DNA of 64,000 bases from Spirochaetota bacterium. Its GTDB lineage: Bacteria; Spirochaetota; UBA4802; JAFGDQ01. Location of the stretch: the NCBI GenBank assembly GCA_043803405.1, contig JAZDKB010000015.1, forward strand, positions 1 through 64,000, read 5' to 3'. Each line of letters starts with the position of its first letter. The stretch's first letter is position 1. Below the pieces are notes generated by a model. The model did no database searches and was not told the DNA's origin. It saw only the letters and a program-made list of their open reading frames with translations. A program made the position numbers and the translations under genes. Shown here one piece after another: positions 1-64,000 of the stretch.

Positions 1-287
1 TAAATATTATATTATTTATTTTTTAGAACTTTATTATATAAATCAATTTATTTAAAAATAACATTCTTTTATAAATTTATATAAAAAATAAGCCATTTTT
101 AGTTTTTTTCTTGATTTTTCAATAAAATTATTATACTTTGTATATTAATATAGCATCTCATTCTTTTGTACAAACTGCAATTTTAAAAAAGATTTAATGT
201 TTTGCTTCATAAAACTGCTGCTTTTTTAGTTTTCATACAGATAAAACCCATCAAAGTTTAAAGGCAGTAAAAATAAAATAATTTTAC

Positions 288-339
288 TTGACAACTTTTT
301 ATACTATATTTTATCATTTTTTTTGTATCATACAAAAAA
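288..339 (+). promoter_or_regulatory. Putative sigma70 promoter with overlapping palindromic operator upstream of PadR gene
   Basis: TTGACA (288-293), 18 nt, TATCAT (312-317); perfect inverted repeat TTTTTTGTAT-C-ATACAAAAAA (319-339). Confidence 0.5.
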
Positions 340-366
340 TTAAATTTACTCATAGGAGATTATAAA

Positions 367-822
367 ATGAAGACGGATTTAGTCATTTTAGGCCTGATTG
401 ACAGGAACATTCAAAGCGGTTATGATATCATGAAACAGCTGAAAAAGCTGACCGTTAAGAATGCCAATATCAAATTCGGGTCTATCTATCACGCCCTAAA
501 AAAAAGTACGGATAACGGCTGGATTAAAAAAACCGGCTCAACCCGCGACGGAGGAAATCCCGAAAAACACATATATAAAATCACTCCGGAAGGCAAAAAA
601 CACTTAAAAAAGGCTGCAAGAAGGTATTTTAGCGATAAAGATGTATTTTTTGATGCTGATTTAACACTTATGGTTCTTGATGAATTAGATGAAGAATCTA
701 TTGAGGAAAGAGTTCAGGTAGTTAAGGATAAACTTGCTTCAATAACAGTAAAAGACAGTTTGTATTTACGTTATATAGAACATCATTTAAAAGCAGAATT
801 AGCCTGGTTAAAAACGCTTTAG
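367..822 (+). CDS. PadR family transcriptional regulator
   Basis: ILGL..SGYDI..GSIYHALKK...KHIYKITPEG winged-helix pattern; SD AGGAG. Confidence 0.9.
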   Translation: MKTDLVILGLIDRNIQSGYDIMKQLKKLTVKNANIKFGSIYHALKKSTDNGWIKKTGSTRDGGNPEKHIYKITPEGKKHLKKAARRYFSDKDVFFDADLTLMVLDELDEESIEERVQVVKDKLASITVKDSLYLRYIEHHLKAELAWLKTL

Positions 823-851
823 TCTATTTATATAAGCATTAAGTGAAATAA

Positions 852-895
852 TAAGGCAACATCTGTTTAAACAGCAGATATTGCCTTAGTTTTTT
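852..895 (+). terminator. Intrinsic terminator between convergent padR and engB
   Basis: TAAGGCAACATCTG / CAGATATTGCCTTA stem followed by GTTTTTT. Confidence 0.75.
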
Positions 896-903
896 AAATC
901 AAT

Positions 904-1488
904 TCACATTATACTGTATTCTTCAATCAGTTTATGAATCTCCCTCTTCCCCTCCGATGTTTTTGAAGATGAAAAAAAAACAGAATCCGTATCAATATCG
1001 AATTCTTTTGCTATTTTGGCAGCATTCATTTTTCTCTGACTTTTTGAAAGTTTATCGCATTTTGTAGCTATAATAGCAACCGGTTTCTCTTTATCTGCAA
1101 GTAAAGTTACAATATCTCTTTCAATATCGCCCGGAGTTCTTCTAATATCCACCAGTAAAAACGTTAATTTTAAGTTATTCCTGTTTTTAATATAATCATT
1201 TATAAGCGGCAGAAACTTATTTTTAATGTTTTTAGGAAGTTCTGCATAACCGAAACCGGGCATATCTGCAATTGAGATGCTATCGTTAATCAAAAAAAAA
1301 TTAACCAGCTTTGTTACTCCTGGTTTAGAGCCTGTCTTTACAAGGGATTTTCGTCCTGTAATCATATTGATTAACGAGGATTTGCCTGTGTTTGACCTGC
1401 CGAAAAATGCAAACTCCGGGTAGGTGAACTCAGGAAAATCTATAATTTTAGATGCACTTTTTAAAAATCTGACGTCTTTAATTTTCAT
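904..1488 (-). CDS. engB: Ribosome biogenesis GTPase EngB/YihA/YsxC
   Basis: GRSNTGKSS (G1), DMPGFGY (G3), TKCDK (G4). Confidence 0.95.
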   Translation of the reverse strand: MKIKDVRFLKSASKIIDFPEFTYPEFAFFGRSNTGKSSLINMITGRKSLVKTGSKPGVTKLVNFFLINDSISIADMPGFGYAELPKNIKNKFLPLINDYIKNRNNLKLTFLLVDIRRTPGDIERDIVTLLADKEKPVAIIATKCDKLSKSQRKMNAAKIAKEFDIDTDSVFFSSSKTSEGKREIHKLIEEYSIM

Positions 1489-1499
1489 TATACTGACTA

Positions 1500-1940
1500 T
1501 TATCTCAATTTCTTCTCAATAAGTATGGCATTGTCATCGGGATAATAATTCTTTCTCATCCCGTTTTCAATAAAACCCAGTTTTTTATAGAAACTTCTCG
1601 CTTCTATACTTTTCTCCCTTACTTCAAGGAGAATAACGGACGCGGCTTTAAAATTGTTTATTATATGGGCAACCAATGCCCGTGCTATTCCGCGTTTTCT
1701 GAAACCGGATGAAACTGCTAATTTAAGCAGATGTATCTCATCCCCTACTACAAGCCATGAAAGTGCGTATCCTACGATTTCTCCGTCAAGTTCGGCAACA
1801 ATAAAATGTGAATTCGGCGATGAAAGTTCGCTCAGTAATCCTTCAATACTCCACGAGGATTTAAATGATTCCTTTTCTATTTTTAAAATGCTGTCTATTT
1901 CGCCGGGCTCTGCAGCGCTAATTTTGCAATCAATGTTCAC
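1500..1940 (-). CDS. rimI: Ribosomal-protein-alanine N-acetyltransferase
   Basis: GNAT motif LAV..FRKRGIA, LEVR, RKNYY. Confidence 0.88.
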   Translation of the reverse strand: MNIDCKISAAEPGEIDSILKIEKESFKSSWSIEGLLSELSSPNSHFIVAELDGEIVGYALSWLVVGDEIHLLKLAVSSGFRKRGIARALVAHIINNFKAASVILLEVREKSIEARSFYKKLGFIENGMRKNYYPDDNAILIEKKLR

Positions 1941-1960
1941 GTATTTATTGTAAAATATAA

Positions 1961-3799
1961 TTATGAACGGTCTTCAGGAAGAATTCTTACTGCTCCTTTG
2001 TCCGCCGATGCGGCAAGCATTGAGTAAACCTGAAGCGCTTTTGATATTTTTCTTTTCCGTCCTGCAGGCGTAAACGCCTTTTTCCCTTTTGCTCGCTCCT
2101 TTTTACGTCGGGCATCCAGTTCTGCTTTCGACAGCTTAACATTTATTTTCCTGCCTGGAATATCGATCTCAATAACATCGCCGTTCTGTATAAGGGCTAT
2201 CTCTCCGCCGGAAGCGGCTTCAGGGGAAACATGGCCTATTGAAAGGCCCGCAGTGCCACCGGAAAAACGGCCGTCTGTAACCAGCGCACAATCCTTTCCA
2301 AGACCCATTGAGTTGATGTAAGAAGTAGGATATAGCATTTCCTGCATCCCCGGGCCTCCTTTTGGTCCTTCATATCTGATGATAATTACATCGCCAGCCT
2401 TAATTTTACCTGCCAGAATAGCCTCGCTTGCTTTCTCCTGAGAAAAAAATACCTTTGCTTTTCCGCTGAATTTATAAATACTCGGATCAACTCCGGCAGT
2501 CTTTACCACCGATCCGTCCCTGGCAATATTGCCGTACAGAACGGCCAGTCCTCCGTCTTTATTGTAAGCATGAGCAATATCCCTTACGCATCCGGTTGCC
2601 CTGTCAGTATCCAACTCATTATGCATTACCGATTGCGATCCGAGAACGAGCGAGCGCACGCCCGCCGGTGCGCTTTTATAAATGTTTATAGCTTCTTCTG
2701 AAACCGTGCTTCTCATAATGTCGTACTTATCGAGAATACTGCCTGTAGTGCCGTCAACGCGCTTTGCGCTTCGGTCGATAAGCCCTGCCCTGTCAAGTTC
2801 GCCCATGATAGAAAGAATCCCGCCTGCGCGGTTTACATCCTCCACATGAAAATCTGAACTGGGTGCCACTTTGCAAAGATTCGGAATTTTGCGCGAAAGA
2901 GCATCAATATCCTTCATTTTAAAATTGACGCCTGCTTCCTGCGCTATTGCGAGAAGATGAAGGACAGTATTTGTAGAACCGCCCATTGCAATATCCAGTG
3001 ACATCGCATTCATAAAAGCTTTCTTTTCCGCTATGGATTTTGGGAGGACGGATTCATCGCCTTTATCATAATAGATTTCGGCCATTTCTATAATGCGTCT
3101 GGCAGCTTTCTCGAATAGTTTAAGCCTGTTTACATGAGTAGCAACAACGGTTCCGTTTCCGGGTAAAGCCATACCGAGTGCTTCAGTGAGGCAGTTCATG
3201 GAATTTGCCGTAAACATTCCGGAACATGAACCGCATGTCGGGCAGGCTATTTTTTCTATCTCTTCAATCTTGCTGTCCGGTATATTCGGATCAGCAGCCA
3301 TTACCATTGCATCGATCAAATCGTATTTTTCGCCGTTTAAAACGCCTGCTTCCATAGGTCCGCCGGAAACAAATATAGTGGGAATGTTAAGTCTCATAGA
3401 AGCCATAAGCATACCGGGAATTATTTTGTCACAGTTGGGAATACAAATCATGGCATCAATTCTGTGCGCGTTGCACATGTATTCAACACTGTCAGCTATT
3501 AAATCACGGGAAGGAAGCGAATAAAGCATGCCCTCGTGTCCCATTGCTATGCCGTCGTCAATAGCGATTGTATTAAATTCGGCTGCAAAACAGCCGAGAT
3601 TTTCTATTATTTCTTTAACATGCTGTCCTATTTTATGCAAATGAACATGTCCGGGTACAAGCTGTGTGAATGAATTTACGACTGCGATTATCGGTTTTCC
3701 GAATTGCGAGTCCTTCATTCCGTTTGCGCGCCATAAACTCCTTGCACCTGCCATTCGGCGTCCCTGAGTACTTAGATTGCTTCTTAGTGGTATTGACAT
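1961..3799 (-). CDS. ilvD: Dihydroxy-acid dehydratase
   Basis: [49 protein letters not shown]. Confidence 0.97.
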
Positions 3800-3820
3800 A
3801 TAAACTTACTCCTGATTTAA

Positions 3821-4027
3821 CTACATTTCATCTCAAAATTAGGTTTTTGAGTTTTATAAGCCGGAATACATTACAAAATTTATGAGGACGCCTTTCAGAC
3901 CTGATGTAATTGCCCTCGAAAACATATAAAATAACCAGGAAGGTCTGATTCCGGAGTAAATTTTATAATGTATTCCGGTTTAGTGCCAGTTATTCATCTA
4001 TATTAATATTTTTGAGATGACTTGTAA
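3821..4027. repeat. MITE/REP-like element with nested inverted repeats
   Basis: Outer CATCTCAAAA / TTTTGAGATG; 25-bp imperfect IR 3858-3882 / 3957-3981; inner TCAGACCT / AGGTCTGA; left end resembles element at 30346-30390. Confidence 0.6.
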
Positions 4028-4222
4028 TATTAGTATTCGTTGAAAAAACTTTCAAATATACCCTAAAAAAAATCAAGATAAAAAATACGAAATATATATG
4101 AATTGAATCCTCAGGTTTTCAATATAATTTTTAAATGATATTGACTTTTTACCGGAACTGTTTATTTTATTATGTAATTTTAGAAATGGAAAAATGCTGT
4201 TACATACTATAATCTGGATGCT

Positions 4223-4621
4223 ATGAAATTACGTATTTTAACTTGCCATATTTTATTATTCTTAGCTGCCGGTATTTTGCGCGTATTTGCTGAACAACCT
4301 GCGAATATTCTGCTTAACGATATTATTGCTGATATTAACACTTACAGAAATAAAACAATAACTTTAAAATTAAAACTGAAAAACCTGGACAGTGTTTTCG
4401 ATAAAATTACATTTTATGATAAAAAAAACATAGATATTATTTTTGATGTATCTGAGCTGAAAAAAGATATAAGGTATCAAAAACAAGTATTGAATCTTCA
4501 TGAAGGATTGGATTATTCAGTTACATTTACAGTGAAGGAATTAACTGAAAAAAACAATTTAATGGGATCTCTGATCAGCTTCCAGCCTGTAATATTGTCA
4601 AATTTACCAATGCCAAAGTAA
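4223..4621 (+). CDS. Exported hypothetical protein (possible OB-fold)
   Basis: 132-aa ORF with N-terminal signal-like hydrophobic stretch. Confidence 0.65.
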   Translation: MKLRILTCHILLFLAAGILRVFAEQPANILLNDIIADINTYRNKTITLKLKLKNLDSVFDKITFYDKKNIDIIFDVSELKKDIRYQKQVLNLHEGLDYSVTFTVKELTEKNNLMGSLISFQPVILSNLPMPK

Positions 4622-4636
4622 GCGGGTTAAAAAAAC

Positions 4637-4675
4637 AAAAAAGGCAGAATAGCTGGGCTGCTATTCTGCCTTTTT
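4637..4675. terminator. Bidirectional intrinsic terminator
   Basis: Perfect 11-bp stem GGCAGAATAGC/GCTATTCTGCC with A-tract before and T-tract after. Confidence 0.85.
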
Positions 4676-4749
4676 GAAAAACTAAATCGCAGCGCCAAGA
4701 TTGCAATACAGTAATAATCGGGAGGGAATTACTATATTGCTACTTGTTG
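4637..4749 (-). ncRNA. Candidate sigma28-dependent small RNA (~115 nt)
   Basis: Lies between a consensus sigma28 promoter and a terminator; no ATG ORF; hairpin 4703-4740 exposing UCCCUCCC. Confidence 0.5.
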
Positions 4750-4755
4750 TTGTAT

Positions 4756-4783
4756 TTATCGGCATTTTTAATAAAAAACTTTA
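4756..4783 (-). promoter_or_regulatory. sigma28 (FliA/SigD) promoter
   Basis: TAAAGTTT...GCCGATAA, i.e. TAAA-N16-GCCGATAA on the minus strand. Confidence 0.7.
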
Positions 4784-4882
4784 ACAAACTTTGGCTAATA
4801 TCAAAACAAAACTAAAAATTTAAATTGAAACCACAGAAGATATTACTTGTACAAAAAAATAAAATATGTTTAATTATAAAGC

Positions 4883-5821
4883 ATGAAAGAAAATAAGACA
4901 GGTATCGTAAGCAAGGCCTTTGGTTTATTCTATGCTGTAAAATATAATAATGAATTTATTAATTGTGTAATTAGAGGTAAAATCAGGCAAAGCAAAGAAC
5001 TAAAAAAGTATTCAGATCCTGTTGCAGTAGGAGACATAGTTGATATTAGTATAAATGATGACGGAACAGGGGTTATTAATCAAATATTATCCCGAAAAAA
5101 TATTTTTTCAAGAAAAGAAAAGGGAAGAAATAAAAAAGAAGATATTATTGCATGCAACCTTGATCTGGTTGCAATTGTTCAGGCTTTTAAAAACCCCAGG
5201 CTTAACCTGCGCTTTATTGACAGACTTATTATAAGGTGCGAAAAAGAAAAAATACCTGTCTTAGTCTGCATTAATAAATCCGATCTAGCGGATAAAGAAA
5301 TCATTAAATACATTAACGATTATTATTATAATGCAAAAATAAAATTATTGCTAACCAGCAGCGTTTCCGGTGAAGGAATGCAGGAGCTGAAAAATTGTTT
5401 ATCAGGTAAAACAAGTCTCCTTGTAGGGAGCTCCGGCGTAGGTAAAACTAGTATTTTGAATTATCTTAGCCCTGAATTAAACCTGAGAGTTTCCGAGATT
5501 TCCAAAAGCACAAATAAAGGGCGCCATACTACGGCAAATGCCGAAATGGTTTATTTATCTGATAATATTACTATTATTGATACTCCGGGAGTAAGGGAAT
5601 TCGGATTGATGGATATTGAACCGCATATGCTTGGATACTATTTCAGCGAATTCAACGATTATCTTGATAAATGCATCTATAATCCCTGTACGCACGATCA
5701 CGAACCTGAATGTGAAGTAAAAAAGCAGGTTGAGAACGGCACAATATTTAAAGACAGGTATGTATCTTATTTGAATATTCTTAACTCATTAAAAGAATAT
5801 TACAGGATGAAATACAAATGA
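4883..5821 (+). CDS. rsgA: Ribosome small subunit-dependent GTPase A
   Basis: Circularly permuted GTPase (NKSD, GSSGVGKTS, GRHTT, DTPG) and C-terminal CxxxxCxHxxEPxC Zn site. Confidence 0.96.
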   Translation: MKENKTGIVSKAFGLFYAVKYNNEFINCVIRGKIRQSKELKKYSDPVAVGDIVDISINDDGTGVINQILSRKNIFSRKEKGRNKKEDIIACNLDLVAIVQAFKNPRLNLRFIDRLIIRCEKEKIPVLVCINKSDLADKEIIKYINDYYYNAKIKLLLTSSVSGEGMQELKNCLSGKTSLLVGSSGVGKTSILNYLSPELNLRVSEISKSTNKGRHTTANAEMVYLSDNITIIDTPGVREFGLMDIEPHMLGYYFSEFNDYLDKCIYNPCTHDHEPECEVKKQVENGTIFKDRYVSYLNILNSLKEYYRMKYK

Positions 5822-6567
5822 TAACCATAGAAAATTTATCAATTTCATTTGAAAATAGAATTATAATCAATAATATAAACATGAATATTGATTCCGGAAA
5901 AACTCTGGTAGTTTTCGGTAAAAACGGCTCAGGAAAATCGGTTTTGTTAAAGGCAATTGCCGGACTTATACGCGATTACAGCGGTTCAATCAAGATCAAC
6001 GAAACCGATATAAAAAATTTTTATGACGATAGCGGATCTTTTAACTCAGAACATTCTTCAATGGCCTATGTATTCCAAAAAGGCGGATTATTTGATTCAA
6101 TGGATGTATTTGAAAATGTCGCTTTCCCTTTACGCAGAAAAAGGATTAAGGAAGATATGATAGCTCAGGCTGTAAACAATGCCTTAAACAGAGTCGGATT
6201 ATCCGGCAATGAAAAAAAGTTCCCTTCGGAGTTGAGCGGAGGAATGCAGAAACGGGTGGGACTTGCGCGCGCAATATGTGTTAACCCGGATATTATCCTG
6301 TACGATGATCCTACTGCGGGTCTTGATCCGATACTTTCGGACTCTATAAGCGATATTATTAGCGAAATCAAGAACTCCAATAAATGCACATCGCTGGTTG
6401 TGACACACGATATCAAAGTAGCTCAAAAAGTTGCAGATGAAATTGCATTAATTTACAAAGGAGAATTAGCGTTCACAGGATCGAATAACGATTTCTTTAG
6501 CGGAAATAATACGTTTGCCCGTCAGTTCATTGAAGCAAAACTGGACGGGCCTATTGATATTTACTAG
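5818..6567 (+). CDS. ABC transporter ATP-binding protein, MlaF/Mkl-like
   Basis: GKNGSGKS, LSGGMQKRVGLARA, YDDPTAGLDP. Confidence 0.85.
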   Translation: MITIENLSISFENRIIINNINMNIDSGKTLVVFGKNGSGKSVLLKAIAGLIRDYSGSIKINETDIKNFYDDSGSFNSEHSSMAYVFQKGGLFDSMDVFENVAFPLRRKRIKEDMIAQAVNNALNRVGLSGNEKKFPSELSGGMQKRVGLARAICVNPDIILYDDPTAGLDPILSDSISDIISEIKNSNKCTSLVVTHDIKVAQKVADEIALIYKGELAFTGSNNDFFSGNNTFARQFIEAKLDGPIDIY

Positions 6568-6626
6568 TACTCATTTTAAAAAAAATTTTTGTTGAAAAAT
6601 TTATTAAGATAATAATAGTCTGCTCC

Positions 6627-6947
6627 ATGCCTTTTGAACAGAGAAAAAACAGCCGGATAAAAGTATCGGGAGATTTTTACTATTATCCTAATAGAAAGAA
6701 AAAAAAAATAAAGTGCAAACTGGATAATATTTCAGTTACAGGTGCGTGTATAACCACTGATGAGAAAATAGAGAAAGAAGATATTATCTATCTTCAGATA
6801 AACGGTTTTAATAATAAGGCATTAAAATCAAAAGCTGTGTGGAAAATTGACAATCAATATGGCATTCAATTTTTTCTTGATTCCAATAATGAATTTGAAA
6901 CTATAAGCCATGTTATGAATAATATAATGAATAAAAACGGGCAATAA
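6627..6947 (+). CDS. Stand-alone PilZ domain protein
   Basis: RxxxR (QRKNSR) and NISVTG motifs. Confidence 0.85.
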   Translation: MPFEQRKNSRIKVSGDFYYYPNRKKKKIKCKLDNISVTGACITTDEKIEKEDIIYLQINGFNNKALKSKAVWKIDNQYGIQFFLDSNNEFETISHVMNNIMNKNGQ

Positions 6948-6948
6948 T

Positions 6949-7986
6949 ATGATAAGCAATAAAGTAAAAAAAGCCGATCTTGACTGGAAAAATCTTCCTT
7001 TTAACTATGTCAAAACGGACTATAATGTTCGCTGCTATTATAAAGACGGCAAATGGTCCGGACCGGAATTAACTGCTGACGAAACAATTCAGATGCACAT
7101 GGCAGATCCTTGTCTGCACTATGGCCAGGAGGCATTTGAAGGTTTAAAGGTTTTCGAAACAGCCGACAGACGGATAGTATCATTCAGACCGGAAGAAAAT
7201 GCGAAAAGACTACAAAGCTCAAGCGAACATATTTTAATTCCTAAGCTTCCGGTCGGGATGTTCATTGAAGCTCTTCATAAGCTTGTTGCGGCGAATGCAA
7301 AATACGTCCCGCCGTTCGGCACAGGCGCCAGTATGTACGTAAGGCCTCTGGTGATCGGGAAAGGAGCGCAGGTCGGGCTGGGCCCTGCCAAAGAATATTT
7401 ATTCGTTATGTTCGGCTGCCCGGTTGGTCCTTACTATAAAGGCGGTTTTAAGCCGGTTAAAGCGCTCGTAATAGAAGATTTCGACAGAGCGGCTCCACTG
7501 GGAGTTGGAGCATTTAAAGTCGGCGGCAATTATGCTGCAGGACTCCTAGGCAATGAATTTGCAAAAAAGAAAGGATATCCGATAGTCCTTTATCTTGATC
7601 CTAAAGAAAAAAAATATATAGATGAATTCGGCACATCTAATTTCATCGGCATATTGGGAAATAGATATATTACCCCGGATTCAAAATCGATTTTACCCAG
7701 CATTACGAATAATAGTCTGTCTATAATAGCAAAAGATATGGGTCTGACAATAGAAAAACGCCGGATTGATATTTCGGAAGTTGAAAACTTTGACGAAATA
7801 GGCGCAGTAGGTACTGCAGCAGTAGTGACGCCTATACACATTATACATTACAGAGACAAAGACTTTATATTCGGCAGCGAAGAAAAAGCCGGTCCCGTAA
7901 TTACAAATCTTTATAACAGATTAACGGGGATTCAAAACGGTGAAGAGCCGGACAAATTCGGGTGGCTGGAACTGATTGAAATATAA
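6949..7986 (+). CDS. ilvE: Branched-chain amino acid aminotransferase
   Basis: LHYGQEAFEGLK, KVGGNYA, ILPSIT, GTAAVVTP. Confidence 0.95.
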   Translation: MISNKVKKADLDWKNLPFNYVKTDYNVRCYYKDGKWSGPELTADETIQMHMADPCLHYGQEAFEGLKVFETADRRIVSFRPEENAKRLQSSSEHILIPKLPVGMFIEALHKLVAANAKYVPPFGTGASMYVRPLVIGKGAQVGLGPAKEYLFVMFGCPVGPYYKGGFKPVKALVIEDFDRAAPLGVGAFKVGGNYAAGLLGNEFAKKKGYPIVLYLDPKEKKYIDEFGTSNFIGILGNRYITPDSKSILPSITNNSLSIIAKDMGLTIEKRRIDISEVENFDEIGAVGTAAVVTPIHIIHYRDKDFIFGSEEKAGPVITNLYNRLTGIQNGEEPDKFGWLELIEI

Positions 7987-7994
7987 TAACCGTA

Positions 7995-8189
7995 TCAGGA
8001 TTTTACTACTCTTTCTGCCTGAGAAGCAAGATATTTCACAAGTGTCTGCTCGTTTATAAATCCGAGATTAATTAAAATAATTCCTATTAATCCGCCCTCT
8101 TCTTTCTGGACTTCGAGAGCTTTATCCAGCTGTTCCTGTGTTATTTCTCCGGCTTCAAGCAGCATCTGACCTAAAAGCGGTTTTGCCAT
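7995..8189 (-). CDS. Small stand-alone MshEN/GspE N-terminal-like protein
   Basis: Tandem LGxxLLxxGxI...LxxxLxxQ repeats; strong SD AGGAGG. Confidence 0.75.
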   Translation of the reverse strand: MAKPLLGQMLLEAGEITQEQLDKALEVQKEEGGLIGIILINLGFINEQTLVKYLASQAERVVKS

Positions 8190-8396
8190 CACTTTCCTCC
8201 TGAATAAACCGATATAAAAATTAAAAATTATTTATATTTCAGTTGACCATAATCATTTAATATATGATAAGACAAAAACTAATTAAAGTCAATTTAAAAA
8301 TATTGCATAGACTGTATATAGAGTAATATTTTTAAAAGTTGTTATAAAAACAACTGCTATTTTTATTTTTGTCTAAATAATTTACCGGAGAAAAAA

Positions 8397-9434
8397 ATGC
8401 TTTTCCTCAAGGATATATTCCATGGAAAAGAACTAATATTTATTGCGGAAATAGGGCTTAATCACAATGGAAATATCGATACAGCCAGAAAGATGATTAT
8501 AGAAGCCCGCAACGCAGGAGCTGATGCCGTAAAATTTCAGACATTTATTCCTGAAAACATGAATTCCGCATATACCGGTTCACTGATTAAATACGGTATT
8601 GAAAAAGAACCGACTAAAAATGAATATAACTTTTTTAAAAAATTCGTTCTTTCAAAAATTGAATATCATGAGTTGGCAAAACTGGCTTCAGAGTTAAATA
8701 TTGAATTTTTTTCCAGCCCATTTGATACAGAATCAGTTGACTTGCTGGAAGAGCTTAATGTAAAATTATATAAAATTGCCTCGTCAGAAGTAACAAATCA
8801 CATTCTTCTAGAAAGGATTGCCGCCACAAAAAAACCGGTAATTATGTCAACGGGTATTTCCAGTGAAAAAGAAATATCCATGGCAATTGATCTTCTTAAT
8901 AGAAAAGGGACGCCTGATGTCATACTTATGCACTGTGTATCTCTTTATCCTTTGCCGCCGGAAAACGCAAATTTAAAAAGGATCAATTCCCTAAGTAACA
9001 GATTCGGACTTGAGACCGGTTATTCAGATCATACAAAGGACAGCAAAACCTGCGAACTGGCGGCCGCATTAGGTTCAGGAATTTTCGAAAAGCATTTTAC
9101 TTTAAGCAAAGAACTAGATTGCCCGGACAAGGATATTTCTTTAACTCCTGCGGAATTTCAATGTTTAATTGAGTCGGTAAAGCTTGTTAAAAGCATAATC
9201 GGCAACGGCAAAATAGATTACGGCAATTCCGAAAAAGAGGTTGCCAGATTGGCGCGTAAAAGTCTTTTTGCTAAAAAAGACATTCATAAAGATGAACTGA
9301 TATCCTATAATAATGTTATTCCTAAAAGGCCCGGAATAGGAATACCGGCGTATGAGTTAAAAAATATTATTGGTAAAAAAGTAAATACAGAAATAAAAGA
9401 AGATTATTTATTACGAATGGAATTTTTTGATTAA
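8397..9434 (+). CDS. N-acetylneuraminate synthase family (NeuB/PseI/LegI) with C-terminal SAF domain
   Basis: IAEIGLNHNG, GADAVKFQ, HCVSLYP, GYSDHT, EKHFTL, KRPG. Confidence 0.92.
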   Translation: MLFLKDIFHGKELIFIAEIGLNHNGNIDTARKMIIEARNAGADAVKFQTFIPENMNSAYTGSLIKYGIEKEPTKNEYNFFKKFVLSKIEYHELAKLASELNIEFFSSPFDTESVDLLEELNVKLYKIASSEVTNHILLERIAATKKPVIMSTGISSEKEISMAIDLLNRKGTPDVILMHCVSLYPLPPENANLKRINSLSNRFGLETGYSDHTKDSKTCELAAALGSGIFEKHFTLSKELDCPDKDISLTPAEFQCLIESVKLVKSIIGNGKIDYGNSEKEVARLARKSLFAKKDIHKDELISYNNVIPKRPGIGIPAYELKNIIGKKVNTEIKEDYLLRMEFFD

Positions 9435-9979
9435 TGGGAGTTCAAATGACTTTGAGAAAAAGAATTAACCTGCTATTTATTATGATATTACTTGCGTGTC
9501 AATGCTCATTAATGGACATTAAAAATACAATATACTCTGATTCTGAATTTTTAATATTAGAGAAAACTTTAAATGCACTTGAATACGGACATGGATATGA
9601 TTACGAACTTGAAATGAATTATATATATTCATATTCGTACAGCAAAGACAGCATAGATAAAAAAGAAAAAGCTTTTGCGGAGATAATTAATAGTTCCAAT
9701 TTTAAAACCGTGCTTAATCTTTATGAAAAAATATTAAAATTACAGGCAATAACAAATTATAAAATAAATAAATACAAGACGGAATCAAAGTGGAAATATT
9801 TTACTTTTATAAAAAATGATCTTTTGGACCCTCTGAATAATTATTCAGTTCTTCTTTCGAAATACATAATTAAAAAAAATCCATCACTGACTCAGTTTTT
9901 TGAAATGAGGAAGAACTCAATTAATATTGAAATTGTTAAAGAATATACAAAGAAAGACGAGATTGTGGATACTTTTTAA
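9434..9979 (+). CDS. Hypothetical lipoprotein
   Basis: Hydrophobic N-terminus ending LLAC; overlaps upstream stop. Confidence 0.6.
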   Translation: MGVQMTLRKRINLLFIMILLACQCSLMDIKNTIYSDSEFLILEKTLNALEYGHGYDYELEMNYIYSYSYSKDSIDKKEKAFAEIINSSNFKTVLNLYEKILKLQAITNYKINKYKTESKWKYFTFIKNDLLDPLNNYSVLLSKYIIKKNPSLTQFFEMRKNSINIEIVKEYTKKDEIVDTF

Positions 9980-10066
9980 TGCAGAAAATATTATCATGTT
10001 GTAATGAATAGAATAAGGAATCCGGACTTATTTTTTAAACTTATATTTTAATTATTTTACCAGTTA

Positions 10067-11536
10067 TTATTGACTCATTCTTTCCAGCATTTTATGATAA
10101 TCGTACATCTTCTTTAATACTTTTACTGCTCTTTCCGGCGATCTGAATAGACTTAAATTATATTGTTTCATTGTCTGGCATACATTTTCTTCCCTGCTGC
10201 TTTCAACATGAAAAATGGGTTTATTATATTTCTTCATTAACTTTAACAGGGATTCCTTATGTTCTTTTATTAGGACACTTACTTTATGTAACATCAAATC
10301 AACATCTTCTTTTTTTAAACCGAATCTTTCTGTGAAACTGCCGTGATCAAAAAATGTCGACATTGGGACTCCCCCGCCCAAACTTATAATTGAGTCAACT
10401 TCTTTCCATGAAGCCATTATTTCGATGGCTTTGGGATAAACATCTATGGTTAAAATTGCAGCCATATCCACAGGATTTCTTTTGCTCCAGTATTTCGGCA
10501 ACAGGTTGTTAAACTTTTCCATTATATCATCGGAAAGCTGCGGGAGATTCAACCCGTGCGATTCGCATTCGTCTGCTGCTATTACCCCCCAGCCTCCCCC
10601 TATAGTAATTATGCCTACTTTATTGCCTCTTGGTACCGGATATGATAAAAAACCTCCGATAATATCGATCATTTCCTCAATTGATTCTGCTTCAACTATC
10701 CCACATTGCTTAAAAACAGAACGATAAATCTCAGTAGATCCGGCCATGGCGCCTGTATGTGAAGCGGCAGCCAGTTTGCCGCCATGAGTCTTTCCGGCTT
10801 TATAAATAATGATTGGTTTGGCTGCTTTTAACTCTTTGCAAATATTTATGAATCTTTGTCCGTCTTTTAAACTTTCGATATATAGAGCTATGACTTTTGT
10901 TTTTTCGTCCGAAATGAGATAGGATATATAATCTTCACATTTAATGTTGGCTTCATTTCCGCTGCTGATAAGCTTGTTTATTCCTATCCCATGTTTAACG
11001 CATTCGGTCATAAGTTGAGCGCCGACATTACCGCTTTGAGAAATAATGGATACATAACCCGGGAAAGCTTCCACAAACGGCATAAGAATATTCAGTTTGC
11101 TGTAAGCGTTATATATGCCCATTGTGTTTGGGCCTACCAATTCGATGCCGCAGGCTTTTGCTTTTGCGGAAATTTCCTTCTCAAGCAGCGCGCCTTCCTT
11201 GCCGGTCTCGCTGAAGTCCGATGTGATAACAACAATACCTTTTACTTTTTTAGCGATGCATTCATCAATGATGGAAGAAACATGTTTGGCAGGAACTGTA
11301 ATAACTACAAGGTCAACTTCTTCTTTTATATCTGACAGCGTGGGATAACACGGCAGTCCGAACATTGAACTGCTGTTGGGATTAACCGGAAAAAATTTTC
11401 CTTCATAACCGCCTTTTATTATATTTGCCGGAATTACAAATCCCCATTTCCCAGGTACCGAGCTCGCACCTACGAATGCAATACTTTGGGGGTAAAATAT
11501 CTTTTGAAAATCGATTTTAGTGTTTAATACCGACAT
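10067..11536 (-). CDS. Acyl-CoA synthetase (NDP-forming) alpha-type CoA-binding protein
   Basis: GPNTMG, SQSG, SHTGAMAG phospho-His motif, NPVD; start moved to ATG after SD AAGGA. Confidence 0.9.
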   Translation of the reverse strand: MSVLNTKIDFQKIFYPQSIAFVGASSVPGKWGFVIPANIIKGGYEGKFFPVNPNSSSMFGLPCYPTLSDIKEEVDLVVITVPAKHVSSIIDECIAKKVKGIVVITSDFSETGKEGALLEKEISAKAKACGIELVGPNTMGIYNAYSKLNILMPFVEAFPGYVSIISQSGNVGAQLMTECVKHGIGINKLISSGNEANIKCEDYISYLISDEKTKVIALYIESLKDGQRFINICKELKAAKPIIIYKAGKTHGGKLAAASHTGAMAGSTEIYRSVFKQCGIVEAESIEEMIDIIGGFLSYPVPRGNKVGIITIGGGWGVIAADECESHGLNLPQLSDDIMEKFNNLLPKYWSKRNPVDMAAILTIDVYPKAIEIMASWKEVDSIISLGGGVPMSTFFDHGSFTERFGLKKEDVDLMLHKVSVLIKEHKESLLKLMKKYNKPIFHVESSREENVCQTMKQYNLSLFRSPERAVKVLKKMYDYHKMLERMSQ

Positions 11537-11667
11537 AATCAATTCCTTGCCAACCGGCAGCAAATATGCTATCCGGTAAACAGTATATTTATTCTTATGT
11601 ACGAATGAGCTGCAAACTGAGAAATGACCGAAGAATTATAATAATTCTCAAAAGATGCGGAAATAAT

Positions 11668-12180
11668 TTAAACTACCATTGCTTCCTTAAAATTATTATA
11701 CCATAATAATTCATTTGAAGAAAAATTATTGGAAACTCTCAAATTGAGGTAATAATCCTTTAAAATATTCAAATGAAAGGCTTCTTCATATTCCTCCTTT
11801 GAAATATTTTCTTTTATCAATTCTTTCTCATTATAATTATAATCTACCCATTCAAAGAACAAATCATTTTTGTTAGAGAATATTTCATAGCTGGAAATAA
11901 TATCGTATTTAACCGTATCTACAGCTCTAATAAATGCTTCATCCGATTCGCCCTGAAGATCGAATGCAAGCTCTGTTTGAAAATAATCGCCCCACGAAAT
12001 TACTTTAGGTTTAGCATTACGTATTTCTATAATTTTATTTACGATATTATCTTCTAAATATCTTGTACAGGAAGTTCTGTCAATAAATTCTTTTATGGAA
12101 ATAAGGCATTGAATTTTTGTCATATTAAGATTGCCGTTGTTGATCATCGGGATAAGTTCTTCATTTAAAATAAATTGCAT
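11668..12180 (-). CDS. Hypothetical protein
   Basis: 170-aa ORF with SD AAGGAG; no recognised motif. Confidence 0.7.
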   Translation of the reverse strand: MQFILNEELIPMINNGNLNMTKIQCLISIKEFIDRTSCTRYLEDNIVNKIIEIRNAKPKVISWGDYFQTELAFDLQGESDEAFIRAVDTVKYDIISSYEIFSNKNDLFFEWVDYNYNEKELIKENISKEEYEEAFHLNILKDYYLNLRVSNNFSSNELLWYNNFKEAMVV

Positions 12181-12426
12181 TTTCTGCTCCTTTTGAATAA
12201 AAATATTATATTATTATATTAATTTTTCGGCTGAAATTAATTTTTACTGTATCAATTATATTTTTATCATTTTAGCATTATTATTAAATGCTTTTAGAGC
12301 CTATTTAAGTAGATTTAAAATTAAACTATAAATGAGTTAATCGGTAAAATTTTTAAATGAGTTTTAATATTTCCAAAATTCGGTGGATTTTGTTTTAGGA
12401 TAGCTTGAAAGCAGGAGATCGGATTT

Positions 12427-13041
12427 TTAATTTTTGCTTCTGATTTTCCCCTGTTTTTGCAAGGCCGCTTTTATTACAGGTTCCTGAATAATTTTTTCGC
12501 TCACCAGCAACTCCCCCAGTGGCTTTTGTATTTTATTTCTACTCTCATCCGCAAAATATTCTTTCTGGATCAAAAGTACTTCTTCCAGTTCAAAAGCAGT
12601 CAAAGAACCAATTTCCTTCAGAATTTCTCCGACGCGTCTGTTTTCGTCCGATAACTCGTCAATTAATGCAATGTAATCGGATATATTGCTGTTTGGAGGT
12701 AATATGCGTATTTTGAATTCATTTTTTATTGGTATAAAAATGGTCTCTATTTCAGTCTTTTTTTTAGATGATTTAAAACTTGTCTCAAATCCAAGATAGC
12801 AAAATTCAGGATTAAATTTATAAAAAGAAGGGATCCCGTCTTTTACAACTTTTATGCGTTCAGCCTTTCCAATATTATTTAATGAAATAATTTGAGAATA
12901 AGGAAAAACTTTTCCAAATTCCTTTCTTGGATGAATTGAAATATGCCAGAGTTCATTCAGAACTTTAAGATCATGTTCTGTTTCAAGTTCTTCTGCAATA
13001 ATTTCTATTTCTTCTTTATCGTTGTAATTTTGTTTTCCCAT
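12427..13041 (-). CDS. CheA-P2-like segment plus tandem MshEN-like motifs, without HPt or kinase domains
   Basis: WHIS...FNPEFCYLGFE...RILPP..DYI recalls the CheA middle region; RRVGEILKEIG..Q and PLGELLV..AALQKQ repeats. Confidence 0.6.
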   Translation of the reverse strand: MGKQNYNDKEEIEIIAEELETEHDLKVLNELWHISIHPRKEFGKVFPYSQIISLNNIGKAERIKVVKDGIPSFYKFNPEFCYLGFETSFKSSKKKTEIETIFIPIKNEFKIRILPPNSNISDYIALIDELSDENRRVGEILKEIGSLTAFELEEVLLIQKEYFADESRNKIQKPLGELLVSEKIIQEPVIKAALQKQGKIRSKN

Positions 13042-13167
13042 ATTATAATATTATTGTCTTGATACATGTGATAGATATAAATAGGTTTTAGGAAATTCGC
13101 AAAATATAAAACAAATCAAGTGGAGTATATTACAAATTATTTTTAAACGCAAATAAATAAATATTTA

Positions 13168-13959
13168 TTACTGAATTTTTTCAATGCGGCTAGTAATATC
13201 TTCAAGTTCGAGTGTTAATCTTTCAATATTTCTTTCAATATGCTCTTTCTTTTGAATCAGATTTTCCAGAGAATCGGGATCATTCTTGAAATGATTAAAA
13301 AACGCAGCCTTCACCATATCAGGACTTTTCCCTTCGGCAAACGCTGCTTCCGCAAAGCCGCGCATTTCGGGCTCTTTGATTTTCGCGACCAGTTTCATAT
13401 TCTCGTAACCGATGTCGGGATTAATGTCGAATGCGTTCATTTTTATAAGCGTCTTTGCGGTTGACCTGTGTATCTGCAGTTCCCTGTCTACATAGTCTTC
13501 AAAACTCACACCGAACTGCCTGCACAGTTCATAAGCTTCTATAAGCAGTCCGCCGAATTCTTTCATAAGTTTTCCGTTGGCGGTTAAAAATTTTTCTTTA
13601 AGCTTTTTTGTTAATTCTATAAAGCGCTGTTCTTTTTTAAAAATATTAGTAAAAATTTTTTTCTCTTCAGCAGTAAAAAGAAGACTATGAAAGATATTCC
13701 AGAAATGATTGGTATGTGCTCTTACTGAAATTGGAGCGGAAGAACGGGAAAATTGAATATGGTGAGCGAATTCATGAATGGCAGTATACATTAAAGCATT
13801 ATCATCAGCAAAATTTTTGTTATGTATCAGTATTTCCCTGCTTTCGGGTTTATACAGGCCGTCTACCTTTTTACTTTTTTTTCCTGTAAATGTTAAAACA
13901 AAGTCATCTGCTTCGCTGTCCAGTTCGATTAGTTGTTCCACGACTTGCTGCTGATTCAT
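13168..13959 (-). CDS. Hypothetical protein with HExxH zincin-like motif and C-terminal coiled coil
   Basis: AIHEFAHH followed by AHTNHFW. Confidence 0.7.
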   Translation of the reverse strand: MNQQQVVEQLIELDSEADDFVLTFTGKKSKKVDGLYKPESREILIHNKNFADDNALMYTAIHEFAHHIQFSRSSAPISVRAHTNHFWNIFHSLLFTAEEKKIFTNIFKKEQRFIELTKKLKEKFLTANGKLMKEFGGLLIEAYELCRQFGVSFEDYVDRELQIHRSTAKTLIKMNAFDINPDIGYENMKLVAKIKEPEMRGFAEAAFAEGKSPDMVKAAFFNHFKNDPDSLENLIQKKEHIERNIERLTLELEDITSRIEKIQ

Positions 13960-13984
13960 ATAAATGTTTTATAATTTAACGGAG

Positions 13985-14356
13985 TTACAGTGATTTTAAA
14001 TATTTTATACCGTCATCGACTGTGGAAAAAAACTGGATAAACTTTTCCATATTGATGGGTTTTAATATCGTCATTACCTGAGCAGTATACCGGGTAATCG
14101 CAACATCGCCGTTATCTTTTCTTATTTTTTTTGTCACAGTAATCAATGAGCCTATTCCTGTGCTATCCAGATACTGCAAATCATTAATATCAATTAGTAT
14201 TTTCTTAACTCCTCCGTTTATCAATGTGTTAATAAAAAATTCAAAATCGGGAGTATTGTTATTATCGAGACTCCCTTTAAGTTCAATTTTGACAATTGTT
14301 GTTTTACTTTCCTTGGAAACTCCGGAAGGCATTATGATTTCAGTGTTAAACTTCAT
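13985..14356 (-). CDS. STAS domain anti-sigma factor antagonist
   Basis: LKGSLD, YLDSTGIGSL phospho-Ser motif. Confidence 0.9.
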   Translation of the reverse strand: MKFNTEIIMPSGVSKESKTTIVKIELKGSLDNNNTPDFEFFINTLINGGVKKILIDINDLQYLDSTGIGSLITVTKKIRKDNGDVAITRYTAQVMTILKPINMEKFIQFFSTVDDGIKYLKSL

Positions 14357-14492
14357 TATAATATTACCTTAAAATTAAATAAATTAATTCACTGATTATT
14401 TGCCGACTGCAAAATTTAAAAATTATTTTATGCTATTATTATCGGATTTTATAATTTTTTTTTATATGTCAACTAAAATTATTCGGTAATTT

Positions 14493-15254
14493 TTACATTT
14501 CATAAATTTTCAGCAATCTTTTTGCAGTAATCATGGTTTCGGACGGGTAACCATACGCATTATTAATATATTCGGTATTATTAAAATGAGCCCTCGTGTT
14601 CACATGACTGTGGCCGTAGATGTGTATATTGGGAGATATCTGTCTTATCTGTTTTTCCAGCAGCACTGTGCCAAGCACTGGATATAATATTTTTTTATTT
14701 TCCGGTATAAACGACGGCATTACGTCAATACGCGGCACGAAATGGGAGAAGGAAATAATAAAATCATTTTTTAAATTGAGATATGGCTCGTTCATTGCAA
14801 TAAAATAACGTGTTACGCTGATCTCGTCATAACCTTCGGGCCACTGGCAGGCAGTATAATCTATCCATATATCGAATATCTTTTCTGATGGTTCGCCGAA
14901 GGAGTAATCGTACCATCCGAACAGCGGGATAATAGACAAAGTTTTGAAATGTGCGGGCTCCATTCTTACCCCGCAATTGGACGCTACCGTTTTAATCAAA
15001 TGAAAGTTATCAATGGAGTTCCTGATATTGTTCCGGCGGCTGACCCAGAGATCGTGATTGCCGGGTATGTACAATACTTCTTTAAAGCAATTCTTTAAAG
15101 ACACAAAAGCTTTAATAATTACCGGTATATTATTGGTAATATCCCCTGCAAGGATAAGTATGTCGTTTTTATAATCGGTCTTTGATAGACCGAAAAGCCA
15201 TTGTCTATTCTCGGCATAATCAATATGTACATCTGATACTGCGAATACTCTCAA
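14493..15254 (-). CDS. Calcineurin-like metallophosphoesterase
   Basis: SDVH, AGD, GNHD, SHF, GHSH. Confidence 0.9.
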   Translation of the reverse strand: MRVFAVSDVHIDYAENRQWLFGLSKTDYKNDILILAGDITNNIPVIIKAFVSLKNCFKEVLYIPGNHDLWVSRRNNIRNSIDNFHLIKTVASNCGVRMEPAHFKTLSIIPLFGWYDYSFGEPSEKIFDIWIDYTACQWPEGYDEISVTRYFIAMNEPYLNLKNDFIISFSHFVPRIDVMPSFIPENKKILYPVLGTVLLEKQIRQISPNIHIYGHSHVNTRAHFNNTEYINNAYGYPSETMITAKRLLKIYEM

Positions 15255-15377
15255 GCGCTTGCTCCATAAAAATAAGTAATCCGGGGATAAAAATAAATTC
15301 TATTTGTATAGTGTCAACAGCAAATAAATTATTCGATAATAAATAAGAATAGTTTCCGACTAATAATAATGTAGAGA

Positions 15378-16238
15378 TTGTATTTGATTCCCGGGCTTAT
15401 GAAACTATCAATATTTAACCAACATAAAAAGAGTTTCGTTTTTTTTATTACATTTATATTAGCTCTATTTTTGAGTTTAGTCCAATATCTTTTAGGACCC
15501 GAACTGATTTTCTCTTTGTTTTATATTATCCCAATCATTCTGGCAACATGGAATACCGGAATATGGGCAGGTATTTTTTTATCTTTTTTAAGCGCGGTTA
15601 TAATGCTTTTCGCTGATAAAACCGCACAACACTTTTTTTCAAACGAAATCATTCCATACCTGAATAACCTGTTCCGATTAATTATTTTTCTGATAATAAC
15701 ATATATAATTTCAGAATTAAGATCGGCTCTGCATAAACAAAAAAATCTCGCAAGAATAGATTCTCTTACGTCAATAGCAAACAGCAGGGCGTTTTATGAA
15801 ATTGCCAGTATGGAATTCAATAAGGCAAAAAGGCATGGATTCCCGATTTCCGTCATTTACATGGATCTTGATAACTTTAAAGCGATCAACGATAATTACG
15901 GCCACAGCACAGGTGACTTGCTGTTAAAGCTGGCAGCCAATACAATTATAAAAAACATAAGAACGATCGATATTGCAGCAAGATTGGGAGGCGATGAGTT
16001 TGCTATTTTATTAACCCAGACAGGAGCGGAGCCGGCTTATATAGTTGCTGTTAAACTAAATGAAATGATTTATAATATTATGAAGAAAAACAAGTGGCCG
16101 GTAACGACAAGTATAGGTATTGTGACATTTTTAAAAGCGCCTGAATCCGTGGACGAAATGATAAAAAAGGCTGATATTCTTATGTATGCTGCAAAGTACG
16201 ACGGTAAAAATAATATTAAACAAACAGTGGTTTCTTAA
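15378..16238 (+). CDS. Membrane-anchored diguanylate cyclase
   Basis: N-terminal TM helices; RxxD I-site (RTID) and GGDEF. Confidence 0.92.
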   Translation: MYLIPGLMKLSIFNQHKKSFVFFITFILALFLSLVQYLLGPELIFSLFYIIPIILATWNTGIWAGIFLSFLSAVIMLFADKTAQHFFSNEIIPYLNNLFRLIIFLIITYIISELRSALHKQKNLARIDSLTSIANSRAFYEIASMEFNKAKRHGFPISVIYMDLDNFKAINDNYGHSTGDLLLKLAANTIIKNIRTIDIAARLGGDEFAILLTQTGAEPAYIVAVKLNEMIYNIMKKNKWPVTTSIGIVTFLKAPESVDEMIKKADILMYAAKYDGKNNIKQTVVS

Positions 16239-16252
16239 TAAAAGCTTAATTT

Positions 16253-16423
16253 TTATTTATATGGTTTATTAGACAGTTTATTATCTTTATAAATTATGTT
16301 TCTGATGCTGATTATCTCAAGAAAATATTTTTTTGCATAAATTACCGCTTCCGACAGGTTTTTTTCATCTAACACAATACTTTCAAAATCGCCTATTTTA
16401 TTTTTACCTTGTATCTGATACAT
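16253..16423 (-). CDS. Small hypothetical protein (56 aa), absent from ORF track
   Basis: Open ATG..TAA frame MYQIQGKNKIGDFESIVLDEKNLSEAVIYAKKYFLEIISIR...; SD AAGGGA. Confidence 0.5.
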   Translation of the reverse strand: MYQIQGKNKIGDFESIVLDEKNLSEAVIYAKKYFLEIISIRNIIYKDNKLSNKPYK

Positions 16424-16502
16424 AAATATTGTCCCTTTATTTTAAATATTTTAATTTTTTATTTGTATGAATATTACCTTCAGTTTTTTTATTTGTCAAC
16501 CT

Positions 16503-16560
16503 CAGTGTAATGAACGCTACGTACAGTGTAATGAACGCTACATAGAATGTAATGAACGGC
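16503..16560. repeat. Three 21-bp-period direct repeats
   Basis: Core TGTAATGAACG at 16506, 16527, 16548. Confidence 0.85.
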
Positions 16561-16684
16561 AATGACAGCTAATTTGAATTTGCAAATAAACATCCGAAAT
16601 TAACTTGACTTTATTAATAGGAGGGTACAGATTTTTTTAAAATTATTTGCTTACATTATTAAACAATAACAGCAAGAGAAAATA

Positions 16685-17299
16685 ATGGAAAAAAATATAT
16701 TGCATGCCATTGTATTTATTCAAAACTGGGGTGAGGAAAGTATAATTTTAAATTTTCTTAAACAAAATACTCACGTAATTTCAATTTTTCATATTATGGG
16801 AAGGCACAGTTATTTAATCGATTCCAATTTCGACAATAAATCCCAGCTAGAAGAATGGATATCTCAGGTTAAATCGCTTAAACTGTCATCCGGTATGCCT
16901 GCTGTTATATCACTCCAGACTCAGAAAGTAATCGAAGTATTAAAACAGAAAGAAGCCTTCGGACTAAAAGATTATAAAAACATTAAAGAATATTATCATT
17001 TCTTTATGCTTATTGATAATCCTCATCATGACGAAGGGCTGATCAAGTTATTGAAAAGTCAAGAGACAGTGCATTCTATTCTGCATACCCAGGGCAGGAA
17101 TTCATTTATAGTTGAAGTAATTACTGAATCGTACGACGATTATAAAAATTTTCTTTCAGAGATGAAAAAGCTGGAGACTATTCACCATATTGAGACCCTT
17201 GAAGTTATTCTGGTAAACAAATACAGAAACCAGGTAATGGACTCCGGCGGCAACCTTGTCTATCCCAAAAAGGATATCCGGGAATTATACACTTTGTAA
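16685..17299 (+). CDS. Protein with tandem Lrp/AsnC ligand-binding (RAM)-like domains, no HTH
   Basis: Two repeats: VISIFHIMGRHSYLI..SLQTQKVI and VHSILHTQGRNSFIV..HIETLEVI. Confidence 0.6.
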   Translation: MEKNILHAIVFIQNWGEESIILNFLKQNTHVISIFHIMGRHSYLIDSNFDNKSQLEEWISQVKSLKLSSGMPAVISLQTQKVIEVLKQKEAFGLKDYKNIKEYYHFFMLIDNPHHDEGLIKLLKSQETVHSILHTQGRNSFIVEVITESYDDYKNFLSEMKKLETIHHIETLEVILVNKYRNQVMDSGGNLVYPKKDIRELYTL

Positions 17300-17489
17300 T
17301 CAACCGGAATAAAAGCAATTAATCAGGATTATTGATTTAAAGGAATGAGTTAAAGCGTAACGCCTTGCAGTAAAAATTATTTGACATTATACCTTTTATC
17401 TTCTTAATGGCAGGCAGTTATAAAAATATCATTAGAAATTTTGCAAGAATCAATTGAAATAGAAATCATTTAAAAATAAAATATTGTCC

Positions 17490-17591
17490 ATGATAAGAAA
17501 TAACAACATATTAATCAGTTTGCATTGAGGAACATTCCGGGAGCCCGTGCGGCATCCCTTAATATTTCCAACCGCCTTACTCACGCCTTAA
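17490..17591 (+). CDS. Putative selenocysteine-containing leader peptide MIRNNNILISLH-U-GTFREPVRHPLIFPTALLTP
   Basis: In-frame TGA at 17526-17528 followed by SECIS-like hairpin; read-through ends at TAA 17589-17591 just before a terminator; no clear SD. Confidence 0.55.
17529..17569 (+). promoter_or_regulatory. Bacterial SECIS-like hairpin
   Basis: Upper stem GGGA-GCC/GGC-A-UCCC starts at the 11th nt after UGA; apical loop CGUGC (GU at positions 2-3) begins after a 17-nt spacer; lower stem GGAACAUU/AAUAUUUCC. Confidence 0.6.
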
Positions 17592-17614
17592 TTACTCAGC
17601 AAGCCTCCTGAGAA

Positions 17615-17645
17615 CCGGGCGCCATGAAAGGCGGCCGGATTTTTT
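17615..17645 (+). terminator. Leader (attenuator) terminator ahead of the DCCP/nif-like operon
   Basis: CCGG-G-CGCC[ATGAAA]GGCG-G-CCGG then ATTTTTT, 20 nt before first start codon. Confidence 0.65.
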
Positions 17646-17665
17646 ATATCTTAAGGAGGTTTTAA

Positions 17666-18943
17666 ATGTCAGATTATCAACAAATGTGGTCGGATTTAGG
17701 CCTTGATTTAAAAGGCCATGATGCACTTCTCTCTGTCCTGAGTGGAGCATACCAGGATATTTTTCTTTCTCAGAAGAATCGCCCCGAGGGAATGAAATAT
17801 TTCGACTTCGTTATGAGCGAAGTGCACGGCCTTCGGATAAAGGAATTAATGGACGCGAAGGCCAAAGGCAGAATAATCGTCGGGTCATACTGCGTATTTG
17901 TTCCCGAAGAGCTCATTCTGGCGGTTGACGGCATTTCAGTCGGTCTGTGCGCAGGAGCTGAATTCAACTTTTCCGGTGCGGAAGAAGTTATCCCGAGAAA
18001 CATCTGTTCCCTCATCAAATCCGCCTTCGGTTTTAAACTAGGAAAAGTGTGCCCTTACCTGGAAGCAAGCGACATTGTCGTTGGCGAGAACACTTGCGAC
18101 GGCAAAAAAAAATCGTATGAAATACTCGCTCCGCTTGTCAATGATCTGTATATTATGGATTTGCCGCAGATGAAAAGCAAAGCCGGTAAAACTCTGCTTA
18201 AACAGGAATACAACAAATTTATCAAAAAACTTGAAAAAACAAGCCAGAAAAAAATAACTACTCAATCGCTTAAAAAGGGAATAAAAATAGTAAACGCGAA
18301 ACGAAAGGCCGTGAAGCGTCTTGCCGACTTACGCAAAGCCGACCCTGCTCCGATATCCGGGCTTGACGCCCTGCTTATAAATCAGGTATTCTTCTATGAC
18401 GATCCCATACGATTTACGGATTCAGTCAATAAACTGTGCGACGAACTGGAAGATCGCGTGAAAAAAGGAATAGGCGTTTTTGAAAAAAATACATCCCGCG
18501 TAATAGTATCTGGCTGCCCTATGGCTGTTCCCAACTGGAAAGTACCAGCTCTTATTGAATCAAGCAACGCAGTAATTGTGGGAGAAGAATCCTGCGTTGG
18601 GGAACGCGGAGCCAGATGGCTTACTGACGAAAAAGGCAATAACATAAAGACATTTGTTGATAACATTACAGATCGTTATTTTGATATTGATTGTGCTGTT
18701 TTTACACCCAATCCTTCCCGTGTGGAATACGTAAAGGAAATGGCAAAAAAATTAAATGCAAACGGGGTTATTCATTACAGCCTGCAATTCTGCCATCCTT
18801 ATATTATAGAAAGCAGTCCTGCTGAAAAGGAGCTGGAGAAAACTGGCATACCCACATTGCGTCTGGAGACCGATTACAGCCAGGAGGACGCGGGACAGCT
18901 AAAGACCCGCATTGATGCTTTCGTGGAGCGGATTAAAGGTTAA
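17666..18943 (+). CDS. Double-cubane cluster protein (2-hydroxyacyl-CoA dehydratase/HgdB family), DCCP-like
   Basis: YCVFVPEE, NICSLIKS, CPY, ENTCDGKKK, ESC, IDCAVFTPN, FCHPY, ETDYS; N-terminal extension resembles characterised DCCP (from memory). Confidence 0.88.
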   Translation: MSDYQQMWSDLGLDLKGHDALLSVLSGAYQDIFLSQKNRPEGMKYFDFVMSEVHGLRIKELMDAKAKGRIIVGSYCVFVPEELILAVDGISVGLCAGAEFNFSGAEEVIPRNICSLIKSAFGFKLGKVCPYLEASDIVVGENTCDGKKKSYEILAPLVNDLYIMDLPQMKSKAGKTLLKQEYNKFIKKLEKTSQKKITTQSLKKGIKIVNAKRKAVKRLADLRKADPAPISGLDALLINQVFFYDDPIRFTDSVNKLCDELEDRVKKGIGVFEKNTSRVIVSGCPMAVPNWKVPALIESSNAVIVGEESCVGERGARWLTDEKGNNIKTFVDNITDRYFDIDCAVFTPNPSRVEYVKEMAKKLNANGVIHYSLQFCHPYIIESSPAEKELEKTGIPTLRLETDYSQEDAGQLKTRIDAFVERIKG

Positions 18944-19707
18944 TGAGATCCGCGGGAATCGACATAGGATCGCGAACAGTAAAGCTTGCTGTGCTTGAAG
19001 ATGGCAGACTTGTGCTCAGCCGCAAGTCAGTCACATCGCATAATCCTCTTGCCACTGCAAGAGAGCTTATGCGTGATGCAGAATATGACGCAATTACAGC
19101 TACAGGCTACGGCAGGCATCTTATTAAATCGAACTTCGACTGCATGGTAATAAGCGAAATCAAGGCTTTTGCTCTTGGCGCACGCTCGCTTTCCCTGGGA
19201 TGCAGGGCTATTCTTGACATAGGCGGCCAGGATACAAAGGCTGTGGCTCTTGATGAGCACGGCAATCTAAGCAAATTCGAAATGAACGATAAATGTGCAG
19301 CTGGCACCGGACGCTTTCTCGAGATCATGGCTACAGCCCTGGGTTACACGCTGGAAGATTTTTCAAGAGCGGCAATGTCAGCTGACCGTGCTGAGAAGAT
19401 AAACAGCACATGCACGGTTTTTGCGGAATCTGAAGTTATATCTTTGATAAATCAAGGTACAGGACGAAACGAAGTAGCGCTTGGAATTCACAAGTCTATT
19501 ATAAGCAGGGCTGTGTCGATACTAAAACGCGTATCTTTAAACGGAGATATTTTTTTTGCCGGCGGTGTAGCGCTGAATGAATGCGCGCGCGGACTCCTCG
19601 CAATCGAGACCGGCAGGGAGATAATAGTGCCCGACGATCCGCAGATAGTGGGTGCAATTGGAGCTGCGATCTATGCGGGGAGTAAAATGAGCCTAAAGCA
19701 AACATAA
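18943..19707 (+). CDS. ATP-dependent [4Fe-4S] activator (HgdC/BcrD/DCCP-R family)
   Basis: GIDIGSRT, TGYGR, DIGGQDTK, MNDKCAAGTGRFLE, CTVFAESE; TAATG coupling. Confidence 0.95.
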   Translation: MRSAGIDIGSRTVKLAVLEDGRLVLSRKSVTSHNPLATARELMRDAEYDAITATGYGRHLIKSNFDCMVISEIKAFALGARSLSLGCRAILDIGGQDTKAVALDEHGNLSKFEMNDKCAAGTGRFLEIMATALGYTLEDFSRAAMSADRAEKINSTCTVFAESEVISLINQGTGRNEVALGIHKSIISRAVSILKRVSLNGDIFFAGGVALNECARGLLAIETGREIIVPDDPQIVGAIGAAIYAGSKMSLKQT

Positions 19708-19779
19708 GGAAAACCTAAAACATGTTAAAGTTTCAGCCTGAAGGTATAAATTTTTTTAAACTTTTAAGGAGATTGTAAA

Positions 19780-20751
19780 TTGATCCACATATCGAAGCTG
19801 GAAAAATCTTTTAATAACCTTAAAGTGTTAAAAAATATAAACCTTCATATTCAGAAAGGGGATATATACGGGCTTATAGGCAGAAGCGGTGCCGGCAAGT
19901 CTACACTTTTAAGATGCATAAATGGTCTTGAAACATACGACTCAGGAACGTTAAAAATCGACGGATTCGAGGTAAAAAGCCATAATGATAAGGAAATCAG
20001 AGAATTCAGAAAAAATATCGGAATGATATTTCAGGACTTTTCACTTATGCAGAGAAAAACAGTATATGAAAACATTGCTCTACCAATGAAATGCTGGGGA
20101 TATAAAAAGGATATAATAGATCAAAGAGTAAAGGAATTGGTTGGAATAGTTGATATTCCGGAGAAGGTTAATGAAAAACCAAAAGCTTTAAGCGGAGGTC
20201 AGCAACAGAGAGTTGCAATAGCAAGGGCGCTTTCGCTGAACCCTAAAATTCTTCTTTGCGATGAAGCCACATCCGCTTTGGATCCAAAGACAACAAAATC
20301 CATATTGTCACTGCTAAGAAATATCAATGAGAAATTCGGGATCACTATAGTAATAGTAACTCATTCAATGTCAGTAATCAGGCAAATCTGCAACAAGGTT
20401 TCGGTTTTAGATAAAGGTGAAATAGAAACAAAAGGAGATGTCGAAAAAATTTTTTTGCATCAACCGCAATCTTTGAAAGACCTACTGGGCGAAGACGACG
20501 AGGACGTGCTGCCAAGTACGGGTATAAATATAAGATTGATATACTTAAAGAATGACATGGCGAGCGGTATTATTTCCAGGATGGCAAGAAAACTGGATAT
20601 AGACTTCTCCATAGTCTGGGGAAAACTTGAAAAATACAGAGACGATGTTTTGGGTTCTCTGGTAATAAATACAGAATTAAAAAATGAAAAATTAGTAACA
20701 AATTACTTAAACGAAATAAAGGTCAAGCACGAGGTTGTAAAAAATGGATAG
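19780..20751 (+). CDS. metN: Methionine-type ABC transporter ATP-binding subunit with NIL-like C-terminus
   Basis: GRSGAGKSTLLRCINGLE, LSGGQQQRVAIARAL, CDEATSALDPKTT. Confidence 0.9.
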   Translation: MIHISKLEKSFNNLKVLKNINLHIQKGDIYGLIGRSGAGKSTLLRCINGLETYDSGTLKIDGFEVKSHNDKEIREFRKNIGMIFQDFSLMQRKTVYENIALPMKCWGYKKDIIDQRVKELVGIVDIPEKVNEKPKALSGGQQQRVAIARALSLNPKILLCDEATSALDPKTTKSILSLLRNINEKFGITIVIVTHSMSVIRQICNKVSVLDKGEIETKGDVEKIFLHQPQSLKDLLGEDDEDVLPSTGINIRLIYLKNDMASGIISRMARKLDIDFSIVWGKLEKYRDDVLGSLVINTELKNEKLVTNYLNEIKVKHEVVKNG

Positions 20752-21403
20752 GGATTCTTTAGAACTTCTAAGTAAAATAGTAATTCCGGAATTAGGTATA
20801 ACAATGTACATGGTTTTGGTATCAACAGTGTTAGCAACCATTTTTGGTTTTATTCTTGCGATAACATTAATTATAACGAATCACGATGGGCTAAAACCAA
20901 ACCGATTCATCTATCAATCATTGGATGCTGTAATAAATATATTAAGGTCATTTCCATTTATTATATTAGTAGTCGCGATTATACCGTTCACAAGATACAT
21001 AATAGGAACATCAATAGGAGAAGAAGCAGCCATGGTACCGCTAGTAATAGCAGGATCACCATTTATAGCAAGACTGATTGAAGGAAGCTTAAAAGAAGTG
21101 GATAAGGGACTTATTGAAGCCGCAAAATCATTCGGGGCATCTAACACACAAATTGTGTTCAAGATAATGATCAAGGAATCAATACCTTCCATAACTTCCG
21201 GCATAACGCTTGCCATAGTATCGATACTGGGCGCCACAGCAATGGCAGGCGCGGTTGGCGGAGGAGGATTGGGATCTGTGGCTCTTTCCTACGGATATCA
21301 AAGCTTTAATGACACTATCATGTACGGCATTGTAGTCATCCTGATTATAGTAGTCCAAGTTATTCAAACTTTAGGAAATATATTATATAAAAAATTAAAG
21401 TAA
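20744..21403 (+). CDS. metI: Methionine-type ABC transporter permease
   Basis: RSFPFIIL..IPFTR..GTSIG, EAA motif, MAGAVGGGGLG. Confidence 0.92.
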   Translation: MDRDSLELLSKIVIPELGITMYMVLVSTVLATIFGFILAITLIITNHDGLKPNRFIYQSLDAVINILRSFPFIILVVAIIPFTRYIIGTSIGEEAAMVPLVIAGSPFIARLIEGSLKEVDKGLIEAAKSFGASNTQIVFKIMIKESIPSITSGITLAIVSILGATAMAGAVGGGGLGSVALSYGYQSFNDTIMYGIVVILIIVVQVIQTLGNILYKKLK

Positions 21404-21446
21404 TAAATATTACTTAATAAATAAAAAAATTAAGGAGAGATGTAAT

Positions 21447-22265
21447 ATGAAGTTTAAAAGTATTTTTTATTTCTCGCTGATGTCAGTTTTCCTAATATCA
21501 GCAACTGGTTATTCAGCACCAAAATATTCTACAGACGGCAAAAGAATAATCAGGGTAGCTACATCAAATGTTGAGCATGAAAAAACACTGCTCGCGGCAA
21601 AAGAAGAATTTGAGAAAAGCGGGTATAAGCTGGAAATAAAAGTGTTCAATGATTACACAGCGCCGAATATGGCAGTAGTCGAAGGGAGTATGGATGCAAA
21701 TTATTTCCAGCATGAACCTTTCCTGAAATTATTTAACCATTCAAAAGGCACTAACCTTGAATGCGGAAGGCCATTATACCTGATCACCACAGGAATATTT
21801 TCAAACAAAATCAAAAGCATGAAGGAACTCAAGGATGGAGCAAAAGTGGCTATCTTTAATGATAATTCGAATCGTGATTTTGCTTTGAGATTTTTACAAC
21901 ATCTAGGCCTGATCAAACTTAAAAAAGGCCTAAAAATTGCCACAAAGCTGGATATTGTAGAGAATAAAAGAAATTTAAAATTCATAGAGATGGATGGATT
22001 TAATATCGTCAATATGATGGACGAAGTGGATATTGCCGTCATGGCTGCCTCGCATATGGCGCAGGCCGGTAAAAATCCTAAAAGTGGAATAGCTTATTAT
22101 AATGACGCGAAAGGAGACGATGTGCGTGCTCTTGTATTAACAGTAAGAAATGGGGATATGAAAACAGACTGGGCTAAGGCATTAGAGAAAGCATTAATGT
22201 CAATAAAAGCACAGAAAGTTGTAGAAGAAACCTCTAAGGGAGCCAGAATCCCGGCATTTAAATAA
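21447..22265 (+). CDS. metQ: MetQ/NlpA family substrate-binding protein (divergent)
   Basis: FNDYTAPN, DANYFQHEPFL, NDNSN, DIVENKRNLKF. Confidence 0.85.
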   Translation: MKFKSIFYFSLMSVFLISATGYSAPKYSTDGKRIIRVATSNVEHEKTLLAAKEEFEKSGYKLEIKVFNDYTAPNMAVVEGSMDANYFQHEPFLKLFNHSKGTNLECGRPLYLITTGIFSNKIKSMKELKDGAKVAIFNDNSNRDFALRFLQHLGLIKLKKGLKIATKLDIVENKRNLKFIEMDGFNIVNMMDEVDIAVMAASHMAQAGKNPKSGIAYYNDAKGDDVRALVLTVRNGDMKTDWAKALEKALMSIKAQKVVEETSKGARIPAFK

Positions 22266-22300
22266 ATAATAAATTTAGATCAATTATTATAAAAAATTCA

Positions 22301-22332
22301 ACCTGGTAGTTTAATCAGCATAACTACCAGGT
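22301..22332 (+). other. Intra-operon stem-loop without U-tract
   Basis: Perfect 11-bp IR ACCTGGTAGTT/AACTACCAGGT between metQ and nifB-like gene. Confidence 0.7.
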
Positions 22333-22354
22333 CCCCTTAGAGGTTTGTTTCATA

Positions 22355-23278
22355 ATGACAGATAAATTCAGTCATCTGGTAAAACGACACCCGTGTTACA
22401 GTGGAGAGGCACATGTTAAATATGGGAGGGTACATTTGCCCGTAAGCCCGGTATGTAATATCCAGTGCAAATTCTGCAAGAGAAGTTTTAATAAATACGA
22501 AAACAGACCGGGAGTCAGCAGATCAATAATAACGCCTGAAGAAGCAATTGAACTAGTGAGCAAAGCTATGGTTTTGTGCCCCGACATCACAGTAGCAGGC
22601 ATAGCAGGCCCAGGCGATCCTTTAGCTTCAGACCATGCGCTTGATACATTCAGGCTAATAAATAAAAAATATCCTCATTTAATTAAGTGTTTAAGTACAA
22701 ATGGCTTTAGACTCAGTGAAAAAGCAGAACAAATAATGGAAGCAGGAGTAAAGACCATAACCGTAACCGTAAACGCAATTAAACCGGAAATATTAAAAAA
22801 TATATGCTCATGTATAATATTTAAAGGAAAAATAATTAAAGGCAAAGAGGGAGCTGAGGTGCTTATTGCTCATCAGTTAGAAGGAATTAAAAAAATTACA
22901 GAACTGGGCGCTATAGTAAAGATAAACACTGTACTGGTTCCGGGGATAAATGACAATCACATAGAGAAAATAGCTATAACGGCAAAGGAATTAGGCGCAT
23001 TTATAATTAATGTAATTCCCCTTATCCCCCAACATGAAATGATACACCTGCCCTCGCCTACCTGCGATCAATTGAAATTAGCCAGAGACAGCGCCGAAAA
23101 ACATTTAGCTGTATTCAGGCACTGCAAACAATGCAGGGCAGACGCGTGCGGAGTGCCTGGCAAAGGCATGGACATATCGGATTTATTATATGATAAACAA
23201 TTACAATTTGAAAGCAATTTGTCCTTCGGAATTGACAATGCAAACATATTAGATCACAGGCATATACTCTACCAGTAA
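22355..23278 (+). CDS. nifB: NifB/MarB-like radical SAM cofactor biosynthesis protein (no NifX domain)
   Basis: HPC, CNIQCKFC, ENRPG, AGPG, TVTVN, CKQCRADACG. Confidence 0.92.
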   Translation: MTDKFSHLVKRHPCYSGEAHVKYGRVHLPVSPVCNIQCKFCKRSFNKYENRPGVSRSIITPEEAIELVSKAMVLCPDITVAGIAGPGDPLASDHALDTFRLINKKYPHLIKCLSTNGFRLSEKAEQIMEAGVKTITVTVNAIKPEILKNICSCIIFKGKIIKGKEGAEVLIAHQLEGIKKITELGAIVKINTVLVPGINDNHIEKIAITAKELGAFIINVIPLIPQHEMIHLPSPTCDQLKLARDSAEKHLAVFRHCKQCRADACGVPGKGMDISDLLYDKQLQFESNLSFGIDNANILDHRHILYQ

Positions 23279-23286
23279 ACTAATAA

Positions 23287-25639
<2,353 letters not shown>

Positions 25640-25652
<13 letters not shown>

Positions 25653-26965
25653 TAGAACAACCGAGATATTCCTGCGCATTAGGCGCGCAGCAAACAGTAC
25701 TTGCAATCCCTAAAGCAATACCCATTCTTCACAGCGGAGCGGGCTGCAGTTCAAAAATCCATTTTGCACTGGCATCCGGTTCAGGGAATCAGGGAGAAGG
25801 ATATGCGGGAGGAAGCCATATACCGTGCACAAACTCTGCCGAGAAAGAAGTCATTTACGGAGGGGAAAAAAGATTGGATGAAACGATTTCCGGCAGCTTA
25901 AAGGTAATGAAAGGAGATCTGTTTGTGGTTTTGACCGGCTGCACGGCTGACATTGTCGGTGACGACGCCGGGGCAGTGACTTCAAAATACAGAGAAGAAG
26001 GATATCCAATAGTAAGCGCCGAGACGGGAGGCTTTAAAGGAAATAATTATTTCGGCCATGAATTGGTTATTCAAGCCATAATAAACCAATTAATCGGAGA
26101 TGTCGAACCAAGAGTAAAGAAAGGACTTGTTAATCTGTTTTCGGTTGTTCCGTATCAAAATCAAAACTGGAGAGGCGACCTACAGGAGATCAAATACCTA
26201 TTAAATCTAATAGGCCTTGAAGTAAATATTTTATTCGGATATGAATGCGAAGGTATAAGTGAGTGGAAGAACATCCCTAATGCAGAATTTAATCTTGTAC
26301 TGTCTCCATGGGTAGGATTGGAGACTGCCATATTGCTTAAAAAAAAGCACAACACACCTTATCTGCATTATCCATTAATTCCGGTAGGAGCTGAGGCAAC
26401 AAGCAGTTTTTTAAAAGCAGTTGGCGAATTCGCCGGCATTGATCCTAAAAAAATTGAAACCGTAATCCGCAAAGAAGAAGAAAGATATTATAAATATTTT
26501 ATCGGGGTAGCGGATTTCTTCACGGAAATCAGGATGATATTGCCTTATGAACTGTATACAATATCAGATTCAGCATACGCGATCGGAGCAAGCAGCTTTT
26601 TAATTAATGAAATGGGATACAGTCCAAAAAAGGCATTTATCACAGACAATGTTCCTGCAAAGTACCAGGGAATAGTAAGGCATGAATTCCAAAAAATAGA
26701 TGAAGCATACTCTGATAAAGTATTTTTTGAAGTCGATGGAGGAGAAATAGAAAAGACAATCAGGAACGATGAGAATATCCCAAGAAAAACTTTAATATTA
26801 GGCAGCGAGTGGGAAAAACTCGTGGCAAAGGACATACAGGCGCCTTTAACTTATATAGGTTTTCCTGTTACAAACAGCCTATTTATAAATAGAACTTTTA
26901 TCGGATATAGCGGAGGGCTAAGGTTGATTGAAGATATTTATACAAATATTATCAGATACTATTAA
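25640..26965 (+). CDS. Nitrogenase-like component 1 beta subunit (group IV, MarK-like)
   Basis: PRYSCALG, HSGAGC, TGCTADIVGDD, TGGFKGN, GYSGGLRLIED. Confidence 0.88.
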
Positions 26966-27036
26966 GAAAGCATTTAGAAAGTGCATCAGTTTAATTTGGT
27001 TAACTTTCATATAAAAATAAAGGAGTTATTGAACAA

Positions 27037-28197
27037 ATGAATACACCCATCGAACCTTTAATAAAAGACCAGTTCGCGGGCGAACCGCCGACTAAAAGGC
27101 TTCTCGCGTTTCTTCAATCAAAGCGCGAACAGGGAAAAAAGATCGCGGGAGTTTACTGCGGCTACGCGCCAGTAGAACTGATACGTGCAATGGATGTAAT
27201 ACCGGCTACGCTCTGTGCGTTCTCAAATAATACAATAGAACCTGCGGAAGCGGTTTTGCCTGCAAACCTTTGCCCGCTTATAAAATCAAGCTATGGTTTC
27301 ATCATCACAGACACATGCCCGTTTTACGGCATATCTGATGTTGTTATAGGTGAAACTACATGCGACGGTAAAAAGAAAATGTTTGAATTAATAGCAGAAA
27401 AAAAACCGACGCACATAATGGATCTGCCTCAGCTTCCGGACGAGGAGGGAGCCATAGCAAACTGGACAGCCATGATACGCAGACTTCAGAAATTCCTCGA
27501 AAAATCTTTTAACATTAAAGCGGAAGATGGCAAAATAGAGGAAGCTATTAAAGATACAAACTTAAAAAACGCTCTCATGCGTAAAGTCTTCAGTTTTGCA
27601 GCGCTTGATCATTCGCTTATAAGCTGGAAAGAAATATATGACTTGAATTTTCTTAGCCTGTCAGCATCCGGTAAAGATATGGAGCCGATATTAAATGAAG
27701 CAATTAAAACTTTGGAAAGACGTAAAGCGTCCGGATACGCATATAAAGCCAACGGTGCGCCACGAATTATGGTTACAGGATGCCCGATAGCAGGAGATGC
27801 GCAGAAAGTATTTAATATTATTGAAGAAGCCGGAGGAGTTATAACGGTTCTCGACGCATGCTCGGGATTCAAGCCGTACATGTCCGATATTAACGAGAAT
27901 ACGGGAGATCCGGTAAAAGCCATCGCAGAGCGTTATTTGCAAATTCCATGCTCCTGTATGACCCCAAATGATCGCCGTCTTGCAGATACGAGCAGAATGA
28001 TAGACATGTTTAAACCAGACGCGGTAGTTGACGTTGTGCTGCAGGCATGCCATTCGTACAATATTGAATCCTATAAGGTCGAAAAGCACATACAGAATTC
28101 TCACAATCTGCCGTTCCTTAAAATAGTGACGGATTATTCACAGAGCGACGCGGGCCAGATACGCACGCGCATTGAAGCTTTACTGGAGTCATGTTAA
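27037..28197 (+). CDS. Second double-cubane cluster protein (YjiM/HgdB family)
   Basis: YCGYAP, LCAF, NLCPLIKSSYG, CPFY, ETTCDGKKKM, DACSG, PCSCMTPN, ACHSY. Confidence 0.9.
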   Translation: MNTPIEPLIKDQFAGEPPTKRLLAFLQSKREQGKKIAGVYCGYAPVELIRAMDVIPATLCAFSNNTIEPAEAVLPANLCPLIKSSYGFIITDTCPFYGISDVVIGETTCDGKKKMFELIAEKKPTHIMDLPQLPDEEGAIANWTAMIRRLQKFLEKSFNIKAEDGKIEEAIKDTNLKNALMRKVFSFAALDHSLISWKEIYDLNFLSLSASGKDMEPILNEAIKTLERRKASGYAYKANGAPRIMVTGCPIAGDAQKVFNIIEEAGGVITVLDACSGFKPYMSDINENTGDPVKAIAERYLQIPCSCMTPNDRRLADTSRMIDMFKPDAVVDVVLQACHSYNIESYKVEKHIQNSHNLPFLKIVTDYSQSDAGQIRTRIEALLESC

Positions 28198-28200
28198 ATT

Positions 28201-29373
28201 ATGGATATAATATATTTCGACAACGCAGCTACGTCATGGCCTAAGCCTGATTCGATGATAAAAGCTATGGTTGATTTTAACGCCAATGTAGGCGCAAATC
28301 CCGGACGTTCGGGGCACAGGCTTTCGATCGAAGCCGGCCGCGTAATCTTTAACGCGCGCGAAGCTGTTGCCTCGCTTATAGGAGCTGATGATCCTCTCTC
28401 GATAATTTTTACGCGAAACGCCACCGAAGCCATTAATACAATAGTCCGCGGGCTCTTTCGAAGCGGGGATCATGTAATCACGTCGGGTATGGAGCATAAT
28501 TCCGTAATGCGGCCTCTTCGTGCCATTGAACAGGAAGGTGTCGGATTAACTGTCGTAAAATGTTCCGGCGCAGGAGACATGTCTCCGGACGACGTTGCCG
28601 GCGCGATCAGAAAAAACACAAAAATGATTATCATGACTCATGCGTCAAACGTGACAGGCACCATTATGCCTGTCGTGGATGTTGCGAAGATCGCGCGCGA
28701 GCACGGCATCATCTTTTGCGTGGACGCAGCACAGACCGCTGGAAACGTGCCAATGAATGTAATTAAAGATAACATAGATATTCTTGTCTTTACAGGCCAC
28801 AAGTCGCTTTACGGCCCGCAGGGAACCGGCGGTTTTTATTTGCGAAAGGGACTTGAGAAGATGATTGATCCTCTTGAACGCGGGGGTACAGGCAGCCGGT
28901 CAGAGTATGAGGAGCACCCGGATTTTATGCCGGACAGGTACGAGTCCGGCACACCTAACACTATCGGCATAGCCGGTCTTGGAGCAGGCCTTTCGTATAT
29001 TTCAAACACTGGAATTGATAATATTCGTAAAAAAGAGGTTGCTCTTACAGAACATTTCATAAACGGCATTCGTTCGCTAAATGGAGTAACGATTTACGGG
29101 CACACAAATCCGGAGAAGCGTACGGCGATTGTTTCATTTAATATTGACGGACTTAGCCCGTCGGACATTGCTTTAAAGCTGGATGAACAGTACAATATTA
29201 TGTCAAGGCCAGGACTTCACTGTGCGCCGTCTGCTCACCGAACAATCGGGACATTTCCAGAGGGTACAGTACGGTTCAGTTTTGGTTTATTTACAACAGA
29301 AGATGAAATTGATTTTGCTGTAAAAGCTATTGATGCTATTTGCAGAGACAATAAAATGACCTCATCCCTCTAA
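28201..29373 (+). CDS. Cysteine desulfurase / selenocysteine lyase family (class V PLP)
   Basis: YFDNAATSWPKP, EHNS, DAAQTAG, TGHKSLYGPQGTG, RPGLHCAP. Confidence 0.92.
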   Translation: MDIIYFDNAATSWPKPDSMIKAMVDFNANVGANPGRSGHRLSIEAGRVIFNAREAVASLIGADDPLSIIFTRNATEAINTIVRGLFRSGDHVITSGMEHNSVMRPLRAIEQEGVGLTVVKCSGAGDMSPDDVAGAIRKNTKMIIMTHASNVTGTIMPVVDVAKIAREHGIIFCVDAAQTAGNVPMNVIKDNIDILVFTGHKSLYGPQGTGGFYLRKGLEKMIDPLERGGTGSRSEYEEHPDFMPDRYESGTPNTIGIAGLGAGLSYISNTGIDNIRKKEVALTEHFINGIRSLNGVTIYGHTNPEKRTAIVSFNIDGLSPSDIALKLDEQYNIMSRPGLHCAPSAHRTIGTFPEGTVRFSFGLFTTEDEIDFAVKAIDAICRDNKMTSSL

Positions 29374-29438
29374 TCCCTTCTGCCATCTCCTGTTTACCAG
29401 GGAAGATTAGAAAGAATATTAACAGAGGGATGAGGTCA
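29357..29438. repeat. Long stem-loop between desulfurase and yedF
   Basis: 15-bp perfect IR TGACCTCATCCCTCT / AGAGGGATGAGGTCA. Confidence 0.75.
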
Positions 29439-29476
29439 AAATTCAGAAGTTAACAATAATTTATCAGGAGGATTCT

Positions 29477-30082
29477 ATGTCCGAAATAATCAATGCAAAA
29501 GGACTAACCTGCCCTCAGCCTGTTATTTTAACAAAAAAAGCGCTGGATGTCAAGGAAGAAGTTACGGTTCTGGTCGACAACATAACTGCAGTTGAAAATA
29601 TAAAAAGGCTCGCTTCCAGCACCGGATGTTCTTTTCATGTATCAGGCGAGGCAGACGGGGTTTTTAAAATTCAACTTCATAAGCAACCAGGCGCGCAGCC
29701 CGATGCTTCAACCGATTATCTTTCATGCGATGCAGGCACTGCAGCAGGCCCGAATGTTTTTTTAATATCATCAAATACAATGGGCAGAGGGAACGATGAA
29801 CTTGGCGCTCTTCTTATGAAAGCTTTTATCCATACTTCTATAGAACTGGAAACAGTCCCCGATGTAATGATATTATTAAACACAGGGGTCAAGCTTGCCG
29901 TTCAGGGTTCGGATGTTATTGACGATCTTAAAACGCTTGAAGTTAAAGGGGTTCAGATACTGGTATGCGGCACATGCCTTAATTTTTTTAATCTTAAAGA
30001 TAAACTTGCGGCAGGAATCGTTTCAAATATGTATGACATCGCAGGCGCTCTTATAAAATCCGGTCGCATAGTTCAGCCATGA
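29477..30082 (+). CDS. yedF: Selenium metabolism protein YedF (TusA/SirA + DsrE domains)
   Basis: AKGLTCPQPV TusA motif; MGRGNDELG..LM, NTGV, CGTCL, SNMY. Confidence 0.9.
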   Translation: MSEIINAKGLTCPQPVILTKKALDVKEEVTVLVDNITAVENIKRLASSTGCSFHVSGEADGVFKIQLHKQPGAQPDASTDYLSCDAGTAAGPNVFLISSNTMGRGNDELGALLMKAFIHTSIELETVPDVMILLNTGVKLAVQGSDVIDDLKTLEVKGVQILVCGTCLNFFNLKDKLAAGIVSNMYDIAGALIKSGRIVQP

Positions 30083-30312
30083 ACGAAACACAAACGCAAT
30101 ACTGCATAGCTTTATTTAAATCCGTAAGTCATGTTCTTCATGCCGAGAAAATACTTAAAGAAGCGAACGTGCCTCACAAAATAATCCCTGTCCCTAAAAA
30201 AATAAGCTCGGAATGCGGGGTTTGCGTAAGGTTTCTGCCTGAGCATAGCGACGAAATAAGAAATACGCTTTACGGGAAAGTTGAGGAATTTGAGATACGG
30301 AAGTTACCCTAA
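30079..30312 (+). CDS. DUF3343 family putative Se/S carrier protein
   Basis: F.SVSHVLHAEK, IPVPKKISSECG; ATGA overlap with yedF. Confidence 0.85.
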   Translation: MNETQTQYCIALFKSVSHVLHAEKILKEANVPHKIIPVPKKISSECGVCVRFLPEHSDEIRNTLYGKVEEFEIRKLP

Positions 30313-30345
30313 GCAAAGTGCACGACAGATTTGTGAATAATAACC

Positions 30346-30390
30346 AGAAGTCATCTCAAAGTATAAAACCTAATTTTAAGATGGCTTCTA
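30346..30390. repeat. Short IR element at convergent junction, possibly acting as terminator
   Basis: AGAAGTCATCTCAAA / TTTAAGATGGCTTCT; related to 3821-4027. Confidence 0.6.
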
Positions 30391-32904
30391 CATGTTACCG
30401 GAAACCACATTACGGAGATAATCGTTAAGCGCATCTACAGAAGGAAAGTCCGCCGGATCAACCGGCATGTCTACGCTTATCCTGACTTTATGTACTTTCG
30501 AAAAGCTGGGAATATGTTTTCCTGAAGGCATGATCTTGAAAGCTCCTTTTATGGACACAGGAATAATCTTTTTATTAAGATTCTTCGCAAGATAAGCCGC
30601 GCCCGATCTGAACTTGCCGACAGAGCCGTCGCGGGTGCGCGTGCCTTCCGGGAAAATGAGCAGCGAATGACCGCTGCGCAGAACGTCCGCAGCAGCCTTT
30701 AGCGACGGCACTATGTTGCCTGTCCTGTCCACAAAAAGAACAGGAGCGCCTGCGAAAGGTATCCGCATCCATGAAAGTTCTTTTTTTGCAATGAGGAAAA
30801 TATCGCTGCGCATGGAACGCGGTATGTGGTTCATGATTAACGGCGGATCAAGAATGGACTGGTGATTGGCGATGATAATGGCATTGCGCGGCCGCAGGCG
30901 TTCTTTGTGATTGACGCTTATGTGCCAGAAGAAATTTGACGCTGCGCGCACAAGCAGCATAATCAGTTCGCTTACGGGATTAAAGAATGTCTTTGCTTTT
31001 GTAGTCACGGGGCTGTTCAGTATCTGATCGTCAAGGTTGCCGCCTTTTCGCTCTTCGCACGTTGCCAGGTAACGGACGAACTCTTCCAAAGTCTGCATTG
31101 GATTGACTTTGTCCATATCAACGGAAATATTCAAAGATTCTTCCATGTCGACAATAAGCTCAACCAGTCCAAGCGAATCGATCTGCTGATCCGCGAGGGT
31201 TTCGTTCGCGTAGAGCGTCTTTACCCCTAACCTCTCTCCCAGCAGGCCGATGATTTCTTCTTCCCGGACGCTTGTTGCAGCAAGGATGTTCCGGAGAACG
31301 GCCGTGCCCGAAGCGTCGGTCTGGTACGCGCCCGAATCGAGAAGCCGTATGACTTCATCAATGAGCACTTTGCGCGTGGAATTCCGCGGAAGAGGATCTG
31401 CTGAAAGCGCAAATCTGCTTACAGCTTTATATGAAGGCAGTCCCTTATTCAAAGCCGCAATTTCCGCCCTGACATTATCGTAACTTTCCGCTTTTTTCAA
31501 AGCAGGGACAATGACCGCATAAACTGTTTCCCGTCCGTCGATTTTACGTCCGAAGACGGCTATCTCGCTTACTATGGGCGACTTGCGGAAATAAAGCTCC
31601 AGCTCTTCGGGATAAACGTTTTTGCCGGAATCCAGAACAATAACATTCTTTATGCGGCCTGTAATGTGGATATTTCCTCCCTTGTCCACGAAGCCCAGAT
31701 CCTGTGTGTTAAAAGACCCTTCATCATCAAAAGCCTGATTGTTGGCTTCCTTGTTCTTATAGTAGCCGGACATGACAGCCTGCCCTTTGAGCCATATTTC
31801 GCCAATGCCGTCCGCGTTAACATTTTTAACCTTCACTTCATTGCCGCGTATAGGCGGGCCTACGGAACCGGCCTCTGCGTCTTTGTAATACGGAATAGCT
31901 ATAGGGCCTGTAGTTTCCGTAAGGCCGTATCCTTCCATTATATAAAATCCCATTGTTCGGTAATAGTTAAAATATTCTTTTTTTAAAGGCGCGCCGCCGC
32001 TGATGAAGAAACGCATTTTGTGCCCGAAAACGTCGTGTACAGGATGAAATATTTTATTTAAAATAAATCCGAGTCCAAGCGCCCGTAATACCGGACCGCT
32101 TTTAAGAAAGAACATGAACATGCGGAATTTGGCTTTTGACTGCGCTTTAAGTTTATTAACAAGGCCGTCGAAGAACAGCTCCCACATCTGGGGCGCTGCC
32201 GGGAATATGGTAACAGGATTTTCCGCAAGGGCTTTAATGATGTCCGGGCCTTTAAGGGAATTTAAAAACGCGATGGTACTTCCGGAAACAAGGGGAGCCA
32301 TAAAGGTAGCTTCAAAAGCATATACGTGATACAGCGGAAGCATGGCCAGCGTTACATCATCAGGAGTATATTCTTCCAGCCTGGTACAGTCAATTGCAAC
32401 GCTCATAATGTTGCCGTGCGTAAGGGCAACGATCTTCGGATTGCCGGTTGTGCCGGAAGTAAACAGCAGCGAAGCGATATCATCCATACCGGTTGAAGGT
32501 TCTTTTAATTTAGCTGATTTGACAGCCGGTGGTTCATCCTCAATATTATAAACTTTAATTGTTTTGAAAACGCCCCGGAACTGGCCCGACACAAAAGCCG
32601 CGCGTATACCTGCGCTCTTTGCCATTTCCCTGTACTTTGCCGCAGAAAAGTTTGTATCCATCGGCAGAGCTACGGCACCGATCGCAGTTATTGCCATGTA
32701 ACTAACGCACCATTCCGGGGAATTCACGGCAAGGATGGCGATAACATCTCCTTTTTTATAGCCTTTCTTTTGCAGGAATATCGCCCTATTTTTTGTTCTT
32801 TGCCAGGCTTCGCCGAAACTGATGTTCTGATTTTTAAAGAGTATGCGCTCTGCATGAGTTTCGCAGAACGACCGGTAAGCAGTAAAAAGATTTTTTATTT
32901 CCAT
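30388..32904 (-). CDS. Fused long-chain acyl-CoA/ACP synthetase + ACP + PlsC-type acyltransferase
   Basis: FTSGTTGNPK, EGYGLTE; IDSLGLVEL; NHQSILD, FPEGTR. Confidence 0.92.
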   Translation of the reverse strand: MEIKNLFTAYRSFCETHAERILFKNQNISFGEAWQRTKNRAIFLQKKGYKKGDVIAILAVNSPEWCVSYMAITAIGAVALPMDTNFSAAKYREMAKSAGIRAAFVSGQFRGVFKTIKVYNIEDEPPAVKSAKLKEPSTGMDDIASLLFTSGTTGNPKIVALTHGNIMSVAIDCTRLEEYTPDDVTLAMLPLYHVYAFEATFMAPLVSGSTIAFLNSLKGPDIIKALAENPVTIFPAAPQMWELFFDGLVNKLKAQSKAKFRMFMFFLKSGPVLRALGLGFILNKIFHPVHDVFGHKMRFFISGGAPLKKEYFNYYRTMGFYIMEGYGLTETTGPIAIPYYKDAEAGSVGPPIRGNEVKVKNVNADGIGEIWLKGQAVMSGYYKNKEANNQAFDDEGSFNTQDLGFVDKGGNIHITGRIKNVIVLDSGKNVYPEELELYFRKSPIVSEIAVFGRKIDGRETVYAVIVPALKKAESYDNVRAEIAALNKGLPSYKAVSRFALSADPLPRNSTRKVLIDEVIRLLDSGAYQTDASGTAVLRNILAATSVREEEIIGLLGERLGVKTLYANETLADQQIDSLGLVELIVDMEESLNISVDMDKVNPMQTLEEFVRYLATCEERKGGNLDDQILNSPVTTKAKTFFNPVSELIMLLVRAASNFFWHISVNHKERLRPRNAIIIANHQSILDPPLIMNHIPRSMRSDIFLIAKKELSWMRIPFAGAPVLFVDRTGNIVPSLKAAADVLRSGHSLLIFPEGTRTRDGSVGKFRSGAAYLAKNLNKKIIPVSIKGAFKIMPSGKHIPSFSKVHKVRISVDMPVDPADFPSVDALNDYLRNVVSGNM

Positions 32905-33244
32905 ATAGCCTCATTTTTGCAAGTGGATCTTAAGCAGAAAAATTAAAATTGAGTTCGGAAAACTAATTACTGAGTATAATGGTTTTTAAACACGCTCTCT
33001 GTGTGCTTATTACAGCAGATAAATAATTATCTGCCGGAACAAGCTCTGAGTAAATAACGATTTTGCGAAATATGATAAATAAGTATAAAAGCTTTGTAAA
33101 ATGTCAATAAGAATCCGGATATCCCCGGACGCCGCTTGAACAGGATTTTACTGTTCTAAAATATATTGATTGAAATAAAATTATATGATATTATTATCCG
33201 TGAACTGTTAAAACAGTTCTCTGCCTGAAAATTATGTATTATAT

Positions 33245-33349
33245 TTGTTGCAAATCTAAAGTGTCATTTCGACCGAAGGGAGAAATCTACCTTCGACAAT
33301 TAAGAGATTTCTCGTCGCTATGCTCCTAGAAATTACAGTTTTGCAACAA
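33245..33349. repeat. REP-like TGTCATTTCG..GAAATTACA hairpin element
   Basis: Nested IRs TTGTTGCAAA/TTTGCAACAA, TGTCATTTC/GAAATTACA, GAGAAATCT/AGATTTCTC. Confidence 0.65.
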
Positions 33350-33410
33350 GTCAATTATATTAACCGTATAATGTAAATGGCTTAAATGGATCAAAAGGAA
33401 AATTACAGTT

Positions 33411-33896
33411 ATGAAAATAAGAAAACTCACATTGGAAAACTATACTAAGGTTTACGCATTGCTTCGGCAGTCATTTCCTGAAAGCGATTGCGAAGAACAG
33501 TTAGTTGAAAATCTTCATAAAAATAACAGGCCTCTTCATGAGTGGATATGCATCAAGAATGGCAGAACCGCAGCATATATCGCTTTCTCAAACGCGTATT
33601 TCAGGGCAAAGATATGCGGGCTGCATCTGGCTCCGCTGGCTGTTAATCCGGATCATCAGCGAATGGGAATAGGCTCCGAACTTCTCCGCTTTGCGCTGAG
33701 GCAGGAAGCAATAAGGAACAGCACAATCTTTGTTCTGGGCGATCCTGAATTTTACAAAAAATTCGGGTTCGAGCCCTGCGCAATGCCGATATGCCCGTTC
33801 GATGAGAACAACGCACATTTCCTGGCTCTGCGCAATAATACAACCAGCCAGTTTACAGTGGGATATGAACCTGAATTTAAAATTGGGATAAAATAA
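33411..33896 (+). CDS. GNAT acetyltransferase (YhbS-like)
   Basis: LAPLAVNPDHQRMGIGS, VLGDPEFYKKFGF. Confidence 0.92.
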   Translation: MKIRKLTLENYTKVYALLRQSFPESDCEEQLVENLHKNNRPLHEWICIKNGRTAAYIAFSNAYFRAKICGLHLAPLAVNPDHQRMGIGSELLRFALRQEAIRNSTIFVLGDPEFYKKFGFEPCAMPICPFDENNAHFLALRNNTTSQFTVGYEPEFKIGIK

Positions 33897-33897
33897 A

Positions 33898-34048
33898 ATT
33901 CCACGGGCAAGCCCCTGGTACTGACGTACCAGCCGCCACCTGCGGTGTCGGCGGGGTATTATGTTTCAAGGCCTTATCGATTTTTGTGCAAGCACAAAAA
34001 TCGATAGGCTTTCATCCTCGATGCAAGCGTCGAGGTATTACGCCTTGA
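33898..34048. repeat. Multi-hairpin REP/IS200-IS605-end-like element
   Basis: Three GCAAGC-centred hairpins incl. perfect 15-bp stem 33975-34006; GGTATT follows two stems. Confidence 0.6.
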
Positions 34049-34069
34049 AATAAAAAAGGAATAACGCAT

Positions 34070-36850
34070 TTGCAAAAATTTAAAACAGGGCAACGCTGGA
34101 TCAGCGAGATGGAGCTGAACCTTGGGCTTGGTACAGTCAAAGAGATCAACAAACGTACGGTGAACATCTATTTCGCTGCAAGCGACTGCACACGCCTATA
34201 TGCCATTGCTTCCGCGCCTATAAAAAGGGTCGAGTTCAATGAAGGAGATATAATCCAGTCCCGTGACGGGCTGAACATTACAGTAAAAGCAAAATCGGAA
34301 AAAGACGGTATTATAATATATCACAGTGACGATATTGACCTGCCCGAAACCGAACTGAAGGATTCAATAAGCTTTACAACGCCGAAAGAGCGCCTGATTG
34401 GCGGGCTTACGGATGCCAGCAGCGATTTTAACCTGCGCTTCAGGGCTCTCGATTTTCAGCACAGGATGCGCCGCTCGCGCGTACGCGGATTCACAGGCGG
34501 GCGAATAAACCTTATCCCTCATCAGCTCTATGTCGCTAACGAGATAACCTCCATGCATGCGCCGCGCGCGCTTTTATCCGACGAAACAGGACTTGGCAAA
34601 ACCATAGAAACATGCCTTGTACTGCACCGCCTTCTGCTTTGCGAAAGAATTGATCGTGTCCTGATACTTGTACCTAACTCCCTGGTAAATCAATGGTTCG
34701 TTGAATTACTGAGGCGGTTCAACATCATTGTCAGGATATTCGATCCTGATTTAAAAGAATCAATGAAATCTTCGGACTCCGGTGTGAATCCGTTTTTAGA
34801 AAGCCAGCTGTGCATAAGCAGTACGGATTTTTTAACGTATGATAATGACTGGAGAAATTATGCAGTAGAAGCAGGCTGGGATATGGTCATTATAGACGAG
34901 GCCCATCATCTTCTGGAAGACAGCCCGGAATACCGCTTTGCAAAAGACCTTGGTGCAGTATCGGCAGGGTTATTGCTCCTGACCGCCACTCCCGAACAGT
35001 TCGGGACCCGCAGCCATTTTTCCCGCCTGCATCTTCTTGATCCGGAGAGATATTTTGACTTCGGGCTTTTTGAAAAAGAAGAGAACGAGTACTTTAAAAT
35101 ATCCGGAATTATAAACAAGCTTCTTGAAAAAGAAAAACTTAATGAAGATGAAGCAAAGATTCTTTCTTCAATATGCCATGGTATTTATTGTGCAACGGAT
35201 ACATTTCCTGCGGCCGCGGATATACCTGGATTAATTAAAGCCCTGCTGGACAGGTTCGGCGCAGGCCGCGCTATATTCAGGAACACAAGAGCAGTAATGA
35301 AAGGCTTCCCTGAACGGATCGCGAACCTGATCCCTCTGAAAGGCAGCTCCGACAACATAAAAAACATTGCAGCAGAATTCGAATCCGATTCTGCGGTATT
35401 TGATTTCAGTAATGATCCGAGGATAACATGGCTCGTATCTTTTATCCAAAATAATAAAGATAAAAAAGTCCTGCTGATCTGCCGCAGCATGGAAAAAGCA
35501 ATCGCGATAGGAAAAGCCCTGAGAAAGCTGATCAATGCCGACATTGCTCTTTTCCATGAGAATCTTTCCCTTCTTCAGAGGGACCAGAATGCAGCGAGAT
35601 TCGCCCACGAGAGCGGAGCCCGAATGCTGATCTGTTCGGAAATCGGGAGTGAAGGCCGCAATTTCCAGTTTTCGCACGACCTTGTACTGTTTGATCTTCC
35701 GCCTGACCCGGAGCTTCTGGAGCAGCGCATAGGCAGGCTTGACCGCATTGGGCAGGAAGAAACAATCAATATTCATATACTTTATCTGACAGGCAGCGCT
35801 TACGAAATACTCGCGCGCTGGTATCATTATGGCCTGGATGCTTTTGAACATAATGTTCCCGGAGCGCACAAGGTATATCAGGCTATGGGCGACCGCGTCA
35901 AGGAGATTGCATCCGCAATTGACTTTTCACAGCTGGAACCGGTCATTGAAGCATCCCGCGCCCTGTGCGCTGAAACAGCGCAGAAATTGCATGAGGGACG
36001 CGACAGGCTGCTCGAGCTTAATTCATTCAGCCAGGATGTCGCAGAGAGTATCATTGACGAAATTATAACGCTCGATAGCGAACCTGAACTTGAGGAACTG
36101 ATGCTGGATATTTTTCACGCTTACGGCATCCGGGAGGATTTTATTTCCACTAAAACATACAAGCTTACAACGGTTTTATCCGGCCCGGATTTCCCGCTTC
36201 CTGCATCCAGAAGCGGCGAGCTTCGAATAACATTTGACAGGAAAAAAGCGCTTAGCCGCGAGGATATCGAATTTATCAGCAGTGACCACCCCATGGTTAC
36301 AGGCTCGCTTGAACTGCTTCTCGGTTCGGAAAAAGGCAATGCAGCCGCTGTAGTATGGCGCCATGCCGGGAGCAGGGAAATACTCCTGGAAGCTGTCTAT
36401 GTCCTTGAATGCGTTGCTCCGAAAAAATTATACGCTGACCGCTTTCTGCCGCCGGTGCCTGTGCGCTCAGTAGTAAATCACGAACTAAAAGATTATACAT
36501 ATAATTTCAATCCTGCGGCAGTAAAGCCAGAAGACATGGCTTTTTCAGATATCTGCAATGACCCGACAATCAAACAATTGCTTCCAGCGATGATGGCCAA
36601 ATGCACTGAACTGGCCGAAGGCAGTGCATGCGAAATAAGGAGCAGAGCAGCGGGTGAAATGGAAGCTGCTCTCGGCAGGGAGGTCGAACGCGTTACCGGA
36701 CTGCACAAAATAAATAAAAATATTAAAGAAGATGTGATTCTGCATTATAAAAAAGAAGCAAACCTGCTGGGGGACGCAATAAGGTCGGCCAGGCTGAGGC
36801 TCGATTCACTGCGCTTTATTTTCAAAGGCGATGATGAAGCAGGTGTCTGA
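34070..36850 (+). CDS. rapA: RNA polymerase-associated SWI2/SNF2 ATPase RapA/HepA
   Basis: GQRWISEME..LGLG, IPHQLYVA, DETGLGKT, DEAHH, LTATPEQ, SEIGSEGRNFQF, EQRIGRLDRIGQ. Confidence 0.95.
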   Translation: MQKFKTGQRWISEMELNLGLGTVKEINKRTVNIYFAASDCTRLYAIASAPIKRVEFNEGDIIQSRDGLNITVKAKSEKDGIIIYHSDDIDLPETELKDSISFTTPKERLIGGLTDASSDFNLRFRALDFQHRMRRSRVRGFTGGRINLIPHQLYVANEITSMHAPRALLSDETGLGKTIETCLVLHRLLLCERIDRVLILVPNSLVNQWFVELLRRFNIIVRIFDPDLKESMKSSDSGVNPFLESQLCISSTDFLTYDNDWRNYAVEAGWDMVIIDEAHHLLEDSPEYRFAKDLGAVSAGLLLLTATPEQFGTRSHFSRLHLLDPERYFDFGLFEKEENEYFKISGIINKLLEKEKLNEDEAKILSSICHGIYCATDTFPAAADIPGLIKALLDRFGAGRAIFRNTRAVMKGFPERIANLIPLKGSSDNIKNIAAEFESDSAVFDFSNDPRITWLVSFIQNNKDKKVLLICRSMEKAIAIGKALRKLINADIALFHENLSLLQRDQNAARFAHESGARMLICSEIGSEGRNFQFSHDLVLFDLPPDPELLEQRIGRLDRIGQEETINIHILYLTGSAYEILARWYHYGLDAFEHNVPGAHKVYQAMGDRVKEIASAIDFSQLEPVIEASRALCAETAQKLHEGRDRLLELNSFSQDVAESIIDEIITLDSEPELEELMLDIFHAYGIREDFISTKTYKLTTVLSGPDFPLPASRSGELRITFDRKKALSREDIEFISSDHPMVTGSLELLLGSEKGNAAAVVWRHAGSREILLEAVYVLECVAPKKLYADRFLPPVPVRSVVNHELKDYTYNFNPAAVKPEDMAFSDICNDPTIKQLLPAMMAKCTELAEGSACEIRSRAAGEMEAALGREVERVTGLHKINKNIKEDVILHYKKEANLLGDAIRSARLRLDSLRFIFKGDDEAGV

Positions 36851-36941
36851 TCCGGAAATTCCATTATTTGTTTCAGATTTGCCCCTAAAATATCGATATA
36901 ATTATTGATAAGCATATTCGGGACCAGCATAAAATTACGTA

Positions 36942-39176
36942 ATGAAAATTTTTGGTTTTTTTAATAGTTTCAGTGATTCATTTCTTGAAGAATATTCCGG
37001 TGAAGATTATATAACCAGACAAAAAGCAAGAACTCTGCTTTACATTCTTTTTGCAATAGAATTCGTTCTCCTCCCTGTCTTTACCGTTGCGGAATACATA
37101 CGCTATCCGGCACCGATCAATTTTCTTATTCCCTTTATTACCCTGTTCCTCATAGCATTGATCATCATAATTTTTAAAAAAGGACATTACACAGCCGCAG
37201 CGCATGCCCTGATAATCTGTATATTCGCAGCCCTCTGGCTTATAAATTTTATTGGAAGCAACGATGTAAATATATTAAGCAGGATGGATAATATTATGAT
37301 TATCCTGGCTGCCTTTACCTTGCCAGCCCTTATCATTGATAGAAGAGCAGGTGATATTATTATTTATTTTTTTGTAAATTTAATCTTCCTGATTTTATTT
37401 TTTATCCAGATGAAATTTGTTTTTAATTTGCCCATGGATGTAATTACCGAATACGCGGTTGATTCGCTTTGCTCCCTTTGCTTCATTGGACTCACTTCTT
37501 ACCAGATAGTAGTTATAAACATGCGCGCCCTGGACAGCGCCAGGCATGCCGAATTCACAATTACGGCAAAGAATGAAGAACTTGTATCCTCCAACGAGGA
37601 ATTTGAAAGCATAAACAACGAACTCAGACAATCGCAGCAGGAACTCATAAAAAGCGAGGAGGAACTGCGGCAGAGCCAGGAACGCTATAAAAACATTATC
37701 GAAAGCATTGAAGAAGGATATTTCGAGACCGATCTTTACGGAAGGTTTATTTTCGCAAACAGCGCCCTGTTGAAAATCACGGGTTATACGGAAGATGAAG
37801 TGATGGATCCTGATTTCCGTCTGTACGGATCCAGTGATTCGGACGTGGAAATAAGCTCCATTTTAATGGAGCTTTACAAAGCAGGTAAACCGGCGGACAT
37901 AATTGACTTTGAAATTACAACGAAAGATGATGAAAAAAAAATAATCGAGATGTCTTCAAATGCAATCAGGGATACCTATGGAGCTATTGTCGGGTCAAGA
38001 GGGATCATCCGCGATGTGACACAGAAGAAAAAGCAAATGGATGAAATATTTAAAATTAAAAAGATTGAGTCCATCGGTCTTCTTGCAGGCGGTATAGCCC
38101 ACGATTTTAATAATATGCTTACTGCTATTTTAGGCAACCTGTCCCTTGCAAAAATGAATATAAATCCTGATGATGAAAATTGCGGTATAATATCCGACGC
38201 CGAAGAGGCTGCCCTGCGGGCAAAGGATCTGACCCAGCAGCTGCTTACATTTTCGAGAGGCGGAGCCCCGGTAAAAAAAATAGCATCCATACAAGACCTT
38301 TTAACGGATACTGTAAAATTTGTGCTGCGCGGCTCACACATAATCCCGGAATTCAGCATCGATGAAAATCTATATAATGCGGAGATCGACACAGGCCAGA
38401 TAAGTCAGGTCATTCATAATCTTGTCATCAATTCCATGCAGGCCATGCCGGATGCGGGTGCCATAAAACTAAGCGCAAAAAATTCCCGTATTGCGAACGG
38501 AGAAATCACTTCCCTGCCGGAAGGAGATTACATAAAAATATCCATAACCGATGAAGGTGACGGAATTCCGGAAGAGATACTCCCGTATATTTTCGATCCT
38601 TATTTTACATCAAAAGAAAATGGAACAGGACTTGGCCTTGCAATAACCTATTCCATAATTAAAAAGCACGGGGGTTATATTATTCCGGAGTCTATGCCCG
38701 GCAATGGCACAACATTTAACATTTATCTGCCTGCGTCGGCAAACACGGAAAACCTGGAAAAGGAAAATAATTTTTCAGCAGTAAACAGGCTGTATAATGC
38801 AAATAAAAAAGCCCTGATTATGGATGATGAGCTCATAGTAATCAACACGACTTCTTCAATGCTTAAGCAGCTGGGCTTTGAGGTTGATCATGCTTTGAAC
38901 GGCGAAGAAGCAATTGCAAAATATAAAAACCGCTATAGTTCGGGAAATCCGTTTGACCTCGTAATAATGGATCTTACAATACCCGGAAGCATGGGCGGGA
39001 AAGAAGCAATTAAGATACTTACAGGATTTGATCCTTCCGTTAAAGCCATTGTGTCGAGCGGATATTCCAACGACCCTGTTATGGCTGAATATAAAGCGCA
39101 CGGATTCTCGGGAGTTATTGTAAAGCCTTACGGTGTAAGGGACCTTGCGGAATTAATTCAGAATATCCTCATCTGA
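36942..39176 (+). CDS. Membrane hybrid sensor histidine kinase (PAS, HisKA, HATPase, REC)
   Basis: TM N-terminus; AGGIAHDFNN; FDPYFTSK..GTGLGL; MDD..MDLTIPG..KPY. Confidence 0.93.
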   Translation: MKIFGFFNSFSDSFLEEYSGEDYITRQKARTLLYILFAIEFVLLPVFTVAEYIRYPAPINFLIPFITLFLIALIIIIFKKGHYTAAAHALIICIFAALWLINFIGSNDVNILSRMDNIMIILAAFTLPALIIDRRAGDIIIYFFVNLIFLILFFIQMKFVFNLPMDVITEYAVDSLCSLCFIGLTSYQIVVINMRALDSARHAEFTITAKNEELVSSNEEFESINNELRQSQQELIKSEEELRQSQERYKNIIESIEEGYFETDLYGRFIFANSALLKITGYTEDEVMDPDFRLYGSSDSDVEISSILMELYKAGKPADIIDFEITTKDDEKKIIEMSSNAIRDTYGAIVGSRGIIRDVTQKKKQMDEIFKIKKIESIGLLAGGIAHDFNNMLTAILGNLSLAKMNINPDDENCGIISDAEEAALRAKDLTQQLLTFSRGGAPVKKIASIQDLLTDTVKFVLRGSHIIPEFSIDENLYNAEIDTGQISQVIHNLVINSMQAMPDAGAIKLSAKNSRIANGEITSLPEGDYIKISITDEGDGIPEEILPYIFDPYFTSKENGTGLGLAITYSIIKKHGGYIIPESMPGNGTTFNIYLPASANTENLEKENNFSAVNRLYNANKKALIMDDELIVINTTSSMLKQLGFEVDHALNGEEAIAKYKNRYSSGNPFDLVIMDLTIPGSMGGKEAIKILTGFDPSVKAIVSSGYSNDPVMAEYKAHGFSGVIVKPYGVRDLAELIQNILI

Positions 39177-39405
39177 CCCTGCCTAATAACACTGCACCAC
39201 TCACTAAATATTTATTGAAATTTATTACTGCAGGTACTAGTATTAAAAGACAATATAACCAGTTATTTAACATCGATTCTCATTATCATAAAATGAATGC
39301 AACAGAGAGAATTAATTCTGCATGTAATTCGAAGTAATACAAGGTTTACGAAAACCAGATGTATTAATACTGGTCAATTAAATATTTTTTAAAGGAGAAA
39401 AATTT

Positions 39406-39861
39406 ATGACACTTGATGATTACAAGAAAATCATTTCAAATGCGATTCTCAATGAAATTGAGGCGTATACGTTTTACAATGCAGTAGCCAACAAAGTAAA
39501 AGATATAAAACTGAAGGAAATGTTCACTTCACTTGCAGGGGAAGAGCAAAAACATAAACTTACACTGGAGGGCTTCCTCAAGAAAGCTCCGGAAAAAATT
39601 CATTTTTCCGCGTCAAAGGATTATAAGGTTGCTGACACACTTCCCACTCCACCGCTGACTATTGACCTCAAACCGCTGGATGCTTTGATTATAGCCATCA
39701 AGAAGGAACTGGAAGCCATGCAAATGTACACCCAACTGGCAAATGCAAGCGCGGATGAGGGGCAAAAGAAAATATTTGCCGAGCTGGTGTCCATGGAGAG
39801 AGGACATAAAAGTAAACTTGAAGACATTTATACAGATATGGCATTCCCCGAAGTTTGGTGA
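39406..39861 (+). CDS. Rubrerythrin/ferritin-like di-iron protein
   Basis: EIEAYTFY..EEQKH and KELEAMQMY..MERGH. Confidence 0.88.
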   Translation: MTLDDYKKIISNAILNEIEAYTFYNAVANKVKDIKLKEMFTSLAGEEQKHKLTLEGFLKKAPEKIHFSASKDYKVADTLPTPPLTIDLKPLDALIIAIKKELEAMQMYTQLANASADEGQKKIFAELVSMERGHKSKLEDIYTDMAFPEVW

Positions 39862-39976
39862 GTTCAATAGTTATGAAAAATAAAGCCCATTGTTTATTAT
39901 TATCAATGAAATTGCAAATATCAGACCGGCGGAAAAAAGGATGATTTTACAATATAGCCGCACCCTAAGTTAAAAA

Positions 39977-40876
39977 TCATCCTTTATAAAAATCTTTTAT
40001 GGGCTTTATTTTTTTATTTGCGGGAATGCCTGCCTTAATGAATGTCCCGTTATCCAGCTCCTCGAATGCAGTCCGCAGCTCTGCCTGTGTGTTCATTACA
40101 ATAGGCCCACCCCATGCTATCGGCTCATTCAGGGGTTTACCGGAAACAAGAATGAATCTAAGCCTTTTAGAATCTGCTGCCGCAATTGATATCTTATTTC
40201 CGCTGCCGAAAAGCGCACCCTGCCCTTCCGAACATTTTCTTCCTTCATCATCAAAATCGCCTTTGCCTTCAAGGACAAAAGCAAACGCATTGAATTCCTG
40301 CGAAATATTAAATTCAAAAAATACGCCCGGCTCAAGTGTGATATCGAAATAGTCTGGATTTCCTGTAATATCCTGAGCAGCCCCCGGAGTCCCGTTGTAT
40401 TGTCCGGATATAATTTTAACGCTTATTCCTTTTGCATGATTTATTTCCGGAACGCTGCCTGCATTTAAATCGCGGTAACGCGGTTCGCTCATCTTTTCAG
40501 CTTTCGGAAGATTGACCCATAGCTGAAGTCCTTTCATTGTGCCTATATACGGCCTGGGCATCTCCTGGTGAATTATGCCGCTTCCTGCAGTCATCCATTG
40601 AATATCCCCGGATTTAATCTTGCCTGAATTTCCAAGGCTGTCGCCGTGTTCAACTTCGCCTTCTATCATATATGTTACTGTCTCTATTCCCCTGTGGGGA
40701 TGCCACGGAAATCCCGCGACATAGTCATCCGGGTTTGATGATCCGAAATGGTCGAGCATAAGGAACGGGTCGAATTGCGGTATTTCCGCAGTTGCAAAAA
40801 CCCTTTTCAGTTTAACGCCTGCTCCTTCGACTGTGGGCCTTTCTGTGAATATTTTTTTTACTTTTCTTGTATTCAT
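39977..40876 (-). CDS. Pirin family protein
   Basis: DPFLMLDHF, HPHRGIETVT, WMTAGSGIIHQE, QLWVNLP. Confidence 0.95.
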   Translation of the reverse strand: MNTRKVKKIFTERPTVEGAGVKLKRVFATAEIPQFDPFLMLDHFGSSNPDDYVAGFPWHPHRGIETVTYMIEGEVEHGDSLGNSGKIKSGDIQWMTAGSGIIHQEMPRPYIGTMKGLQLWVNLPKAEKMSEPRYRDLNAGSVPEINHAKGISVKIISGQYNGTPGAAQDITGNPDYFDITLEPGVFFEFNISQEFNAFAFVLEGKGDFDDEGRKCSEGQGALFGSGNKISIAAADSKRLRFILVSGKPLNEPIAWGGPIVMNTQAELRTAFEELDNGTFIKAGIPANKKIKPIKDFYKG

Positions 40877-41008
40877 AATCTTCTCCGTTCTAAACTGAAT
40901 TTTGGAAAGATATTTGCAGGTATTTAATCGTTGCTAAAAATTATTAAAAATATACTTTGTATTTAATATTATAAAAATAAAATTTGCAAGAAATTTAGTT
41001 AAATATAG

Positions 41009-41053
41009 AGGGGCGAACCCATGAGTTCGCCCTTGGCTTTGCGTGTTCGCCCT
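41009..41053. repeat. REP-like palindrome plus partial copy
   Basis: GGGCGAAC-ccatga-GTTCGCCC followed by GTGTTCGCCCT. Confidence 0.55.
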
Positions 41054-41129
41054 GGGACCATTATATTGACAATATATTTGGCCGAAATTTAATTCTCACA
41101 ACTTTTATACAGGCGTAAATGGATAAATA

Positions 41130-41633
41130 ATGTCAGTAATACAAAAGCATAACCGGTTTATAGCAATCGACTTTGAAACCGCAAATTTCGAAACAACAAG
41201 CGCATGCGCGCTGGGCATTGCAGTGGTTGAAAATCTTTCGGTTACAGAGGAATTTTACACGCTTATTAAGCCTCCTTCGGATTATTTTACATTTACAGAT
41301 ATCCATGGCATTACATGGGATGATGTGAAAGATAAAATGACATTTAGAGAGCTTTGGCCCGGAATTCAGAACTATTTCGAAAATATTGATTTCGTTGCAG
41401 CGCATAATGTCGGATTCGACAGAACGATTCTTAAATGCTGCTGCACTCATTATAACATAAATATACCGGAAGTAAATTATAAGTGCACATGGCAGCTTTC
41501 AAGAAAGAGGCTTAGGCTTAAAAGCAATGCACTCGATAAGGTAAGCGCTCATTTCGGGATCAAGCTTAACCATCATAATGCGTTATCCGACGCAAAAGCA
41601 TGCGCAAAAATTATGATCAATTTTTTACTATGA
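41130..41633 (+). CDS. DEDDh 3'-5' exonuclease (DnaQ-like)
   Basis: AIDFETA, AHNVGFD, HHNALSDA. Confidence 0.92.
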   Translation: MSVIQKHNRFIAIDFETANFETTSACALGIAVVENLSVTEEFYTLIKPPSDYFTFTDIHGITWDDVKDKMTFRELWPGIQNYFENIDFVAAHNVGFDRTILKCCCTHYNINIPEVNYKCTWQLSRKRLRLKSNALDKVSAHFGIKLNHHNALSDAKACAKIMINFLL

Positions 41634-41868
41634 AGGGATGTCTGAACCAGTGATTAAAATGATTTCAAATGATTTTGCAGATTACGCCAGTGCTTAATCG
41701 TAGCCGAAGGCCATTTTAATCTGCGATTCTGGAGTTATCAACGATTAAAAAGAGGTTGAAATTATATTTTAATAATTGTATGTATTGATTAATTGATATC
41801 TGAATAAATAATAGAAAGCATTATATTTATTTCTAATATAGAATAGAGTGTAAAAGGGGAAATTTCTA

Positions 41869-42180
41869 ATGCAAAATTATTTAACTGGAAAAATAAAAGA
41901 AAAAATACTCAGTATTGAACATGATGCTGTAATAATTCTTTATGGCTCGCGCGCCAGAAAGGATTATAGGGAGACATCGGACTGGGACTATCTGATTCTT
42001 ATTAATGGTGTTGTAAATTCCGCCAGAATAGACCGCATACGTTCAGCGCTTTATGAAATTGAAGTTGAAACAGACCAGATTATAAATTCGATTATCCGCA
42101 GCCGCGAGGAATGGGAAAGCCCTAAATACAGCGTTCTTCCATTTCATAAAAACATTGAACGCGAAGGCATTCGAATATGA
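41869..42180 (+). CDS. Minimal nucleotidyltransferase (MNT)
   Basis: LYGSRARKDY..SDWD. Confidence 0.9.
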   Translation: MQNYLTGKIKEKILSIEHDAVIILYGSRARKDYRETSDWDYLILINGVVNSARIDRIRSALYEIEVETDQIINSIIRSREEWESPKYSVLPFHKNIEREGIRI

Positions 42181-42569
42181 TTCAGGCTAAAAAAGATTTA
42201 CTGAATTACCGCATATCAAGAGCTGAAGAATCTCTTGAAGAAACAAGAATTCTCGCATCCGCGTCACATTGGAATGCATGTGTAAATAGATTGTATTATG
42301 CATGCTTCTATATCGTATCCGCCTTACTTATTAAAAACGATCTCTCATCAGCAAAACACTCCGGTATCCGCTCTTTGTTTAACCGGTATTATGTTAAAAC
42401 CGGAATAATTGCAAAGAATATTGCAGAAATTTATAATTTTCTTTTTGAAAGAAGGCAGGAAAGCGATTATGATGACTTTGTTACTTTCAGCGAATTTGAT
42501 GTTACTCCATGGATTGATGATACTGATATATTTATAAATATTATTAAGAAATTATTAACTGAAGAATAA
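42177..42569 (+). CDS. HEPN domain protein
   Basis: NRLYYACFY, KHSGI, RQESDY; ATGA overlap with MNT. Confidence 0.9.
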   Translation: MIQAKKDLLNYRISRAEESLEETRILASASHWNACVNRLYYACFYIVSALLIKNDLSSAKHSGIRSLFNRYYVKTGIIAKNIAEIYNFLFERRQESDYDDFVTFSEFDVTPWIDDTDIFINIIKKLLTEE

Positions 42570-42699
42570 AAGTATATTACCTGCTATTGTATTCCCTTTG
42601 CAGAAAAGAATTAACAATCCCGATGAATGTATTAGTAGAAAAGCATTATTGCTTTATCACACACTCGCCGGTCGGGCTTAAATGAACCTCCTGTCCACT

Positions 42700-42845
42700 T
42701 CTGACACCAGGACATCCTTGTCTGTCTGTCAGATGCAAACGGACCTCCGTGTATCAGCTATAAACGCGACTTCCTGTCGCATAGCCGGTATTAGTACATC
42801 CTGTACGTCACCGCACCCGACACTAAGGCATCCATGCCTGTCGTC
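42700..42845. repeat. Hairpin-array repeat with (A/T)TCC(T/A)TG-type loops
   Basis: GACATCCTTGTC, GCGACTTCCTGTCGC, GTACATCCTGTAC, GGCATCCATGCC; homologous to 44740-44820. Confidence 0.7.
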
Positions 42846-42903
42846 TCCCGGAATTTTTTTTACTAGCTGAAGAAAGTCTGTAGTCCGGGCAGTCGCAAGG
42901 GGA

Positions 42904-43092
42904 GTCTGGACAAAGAGCGGATCTACACTCTCTGTGACTTTGACAGACAATACGGATCATACCACGGTTACTAAAAGCGGAACCAGCAGCGCGTATTCAT
43001 CATTCAACACATTTGATATTGTCGGCGGCGGAGCAACGAGCGGAGAAACCAAATCGACTTATGTTGATGATGTGACTGTAGAAAGCCTTTAA
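42904..43092 (+). pseudogene. 3' remnant of a Ser/Thr-rich beta-sandwich extracellular protein gene
   Basis: Open frame WTKSGSTLSVTLTD...TYVDDVTVESL* with no convincing start; abuts repeat element. Confidence 0.4.
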
Positions 43093-43412
43093 TCGATGTC
43101 TTGAATAACCTGAATACTCAATAATCGGGTACAGGCTGGCGATATTCCCTCGTTTAAGCTTTCTCTTTTGCTGGGACGTAATCCTGCAGCGCATGTATTT
43201 AACGATCTTATTTTCTGCAAGCGCTGTAGCATTTATGTGATACAACGTCAGTTTAAGCCCGGTATGGCCCGCAATCCGGTCATGAGCTTTTTACCTTGAC
43301 ATTCGGCCTCTTAAGGGCTTTAATTAAGTATATGAAGTCCGGAGCTGAAATTCATGTCGCAGTCCCTACATGGAAAACATGGAGTTAATCCGATTTGATG
43401 AGGAGATATTTT

Positions 43413-43745
43413 ATGATTAATGACACGATTTCGAATATAGAGAAGAGCATACGGAAATCTTCGACGCTCAATAAAAAGCAGAAGAAGGACCTTCATTATC
43501 AAATCACAAAGCTTAAAAAAGAAATATCGGTCCTGGCAAAGACCAATCCTGAACAGGCACAATCCATAGCCGGTTTTACACAGGTGTCGCTATATGAAGC
43601 CATTCGCGGTGAAAAAAATCCTGAACTCGCTAAGCTGTCATTCAACGGGCTTAAAGAATCGGTCCGCAGATTTGAAGTGACTCATCCACAGCTTGTGGCT
43701 GTTATTGACGGCATCATGGAACAATTAGCCGCTATGGGGATATGA
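43413..43745 (+). CDS. DUF4404-like helical protein
   Basis: RFEVTHPQL...LAAMGI C-terminus; ATG after SD GAGGAG. Confidence 0.75.
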   Translation: MINDTISNIEKSIRKSSTLNKKQKKDLHYQITKLKKEISVLAKTNPEQAQSIAGFTQVSLYEAIRGEKNPELAKLSFNGLKESVRRFEVTHPQLVAVIDGIMEQLAAMGI

Positions 43746-43880
43746 TAAAGCAGATTGCGGTGTCTGTCGATTTGTAAGAGACTGGTTTGAGGATAAATAG
43801 ATTGCTGAAAATTATCTGAAAAACCGGTATTTGTTGAAATATGTGTCAAAACATAGCCCAACCAGTGAACATATTATCAT

Positions 43881-44001
43881 AAACTGTCAGATTGAAGCTT
43901 CAAGCTCACAGTTTGTAATCTCAAACTCCCATGCCGAAGCTTCAAGCTCTCAGTTTGTGATCTCGGACTCTCAGTTTCAAGCTTCGAATTTTAAGTTGGG
44001 T
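43881..44001. repeat. Degenerate 21/42-bp tandem repeat
   Basis: GAAGCTTCAAGCTC(A/T)CAGTTTGT occurs twice 42 bp apart; heptad ..EAS/SSQFVIS. Confidence 0.6.
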
Positions 44002-44207
44002 AAAACGGACATCCTTGTCCTGCTAATTCCTTTGCGGCTAAAAAAGCCTTGAAATACTATACATCTTTTAAAAATAATTCATTTCTCCAAATAAAAAACA
44101 TTGCAAACTAAACCGGATTATTTCATCTTTTATCTTTTATTAATTATGGTATTAAAATCACATGATTAGTGATCCGGGAATGAATTTATAAATGTGAGAG
44201 GAAAGAT

Positions 44208-44729
44208 ATGGCTGTTACCAACATAAACAATGTGTTTCATTTAAAAGTTACGATTGAATGGGCAGGAAAGACAAGGGGCAATCCGTACAGAACCATAGCA
44301 ATACCGCAGAATGCTTCATTATATAATCTGGCAGAGGCTATAATTGATTCTTTCGATTTCGATTTTGACCATGCTTTTGGATTCTATAATAATTTAAAAG
44401 ACTGGTACAGGTCAATAGTCGGCTATGAACTCTTTACTGATATTGGAGAAGGAAGTAAATTTCCGGGCGTCAAAAAAACCAGATTATTAAAAGTCTTTAC
44501 GGAACTAAAAACTAAAATGCTGTTTATGTTCGATTACGGAGATGAATGGTGTTTTATTGTTCAACTGGTCAAAATAACGGATTTTGATAAAAATATCAAA
44601 TATCCTGTTATTACAGATTCTTTCGGCGATGCTCCGCCGCAGTACGATTATAACGACGAAGATTATGACGATGATGATTTTGATGACGACGAAATTGATT
44701 ATGACAATGAGAAAAAGCCGCAAAAATAA
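44208..44729 (+). CDS. pRiA4b ORF-3-like family protein
   Basis: RTIAIP..SLYNLA..FDFDHAFGF, FDYGDEW; acidic tail. Confidence 0.82.
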   Translation: MAVTNINNVFHLKVTIEWAGKTRGNPYRTIAIPQNASLYNLAEAIIDSFDFDFDHAFGFYNNLKDWYRSIVGYELFTDIGEGSKFPGVKKTRLLKVFTELKTKMLFMFDYGDEWCFIVQLVKITDFDKNIKYPVITDSFGDAPPQYDYNDEDYDDDDFDDDEIDYDNEKKPQK

Positions 44730-44739
44730 AATATTGCTG

Positions 44740-44820
44740 CACCAGGGCATCCATGTCCGTCGGTCAGATGCAAACGCGCGTCCATGCGCTCATCTGACAC
44801 TAGGACATCCTGTCCGTCGC
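44740..44820. repeat. Second copy of the hairpin-array repeat
   Basis: CACCAGG..CATCC..GTCAGATGCAAACG and GACACTA..CATCC shared with 42700-42845. Confidence 0.7.
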
Positions 44821-45917
44821 TAATAAACGAAAGCGGATTTAGTTATATGTATCATCTTTGTAATACTGCATTGTTCTCCTGCATCGTTTTTCATAACAAG
44901 TGAGAAATCATTAAACTCGCGATAGTAATTGAATTTAAACTGAAGATTCTTTTCCTCTGCCGGCAGGTCCCTTATAAGGCGGTCGTTAAAATATACTTGA
45001 ATTGTACGGTCCTTTGATTCATGCGGCAAAGATACATCAACATACAGAATGTTGTTGTATAATTCCGATTTTATCCGGCATTCAAGTTTTTTTGATATTA
45101 CATTCATTTTAAAATTCGATATCTCATGGCTTTTTAACACAAGGTATCGTTCAATAAGATGAAGATCGTCAAATCCGTAATTATTTCCAAGTATCGTGCT
45201 ATAAGCATATTTGTAGTTATCCCTGACGAGATTAAGCAGTTTTTTATTGAATAAACCATAAGGATATGCAAAAGAAATTACCTGTACCCCGAACATTGTT
45301 TCGAGAACTGTTTTCGAATGCGCAATTTCTTCCGTGATATTATCAATTGAAATACTATTCAAGTTCGGATGAGTAACCGTATGAGAACCGACCTCCCATC
45401 CTTCTTTTATCAGTTCACTTATCTGATCTTTGTTCATATACATTCTCGTCGGGTCGTTTTCTATCTTATCGGTTATTATAAACAGAATCCCTTTATATCC
45501 ATATTTTTTCATAATTGGATATGCATAATTATAGACGGACTCGTACCCGTCGTCAAAATTTATAAGCACAGGTTTTCTATTATTCCCGAGAATATTTCTT
45601 TCTGCCGGAGCCAGTACAACGGGAATATCCTTTGACAGGATGGTTTTGTAACCGGATGAATGCAGAAACTTTATCTGCTCTTCAAATTCAGCAGGAACAG
45701 TATTAATATAATTATCTTTTAATAACGGTGAAGGATTTATATGATGATAACAAATTACCGGAACATGTTCAAAATAGTGAATCTTTTTGGCCACCTGTTT
45801 GCCGCTGCAATTATGCAGAAGAAATACCGCAGAAAATATTCCTACGGACGAATATTTAAGAATCTTAACCGCAAAGACATGTACGGATATCTTAACCTTA
45901 TTTATCAGAGATTTCAT
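44820..45917 (-). CDS. Polysaccharide deacetylase (CE4, IcaB/PgaB-like), exported
   Basis: PVICYHH, NFDDGY, GSHTVTHP, FAYPYG. Confidence 0.9.
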   Translation of the reverse strand: MKSLINKVKISVHVFAVKILKYSSVGIFSAVFLLHNCSGKQVAKKIHYFEHVPVICYHHINPSPLLKDNYINTVPAEFEEQIKFLHSSGYKTILSKDIPVVLAPAERNILGNNRKPVLINFDDGYESVYNYAYPIMKKYGYKGILFIITDKIENDPTRMYMNKDQISELIKEGWEVGSHTVTHPNLNSISIDNITEEIAHSKTVLETMFGVQVISFAYPYGLFNKKLLNLVRDNYKYAYSTILGNNYGFDDLHLIERYLVLKSHEISNFKMNVISKKLECRIKSELYNNILYVDVSLPHESKDRTIQVYFNDRLIRDLPAEEKNLQFKFNYYREFNDFSLVMKNDAGEQCSITKMIHITKSAFVY

Positions 45918-46051
45918 TTTAATCCTCCTTCAAAATATTCATATCGCCTTGGGGCGTTATCATAACTAAACCCTCTTCCGTATTAGCGAAAGAAGGTCAG
46001 ATGTAACTCAGAATGCGAACTTTATATTCTGAAGAAGGGATGAATTGCTGA

Positions 46052-47536
46052 TTACAGTCTCAGCCGGATCCTGAATCTTTCAAGGACACCGGCGAAAAGC
46101 ACTACACTGAAAGCAAAGAATAACGATCGCCATAATCCCATGGAAGCACCCCAGCTATTGTAAAAGTCACTCCGGAAATAATACACATCCAGAAGCGTCA
46201 GTCCGTATATAAGCAGGTCGGACAGGATATATGCCATAAGGGCGTTGCGGCCAGCGTGTTCCATAATTTTTGTAACTTTATTTTCCTTTGAAACATCTGA
46301 AACAATATATATCAATACCCACGCCAATGCTGTAAATGCCGAACTCAGGAGGCCCCACGACGGAGTCGCACTAAGTTTGCTTATTATGAACATGGGATGC
46401 ATCTTGCTTAATGAATGCAGCATATAGCCTGCAGCGGCAAACCCTATGCCCAGCACGGCAGCGCGTGTTATGCGGCACCGGTGCGTTTTCTCATGTAAAT
46501 TTTCCGAGATCAGAATACCCAAAGCAGCGCCGGACAGGCAAATGGCAGAATGAGTTCCCAGGAAAGGACCAATGCTCACTATATTATTGATAAAGGAAAG
46601 GCCCTGGAACATGCCGGCTTTATCCGCGAAATACATACAGTATAATAATGCCGCAGCGCCAAGAATTCCCGCAGGCACTTTCTGAAAAAAAATATAAACA
46701 GCAGCGGACACAAAATACGCCCAGCCGATGAGCCCGATAATACCCCACCAGTGCGCCCTCATCTGCATAAGCCCGGCTCCGTTTTTACTGCTGTACGCAA
46801 AGGCCAGGAAAACAAGCAGCAGAACTCCCGTAATTCTGAAGATTTTAAGCACTTGACTCATCCAGGGGTAAGAACGCGGAAAGTCGATCCTGAACAGGAT
46901 AACTCCTGCTGCCATGAGAAAACTCCAGACGCGGTAATCAAAGAACCCGTTAAACCTGTCGATCGATTCTGCATTAACCATAAAAAAACCGATTAAAATA
47001 AGCAGAGCTGACCTCCTGGCTACATGCTCCCATATTTGCTGGACGCTCTCCCCGTTTTTAAGCCTCTTCCCAAGTGAGAAAGGCATAGACAGTCCCACTA
47101 TAAACAAAAATGCCGGGAATACCGCATCCGCTATGCTCATGCCGTCATGACCGTATTTTACATGCAGAAACATTTCCGGAGCACCTGCAATATTGTAAAC
47201 GTCATTCACAAATATCATTACAAGTATAACCAGGCCTCTGAGAATATCGACTGATCTCATCCGTTCAGAATTCATGACAGGATGTCCCTGCTTAGAGGAA
47301 TTATCATCAGGCTGCCCGGATTTATTTTCTTTTCTGTTTTTATTTAATATTTGATGCATTAAGTTTTTAATACTGATATGCCTGACTTTATCCAGGAAAA
47401 ACCGATTAAGCTGAGAATAATGTAATTGTAATGACTGAATCTTTTTATATAATTCCATTATTACAACTTTGATGTTATATTCGGGAACACTCATTTTTTT
47501 CAGCAAATTATTGTATTGCATAACATGTTTATTCAA
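46052..47536 (-). CDS. DUF5009/HGSNAT-like membrane acyltransferase (start uncertain, maybe downstream)
   Basis: RSVDILRGL..MIFVND, ADAVFPAFLFIVG, WWGIIGLIGW, ISKLSATPSW. Confidence 0.85.
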   Translation of the reverse strand: MNKHVMQYNNLLKKMSVPEYNIKVVIMELYKKIQSLQLHYSQLNRFFLDKVRHISIKNLMHQILNKNRKENKSGQPDDNSSKQGHPVMNSERMRSVDILRGLVILVMIFVNDVYNIAGAPEMFLHVKYGHDGMSIADAVFPAFLFIVGLSMPFSLGKRLKNGESVQQIWEHVARRSALLILIGFFMVNAESIDRFNGFFDYRVWSFLMAAGVILFRIDFPRSYPWMSQVLKIFRITGVLLLVFLAFAYSSKNGAGLMQMRAHWWGIIGLIGWAYFVSAAVYIFFQKVPAGILGAAALLYCMYFADKAGMFQGLSFINNIVSIGPFLGTHSAICLSGAALGILISENLHEKTHRCRITRAAVLGIGFAAAGYMLHSLSKMHPMFIISKLSATPSWGLLSSAFTALAWVLIYIVSDVSKENKVTKIMEHAGRNALMAYILSDLLIYGLTLLDVYYFRSDFYNSWGASMGLWRSLFFAFSVVLFAGVLERFRIRLRL

Positions 47537-47670
47537 TTTGAACTAAATTTTAAACATCGGCGTTCTTATGACGTTCGTTTAATATATAAAAAATAATTCT
47601 AAACGGCAAATTTTATGGAAAAAAATAAAAAAAATTGTGAGATCGTAAAACGGGACAATAATAGTAGTGA

Positions 47671-47758
47671 CCGACATGATGTCGGTTATGCAGGCAAAGG
47701 CAGGATGCCGACAAGCCAGACATCCTGTCCTTCTTGGCATTTGCCACTTCCTGTGGCG
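47671..47758. repeat. Further ATCCTG-loop hairpin cluster
   Basis: CCGACATGATGTCGG, GGCAGGATGCC, GACATCCTGTC, GCCACTTCCTGTGGC. Confidence 0.6.
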
Positions 47759-47889
47759 TTGCTGTACGCCGCTTCTTACTGGAATGAACTATACTAAAAG
47801 CAGTAAAATTAAAACTTCAGGATTTTTATAATTGGGATAAATGGCGCTCTTTAAAAACCTGATTAATAAATAGCAATTTTAGCAATACG

Positions 47890-48255
47890 TTATTTAACTA
47901 AAATAACTTTTTTGTAGGATCCTTTTATACTGCAATTTGCGGTAATAGAAATTTTATCGCCTTTTTTAAGAGGCTTTTCTATTTTATATTTAGCATTCTG
48001 AAACTTGGAATTTTCCTGCTTTTCAAACGATAAATCTGTTAATTTTACATTGTTTAATTCAATTACAACTGTTTTAACAAAATGCTTTGTAACATCTTTT
48101 GCCGGAGTTTTATCAATATCATGCATTATTTTGATATTAAGTTCTCCTGACTTCTGATTAACCTGTCCGTCAATACCGGATGGCGCATGAGCAAAGACCG
48201 GAACCTGAGCAAATACAAAAAGAAAAAAAGTACCGATAAGTAATAATTTTTTCAT
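47890..48255 (-). CDS. Exported hypothetical protein with His/Cys residues (possible metal site)
   Basis: Signal peptide ending VFA-H; His, His, Cys; SD AAGGAG. Confidence 0.7.
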   Translation of the reverse strand: MKKLLLIGTFFLFVFAQVPVFAHAPSGIDGQVNQKSGELNIKIMHDIDKTPAKDVTKHFVKTVVIELNNVKLTDLSFEKQENSKFQNAKYKIEKPLKKGDKISITANCSIKGSYKKVILVK

Positions 48256-48384
48256 AAAAATTTCTCCTTTTAAAATTTAATTAATAATTTATAATTTAAA
48301 TTAATAATAATGTCAAGTTATTTCTAACAGAGTTCCCGACATACCTGATTCATCTGCCGGCAGCAGGAGGGAATATTTGCAGCG

Positions 48385-48852
48385 CTAAATATTAATCAAT
48401 TCAGGTATTAAATTCCACGCAACAGCCCAGGTCACTTTATTCGTCTGTTCAAGACATACAACGCCGGCCGGATGAAATATTACTATGTTGGCAGATTCGG
48501 AATCCGTAAGAAGCAAAGAAGCAAGTTTGCCAAGGAATGGAAGATGCCCCACAATCATCAGGTGTTCCGGTTTCTCTTTAAGAATATCCTCTTTAATTTT
48601 ATTTACGGAGTCATTCGGGGCAAGTCCTTCTTTTTCCGCTAACCCGTTTTTAGGTGAGAAAGCTTCGGAAATTAGTCCGGCAGTCTCCCTGGCGCGGAGT
48701 TTTGTACTGTGCCATATAATATCAACATTTATCTTTCCTTTTAAAAAATAGGCTACCTTTAAAACATCGGCTTTACCTTTTTCAGTTAGCGGCCGGTCTG
48801 GATCAAGCGTCTCAGGCACACACTCTCCATGCTGAACAAGATATAATCCCAT
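48385..48852 (-). CDS. sixA: Phosphohistidine phosphatase SixA
   Basis: LYLVQHG, RPLT, HSTKLRARETA, VGHLP. Confidence 0.88.
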   Translation of the reverse strand: MGLYLVQHGECVPETLDPDRPLTEKGKADVLKVAYFLKGKINVDIIWHSTKLRARETAGLISEAFSPKNGLAEKEGLAPNDSVNKIKEDILKEKPEHLMIVGHLPFLGKLASLLLTDSESANIVIFHPAGVVCLEQTNKVTWAVAWNLIPELINI

Positions 48853-48973
48853 AATACCTCCGGCAATATTAATATATGTCTGATATCATAACTTATTATT
48901 TATTTTTTTCAATAACAATTTAAGCTTTCTTTACGGTCCGGTACAAACGGACATAATCATTTATTTATTATTT

Positions 48974-50002
48974 TTAATTTACTTTTACTTTGCCGGATAT
49001 AACGTTCATGTAGTCATCATAATTCTTTTTTAACAATGCCGGCGTATCCAGTCCGTACGGACATTGTGACTTGCACTGTCCGCATTCAACACAGTCTTCA
49101 ATCTTCTTCATCATTTCCTGCACTTCCGGAGTAAGCCAGTTTTCGGAGGGTGAACGTCTGAGTAATAATGACATTCTTGCAGCGTTATTGATTACAATTC
49201 CTGCCTGGCATGGCATGCAATAGCCGCATCCCCTGCAGAAATCTCCGGCAAGCTCCTGCCTGTCTTTTTCAATCAATGCCTTTCTTTTGCCGGTCAGCTG
49301 GGGGGGATTGTCAATATAGCTTAAAAATTCATCAAGTTCAGATTCCTTCTGTATACCCCATATTGGCAGTACGCCGTCGTACTGCGAAATAAAAGCATAC
49401 GCTGCCGAAGAATCCGTAATGAGACCGCCGGATAACGCTTTCATCGCTATAAATCCCATGTTTCTATGTCTGCATTTTTCCACGAGTTCAATTTCCTTTT
49501 CCGACGACAGATAACTGAACGGATACTGCAGGGTCTCATAAAGCCCTGAATCTATGCATTCGTGCGCAATACCCAGCTTATGATTTGTTAAGCCAATGTG
49601 TCTTATTTTGCCCTGCATTTTTGCCTCAAGCATACATTCGTACATTCCGGTTCCGTCTCCCGGCTTGTAGCAGACAGCCGGTATATGGAACTGGTAAATG
49701 TCAATATAATCTGTTTTCAGCATTTTCAAAGACGTCTCTATGTCTTTCCGGAATCCTTCCGGTGTGCCGGAAAAAGTCTTGGTAGCTATAATTATCTTTT
49801 CACGTATTCCCTCAAATGCCCGTCCTAATTTTTCCTCGCTGTCCGAGTATACACGTGAAGTATCGAAAAAAGTTATGCCTCCTTCGTATGCCTTTCTCAG
49901 AATTTTAACAGCCGCCTCCATATTAACTCGCTGTATAGGAAGAGCGCCGAATGCGTTGCGATCTGTCCTAATACCTGTACTGCCTAATGTGATTTGTGCC
50001 AT
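48974..50002 (-). CDS. Aldo/keto reductase with C-terminal 4Fe-4S domain
   Basis: FFDTSRVY, DYIDIYQFH, CRGCGYCMPC, CVECGQCKSQCP; start moved to ATG after SD. Confidence 0.92.
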   Translation of the reverse strand: MAQITLGSTGIRTDRNAFGALPIQRVNMEAAVKILRKAYEGGITFFDTSRVYSDSEEKLGRAFEGIREKIIIATKTFSGTPEGFRKDIETSLKMLKTDYIDIYQFHIPAVCYKPGDGTGMYECMLEAKMQGKIRHIGLTNHKLGIAHECIDSGLYETLQYPFSYLSSEKEIELVEKCRHRNMGFIAMKALSGGLITDSSAAYAFISQYDGVLPIWGIQKESELDEFLSYIDNPPQLTGKRKALIEKDRQELAGDFCRGCGYCMPCQAGIVINNAARMSLLLRRSPSENWLTPEVQEMMKKIEDCVECGQCKSQCPYGLDTPALLKKNYDDYMNVISGKVKVN

Positions 50003-50092
50003 AATTATATTCCCCTGATTTAGTATTGACAAAAATACTCTGACAGGCAAGATTTTTTTTAAAAAGATAAATGTGTCATGTATTTTATTTAG

Positions 50093-50147
50093 TTGACATA
50101 ATGCAGGCTCTTATTTACTATTGTAAATACAACCGTTGCATTTACAA
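50093..50147 (+). promoter_or_regulatory. sigma70 promoter with adjacent palindromic operator for MarR gene
   Basis: TTGACA-N17-TACTAT (50093-50121); IR TTGTAAATACAAC-C-GTTGCATTTACAA (50121-50147, 12/13). Confidence 0.7.
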
Positions 50148-50168
50148 CTAATCAGACAGAAAGAGGCC

Positions 50169-50627
50169 ATGTTCCGCAGCAACATAAAAATTTTTCCGCA
50201 GTTTCTTAAAAAGGTTTTATACGAATACGACTCGTCAAAGCTTGAACTTGACATCAATAAAACCCAGATAAATATCCTCATGCTTATTTATGAACATAGT
50301 GCTAAATCAATGTCCGAAATAAGTCTAATGACAGGACTGGAGAAAAGTTCCTTTACACGCTCTATCGATTACCTTGTAAAAAACGGATTTATAACAAGAA
50401 ATTCCCCGGTAAACGATAGAAGAAAAATCAAATTATCTCTTACCGGTAAAGGATTAAAAGCAGCAAAACTTATTAAAAAGGATTTTAATGCATATTTAGA
50501 TTCGTTAATATCATATTTTTCGGAAAAAGAGAAAGAAGAATTTTTTAATTCATTAACAACAGTTACTAAATATGTCAGTAAAATACTGGAAACCAATAAA
50601 AGACAATCAGTGCAAAAGATTAATTAA
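50169..50627 (+). CDS. MarR family transcriptional regulator
   Basis: SMSEIS..LEKSSFTRSIDYLVKNG..DRR..LTGKG. Confidence 0.92.
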   Translation: MFRSNIKIFPQFLKKVLYEYDSSKLELDINKTQINILMLIYEHSAKSMSEISLMTGLEKSSFTRSIDYLVKNGFITRNSPVNDRRKIKLSLTGKGLKAAKLIKKDFNAYLDSLISYFSEKEKEEFFNSLTTVTKYVSKILETNKRQSVQKIN

Positions 50628-50688
50628 GTGAGAAGGGAATCTGACAATACAGTCTGCAAAGAAAATATTATTTAATGGAGTAATCAAT

Positions 50689-50988
50689 ATGGAAAAAACA
50701 TTACAGGAACTTATAGGCGACTGGGTAACAGCCAATAAAAAAATCTTCTGGAAATATGAAGTCTCTTCCTTTTACCAGACGTATAAAATAAATGTAGCCA
50801 ACCTTCCAAAGCCGGGGAAAGAGGACATTAAAGTAGTATCGCATCGCATGTTATTGAGTAATGAGCAAAAAATACAATTATGCAATATTATAAAAAAAGT
50901 ATATAATGGTCCTGACAAGTTAAAAAAATCAAATATCGACTTACAGATTGATTATGTAAAAGGCATGGTAAAAACAGCAGTTATTTAG
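50689..50988 (+). CDS. Hypothetical protein
   Basis: 99-aa ORF, SD GGAG. Confidence 0.65.
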   Translation: MEKTLQELIGDWVTANKKIFWKYEVSSFYQTYKINVANLPKPGKEDIKVVSHRMLLSNEQKIQLCNIIKKVYNGPDKLKKSNIDLQIDYVKGMVKTAVI

Positions 50989-51382
50989 CTCCCTTTGCAG
51001 AAAACGGTCCCTTCAGCAGGAACAATCGGATTTCACCCTCAAACGGGCTGGAACACTTTGTTCCATGTCTGCCGGGATTGACACTTATATTATAAAACTC
51101 ATTGCCACTCTCAAAAAAGTACTTCGTCTCCCGCACTAAGTAAAATCGAATTAACAAAATTACTAACAATTTCGAGTAAACTAATATCACAGAAACCGTG
51201 AATTGACTTTTTCCGGCATAATATTACTATATAATAAATCGGCCTGAAGAATACATTCTATGCTATAGTCTTAACCATATATTCTTATAAATATTCGCAG
51301 ATATGTTTAGAATTTTACGCATGATAAATTCAGGTTTGTGAGTTATTATACGGGCCGTAAAAAAAATGGATGAGGTGTAGTA

Positions 51383-51823
51383 ATGAGATTTATGATGCTT
51401 ATGATACCGGATGTTTACCAGAACGGAAAATCCGGAGAGAATTTTTCGCCTACGGCGGAAGCTGTAAAAAAAATGATGAAATATAACGAGGATCTCGCAA
51501 AAGCCGGGGTATTGATTTCTCTCGATGGACTTCATCCTCCGGCCGCAGGAGCGCGTATATCTTTCAGGGGAGAAAAACCGAAAGTCACGGATGATCCATT
51601 TGCCGGAGCAAAAAATGTCCTGGGCGGATACTGGATAATACAGGTAAAGTCAAAGGAAGAGGCAATTGAATGGGCAAAGCGCGTACCTGCAGAACCAGGA
51701 GATATGATAGAAATCCGTCAGTTGTTCGAGATCTCTGAATTTCCTCCTGATGTGCAAAAAGCAGCCGGGATTTCGATTGTACAGGAGCAGGTAGAAAAGC
51801 TTAGGTCCTCTGTCTCCGGATGA
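51383..51823 (+). CDS. YciI/DGPF family protein
   Basis: LAKAGVL..DGLHP, TDDPF, GGYWIIQVKSKEEAIEWAKR, IEIRQ. Confidence 0.92.
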   Translation: MRFMMLMIPDVYQNGKSGENFSPTAEAVKKMMKYNEDLAKAGVLISLDGLHPPAAGARISFRGEKPKVTDDPFAGAKNVLGGYWIIQVKSKEEAIEWAKRVPAEPGDMIEIRQLFEISEFPPDVQKAAGISIVQEQVEKLRSSVSG

Positions 51824-51867
51824 ACCGTCTTAAGAGAAAGTATTTACCGAATCAGAGAGGTGCGTAT

Positions 51868-51993
51868 ATGCGGAAAATTACTCCATGCATATTCATAGCA
51901 GTGATCGGAAATTTTTTTTCCCGGATCAGTTACAGATGCGATAAACACCATTCTTCGATAAGACAAGCTAGTTGCCGTAGAGGCGGATTTTAG
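51868..51993 (+). pseudogene. Probable 5' remnant of a PhnB/VOC family gene
   Basis: SD GAGG then MRKITPCIF (typical MQKITPCLWF start), decays after 9 codons; such genes often follow yciI. Confidence 0.4.
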
Positions 51994-52005
51994 ATAAATA
52001 ATGGA

Positions 52006-52437
52006 TCAATAAATATGATAATATGAAACAGCTATGTTTTTATTGAACGGGTTTGCTTCAAAGAAAACATGTTCATTTTTACTTTTAAAGACTGCTTCAA
52101 TAATGCCTAGCATTAATCCGCTGATTGCTCCGCCTGCTACAGTGTAATAAAAATCCTTCGGATCGCGATAGCCTCTCCCCATCCAGTCATCGTATATTAC
52201 CTCCTTGGCTGCTCCGGCAAGAGCGGCCATGCCGATGCTCCATGCTGCAGGATGAACTCTCGATCGATCAAAGACCAGTTCTTCCAGCCTGGGGCAGATA
52301 AAATATGAACCAGCGCCTATAATGATCCCTGCTCCAAGATGAAGCTTTTTGTCCGGCGCAATATGGTACTCTCCATAAATCTCTCCCGAAGCCCCCATTA
52401 AGAACAGGAATACTAATGCAATTATTATAAATCTCAT
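52006..52437 (-). CDS. YfiM-like membrane/exported protein
   Basis: DKKLHL..AKE..D..DPKD pattern. Confidence 0.6.
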   Translation of the reverse strand: MRFIIIALVFLFLMGASGEIYGEYHIAPDKKLHLGAGIIIGAGSYFICPRLEELVFDRSRVHPAAWSIGMAALAGAAKEVIYDDWMGRGYRDPKDFYYTVAGGAISGLMLGIIEAVFKSKNEHVFFEANPFNKNIAVSYYHIY

Positions 52438-52720
52438 AATTTTTTAAATATGTTTTTCATTGCCTTATAATATTAATACCTTCCTGTTATGTATAAATTA
52501 TAAATCGGTCAACCAGATTATATAGATGTTAAACCATAAATAAACTATCGATCGCAACAGCCACCTTCACTCAGGATACATTGTTTAATAAAATAATGAA
52601 AGAGATCAGAAAATTTAATGCAAAAATTAATGCCATTTAATAATTATTGGTTGATCTTTAAACTGATGCTGCTATATACAGGGAACAGGATAATTCAATA
52701 ATATTACACCCTGAGGTATT

Positions 52721-52957
52721 ATGGAATTTAAAGAAGGAGAAATATATTTAAAGCCTGATAAGAACAAACCGGAAAATTATACCTGGATAAAAATTCTCTC
52801 ACCACTGGAAACAAATGAATTGGGAGAGAAATATATAGTCTATGCTGCTTACGATTATAACAAAAAGATCTGGCATAAATACGAAGTGAGACAGTATTCC
52901 TGTAATGAATTTAATAACCAGTTAAAACGCGTTAAATCGGCTGGGAGTGTTGAATAG
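52721..52957 (+). CDS. Hypothetical protein
   Basis: 78-aa ORF with SD GAGG. Confidence 0.6.
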   Translation: MEFKEGEIYLKPDKNKPENYTWIKILSPLETNELGEKYIVYAAYDYNKKIWHKYEVRQYSCNEFNNQLKRVKSAGSVE

Positions 52958-53006
52958 TAATAAAAATACTTTAAGTAGAACACTGATAAACATCTGAAGA
53001 AACAGA

Positions 53007-53912
53007 ATGAAAAAAGATCACATAGACATAAAAGGCTTTCTAATAATACTCAGCATTACGCTTTTATGGGGACTTAATTATTCGGCAATTAAGATATCGA
53101 ACACAGGGCTGTCACCTGTATTCACGTCCTTTCTTCGCTCCGGGATAGCAGCTTTACTCGGAATAATATACTGTTTAATAATAAAAGAAAAAATATTTCA
53201 CAAAGGCATACTGCTTTTTCACGGTATGATAATTGGCATTCTGTTTGGTCTAGAATTTGCATGTTATTACATGGGATTGCTGTACACGGACGCTGCAAGG
53301 TCTGCAATATTTATGTATCTGTCCCCGTTTGTCGTGGCAATAGGCGCGCATATATTCCTAAAGGAAAAGCTAAATGTTGTAAAAACAATCGGACTTGTAC
53401 TTGCCTTTGCAGGAATATATTTTGTATTTAGAGGTAAACCCAGCACTTATAATAAAATGATGCTTGTGGGTGACCTGCTTGCGATTATAGCTGCGCTTTT
53501 CTGGGGAGCCACAACTGTATACATAAAAAAATATCTTGCAGATAAAATTCATCCGATAAATACGTTTCTGTACCAGTTTATCTTTTCCGTACCTGTACTG
53601 CTCATCAGCGCGTTCGTACTGGAAGATAAATGGGTGACAAATTTTAACGGGTATATTGCAGCTTCTATTGTGTATCAGTCCGTGATTGTCGCTTCCGTTT
53701 CCTACTTCATCTGGTTCAGATTAATCCACACCTATCCGGTAGCAAAACTTTCCACATTTACATTTCTAACACCTGTATTCGGAGTGCTCTTCGGGAATCT
53801 GCTGTTCAGTGAAGAACTGACCATTGGCCTCATTTCCGGCCTTGTGCTTGTATGCGCAGGCATCTACTGTTCCAATTACAATAAAAACACAGAAATAATT
53901 CCTAAACCTTAA
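53007..53912 (+). CDS. DMT/EamA family transporter
   Basis: Two EamA repeats, LWGLNYSAIK, PVFGV. Confidence 0.92.
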   Translation: MKKDHIDIKGFLIILSITLLWGLNYSAIKISNTGLSPVFTSFLRSGIAALLGIIYCLIIKEKIFHKGILLFHGMIIGILFGLEFACYYMGLLYTDAARSAIFMYLSPFVVAIGAHIFLKEKLNVVKTIGLVLAFAGIYFVFRGKPSTYNKMMLVGDLLAIIAALFWGATTVYIKKYLADKIHPINTFLYQFIFSVPVLLISAFVLEDKWVTNFNGYIAASIVYQSVIVASVSYFIWFRLIHTYPVAKLSTFTFLTPVFGVLFGNLLFSEELTIGLISGLVLVCAGIYCSNYNKNTEIIPKP

Positions 53913-54116
53913 AACGTGATTATTAAGGTATGTAGCTGACTCATAAGAATGCCACAGAGACACGAAGGCACTGAGTTTAATAATTATTTATAATAATATT
54001 TCAATATTTTACTATAAATTACAGATAATTCTTTAAGCCTCTGTGTCTCTGTGGTAAAAATTTTAGTTCGGAACATCCTCATGCCATGTAATTATTCATA
54101 TTTAACGTTTAGGAAT
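53898..54116. repeat. MITE-like element with nested IRs
   Basis: ATTCCTAAAC/GTTTAGGAAT outer and CCACAGAGACAC/GTGTCTCTGTGG inner. Confidence 0.55.
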
Positions 54117-54238
54117 AATATCTGAAATATTAGGCATAATTTAATACTTGAAAAAAATATACAGATGGCTGTTTCTTGTCTCAATTTTATTGAATGCCAA
54201 AATTTAGATTTTTTTAATAATGTTATAAGGATTATGTT

Positions 54239-56569
54239 ATGCTTCCATACGCCCTTTCCATTTTTCTTTCAGCGTTTCTGGTTTTCGTAGTTGAGCTTTT
54301 AATCGGCAAATTTTTACTTCCCTGGTTCGGGGGTACACCTTCAGTATGGACAACCTGCCTCATGTTTTTCCAGCTTCTTCTCCTGGGAGGGTACGCCTAT
54401 TCATACTGGGTTGCAGGCATAAAAAATCCGCTGAGACAGAGAAATACGCATATTGCGCTTCTCGTTATTTCAATGATATGGATAGCAGTATTTGCAATCC
54501 AGTGCGGTTCGCCGCTTCTCCCTTCTGCAAATTTTCGTCCTGAGGACAGCAGCTTCCCTGTCATTAAAATCGTAGTATTGCTCTTTCTTTCAGTAGGACT
54601 TCCTTTTTTTGTATTATCAGCTAACGGGCCTCTGGTACAGGCCTGGTTCAGCCGCGTTTTTCCGAACGCGCACACATACAGGCTTTATTCGCTTTCAAAC
54701 CTTGGTTCACTTCTCGGCCTTTTGACCTATCCGATACTCATTGAACCTCATTTTAACTTAAAAAACCAGGCTGTAATCTGGACAGCAGCATTTTTGGCAT
54801 TTTCAATCCTAACTGCTTTTTGCGCCATAATGGCCGGAAGAATCCGGATGGTAAAACAATCCGCTGCCCCAAAGAAGGCCGAAGTTGTAAAGACGCCAGG
54901 CGTACCGGGAGAAAAAAAACTTTCACCGCATTTTACCAGGATCCTCTGGATTGTTCTTCCGGCCTGTGCCTCTGTAATGCTGATGGCATCAACTAACCAG
55001 ATGTGCCAGGAGATTGCCGTTATCCCGTTTCTCTGGGTTCTTCCTCTTGTTCTGTATCTCATTTCATTCATCATCGCGTTTGATAATGAGAAATGGTACC
55101 GCAGAAACATCTTTCTCCCTGCTTTTGCATTAGCGGCTATCGGATCATGCTATGTACTTTCCGTGGGATTCAGTGCACCGATTCTTATTCAGATACTGAT
55201 TTACTGTTTTACAATTTTTGTCTGCGCGATGGTATGCCATGGGGAGCTTGCACGGCTGAAGCCGGAAATAACGCAACTGACACTCTTCTATTTGCTTGTC
55301 TCAACCGGAGGAGCTATTGGCGGAATATTTGTTGCAGTCGCAGCGCCTTTGCTCTTTTCCGGTTTCTGGGAATTTCAGATCGGTTTATGGCTTATAGCAC
55401 TCCTCATAATAATTCTTCTTGTAAGAGAAAAAGAATCATGGATATTCAGGAAATATCCATGGCCTGCCGTTCTGGTATTTTTCACATTTGTTGTTCTTAA
55501 ATGGATCTGGGACAAATATGATTCAATTGACTCATTCAGCGAATTTCAGAGTGTTCTTTTTAATAACGGATTTTTCCCAATACTCATTTTTGGCATACTG
55601 TTACTTTTTGCAGTTGATTTTATTTTTAACCGAAAAACCGGCAAAAAAATTCCATGGATAGGGGTATCTTCCCTTTTTGCGTCAGTGATTATTCTCGGCT
55701 GGACCCTTGCAGGCGATATTCAAAAAATGAATCAGAATGCCCTTAAAACAGCTCGCAATTTTTTCGGCGTCCTCAGTATTCAGGAATATAATGCGGATGA
55801 TCCGTCATCTCACCGTCTTAGTATGCAGCATGGACGGATCTCGCATGGAATACAGTACCAGGCAGCGAACAGAAAAAAAATAGTTACAACATACTACCAC
55901 CGTTCAAGCGGCATAGGCCGGGCAATCATTACGCATCCGAAATATACTCATGAAAAAAATATCCGTATCGGCGTTGTCGGACTCGGAGCAGGAACACTTG
56001 CGGCTTACGGAAGACCAGGGGACTATTTCAGATTCTATGAAATAAATCCTCACGTGGCAGAAGCTTCTTTTGGTAAAATGGCCAGCTTCTCCTTTCTTAA
56101 TGACTGCAAGGGAAAAGTTGACCTGGTTATGGGTGATGCAAGAATTTCGATGGAAAGAGAACTCAGGGAAAATAAGAGACAGAATTTTGACGTACTTGCA
56201 ATCGATGCATTCAGCAGCGATTCTATTCCGGTGCATCTTTTAACCAAAGAAGCGATCGATATCTATTTTCAGCATCTTAACAGGGACAGGGGAATTCTCG
56301 CACTTCATATTACCAACAGGCACCTCAACCTCCAGCCGATAGTCTCGCAGTTATCGGATTCGATCGGTTTAAAAACTGTTCTCATCGATGACAATACAAC
56401 TACAACCGGAGAATGGAAAAATACCTGGATGCTTCTCTCAAAAAACAGGAAAATTCTTCAAAGTACATTGATCGCCAATGCATTGTCGAAAATGGGAAAA
56501 AACAATAAAAAATTCAGACCATGGACAGATGACTACAGCAACCTGTTCCAGATAATCAAATACAATTGA
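54239..56569 (+). CDS. Fused multi-TM / spermidine synthase-like methyltransferase
   Basis: LPWFGGTPSVW, CHGELA, VVGLGAGT, YEIN, GDAR, DAFSSDSIPVHLLT, WTDDYSN. Confidence 0.9.
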   Translation: MLPYALSIFLSAFLVFVVELLIGKFLLPWFGGTPSVWTTCLMFFQLLLLGGYAYSYWVAGIKNPLRQRNTHIALLVISMIWIAVFAIQCGSPLLPSANFRPEDSSFPVIKIVVLLFLSVGLPFFVLSANGPLVQAWFSRVFPNAHTYRLYSLSNLGSLLGLLTYPILIEPHFNLKNQAVIWTAAFLAFSILTAFCAIMAGRIRMVKQSAAPKKAEVVKTPGVPGEKKLSPHFTRILWIVLPACASVMLMASTNQMCQEIAVIPFLWVLPLVLYLISFIIAFDNEKWYRRNIFLPAFALAAIGSCYVLSVGFSAPILIQILIYCFTIFVCAMVCHGELARLKPEITQLTLFYLLVSTGGAIGGIFVAVAAPLLFSGFWEFQIGLWLIALLIIILLVREKESWIFRKYPWPAVLVFFTFVVLKWIWDKYDSIDSFSEFQSVLFNNGFFPILIFGILLLFAVDFIFNRKTGKKIPWIGVSSLFASVIILGWTLAGDIQKMNQNALKTARNFFGVLSIQEYNADDPSSHRLSMQHGRISHGIQYQAANRKKIVTTYYHRSSGIGRAIITHPKYTHEKNIRIGVVGLGAGTLAAYGRPGDYFRFYEINPHVAEASFGKMASFSFLNDCKGKVDLVMGDARISMERELRENKRQNFDVLAIDAFSSDSIPVHLLTKEAIDIYFQHLNRDRGILALHITNRHLNLQPIVSQLSDSIGLKTVLIDDNTTTTGEWKNTWMLLSKNRKILQSTLIANALSKMGKNNKKFRPWTDDYSNLFQIIKYN

Positions 56570-56618
56570 TTATACCCGATCCTGTTACAACTATAATTCA
56601 AATGAACAACTAATAATT

Positions 56619-57704
56619 TTATTCCGCGACGCAAACATTATTCCTACCTTCAGTCTTTGCTCTATACAATGCCCTGTCAGCATTATAGATCAGGAAACTA
56701 AGGTCCTTATCGAAATCCGGCGTACAGACAGCAACACCGAAACTGGCTGTAATTTTAATTATATCTTCAGTTTCATCTATGTGGAATTCCGTTTTTTCAA
56801 TTTTATGTCTCATCCTTTCCACTATAGCGCATATTTTTTCATTATTAGTATCCGAAAGACAAATAAGAAATTCTTCTCCCCCATATCTTGCAATAAAATC
56901 ATAAGTCCTGGACATTCCTAAGAGACATTTTGAAAATCTCTGCAATACAGCGTCCCCGGCCTGGTGACCGTAGATATCATTAATCTTTTTAAAATGATCA
57001 ATATCTGTCATTATCAAACCTATGGATTTTCTGGTTCTGCGGCTTCTTTCAAGTTCCAAATCGAATCTTTCCGAAAAAGCCCTTCTGTTAAGAACGCCGG
57101 TAAGGTAATCCATTGAAGCATTCCTTTCTGCCTCAGCCCTTGCTTTCTTCAGCTCTTCCTCATTTTTATAATATGCAAAGATCTCCTTATCTATAATAAC
57201 ATTGAAATCCTTAAGAGCCTGTTCAGTTTCTTCAATAATTTTTTCTTTTTCCTTCAGTTGTGTTTCAATATCCGTGTTCAGCTTGGCAAGATTATAATTA
57301 TTTTTTTTCATAAAGCGCAATTTCAGATGAATATCGATGCGGTTAAGAACTTCATTAATATTAAAAGGTCTTGTTAAATAATCAACGCCTCCGGAGGTGA
57401 ATATTTTGTCCTTGTTTTCAACAGTTTCATTTCTGCAGATATAAATAATCGGTATATCAGCCAGTTTCTCATTTTCCTTTAGCATTTTGCAGATCTCATA
57501 CCCGTCTGTTTCTGAAATATCTATTTTAAGTAAAAATAAATCGGGCGGGTTTTCCAATGCGGACTGCTTTGCTGAAAGTCCGTTGGAAACGCTTCTCACG
57601 TTATAACCGTTCTCCCTCAGCATAATAGTCAGGAGATTAATGATGGACGGAGAATCGGATATAAGAAGTATACCGGCGTTAGTTCTAAATCCCGATTCGT
57701 GCAT
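56619..57704 (-). CDS. Receiver-GGDEF diguanylate cyclase (atypical receiver)
   Basis: REC-like N-terminus, coiled coil, RTYD I-site, GGEEF. Confidence 0.9.
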   Translation of the reverse strand: MHESGFRTNAGILLISDSPSIINLLTIMLRENGYNVRSVSNGLSAKQSALENPPDLFLLKIDISETDGYEICKMLKENEKLADIPIIYICRNETVENKDKIFTSGGVDYLTRPFNINEVLNRIDIHLKLRFMKKNNYNLAKLNTDIETQLKEKEKIIEETEQALKDFNVIIDKEIFAYYKNEEELKKARAEAERNASMDYLTGVLNRRAFSERFDLELERSRRTRKSIGLIMTDIDHFKKINDIYGHQAGDAVLQRFSKCLLGMSRTYDFIARYGGEEFLICLSDTNNEKICAIVERMRHKIEKTEFHIDETEDIIKITASFGVAVCTPDFDKDLSFLIYNADRALYRAKTEGRNNVCVAE

Positions 57705-57719
57705 TATTGCTGTTCCTTT

Positions 57720-57950
57720 ACCTTTTTTCTTGTGATCTTAAATACCAGCTTAAATCTCTGGCTATACTTGTTGAAGTCAAAGCAAGGACAGCCGGATCGG
57801 TATAGTTTCTTCTCTTCGCACATACGTATGCCTGCTCAAATTTATAATCATCACCGGCTAAAGCGCCGATAAAGGAAATATTTATTTTATTCCTTAATGT
57901 AAATTATTTCTTCCGCTTTCACGCTCATTTCGTCAACTAAAATAATTCCT
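57720..57950 (-). pseudogene. Frameshifted FIST-domain-like remnant
   Basis: ILVDEMSVKAEEII [frameshift] ISFIGALAGDDYKFEQAYV..DPAVL resembles FIST GGxAGD motif. Confidence 0.4.
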
Positions 57951-58165
57951 ACATATCTTTCAGGATGTCAGGCTGCCGTCCGCCGCTTATAAAATAAATC
58001 CTGTTTTCAGTAATTAAAAATGCTTGATCTTTTTCATTGTAAAAGCAATTTTTGCAAAATTCCATATTGATCGAAGCTGCAAATGAACACTGATACTCGT
58101 TTAAAAACAGCCGGTAAAAGGAATTTAATTTTTTAAGAATGGATAAAGATAAAACGGCAAAATAA

Positions 58166-59668
58166 ATGATAAAGATTTCCGGGTTAAATAAAGCATTCAG
58201 AGAACAGGTGCTTTTCGATGATTTAAGCCTTAGTGTAAACCGCGGCGAAAAGATAGGCCTTGTAGGACGGAACGGGCATGGGAAATCCACATTGTTCCAG
58301 ATGATACTGGGGAATATCGATGCAGATTCCGGTACTATTTCGGCTCCGAAAAATTACCGCATAGGGCACCTGGAACAGCATCTTCATTTTAGTAAACCGA
58401 CAGTTCTGGAAGAATGCTGCCTTGGCCTTCCGCCTGATGAAGAATACGAGACATGGCAGGCTGAGAAAATACTATCAGGGCTCGGCTTTTCCGAACCAGA
58501 TTTGGAAAGAGCGCCGTCCGAGTTTTCGGGCGGATACCAGATACGCATGAACCTAGCAAAGCTTCTTGTTTCGCGGCCCGATATGCTTATGCTCGATGAG
58601 CCGAATAACTATCTTGATATCGTTGCAATAAGATGGCTGGAGGACTTTTTAAAATCATGGGAAGGCGAATTTATTCTTATAACACACGACAGGAGTTTCA
58701 TGGACAGCGTTGTTACACATGTGGCAGCCATACACCGTACAAAAGCCAGAAAAATAGAAGGCGATACAGAGAAGCTCTATAGCCTGATAAACCAGGAAGA
58801 AGAGATATACGAAAAAACTCGTCTTAATGAAGCAAAGAAACGCAGGCAGGAAGAGATGTTCATAGCACGCTTCAAAGCGCGGGCGAGTTTTGCAAGCCGT
58901 ACGCAGTCCCGCGTAAAAAAGCTCGAGAAGCAGGGCGAAATGAAAGCTCTTGACAACATTGAAGACCTTGAATTGTATTTTAACAGCGCAGATTTTGCCG
59001 CAAGCCAGATGATGTCCGCGGAGAATATATCCTTTTCGTATAACGGCAAGGAACCTTTTCTGATTGACGGCTTTTCAATCGGCATAGGAAGGCGCGACCG
59101 CGTCTGCATAATTGGAAAAAACGGCAAGGGAAAATCGACGCTGCTTAAGCTTCTTGCAGGAGAACTGAAACCGGTCAGCGGGCGTATCAATAAACATCCT
59201 GTATTAGAAGAAGGATATTTCGGGCAGACAAATAAAATCGATCTTGATGATAAAAAGACGATCGTTGAGGAATTAAGAAGCGCAGATAAAGCATGCAGCG
59301 AATACAAAGCAAGATGCATAGCAGGCGGGCTCATGTTCTCGGGAGACAACGCCCTAAAAAAGATAAAGGTATTATCCGGGGGAGAAAAAAGCAGGGTGCT
59401 GCTTGGAAAAATTCTTGTGACCCCATGCCATATCCTGTTCCTTGATGAACCGACGAATCATTTGGATATGCAGTCTTGCGATTCCCTGATCGAAGCAATA
59501 GACAATTTTGATGGCTCTATGGTAATGGTTACTCACAACGAAGCGCATTTGAGAGCGGTTGCCACAAAGCTTATTGTCTTCGATAATGATACAATAACAG
59601 TATACACCGGCACTTACGATGAATTCCTGAACGATATAGGCTGGTCGGATGAGGAACTAAAAATTTAG
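58166..59668 (+). CDS. ABC-F family ATPase
   Basis: Two ABC domains ([16 protein letters not shown]), no TM segments, inter-domain linker. Confidence 0.93.
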
Positions 59669-59777
59669 AATACTTAGAGCCTATTTTACTTGATAATTCC
59701 AGTATTAGCTAAAAGGATAATATCTATAGCACAATTATAAATCTACTGAAATTGATACTTAATCGAAATAATCATTT

Positions 59778-60668
59778 ATGTCAAAATCAGATTTCCATTC
59801 TATTGTTCGTATTGGCGTTTCGGTAAACGGCCAGACGGTTTTTGAATTTTTATGCAGCAGCTTTCCGAAAATCTCCAGGTCCGTCTGGCAGAACAGAATT
59901 GAGTCCGGCAATGTATCTTACGAAAATTCAAAACCGGTTGAGATGCCGGATACCGCAGCAGCAGGGATGAAAATATATTATTACAGAGAAGTCGAAAACG
60001 AAACCGTTATTCCATATAAAGAAAAAATTCTTTTCGCTGATGAGCACATACTGGTAGCTGACAAACCCCATTTTCTTCCTGTTGCCCCGGCAGGGAAATA
60101 TGTAAATGAGACGCTTTTAAACAGACTGAAAAAAAACACAGGCATTGACAACATGGTTCCCGTAAACAGGCTTGACCGTGAGACAGCCGGCATTGTTCTT
60201 TTTTCCATAAACAGTCGTTCAAGAGATGCTTACTATAATCTGTTCAGAAAAAGACTTGTTCATAAAACATATAAAGCAGTCTCTCCGGAAAATCCAGCTG
60301 TCAAAGGCAATAAGTGGCGAATCGAGAACAGGCTTGTTCAGGGCGATCCGTGGTTCAGGATGAAATGTTATAATGGGAATGTTAACAAAGGTAACGAAGT
60401 TAATGCTATAAGCAATATAATTTTAGAAAAATGCGACAATGGTTTTTGCTATTTTACTATTCATCCCGAAACCGGGCAAAAACATCAATTGAGAGTGCAT
60501 TTGGCTTTACTTGGATACCCCATCTTAAACGACAGATTTTATCCGGTTCTTTTTCCGGAAGAAGCAGATGATTTTTCAAAACCATTAAAGCTGCTCGCAG
60601 AAAAGATATGTTTTAAAAGCCCTCTGACCGGGCATCTGCAGGAGTTTGAAACAGAGCAGCACCTGTAA
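59778..60668 (+). CDS. RluA-family pseudouridine synthase
   Basis: DKPHFLPV, NRLDRETAG, TGQKHQLRVH. Confidence 0.92.
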   Translation: MSKSDFHSIVRIGVSVNGQTVFEFLCSSFPKISRSVWQNRIESGNVSYENSKPVEMPDTAAAGMKIYYYREVENETVIPYKEKILFADEHILVADKPHFLPVAPAGKYVNETLLNRLKKNTGIDNMVPVNRLDRETAGIVLFSINSRSRDAYYNLFRKRLVHKTYKAVSPENPAVKGNKWRIENRLVQGDPWFRMKCYNGNVNKGNEVNAISNIILEKCDNGFCYFTIHPETGQKHQLRVHLALLGYPILNDRFYPVLFPEEADDFSKPLKLLAEKICFKSPLTGHLQEFETEQHL

Positions 60669-60790
60669 TTATTTTTTATTCTTGCCGTAAATCTAATAAA
60701 ATATAAATACCGGTTTAAAATATATTCCAGCTGATTAAAAATTATATTATTATTTTGTGATATAGACTTTTAAATAATTGAGGAATAAAA

Positions 60791-63082
60791 ATGTCAGTTA
60801 ATAAAAACATCCAAATAGTAAGTAAAGAACTCAATATTAAAGACGAGCAGGTTGAAGCAGTAGCTGCCCTGTTATCCGAAGATTCGACCATACCATTTAT
60901 AGCGCGTTACAGGAAAGAAGCAACCGGAGGGCTTGATGAAGTTCAGATTGCTGCAATAAGAGACAGATTGGAACAGCTGGACGAACTCGATAAAAGAAGA
61001 GAAGCCATTCTCAAGTCTATGAAGGAAATGGATAAGCTTACTCCGGAACTCGAAAAAGAAATTATTGCAGCAGAGACACTTGCGAAGCTTGAAGATATTT
61101 ATCTTCCCTTTAAGCCGAAAAGAAAAACCAGGGGAAGCGTAGCAAAGGAAAAAGGCCTGGAGCCGCTTGCCGAACTTATATTCTCACAGAAAAAAATCGA
61201 CCTTGAGAAAACCGCAACAGAATATATAAATACAGAACTTGGAGTGAACACATCCGAGGACGCTCTTCAGGGGGCAAGGGATATTATTGCTGAATGGATA
61301 AATGAAAACAGTCTTGCCAGGGAACATGTCCGCAATCTGTTCGCAAAAAGTTCATCTATGTCCTCAAAGATAATTAAAGGAAAAGAGAAAGAAGGCGGTA
61401 AATACCGCGACTATTTTGACTGGTCGGAATCAGTTGTAAATGCGCCATCGCACAGAATACTGGCGTTGCTCCGCGGCGCAGAAGAAGGATTTCTCTCCGT
61501 GCACTTTCTTCCTGAAGAGGACGAAGCCGTAGCTATTCTGGATAGAGAATTCATTAAAGCCGATAATTCTTCGTCAGAGCAAATAAAGCTTACAGTCAAA
61601 GACAGTTATAAGCGGCTCATGGGGCCGTCCATGGAAACCGAAATGCGCTCCATATTAAAAAAACGGGCCGATGTTGAAGCGATAAAAGTATTTTCGGATA
61701 ATATAAGAGAGCTGCTCCTTGCGTCGCCTTTGGGACAAAAATCCGTGCTCGCGCTTGACCCGGGGCTTAGAACCGGGTGCAAACTTGTGTGCCTCAGCAG
61801 GCAGGGAACTCTTCTCCACAATGAGGCGATCTATCCGCTAGAGCCTCATAACAAAAAAACTGAATCAGCTAAAATTATAAAAGAACTTTGTGAAAAATAT
61901 AAAATTGAAGCAATATCGATAGGAAACGGCACCGGAGGAAGAGAAGCTCTCGCGTTCTGCAATGAACTTGGACTTGAAAATATAATCATTACAATGGTTA
62001 ATGAAAGCGGAGCGTCAGTATACTCGGCTTCGGAAACAGCGCGTAAAGAGTTCCCGGATTACGATGTTACGGTAAGAGGCGCCGTCTCCATCGGTAGAAG
62101 GCTCATGGATCCGCTTGCGGAGCTTGTAAAGATCGATCCGAAAGCTATCGGGGTTGGACAGTATCAGCATGATGTGGATCAGAAGGATCTGAAAAAATCG
62201 CTCGATGATGTTGTGGCAAGCTGCGTAAACTCGGTGGGCGTAGAGGTAAATACTGCAAGCGGCCACCTGCTTCAGTATGTTTCCGGTCTTTCGGCAAGGA
62301 TGGCGGACAGCATCATTGAGATCAGGACCAGGAACGGCCCTTTCAAATCGCGGGCAGAACTGAAAGAAGTCCAGGGAATGGGCCCGAAAACTTATGAACA
62401 GGCAGCAGGTTTTCTGCGCATCAGGGATTCGGAAAATCCGCTGGACCGGAGCGCGGTTCATCCTGAAAGCTACAGGATAGTTGAGCAAATGGCTGCCGAT
62501 CTTTCATGCACTGTAACCGACCTGATAAACGACAGTTCCCTTAGAGATAAGATCAGGCTTAAAAATTATATAACCGAAAGCGTCGGCCTCCCTACCCTAA
62601 TGGATATCGTAAATGAACTCGCAAGGCCCGGAAGAGATCCGCGCAAAGAATTCGAACTATTCAGCTTTTCAGAAGGAGTGCATCAGATATCGGATCTTGA
62701 ACCCGGCATGAAGCTACCCGGTATTGTAACAAATGTTACGGCATTCGGAGCATTTGTCGATGTGGGAGTGCATCAGGACGGGCTTGTGCACATAAGCCAG
62801 CTTTCGGATGGATATGTCAACAGCCCTGCTTCGGTTGTTAAAGTGCATCAGAAAGTTAATGTTACTGTAATGGAAGTTGATGTTGAAAGGAAAAGAATAT
62901 CCTTATCCATGAAAAGCGATCCAATGAATCCGGAAATAAAAAAAGAAAAGAAGAAAGAACGTACAGAAAAAAAACAGCATGCCGGGAAAAATAAATCAGC
63001 AGAGAAAAAGAATAATAACAGGAATAACCAGCCTGGAAAAGTTCTTCCGTTCGCAGGCCTTGCAAATTTACTGAAGAAATAA
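60791..63082 (+). CDS. tex: Tex transcription accessory protein (YqgF-like, HhH, S1)
   Basis: TIPFIARYRKEATGGLDE, DPGLRTGCK, ESGASVYSAS, GVGQYQHDV, S1 domain. Confidence 0.96.
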   Translation: MSVNKNIQIVSKELNIKDEQVEAVAALLSEDSTIPFIARYRKEATGGLDEVQIAAIRDRLEQLDELDKRREAILKSMKEMDKLTPELEKEIIAAETLAKLEDIYLPFKPKRKTRGSVAKEKGLEPLAELIFSQKKIDLEKTATEYINTELGVNTSEDALQGARDIIAEWINENSLAREHVRNLFAKSSSMSSKIIKGKEKEGGKYRDYFDWSESVVNAPSHRILALLRGAEEGFLSVHFLPEEDEAVAILDREFIKADNSSSEQIKLTVKDSYKRLMGPSMETEMRSILKKRADVEAIKVFSDNIRELLLASPLGQKSVLALDPGLRTGCKLVCLSRQGTLLHNEAIYPLEPHNKKTESAKIIKELCEKYKIEAISIGNGTGGREALAFCNELGLENIIITMVNESGASVYSASETARKEFPDYDVTVRGAVSIGRRLMDPLAELVKIDPKAIGVGQYQHDVDQKDLKKSLDDVVASCVNSVGVEVNTASGHLLQYVSGLSARMADSIIEIRTRNGPFKSRAELKEVQGMGPKTYEQAAGFLRIRDSENPLDRSAVHPESYRIVEQMAADLSCTVTDLINDSSLRDKIRLKNYITESVGLPTLMDIVNELARPGRDPRKEFELFSFSEGVHQISDLEPGMKLPGIVTNVTAFGAFVDVGVHQDGLVHISQLSDGYVNSPASVVKVHQKVNVTVMEVDVERKRISLSMKSDPMNPEIKKEKKKERTEKKQHAGKNKSAEKKNNNRNNQPGKVLPFAGLANLLKK

Positions 63083-63254
63083 TTCAGTCTACCGCGTCTG
63101 GCTAATAACGATATATTCGATAAGCAATATCGGTATACACAATAATTGATCCCATACAGGCATTTTTTAACTACTCTTTAGAGACAGCTTTATCAGATGA
63201 TTGGACGGAGTAGAAACCAGCGGAAATTAGTAATCCAATTCTAAATCACTCAGG

Positions 63255-63311
63255 TTGACTGACTTTTTTAGCAAAACTACATAGACGAACCGATAAAAAA
63301 AAGTCAGCCAA
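63255..63311. repeat. Intergenic inverted repeat
   Basis: TTGACTGACTTTTTT / AAAAAAGTCAGCCAA. Confidence 0.5.
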
Positions 63312-63583
63312 GTTGAATAAATTACAATATTTAAATTTTATAAAAAAATTCAAGTTAATCTTGCCGTTTACTAAACTCTTTTATATATTTAGATGATAAA
63401 TTTAAAAGATTTGCTTAATGTTTTTCAATAAATGTTTAATTTTACCGGTTTTACAGCTATTAGCTTATCAGGATTTTTTAATCAAGATATCAAGATGTTA
63501 TAAAAGTAATATGCATTAAATGGTCTTATTCAGCTAACATAATTTTAAACAATTCATATTTAATATTAAAACGGAGAAAAATT

Positions 63584-64000
63584 ATGAGAATAAATTTAAA
63601 CGTATTGAAAAGCTTTATTGCTTTTTCTATCATTTTTCCGGCATTTTTATTTATAAACTTTTCCGCATGCGGCAATAGTACTACTCAGGATTCTCCTGAT
63701 ACAGGTTCACCTTCTATTCCTTTAAACCTTAAAACAACCTCGATATTATCATATAGAGTAAGTCTTGCATGGGATGCATCAACAGATAATAAAGGAGTAA
63801 CCGGATACAGAGTATATCGTGATGGCAGTGCAATCGGCACTTCAGCCAACACAACATACAGCGACACATCTGTCAGCGCAAGCGTTAGTTACGCGTATAC
63901 AGTATCTGCTTACGATGCGGCAAACAATGAAAGCGGAAAGTCGGATGGGATTAATGTTACTACCCCGGCTGGAGCAACGGAACCGACTATTATTGACCAT
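63584..64000 (+). CDS. Lipoprotein with fibronectin type III domain (runs off window; not in ORF track)
   Basis: SD GGAG; signal ending FSA-C; PSIPLNL..LAWDASTDNKGVTGYRVYRDG..YTVSAYDAANNES. Confidence 0.88.
   Translation, partial: MRINLNVLKSFIAFSIIFPAFLFINFSACGNSTTQDSPDTGSPSIPLNLKTTSILSYRVSLAWDASTDNKGVTGYRVYRDGSAIGTSANTTYSDTSVSASVSYAYTVSAYDAANNESGKSDGINVTTPAGATEPTIIDH

What the first reader, a model, noticed from the sequence alone, without database searches (positions are those of the whole stretch)
17490..17665. Candidate selenocysteine-sensing attenuator: UGA + SECIS leader peptide coupled to a terminator
Seen: ATG17490 opens a short ORF whose 13th codon is TGA (17526). At the 11th nt after it begins the stem GGGA-GCC-[CGUGC]-GGC-A-UCCC, with a lower stem GGAACAUU/AAUAUUUCC. 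Read-through gives a 33-aa peptide ending at TAA17589. A GC hairpin plus U-tract (17615-17645) sits just before the operon. The post-UGA coding segment carries CCGCCTT (17572-78) and CGCCTT (17584-89), both complementary to the terminator's AAGGCG(G) (17628-34). Established: bacterial SECIS elements lie immediately 3' of the Sec UGA, with a G (often GU) early in the apical loop ~16-37 nt away; here the spacer is 17 nt. Inference: with Se plentiful, SelB inserts Sec, the ribosome covers 17572-17591, the terminator forms and the operon is off. With Se scarce, the ribosome stalls or releases at UGA, the antiterminator pairs and the operon is on. This would be trp-style attenuation using the 21st amino acid, and downstream yedF/DUF3343/desulfurase fit the logic. 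I do not know of a described example. Caveats: no clear SD for the leader, a G-G mismatch in the terminator, and the antiterminator targets the 3' arm.
Basis: partly seen in the sequence, partly recalled or inferred. Interest (0 to 1): 0.93.

Follow-up and report, generated by a model that had tools for sequence, protein, structure and literature searches.

The report
Selenocysteine-sensing leader peptide switch
A tiny upstream reading frame carrying a selenocysteine codon and its insertion hairpin sits before selenium-scavenging genes and selenium-free backup enzymes, and most likely lets the ribosome itself report whether the cell can still make selenocysteine.

Summary
It is not a chance feature. 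The leader at 17490-17665 has three paralogues in the same genome. A covariance model found it in 24 of 122 genomes of the window's order and in 50 of 96 genomes of a second class, whose named loci are titled Syntrophus and Syntrophorhabdus.

All 57 aligned leaders keep the in-frame TGA. All 57 have a start codon, 9-17 codons (some longer), the TGA, then 17-25 codons (exactly 20 in 51) and a stop. The hairpin starts 11 nt after the TGA.

Two mutually exclusive folds both covary:
- OFF: terminator plus a helix that hides the Shine-Dalgarno sequence.
- ON: the last codons of the reading frame zip onto both arms of the terminator.

Genes behind the leaders are selenium-linked: YedE, YedF, DUF3343, a Sec-lyase-like enzyme, rhodanese, HGD-D/activase, SelB, and Cys-type FdhA and HdrA. 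The same genome holds leaderless Sec-type twins of these FdhA and HdrA genes.

There is no expression data, and signals for starting translation of the small frame are weak.

I found no published description. This scan has flagged similar leaders in other genomes.

The parts
17454..17482 (+). Promoter-like site: TTGAAA, 17 nt, TAAAAT. The -10 box ends 7 nt before ATG17490, so the small frame may be leaderless or nearly so.
   Evidence: consensus scan only, 4 sites found against 3.2 expected. A TAnnnT box 5-10 nt before the uORF start was seen in 6 of 39 leaders. Inference.
17490..17591 (+). Leader reading frame: ATG, 12 codons, UGA (17526-28), 20 codons, TAA. It reads MIRNNNILISLH-U-GTFREPVRHPLIFPTALLTP.
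   Evidence: The same architecture is found in 57 of 57 aligned leaders. Frame statistics are and the codon-level signature.
17526..17528 (+). UGA sensor codon, proposed to be read as selenocysteine.
   Evidence: Invariant in 57 of 57 leaders. tRNA-Sec, selA, selB and selD are present.
17539..17558 (+). SECIS-like hairpin: stem GGGAGCC/GGCAUCCC with one unpaired A, loop CGUGC.
   Evidence: The upper stem pairs in 95.5% of cells across 26 leaders, with G-C/G-U/A-U exchanges. Its geometry resembles the hairpins after the Sec codons of this genome's FdhA, HdrA and SelD genes.
17572..17588 (+). 5' strands of the ON (antiterminator) structure, lying inside the last six codons of the leader frame: CCGCCUU (17572-78), UCA (17581-83), CGCCU (17584-88).
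   Evidence: The outer helix pairs in 81.6% of cells and the inner helix in 95.2%, with changes on both sides.
17595..17612 (+). Small apical hairpin CUCAG (17595-99) / CUGAG (17608-12). Its loop and 3' strand hold the anti-Shine-Dalgarno CCUCCU (17604-09).
   Evidence: helices 4 and 5: 68% and 86% of cells paired, all five pairs with changes on both sides.
17615..17645 (+). Terminator-like hairpin CCGGGCGCC / GGCGGCCGG with a G-G mismatch, followed by UUUUUU. Positions 17617-21 and 17625-34 pair alternatively with the leader tail.
   Evidence: helix 3: 84.3% of cells paired, 7 of 10 pairs with changes on both sides. A U-tract is present in 17 of 26 leaders. The simple scan did not call this terminator.
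17654..17668 (+). Shine-Dalgarno AGGAGG (17654-59) and ATG17666 of the first operon gene. The Shine-Dalgarno pairs with 17604-09 in the OFF fold.
   Evidence: helix 2: 84.8% of cells paired, 6 of 6 pairs with changes on both sides.
17666..30312 (+). Controlled operon of 13 genes: HGD-D, BcrAD-type activase, MetN/MetI/NlpA-like ABC transporter, radical SAM, NifH-like, two NifD/K-like, a second HGD-D, class-V aminotransferase (Sec-lyase/cysteine-desulfurase type), YedF (TusA+DsrE), Se_S_carrier (DUF3343).
   Evidence: That they form a single transcription unit is inferred from shared strand and tight spacing.

Best explanation
This is a ribosome-mediated attenuator that uses selenocysteine insertion as its signal.

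Components. A short leader frame is translated as far as an invariant UGA. A SECIS-type hairpin lies 11 nt downstream of that codon.

Selenium-replete state (OFF). When charged Sec-tRNA and SelB are available, the UGA is read as Sec. The ribosome then runs 20 more codons to a stop at a fixed position. There it covers the leader tail (17572-17588) and the CUCAG at 17595-99. The downstream RNA therefore folds into the OFF form: the terminator hairpin with its U-tract, enclosed by a helix that pairs the anti-Shine-Dalgarno (17604-09) with the Shine-Dalgarno (17654-59).

Selenium-starved state (ON). When Sec cannot be inserted, the ribosome stops or is released at the UGA and the tail stays free. 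As the RNA emerges, the tail zips first onto the terminator's 5' arm, then onto its loop and 3' arm. The small CUCAG/CUGAG hairpin holds the anti-Shine-Dalgarno. Transcription reads through and the Shine-Dalgarno is open.

Genes switched on: selenium uptake and salvage genes, and cysteine versions of selenoenzymes.

Shown here: conservation of the frame, the UGA, the hairpin and both alternative folds, and the selenium-linked gene set.
Inferred: translation of the leader, Sec insertion, the ribosome footprints, and the polarity (selenium-replete means OFF).
For: 1. Family. There are 4 copies in this genome. The model matched in 24 of 122 genomes of the order, in 5 of 151 of a phylum sample, all within that order, and in 50 of 96 genomes of a second class.

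2. Reading frame. TGA is kept in 57 of 57 leaders. The start/UGA/stop architecture is present in all 57, with exactly 20 codons after the UGA in 51 of 57. An in-frame ATG at least 7 codons upstream occurs in 25 of 26, against 0 and 1 of 26 in the other frames. The stop at the fixed site switches among TAA (18), TGA (5) and TAG (3).

3. Coding signature before the UGA, in 39 leaders. Phe is kept in 27 (TTT 18, TTC 9). Pro is kept in 20 (CCA 10, CCG 4, CCT 4, CCC 2). Leu is kept in 23 (TTA 16, TTG 7).

4. Both folds covary on 26 leaders. ON: 87.4% of cells paired, 14 of 22 pairs changed on both sides, 0 of 500 shuffles reach the score, and slid controls give 38-55%. OFF: 87.5% and 15 of 22. The ON fold was not used to build the alignment.

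5. Alignment-free test on 57 leaders. The duplex between each tail and its own terminator has a median of -20.9 kcal/mol and a median z of -2.2 against shuffled tails. Own pairs average -20.2 against -17.0 for mismatched pairs.

6. Truncated transcripts. When the RNA is cut just after the outer 3' strand, the ON helices have probability above 0.5 in 20 of 26 leaders, and 0.98 in the window's copy.

7. Geometry. The stop lies 17 nt after the start of the outer strand in 20 of 26. The anti-Shine-Dalgarno starts 9-15 nt after the stop in 23 of 26.

8. Regulon. Genes behind leaders are HGD-D, YedE-like, YedF, TusA, DUF3343, class-V aminotransferase, rhodanese, DUF169, ABC transporter and SelB. Five FdhA and four HdrA genes behind leaders are all Cys-type. 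This genome's Sec-type FdhA and HdrA (73% and 71% identical, with TGA at the aligned Cys) have no leader.

9. Published neighbourhood link. Lin et al. 2015 (PMC5322559, passages read) list HGD-D subunits, the activase, DUF169, YedE, YedF, DUF3343 and Sec lyase as gene neighbours in selenium loci.

10. SelB. All 24 leader-bearing genomes of the order have SelB. The one complete genome without SelB (G026) has the HGD-D orthologue without a leader.
Against: There is no expression, ribosome-profiling or 3'-end data, and no RNA run was available.

Start signals for the leader frame are weak. A Shine-Dalgarno-like motif is present in 16 of 39 leaders and absent from the window's copy. A -10-like box just before the start is present in 6 of 39.

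At equilibrium with the tail free, the OFF hairpin is still favoured in 16 of 26 leaders. In the window's copy the probabilities are ON 0.31 and OFF 0.69. The switch must therefore be kinetic.

A U-tract is present in only 17 of 26 leaders. The simple scan did not call the window's terminator. In some members the output may therefore be translational only.

Sec insertion is inefficient in E. coli (recalled, not checked), which would limit the dynamic range.

The SelB association is weak as a statistic, because 104 of 122 genomes of the order have SelB anyway and related genomes are not independent.

A leader also precedes SelB in one locus (L153). This fits a selenium regulon but not specifically a set of selenium-free backup enzymes.
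Confidence: 0.72

Rival explanations
1. The small frame ends at the UGA as an ordinary stop. The hairpin and downstream folds form a riboswitch or a protein-binding leader for some other signal, such as a sulfur or selenium metabolite, and Sec decoding plays no part.
For: My first alignment looked like a riboswitch, with a conserved core and a standard expression platform. The leader frame has no Shine-Dalgarno in many members. The OFF and ON folds would also serve a ligand-driven switch.
Against: No Rfam family matched, even at E up to 10. The frame after the UGA is open in 26 of 26 leaders. It ends at a fixed site where TAA, TAG and TGA interchange; a pure RNA element would not need that. 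The hairpin has SECIS spacing and a GU-containing loop. The leader was found only in genomes with SelB.
Confidence: 0.08
2. SelB-titration operator. SelB, free or loaded, binds the hairpin and shifts the fold directly, as proposed for the SECIS-like element in the E. coli selAB leader. Translation of the small frame is not needed.
For: The hairpin is the best-conserved element (95.5% of cells paired). The E. coli precedent is recalled from Thanbichler and Bock 2002, which I did not read; the term appears in the papers listed.
Against: This does not explain the invariant in-frame UGA, the conserved start, the fixed stop, or the synonymous codon variation before the UGA. The hairpin does not overlap the strands that switch.
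Confidence: 0.07
3. The frame encodes a small selenoprotein with a function of its own. The terminator and Shine-Dalgarno helix are ordinary intergenic features.
For: A conserved peptide motif, I-F-I-P-L-x, precedes the Sec codon, with synonymous variation.
Against: The N-terminal part varies in length and sequence. The conserved residues after the Sec codon coincide with RNA helices. The tail pairs with its own terminator and the two covary. Copies sit before different operons and carry along remnants of the neighbouring gene's first codons, which is how a cis-acting control module behaves.
Confidence: 0.06
4. Same parts, opposite polarity: Sec insertion turns the operon ON.
For: The equilibrium folds are near-isoenergetic. 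One leader precedes SelB.
Against: A ribosome at the conserved stop covers only ON-specific strands and leaves all OFF-specific strands free. The controlled enzymes are Cys-type copies whose Sec-type twins lack the leader. Uptake and salvage genes are what one would expect to be induced in starvation.
Confidence: 0.05

Closest known systems
Leader-peptide transcription attenuators of amino-acid operons (trpL, hisL, pheL, thrL of enteric bacteria; textbook knowledge, summarised in the introduction of PMC3892789)
   Same: A short translated leader. The ribosome's position chooses between an antiterminator and a terminator. A ribosome reaching the leader stop masks the antiterminator's 5' strand. 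The controlled genes serve the supply of the sensed amino acid.
   Different: The sensor is a single recoded stop codon that needs SelB and a SECIS hairpin, not a run of sense codons read by an ordinary tRNA. Failure means termination or stalling at a stop codon. There is a second output, Shine-Dalgarno sequestration. The regulon includes selenium-free isoenzymes.
Translation-coupled transcription of fdhF(Sec) in Treponema primitia (Matson et al. 2013, PMC3892789; abstract and passages read)
   Same: Selenium supply is read through decoding of a UGA/SECIS and is passed on to transcription.
   Different: There the UGA lies inside the selenoprotein gene itself, and selenium lack truncates that gene's transcript. 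There is no dedicated leader and no alternative folds. That paper states that a natural counterpart of the synthetic unnatural-amino-acid attenuator of Liu et al. 2011 had not been reported.
HrsM / LysR_Se control of Cys-isoform genes in Methanococcus (as described in PMC5322559 passages and the PMC11097638 abstract listing)
   Same: The physiological logic is the same: cysteine versions of selenoenzymes are repressed when selenium is available.
   Different: That system is a DNA-binding protein in archaea. This one is a cis-acting RNA and ribosome device in bacteria.
SECIS-like element in the E. coli selAB leader (recalled: Thanbichler and Bock 2002; not read)
   Same: A SECIS-type hairpin in a 5' leader of a selenium-related operon.
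   Different: As recalled, it works by SelB binding without decoding of a UGA. Here an in-frame UGA, a start and a fixed stop are all conserved.
Synthetic attenuator driven by an unnatural amino acid (Liu, Qi, Yanofsky, Arkin 2011; known only from its citation in PMC3892789)
   Same: Recoding of a stop codon in a leader peptide decides between termination and read-through.
   Different: It is engineered, and it uses an orthogonal tRNA/synthetase pair rather than SelB and a SECIS.

Membership tests
Ribosome-mediated leader-peptide attenuator | Short translated reading frame in the 5' leader of the operon | tested here: inconclusive
   The frame is conserved in 57 of 57 leaders, with frame-specific ATG (25 of 26 against 0 and 1 of 26) and synonymous codon variation. 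Translation itself was not observed. Start signals are weak.
Ribosome-mediated leader-peptide attenuator | Codon(s) for the sensed amino acid inside the leader | tested here: met
   One UGA, invariant in 57 of 57 leaders, followed by a SECIS-type hairpin.
Ribosome-mediated leader-peptide attenuator | Mutually exclusive terminator and antiterminator, with the antiterminator's 5' strand inside or next to the leader frame | tested here: met
   Both folds covary. The 5' strands lie in the last six codons. The alignment-free duplex test agrees.
Ribosome-mediated leader-peptide attenuator | Intrinsic terminator (hairpin plus U-tract) before the first structural gene | tested here: inconclusive
   The window has a hairpin followed by U6, but the simple scan does not call it. 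A U-tract is present in 17 of 26 members.
Ribosome-mediated leader-peptide attenuator | Expression responds to supply of the sensed amino acid | not testable with these tools
   No RNA data were available.
Bacterial SECIS element | Hairpin immediately 3' of an in-frame UGA (about 11 nt spacing), within a frame that continues | tested here: met
   The stem starts at the 11th nt after the UGA. The spacing is the same across A5. The frame continues 17-25 codons.
Bacterial SECIS element | Apical loop with a conserved G or GU (consensus recalled from the E. coli fdhF and bSECISearch literature) | tested here: met
   The loops are CGUGC, GGUGC, CGUGU, CGUGA, AGGUU and UGUUU, and all contain GU. This genome's FdhA SECIS has the loop GGUCU.
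Bacterial SECIS element | Genome encodes selA, selB, selC and selD | tested here: met
Bacterial SECIS element | Binds SelB and directs Sec insertion | not testable with these tools
   Needs a gel shift or a labelling experiment.
Riboswitch (metabolite-binding aptamer) | Match to a described aptamer family, with conservation that does not depend on a reading frame | tested here: not met
   No Rfam match at E up to 10. The conservation is frame-dependent.

The most novel reading that the evidence does not exclude
Two bolder readings remain open.

First, the leader may be more than a passive UGA sensor. The conserved nascent-peptide motif I-F-I-P-L-x just before the UGA is kept at the amino-acid level, with synonymous codon changes. 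It could act inside the ribosome to hold off release factor 2. The ribosome would then wait at the UGA for SelB, turning the codon into a timed decision point.

Second, the controlled operon could be an unrecognised pathway that salvages selenium from organic selenium compounds during starvation. It combines a nitrogenase-like NifHDK set, a radical SAM enzyme, a MetNIQ-like transporter, two double-cubane-type HGD-D proteins with their activase, a Sec-lyase-like enzyme, YedF and DUF3343.
Probability: 0.25. Interest if true: 0.95.

Novelty: new variant of a known kind. Interest (0 to 1): 0.9.

Why it matters
How bacteria sense selenium and switch between selenocysteine enzymes and their cysteine backups is largely unknown. 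The mechanisms I could find described are a LysR-type regulator in methanogens and transcriptional polarity inside one spirochaete fdhF gene.

This leader would be a direct, protein-free read-out of the cell's capacity to insert the 21st amino acid. It is built on the classic attenuation principle, but it uses a recoded stop codon.

It defines a selenium-starvation regulon by sequence alone. That regulon points to candidate selenium uptake and salvage genes: HGD-D with its activase, nitrogenase-like proteins, DUF169, YedE, YedF and DUF3343.

It gives a compact natural part for selenium-responsive or recoding-responsive gene control.

It also makes a clear set of mutational predictions that can be tested in cultivable Syntrophus-type or sulfate-reducing bacteria.

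Tried and rejected
- Rfam scan of 17250-17750 at E up to 10: only a meaningless lncRNA hit at 16.5 bits.
- Riboswitch reading. My first alignment of the four copies made me think the ATG was not conserved. Listing ORFs with TGA read as U showed the frame in all four copies, and I dropped that reading.
- Column-enforced constrained folding to compare ON and OFF energies: unreliable, because the terminator columns are mis-registered in some rows. I replaced it with pair probabilities.
- Extended lower SECIS stem: present in the window's copy but weak across homologues.
- Expression data: no RNA holder was listed for 17300-19300.
- Cultured Syntrophus buswellii record (L065). Its HGD-D orthologue is not first in its operon and has no leader directly upstream. 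A whole-record search gave only a 21-bit partial match, which I did not resolve.
- Five weak model hits did not show the full architecture and were left out of all counts. L052, L046 and L047 lack the TGA. L043 and L045 lack a start.
- L044 (24 bits, GTG start, 7 codons before the TGA) was left out of the 26-leader sets. L053 was left out of A7 by the E-value cut. L114 and L131 were also left out.
- Literature. Seven full-text searches found no description of a Sec-codon leader attenuator. A further search was rejected for a term format and re-sent. Subscription-only papers are not covered, and I opened no supplements.
- Earlier notes of this scan: none for this place or this sequence.
Full report
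**1. What is in the window**

The finding lies in the 366-nt gap between an AsnC-type gene (16685-17299) and a 13-gene operon on the same strand (17666-30312).

- ATG at 17490 and UGA at 17526.
- A hairpin at 17539-17558, starting at the 11th nt after the UGA.
- A read-through frame of 33 codons, ending at TAA 17589.
- CCGCCUU at 17572-78 and CGCCUU at 17584-89, both complementary to AAGGCGG at 17628-34.
- A GC-rich hairpin at 17615-38, followed by U6.

Other checks:
- Rfam has no match for this region, even at E up to 10.
- The genome carries tRNA-Sec, selA, selB and a selD with an in-frame TGA, clustered on another contig.
- The simple terminator scan did not list the hairpin.

**2. It is a family, and the small frame is conserved**

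nhmmer found three paralogous leaders on contig C39 of the same genome. My first alignment misled me into thinking the ATG was not conserved. Listing ORFs with TGA read as U corrected that. All four copies have a start, 12-14 codons, TGA, 20 codons and a stop.

I built a covariance model from nine leaders. Its matches were:

| Search | Genomes with a match |
|---|---|
| Window's order | 24 of 122 (36 matches) |
| Even sample of the phylum | 5 of 151, all in that order |
| A second class, reached through a named Syntrophus locus | 50 of 96 (85 matches) |

Loci from the named collection that carry the leader upstream of an HGD-D orthologue are titled as follows:
- Spirochaetota or Leptospirales MAGs
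- Syntrophus
- Syntrophorhabdus
- Syntrophaceae
- 'delta proteobacterium' MAGs

Frame evidence:
- In an alignment of 57 leaders, the TGA is invariant in 57 of 57.
- All 57 show start, UGA, 17-25 codons and a stop. Exactly 20 codons follow the UGA in 51 of them.
- On a set of 26, an ATG at least 7 codons upstream is present in the UGA frame in 25. It is present in the other two frames in 0 and 1.
- The frame after the UGA is open for at least 17 codons in 26 of 26, against 9 and 15 in the other frames.
- The stop at the fixed site is TAA in 18, TGA in 5 and TAG in 3. Such interchange is expected of a stop codon, not of a pairing element.
- Just before the UGA, a motif I-F-I-P-L-x is kept at the amino-acid level with synonymous third-base changes (counts in the evidence field). 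The window's own copy reads ILISLH, so the motif is not universal.

**3. The hairpin looks like a SECIS**

- Its upper stem pairs in 95.5% of cells across 26 leaders, with G-C, G-U and A-U exchanges.
- The loops (CGUGC, GGUGC, CGUGU, CGUGA, AGGUU, UGUUU) all hold GU.
- The hairpins after the Sec codons of this genome's own FdhA, HdrA and SelD genes start 11-14 nt after the UGA. They have 3-5 nt loops such as GGUCU and AGGU. The leader hairpin has the same geometry.

**4. Two exclusive folds, both under selection**

The OFF fold was predicted by RNAalifold and stored with the model. It consists of:
- the terminator hairpin (17615-38);
- an enclosing helix that pairs CCUCCU (17604-09) with the Shine-Dalgarno AGGAGG (17654-59).

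The ON fold emerged from folds in which a ribosome was placed at the UGA. In it the leader tail pairs with both arms of the terminator. In the window the pairs are:
- CCGCCUU 17572-78 with AAGGCGG 17628-34;
- UCA 17581-83 with UGA 17625-27;
- CGCCU 17584-88 with GGGCG 17617-21.

At the apex, a small hairpin (CUCAG 17595-99 with CUGAG 17608-12) ties up the anti-Shine-Dalgarno.

| Measure on 26 leaders | ON fold | OFF fold |
|---|---|---|
| Cells paired | 87.4% | 87.5% |
| Pairs with changes on both sides | 14 of 22 | 15 of 22 |
| Shuffles reaching the score | 0 of 500 | 0 of 500 |
| Slid controls, cells paired | 38-55% | 35-58% |

The alignment was fitted to the OFF fold only, so the ON result is not an artefact of the fitting. 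Clear examples of the outer helix changing on both sides:
- CCGCCUU with AAGGCGG
- CCGCUU with AAGCGG
- CCAUCACC with GGUGGUGG

An alignment-free test on 57 leaders agrees:
- The duplex between each tail and its own terminator has a median of -20.9 kcal/mol.
- The median z against shuffled tails is -2.2.
- Own pairs average -20.2 kcal/mol, against -17.0 for mismatched pairs.
- The own tail has a median rank of 8 of 57.

**5. Geometry fits a ribosome-position switch**

- The stop lies 17 nt after the start of the outer strand and 5 nt after the start of the inner strand in 20 of 26 leaders.
- The anti-Shine-Dalgarno begins 9-15 nt after the stop in 23 of 26.
- The terminator's 5' arm begins 20-27 nt after the stop in 23 of 26.

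A ribosome with the stop in its A site would therefore cover all ON-specific 5' strands and leave all OFF-specific strands free. The footprint size is general knowledge, not measured here.

Thermodynamics alone do not decide the outcome:
- With the tail free, ON is favoured at equilibrium in only 10 of 26 leaders. In the window's copy the probabilities are ON 0.31 and OFF 0.69.
- If the transcript is cut just after the outer 3' strand, ON helices have probability above 0.5 in 20 of 26, and 0.98 in the window's copy.

The switch must work during transcription, as in classic attenuators.

A U-tract follows the hairpin in 17 of 26 leaders. Where it is missing, Shine-Dalgarno sequestration may be the only output.

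**6. What is controlled**

The window's operon encodes:
- HGD-D and a BcrAD-type activase;
- a MetN/MetI/NlpA-like ABC transporter;
- a radical SAM enzyme;
- NifH-like and two NifD/K-like proteins;
- a second HGD-D;
- a class-V aminotransferase;
- YedF (TusA+DsrE) and a DUF3343 Se/S carrier.

The three other leaders in this genome precede a rhodanese lipoprotein, a Cys-type FdhA and a Cys-type HdrA with FlpD.

Contig C4 of the same genome holds Sec-type FdhA and HdrA, 73% and 71% identical. Each has TGA exactly at the aligned Cys. A Sec-type FlpD is there too. No leader precedes them.

Elsewhere, leaders precede:
- HGD-D (most often);
- YedE-like transporters;
- DUF3343, TusA and DUF169;
- a class-V aminotransferase;
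- an ABC ATPase;
- a B12-binding protein;
- SelB.

All five FdhA and all four HdrA genes found behind leaders are Cys-type.

Lin et al. 2015 (PMC5322559, passages read) independently list these as gene neighbours in selenium loci:
- HGD-D subunits and the activase;
- DUF169;
- YedE, YedF and DUF3343;
- Sec lyase.

SelB and the leader:
- All 24 leader-bearing genomes of the order have SelB.
- The family with no SelB (0 of 12) has no leader.
- A complete genome without SelB keeps the HGD-D orthologue but not the leader.
- Because 104 of 122 genomes of the order have SelB, this association is only supportive.

**7. Mechanism and polarity**

- When Sec is inserted, the ribosome reaches the fixed stop, the tail is masked, and the terminator and the Shine-Dalgarno helix form. 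The operon is OFF.
- When Sec is not inserted, the ribosome ends at the UGA, the tail captures the terminator, and the anti-Shine-Dalgarno is locked in the apical hairpin. The operon is ON.

The polarity rests on two points. The ribosome at the stop would cover only ON-specific strands. The regulon consists of backup enzymes and uptake or salvage genes.

The caveat about the missing Shine-Dalgarno remains. Only 16 of 39 leaders have a Shine-Dalgarno-like motif. In the window, a -10-like box ends 7 nt before the ATG, so the frame may be leaderless. That is an inference.

**8. Mobility**

Copies 2 and 3 on C39 carry degenerate remnants of the first codons of the rhodanese gene (MLNN...) between the leader and fdhA or hdrA. 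Several other leaders are followed by the first 22-80 codons of HGD-D, fused or truncated, before a different gene. The leader therefore spreads as a module together with the start of its neighbouring gene.

The window's HGD-D is about 80% identical to Syntrophus and Smithella proteins. The leader is far commoner in that class (50 of 96 genomes) than in the window's phylum (5 of 151). This suggests transfer into the window's lineage. That is an inference.

**9. Novelty**

Seven full-text searches found no description of such a leader. Matson et al. 2013 (PMC3892789) describe selenium-dependent polarity inside fdhF(Sec). They state that a natural version of the synthetic unnatural-amino-acid attenuator had not been reported. 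Subscription journals are not covered.

This scan's own notes list eight similar candidates in other genomes. They are unchecked AI notes on other DNA, and I did not use them as evidence. Most describe the frame as ending at the UGA. Here the continued frame and its overlap with the antiterminator are the core of the mechanism.

**10. Verdict**

It is a new variant of ribosome-mediated attenuation that uses selenocysteine recoding as the sensor. Confidence in the mechanism as stated is 0.72. What is missing is any experimental read-out.

Noticed in passing
window 19780-29373: The selenium-controlled operon combines a MetNIQ-like transporter, a radical SAM enzyme, NifH/NifD/NifK-like proteins, two HGD-D proteins with an activase, and a class-V aminotransferase. 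This resembles sulfur-salvage systems built on nitrogenase-like reductases (recalled, not checked). It could be a pathway for salvaging selenium from organic selenium compounds.
   Followed up: partly
G000 contig C4:208375-218700 (outside the window): A cluster of Sec-type FdhA, HdrA and FlpD genes, with TGA exactly where the leader-controlled contig C39 copies have Cys. No leader lies upstream.
   Followed up: yes
L023 5907-6058 and 9037-9150 (G000 contig C39): Degenerate remnants of the rhodanese gene's first codons (MLNN...) lie between leader copies 2 and 3 and the fdhA and hdrA genes. In copy 2 the start codon is ATT. These are traces of duplication of the leader as a module.
   Followed up: partly
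L030, L031, L032, L038, L040: HGD-D genes behind leaders that are shortened or broken. L030 and L031 have internal deletions joining residue ~22 to ~236. L032 and L038 keep 26- and ~66-codon remnants before a class-V aminotransferase. L040 has an otherwise intact gene with an in-frame TAG at codon 82.
   Followed up: partly
39 leaders, six codons before the UGA: A nascent-peptide motif, I-F-I-P-L-x, is conserved with synonymous codon variation in many leaders of both phyla. It is absent from the window's own copy (ILISLH) and from one genus (TRLCQ). It may affect release or stalling at the UGA.
   Followed up: partly
L153 (G328:C5), about 350 nt downstream of a leader: A SelB gene (GTP_EFTU plus the SelB beta-barrel domain) lies behind a leader. 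In some genomes the Sec machinery itself may therefore be under this control.
   Followed up: no
L137 and L138 (1501-1579, minus strand): Weak partial model matches (26.5 and 21.1 bits) in two Syntrophus records. Each has a UGA followed 11 nt later by a GAGAACC/GGUUCUC hairpin. This could be a diverged leader or an ordinary SECIS.
   Followed up: no
L058, L060, L064, L074 upstream regions: Smithella-type HGD-D orthologues lack the leader. They share a conserved stretch, TTCCTTTTATTCATTGGCG, about 150-200 nt upstream, which may be a protein-binding site that replaces the leader.
   Followed up: no
window 16685-17299: A 204-aa protein with an AsnC/Lrp ligand-binding domain is encoded directly upstream of the leader on the same strand. 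Its relation to the operon is unknown.
   Followed up: no
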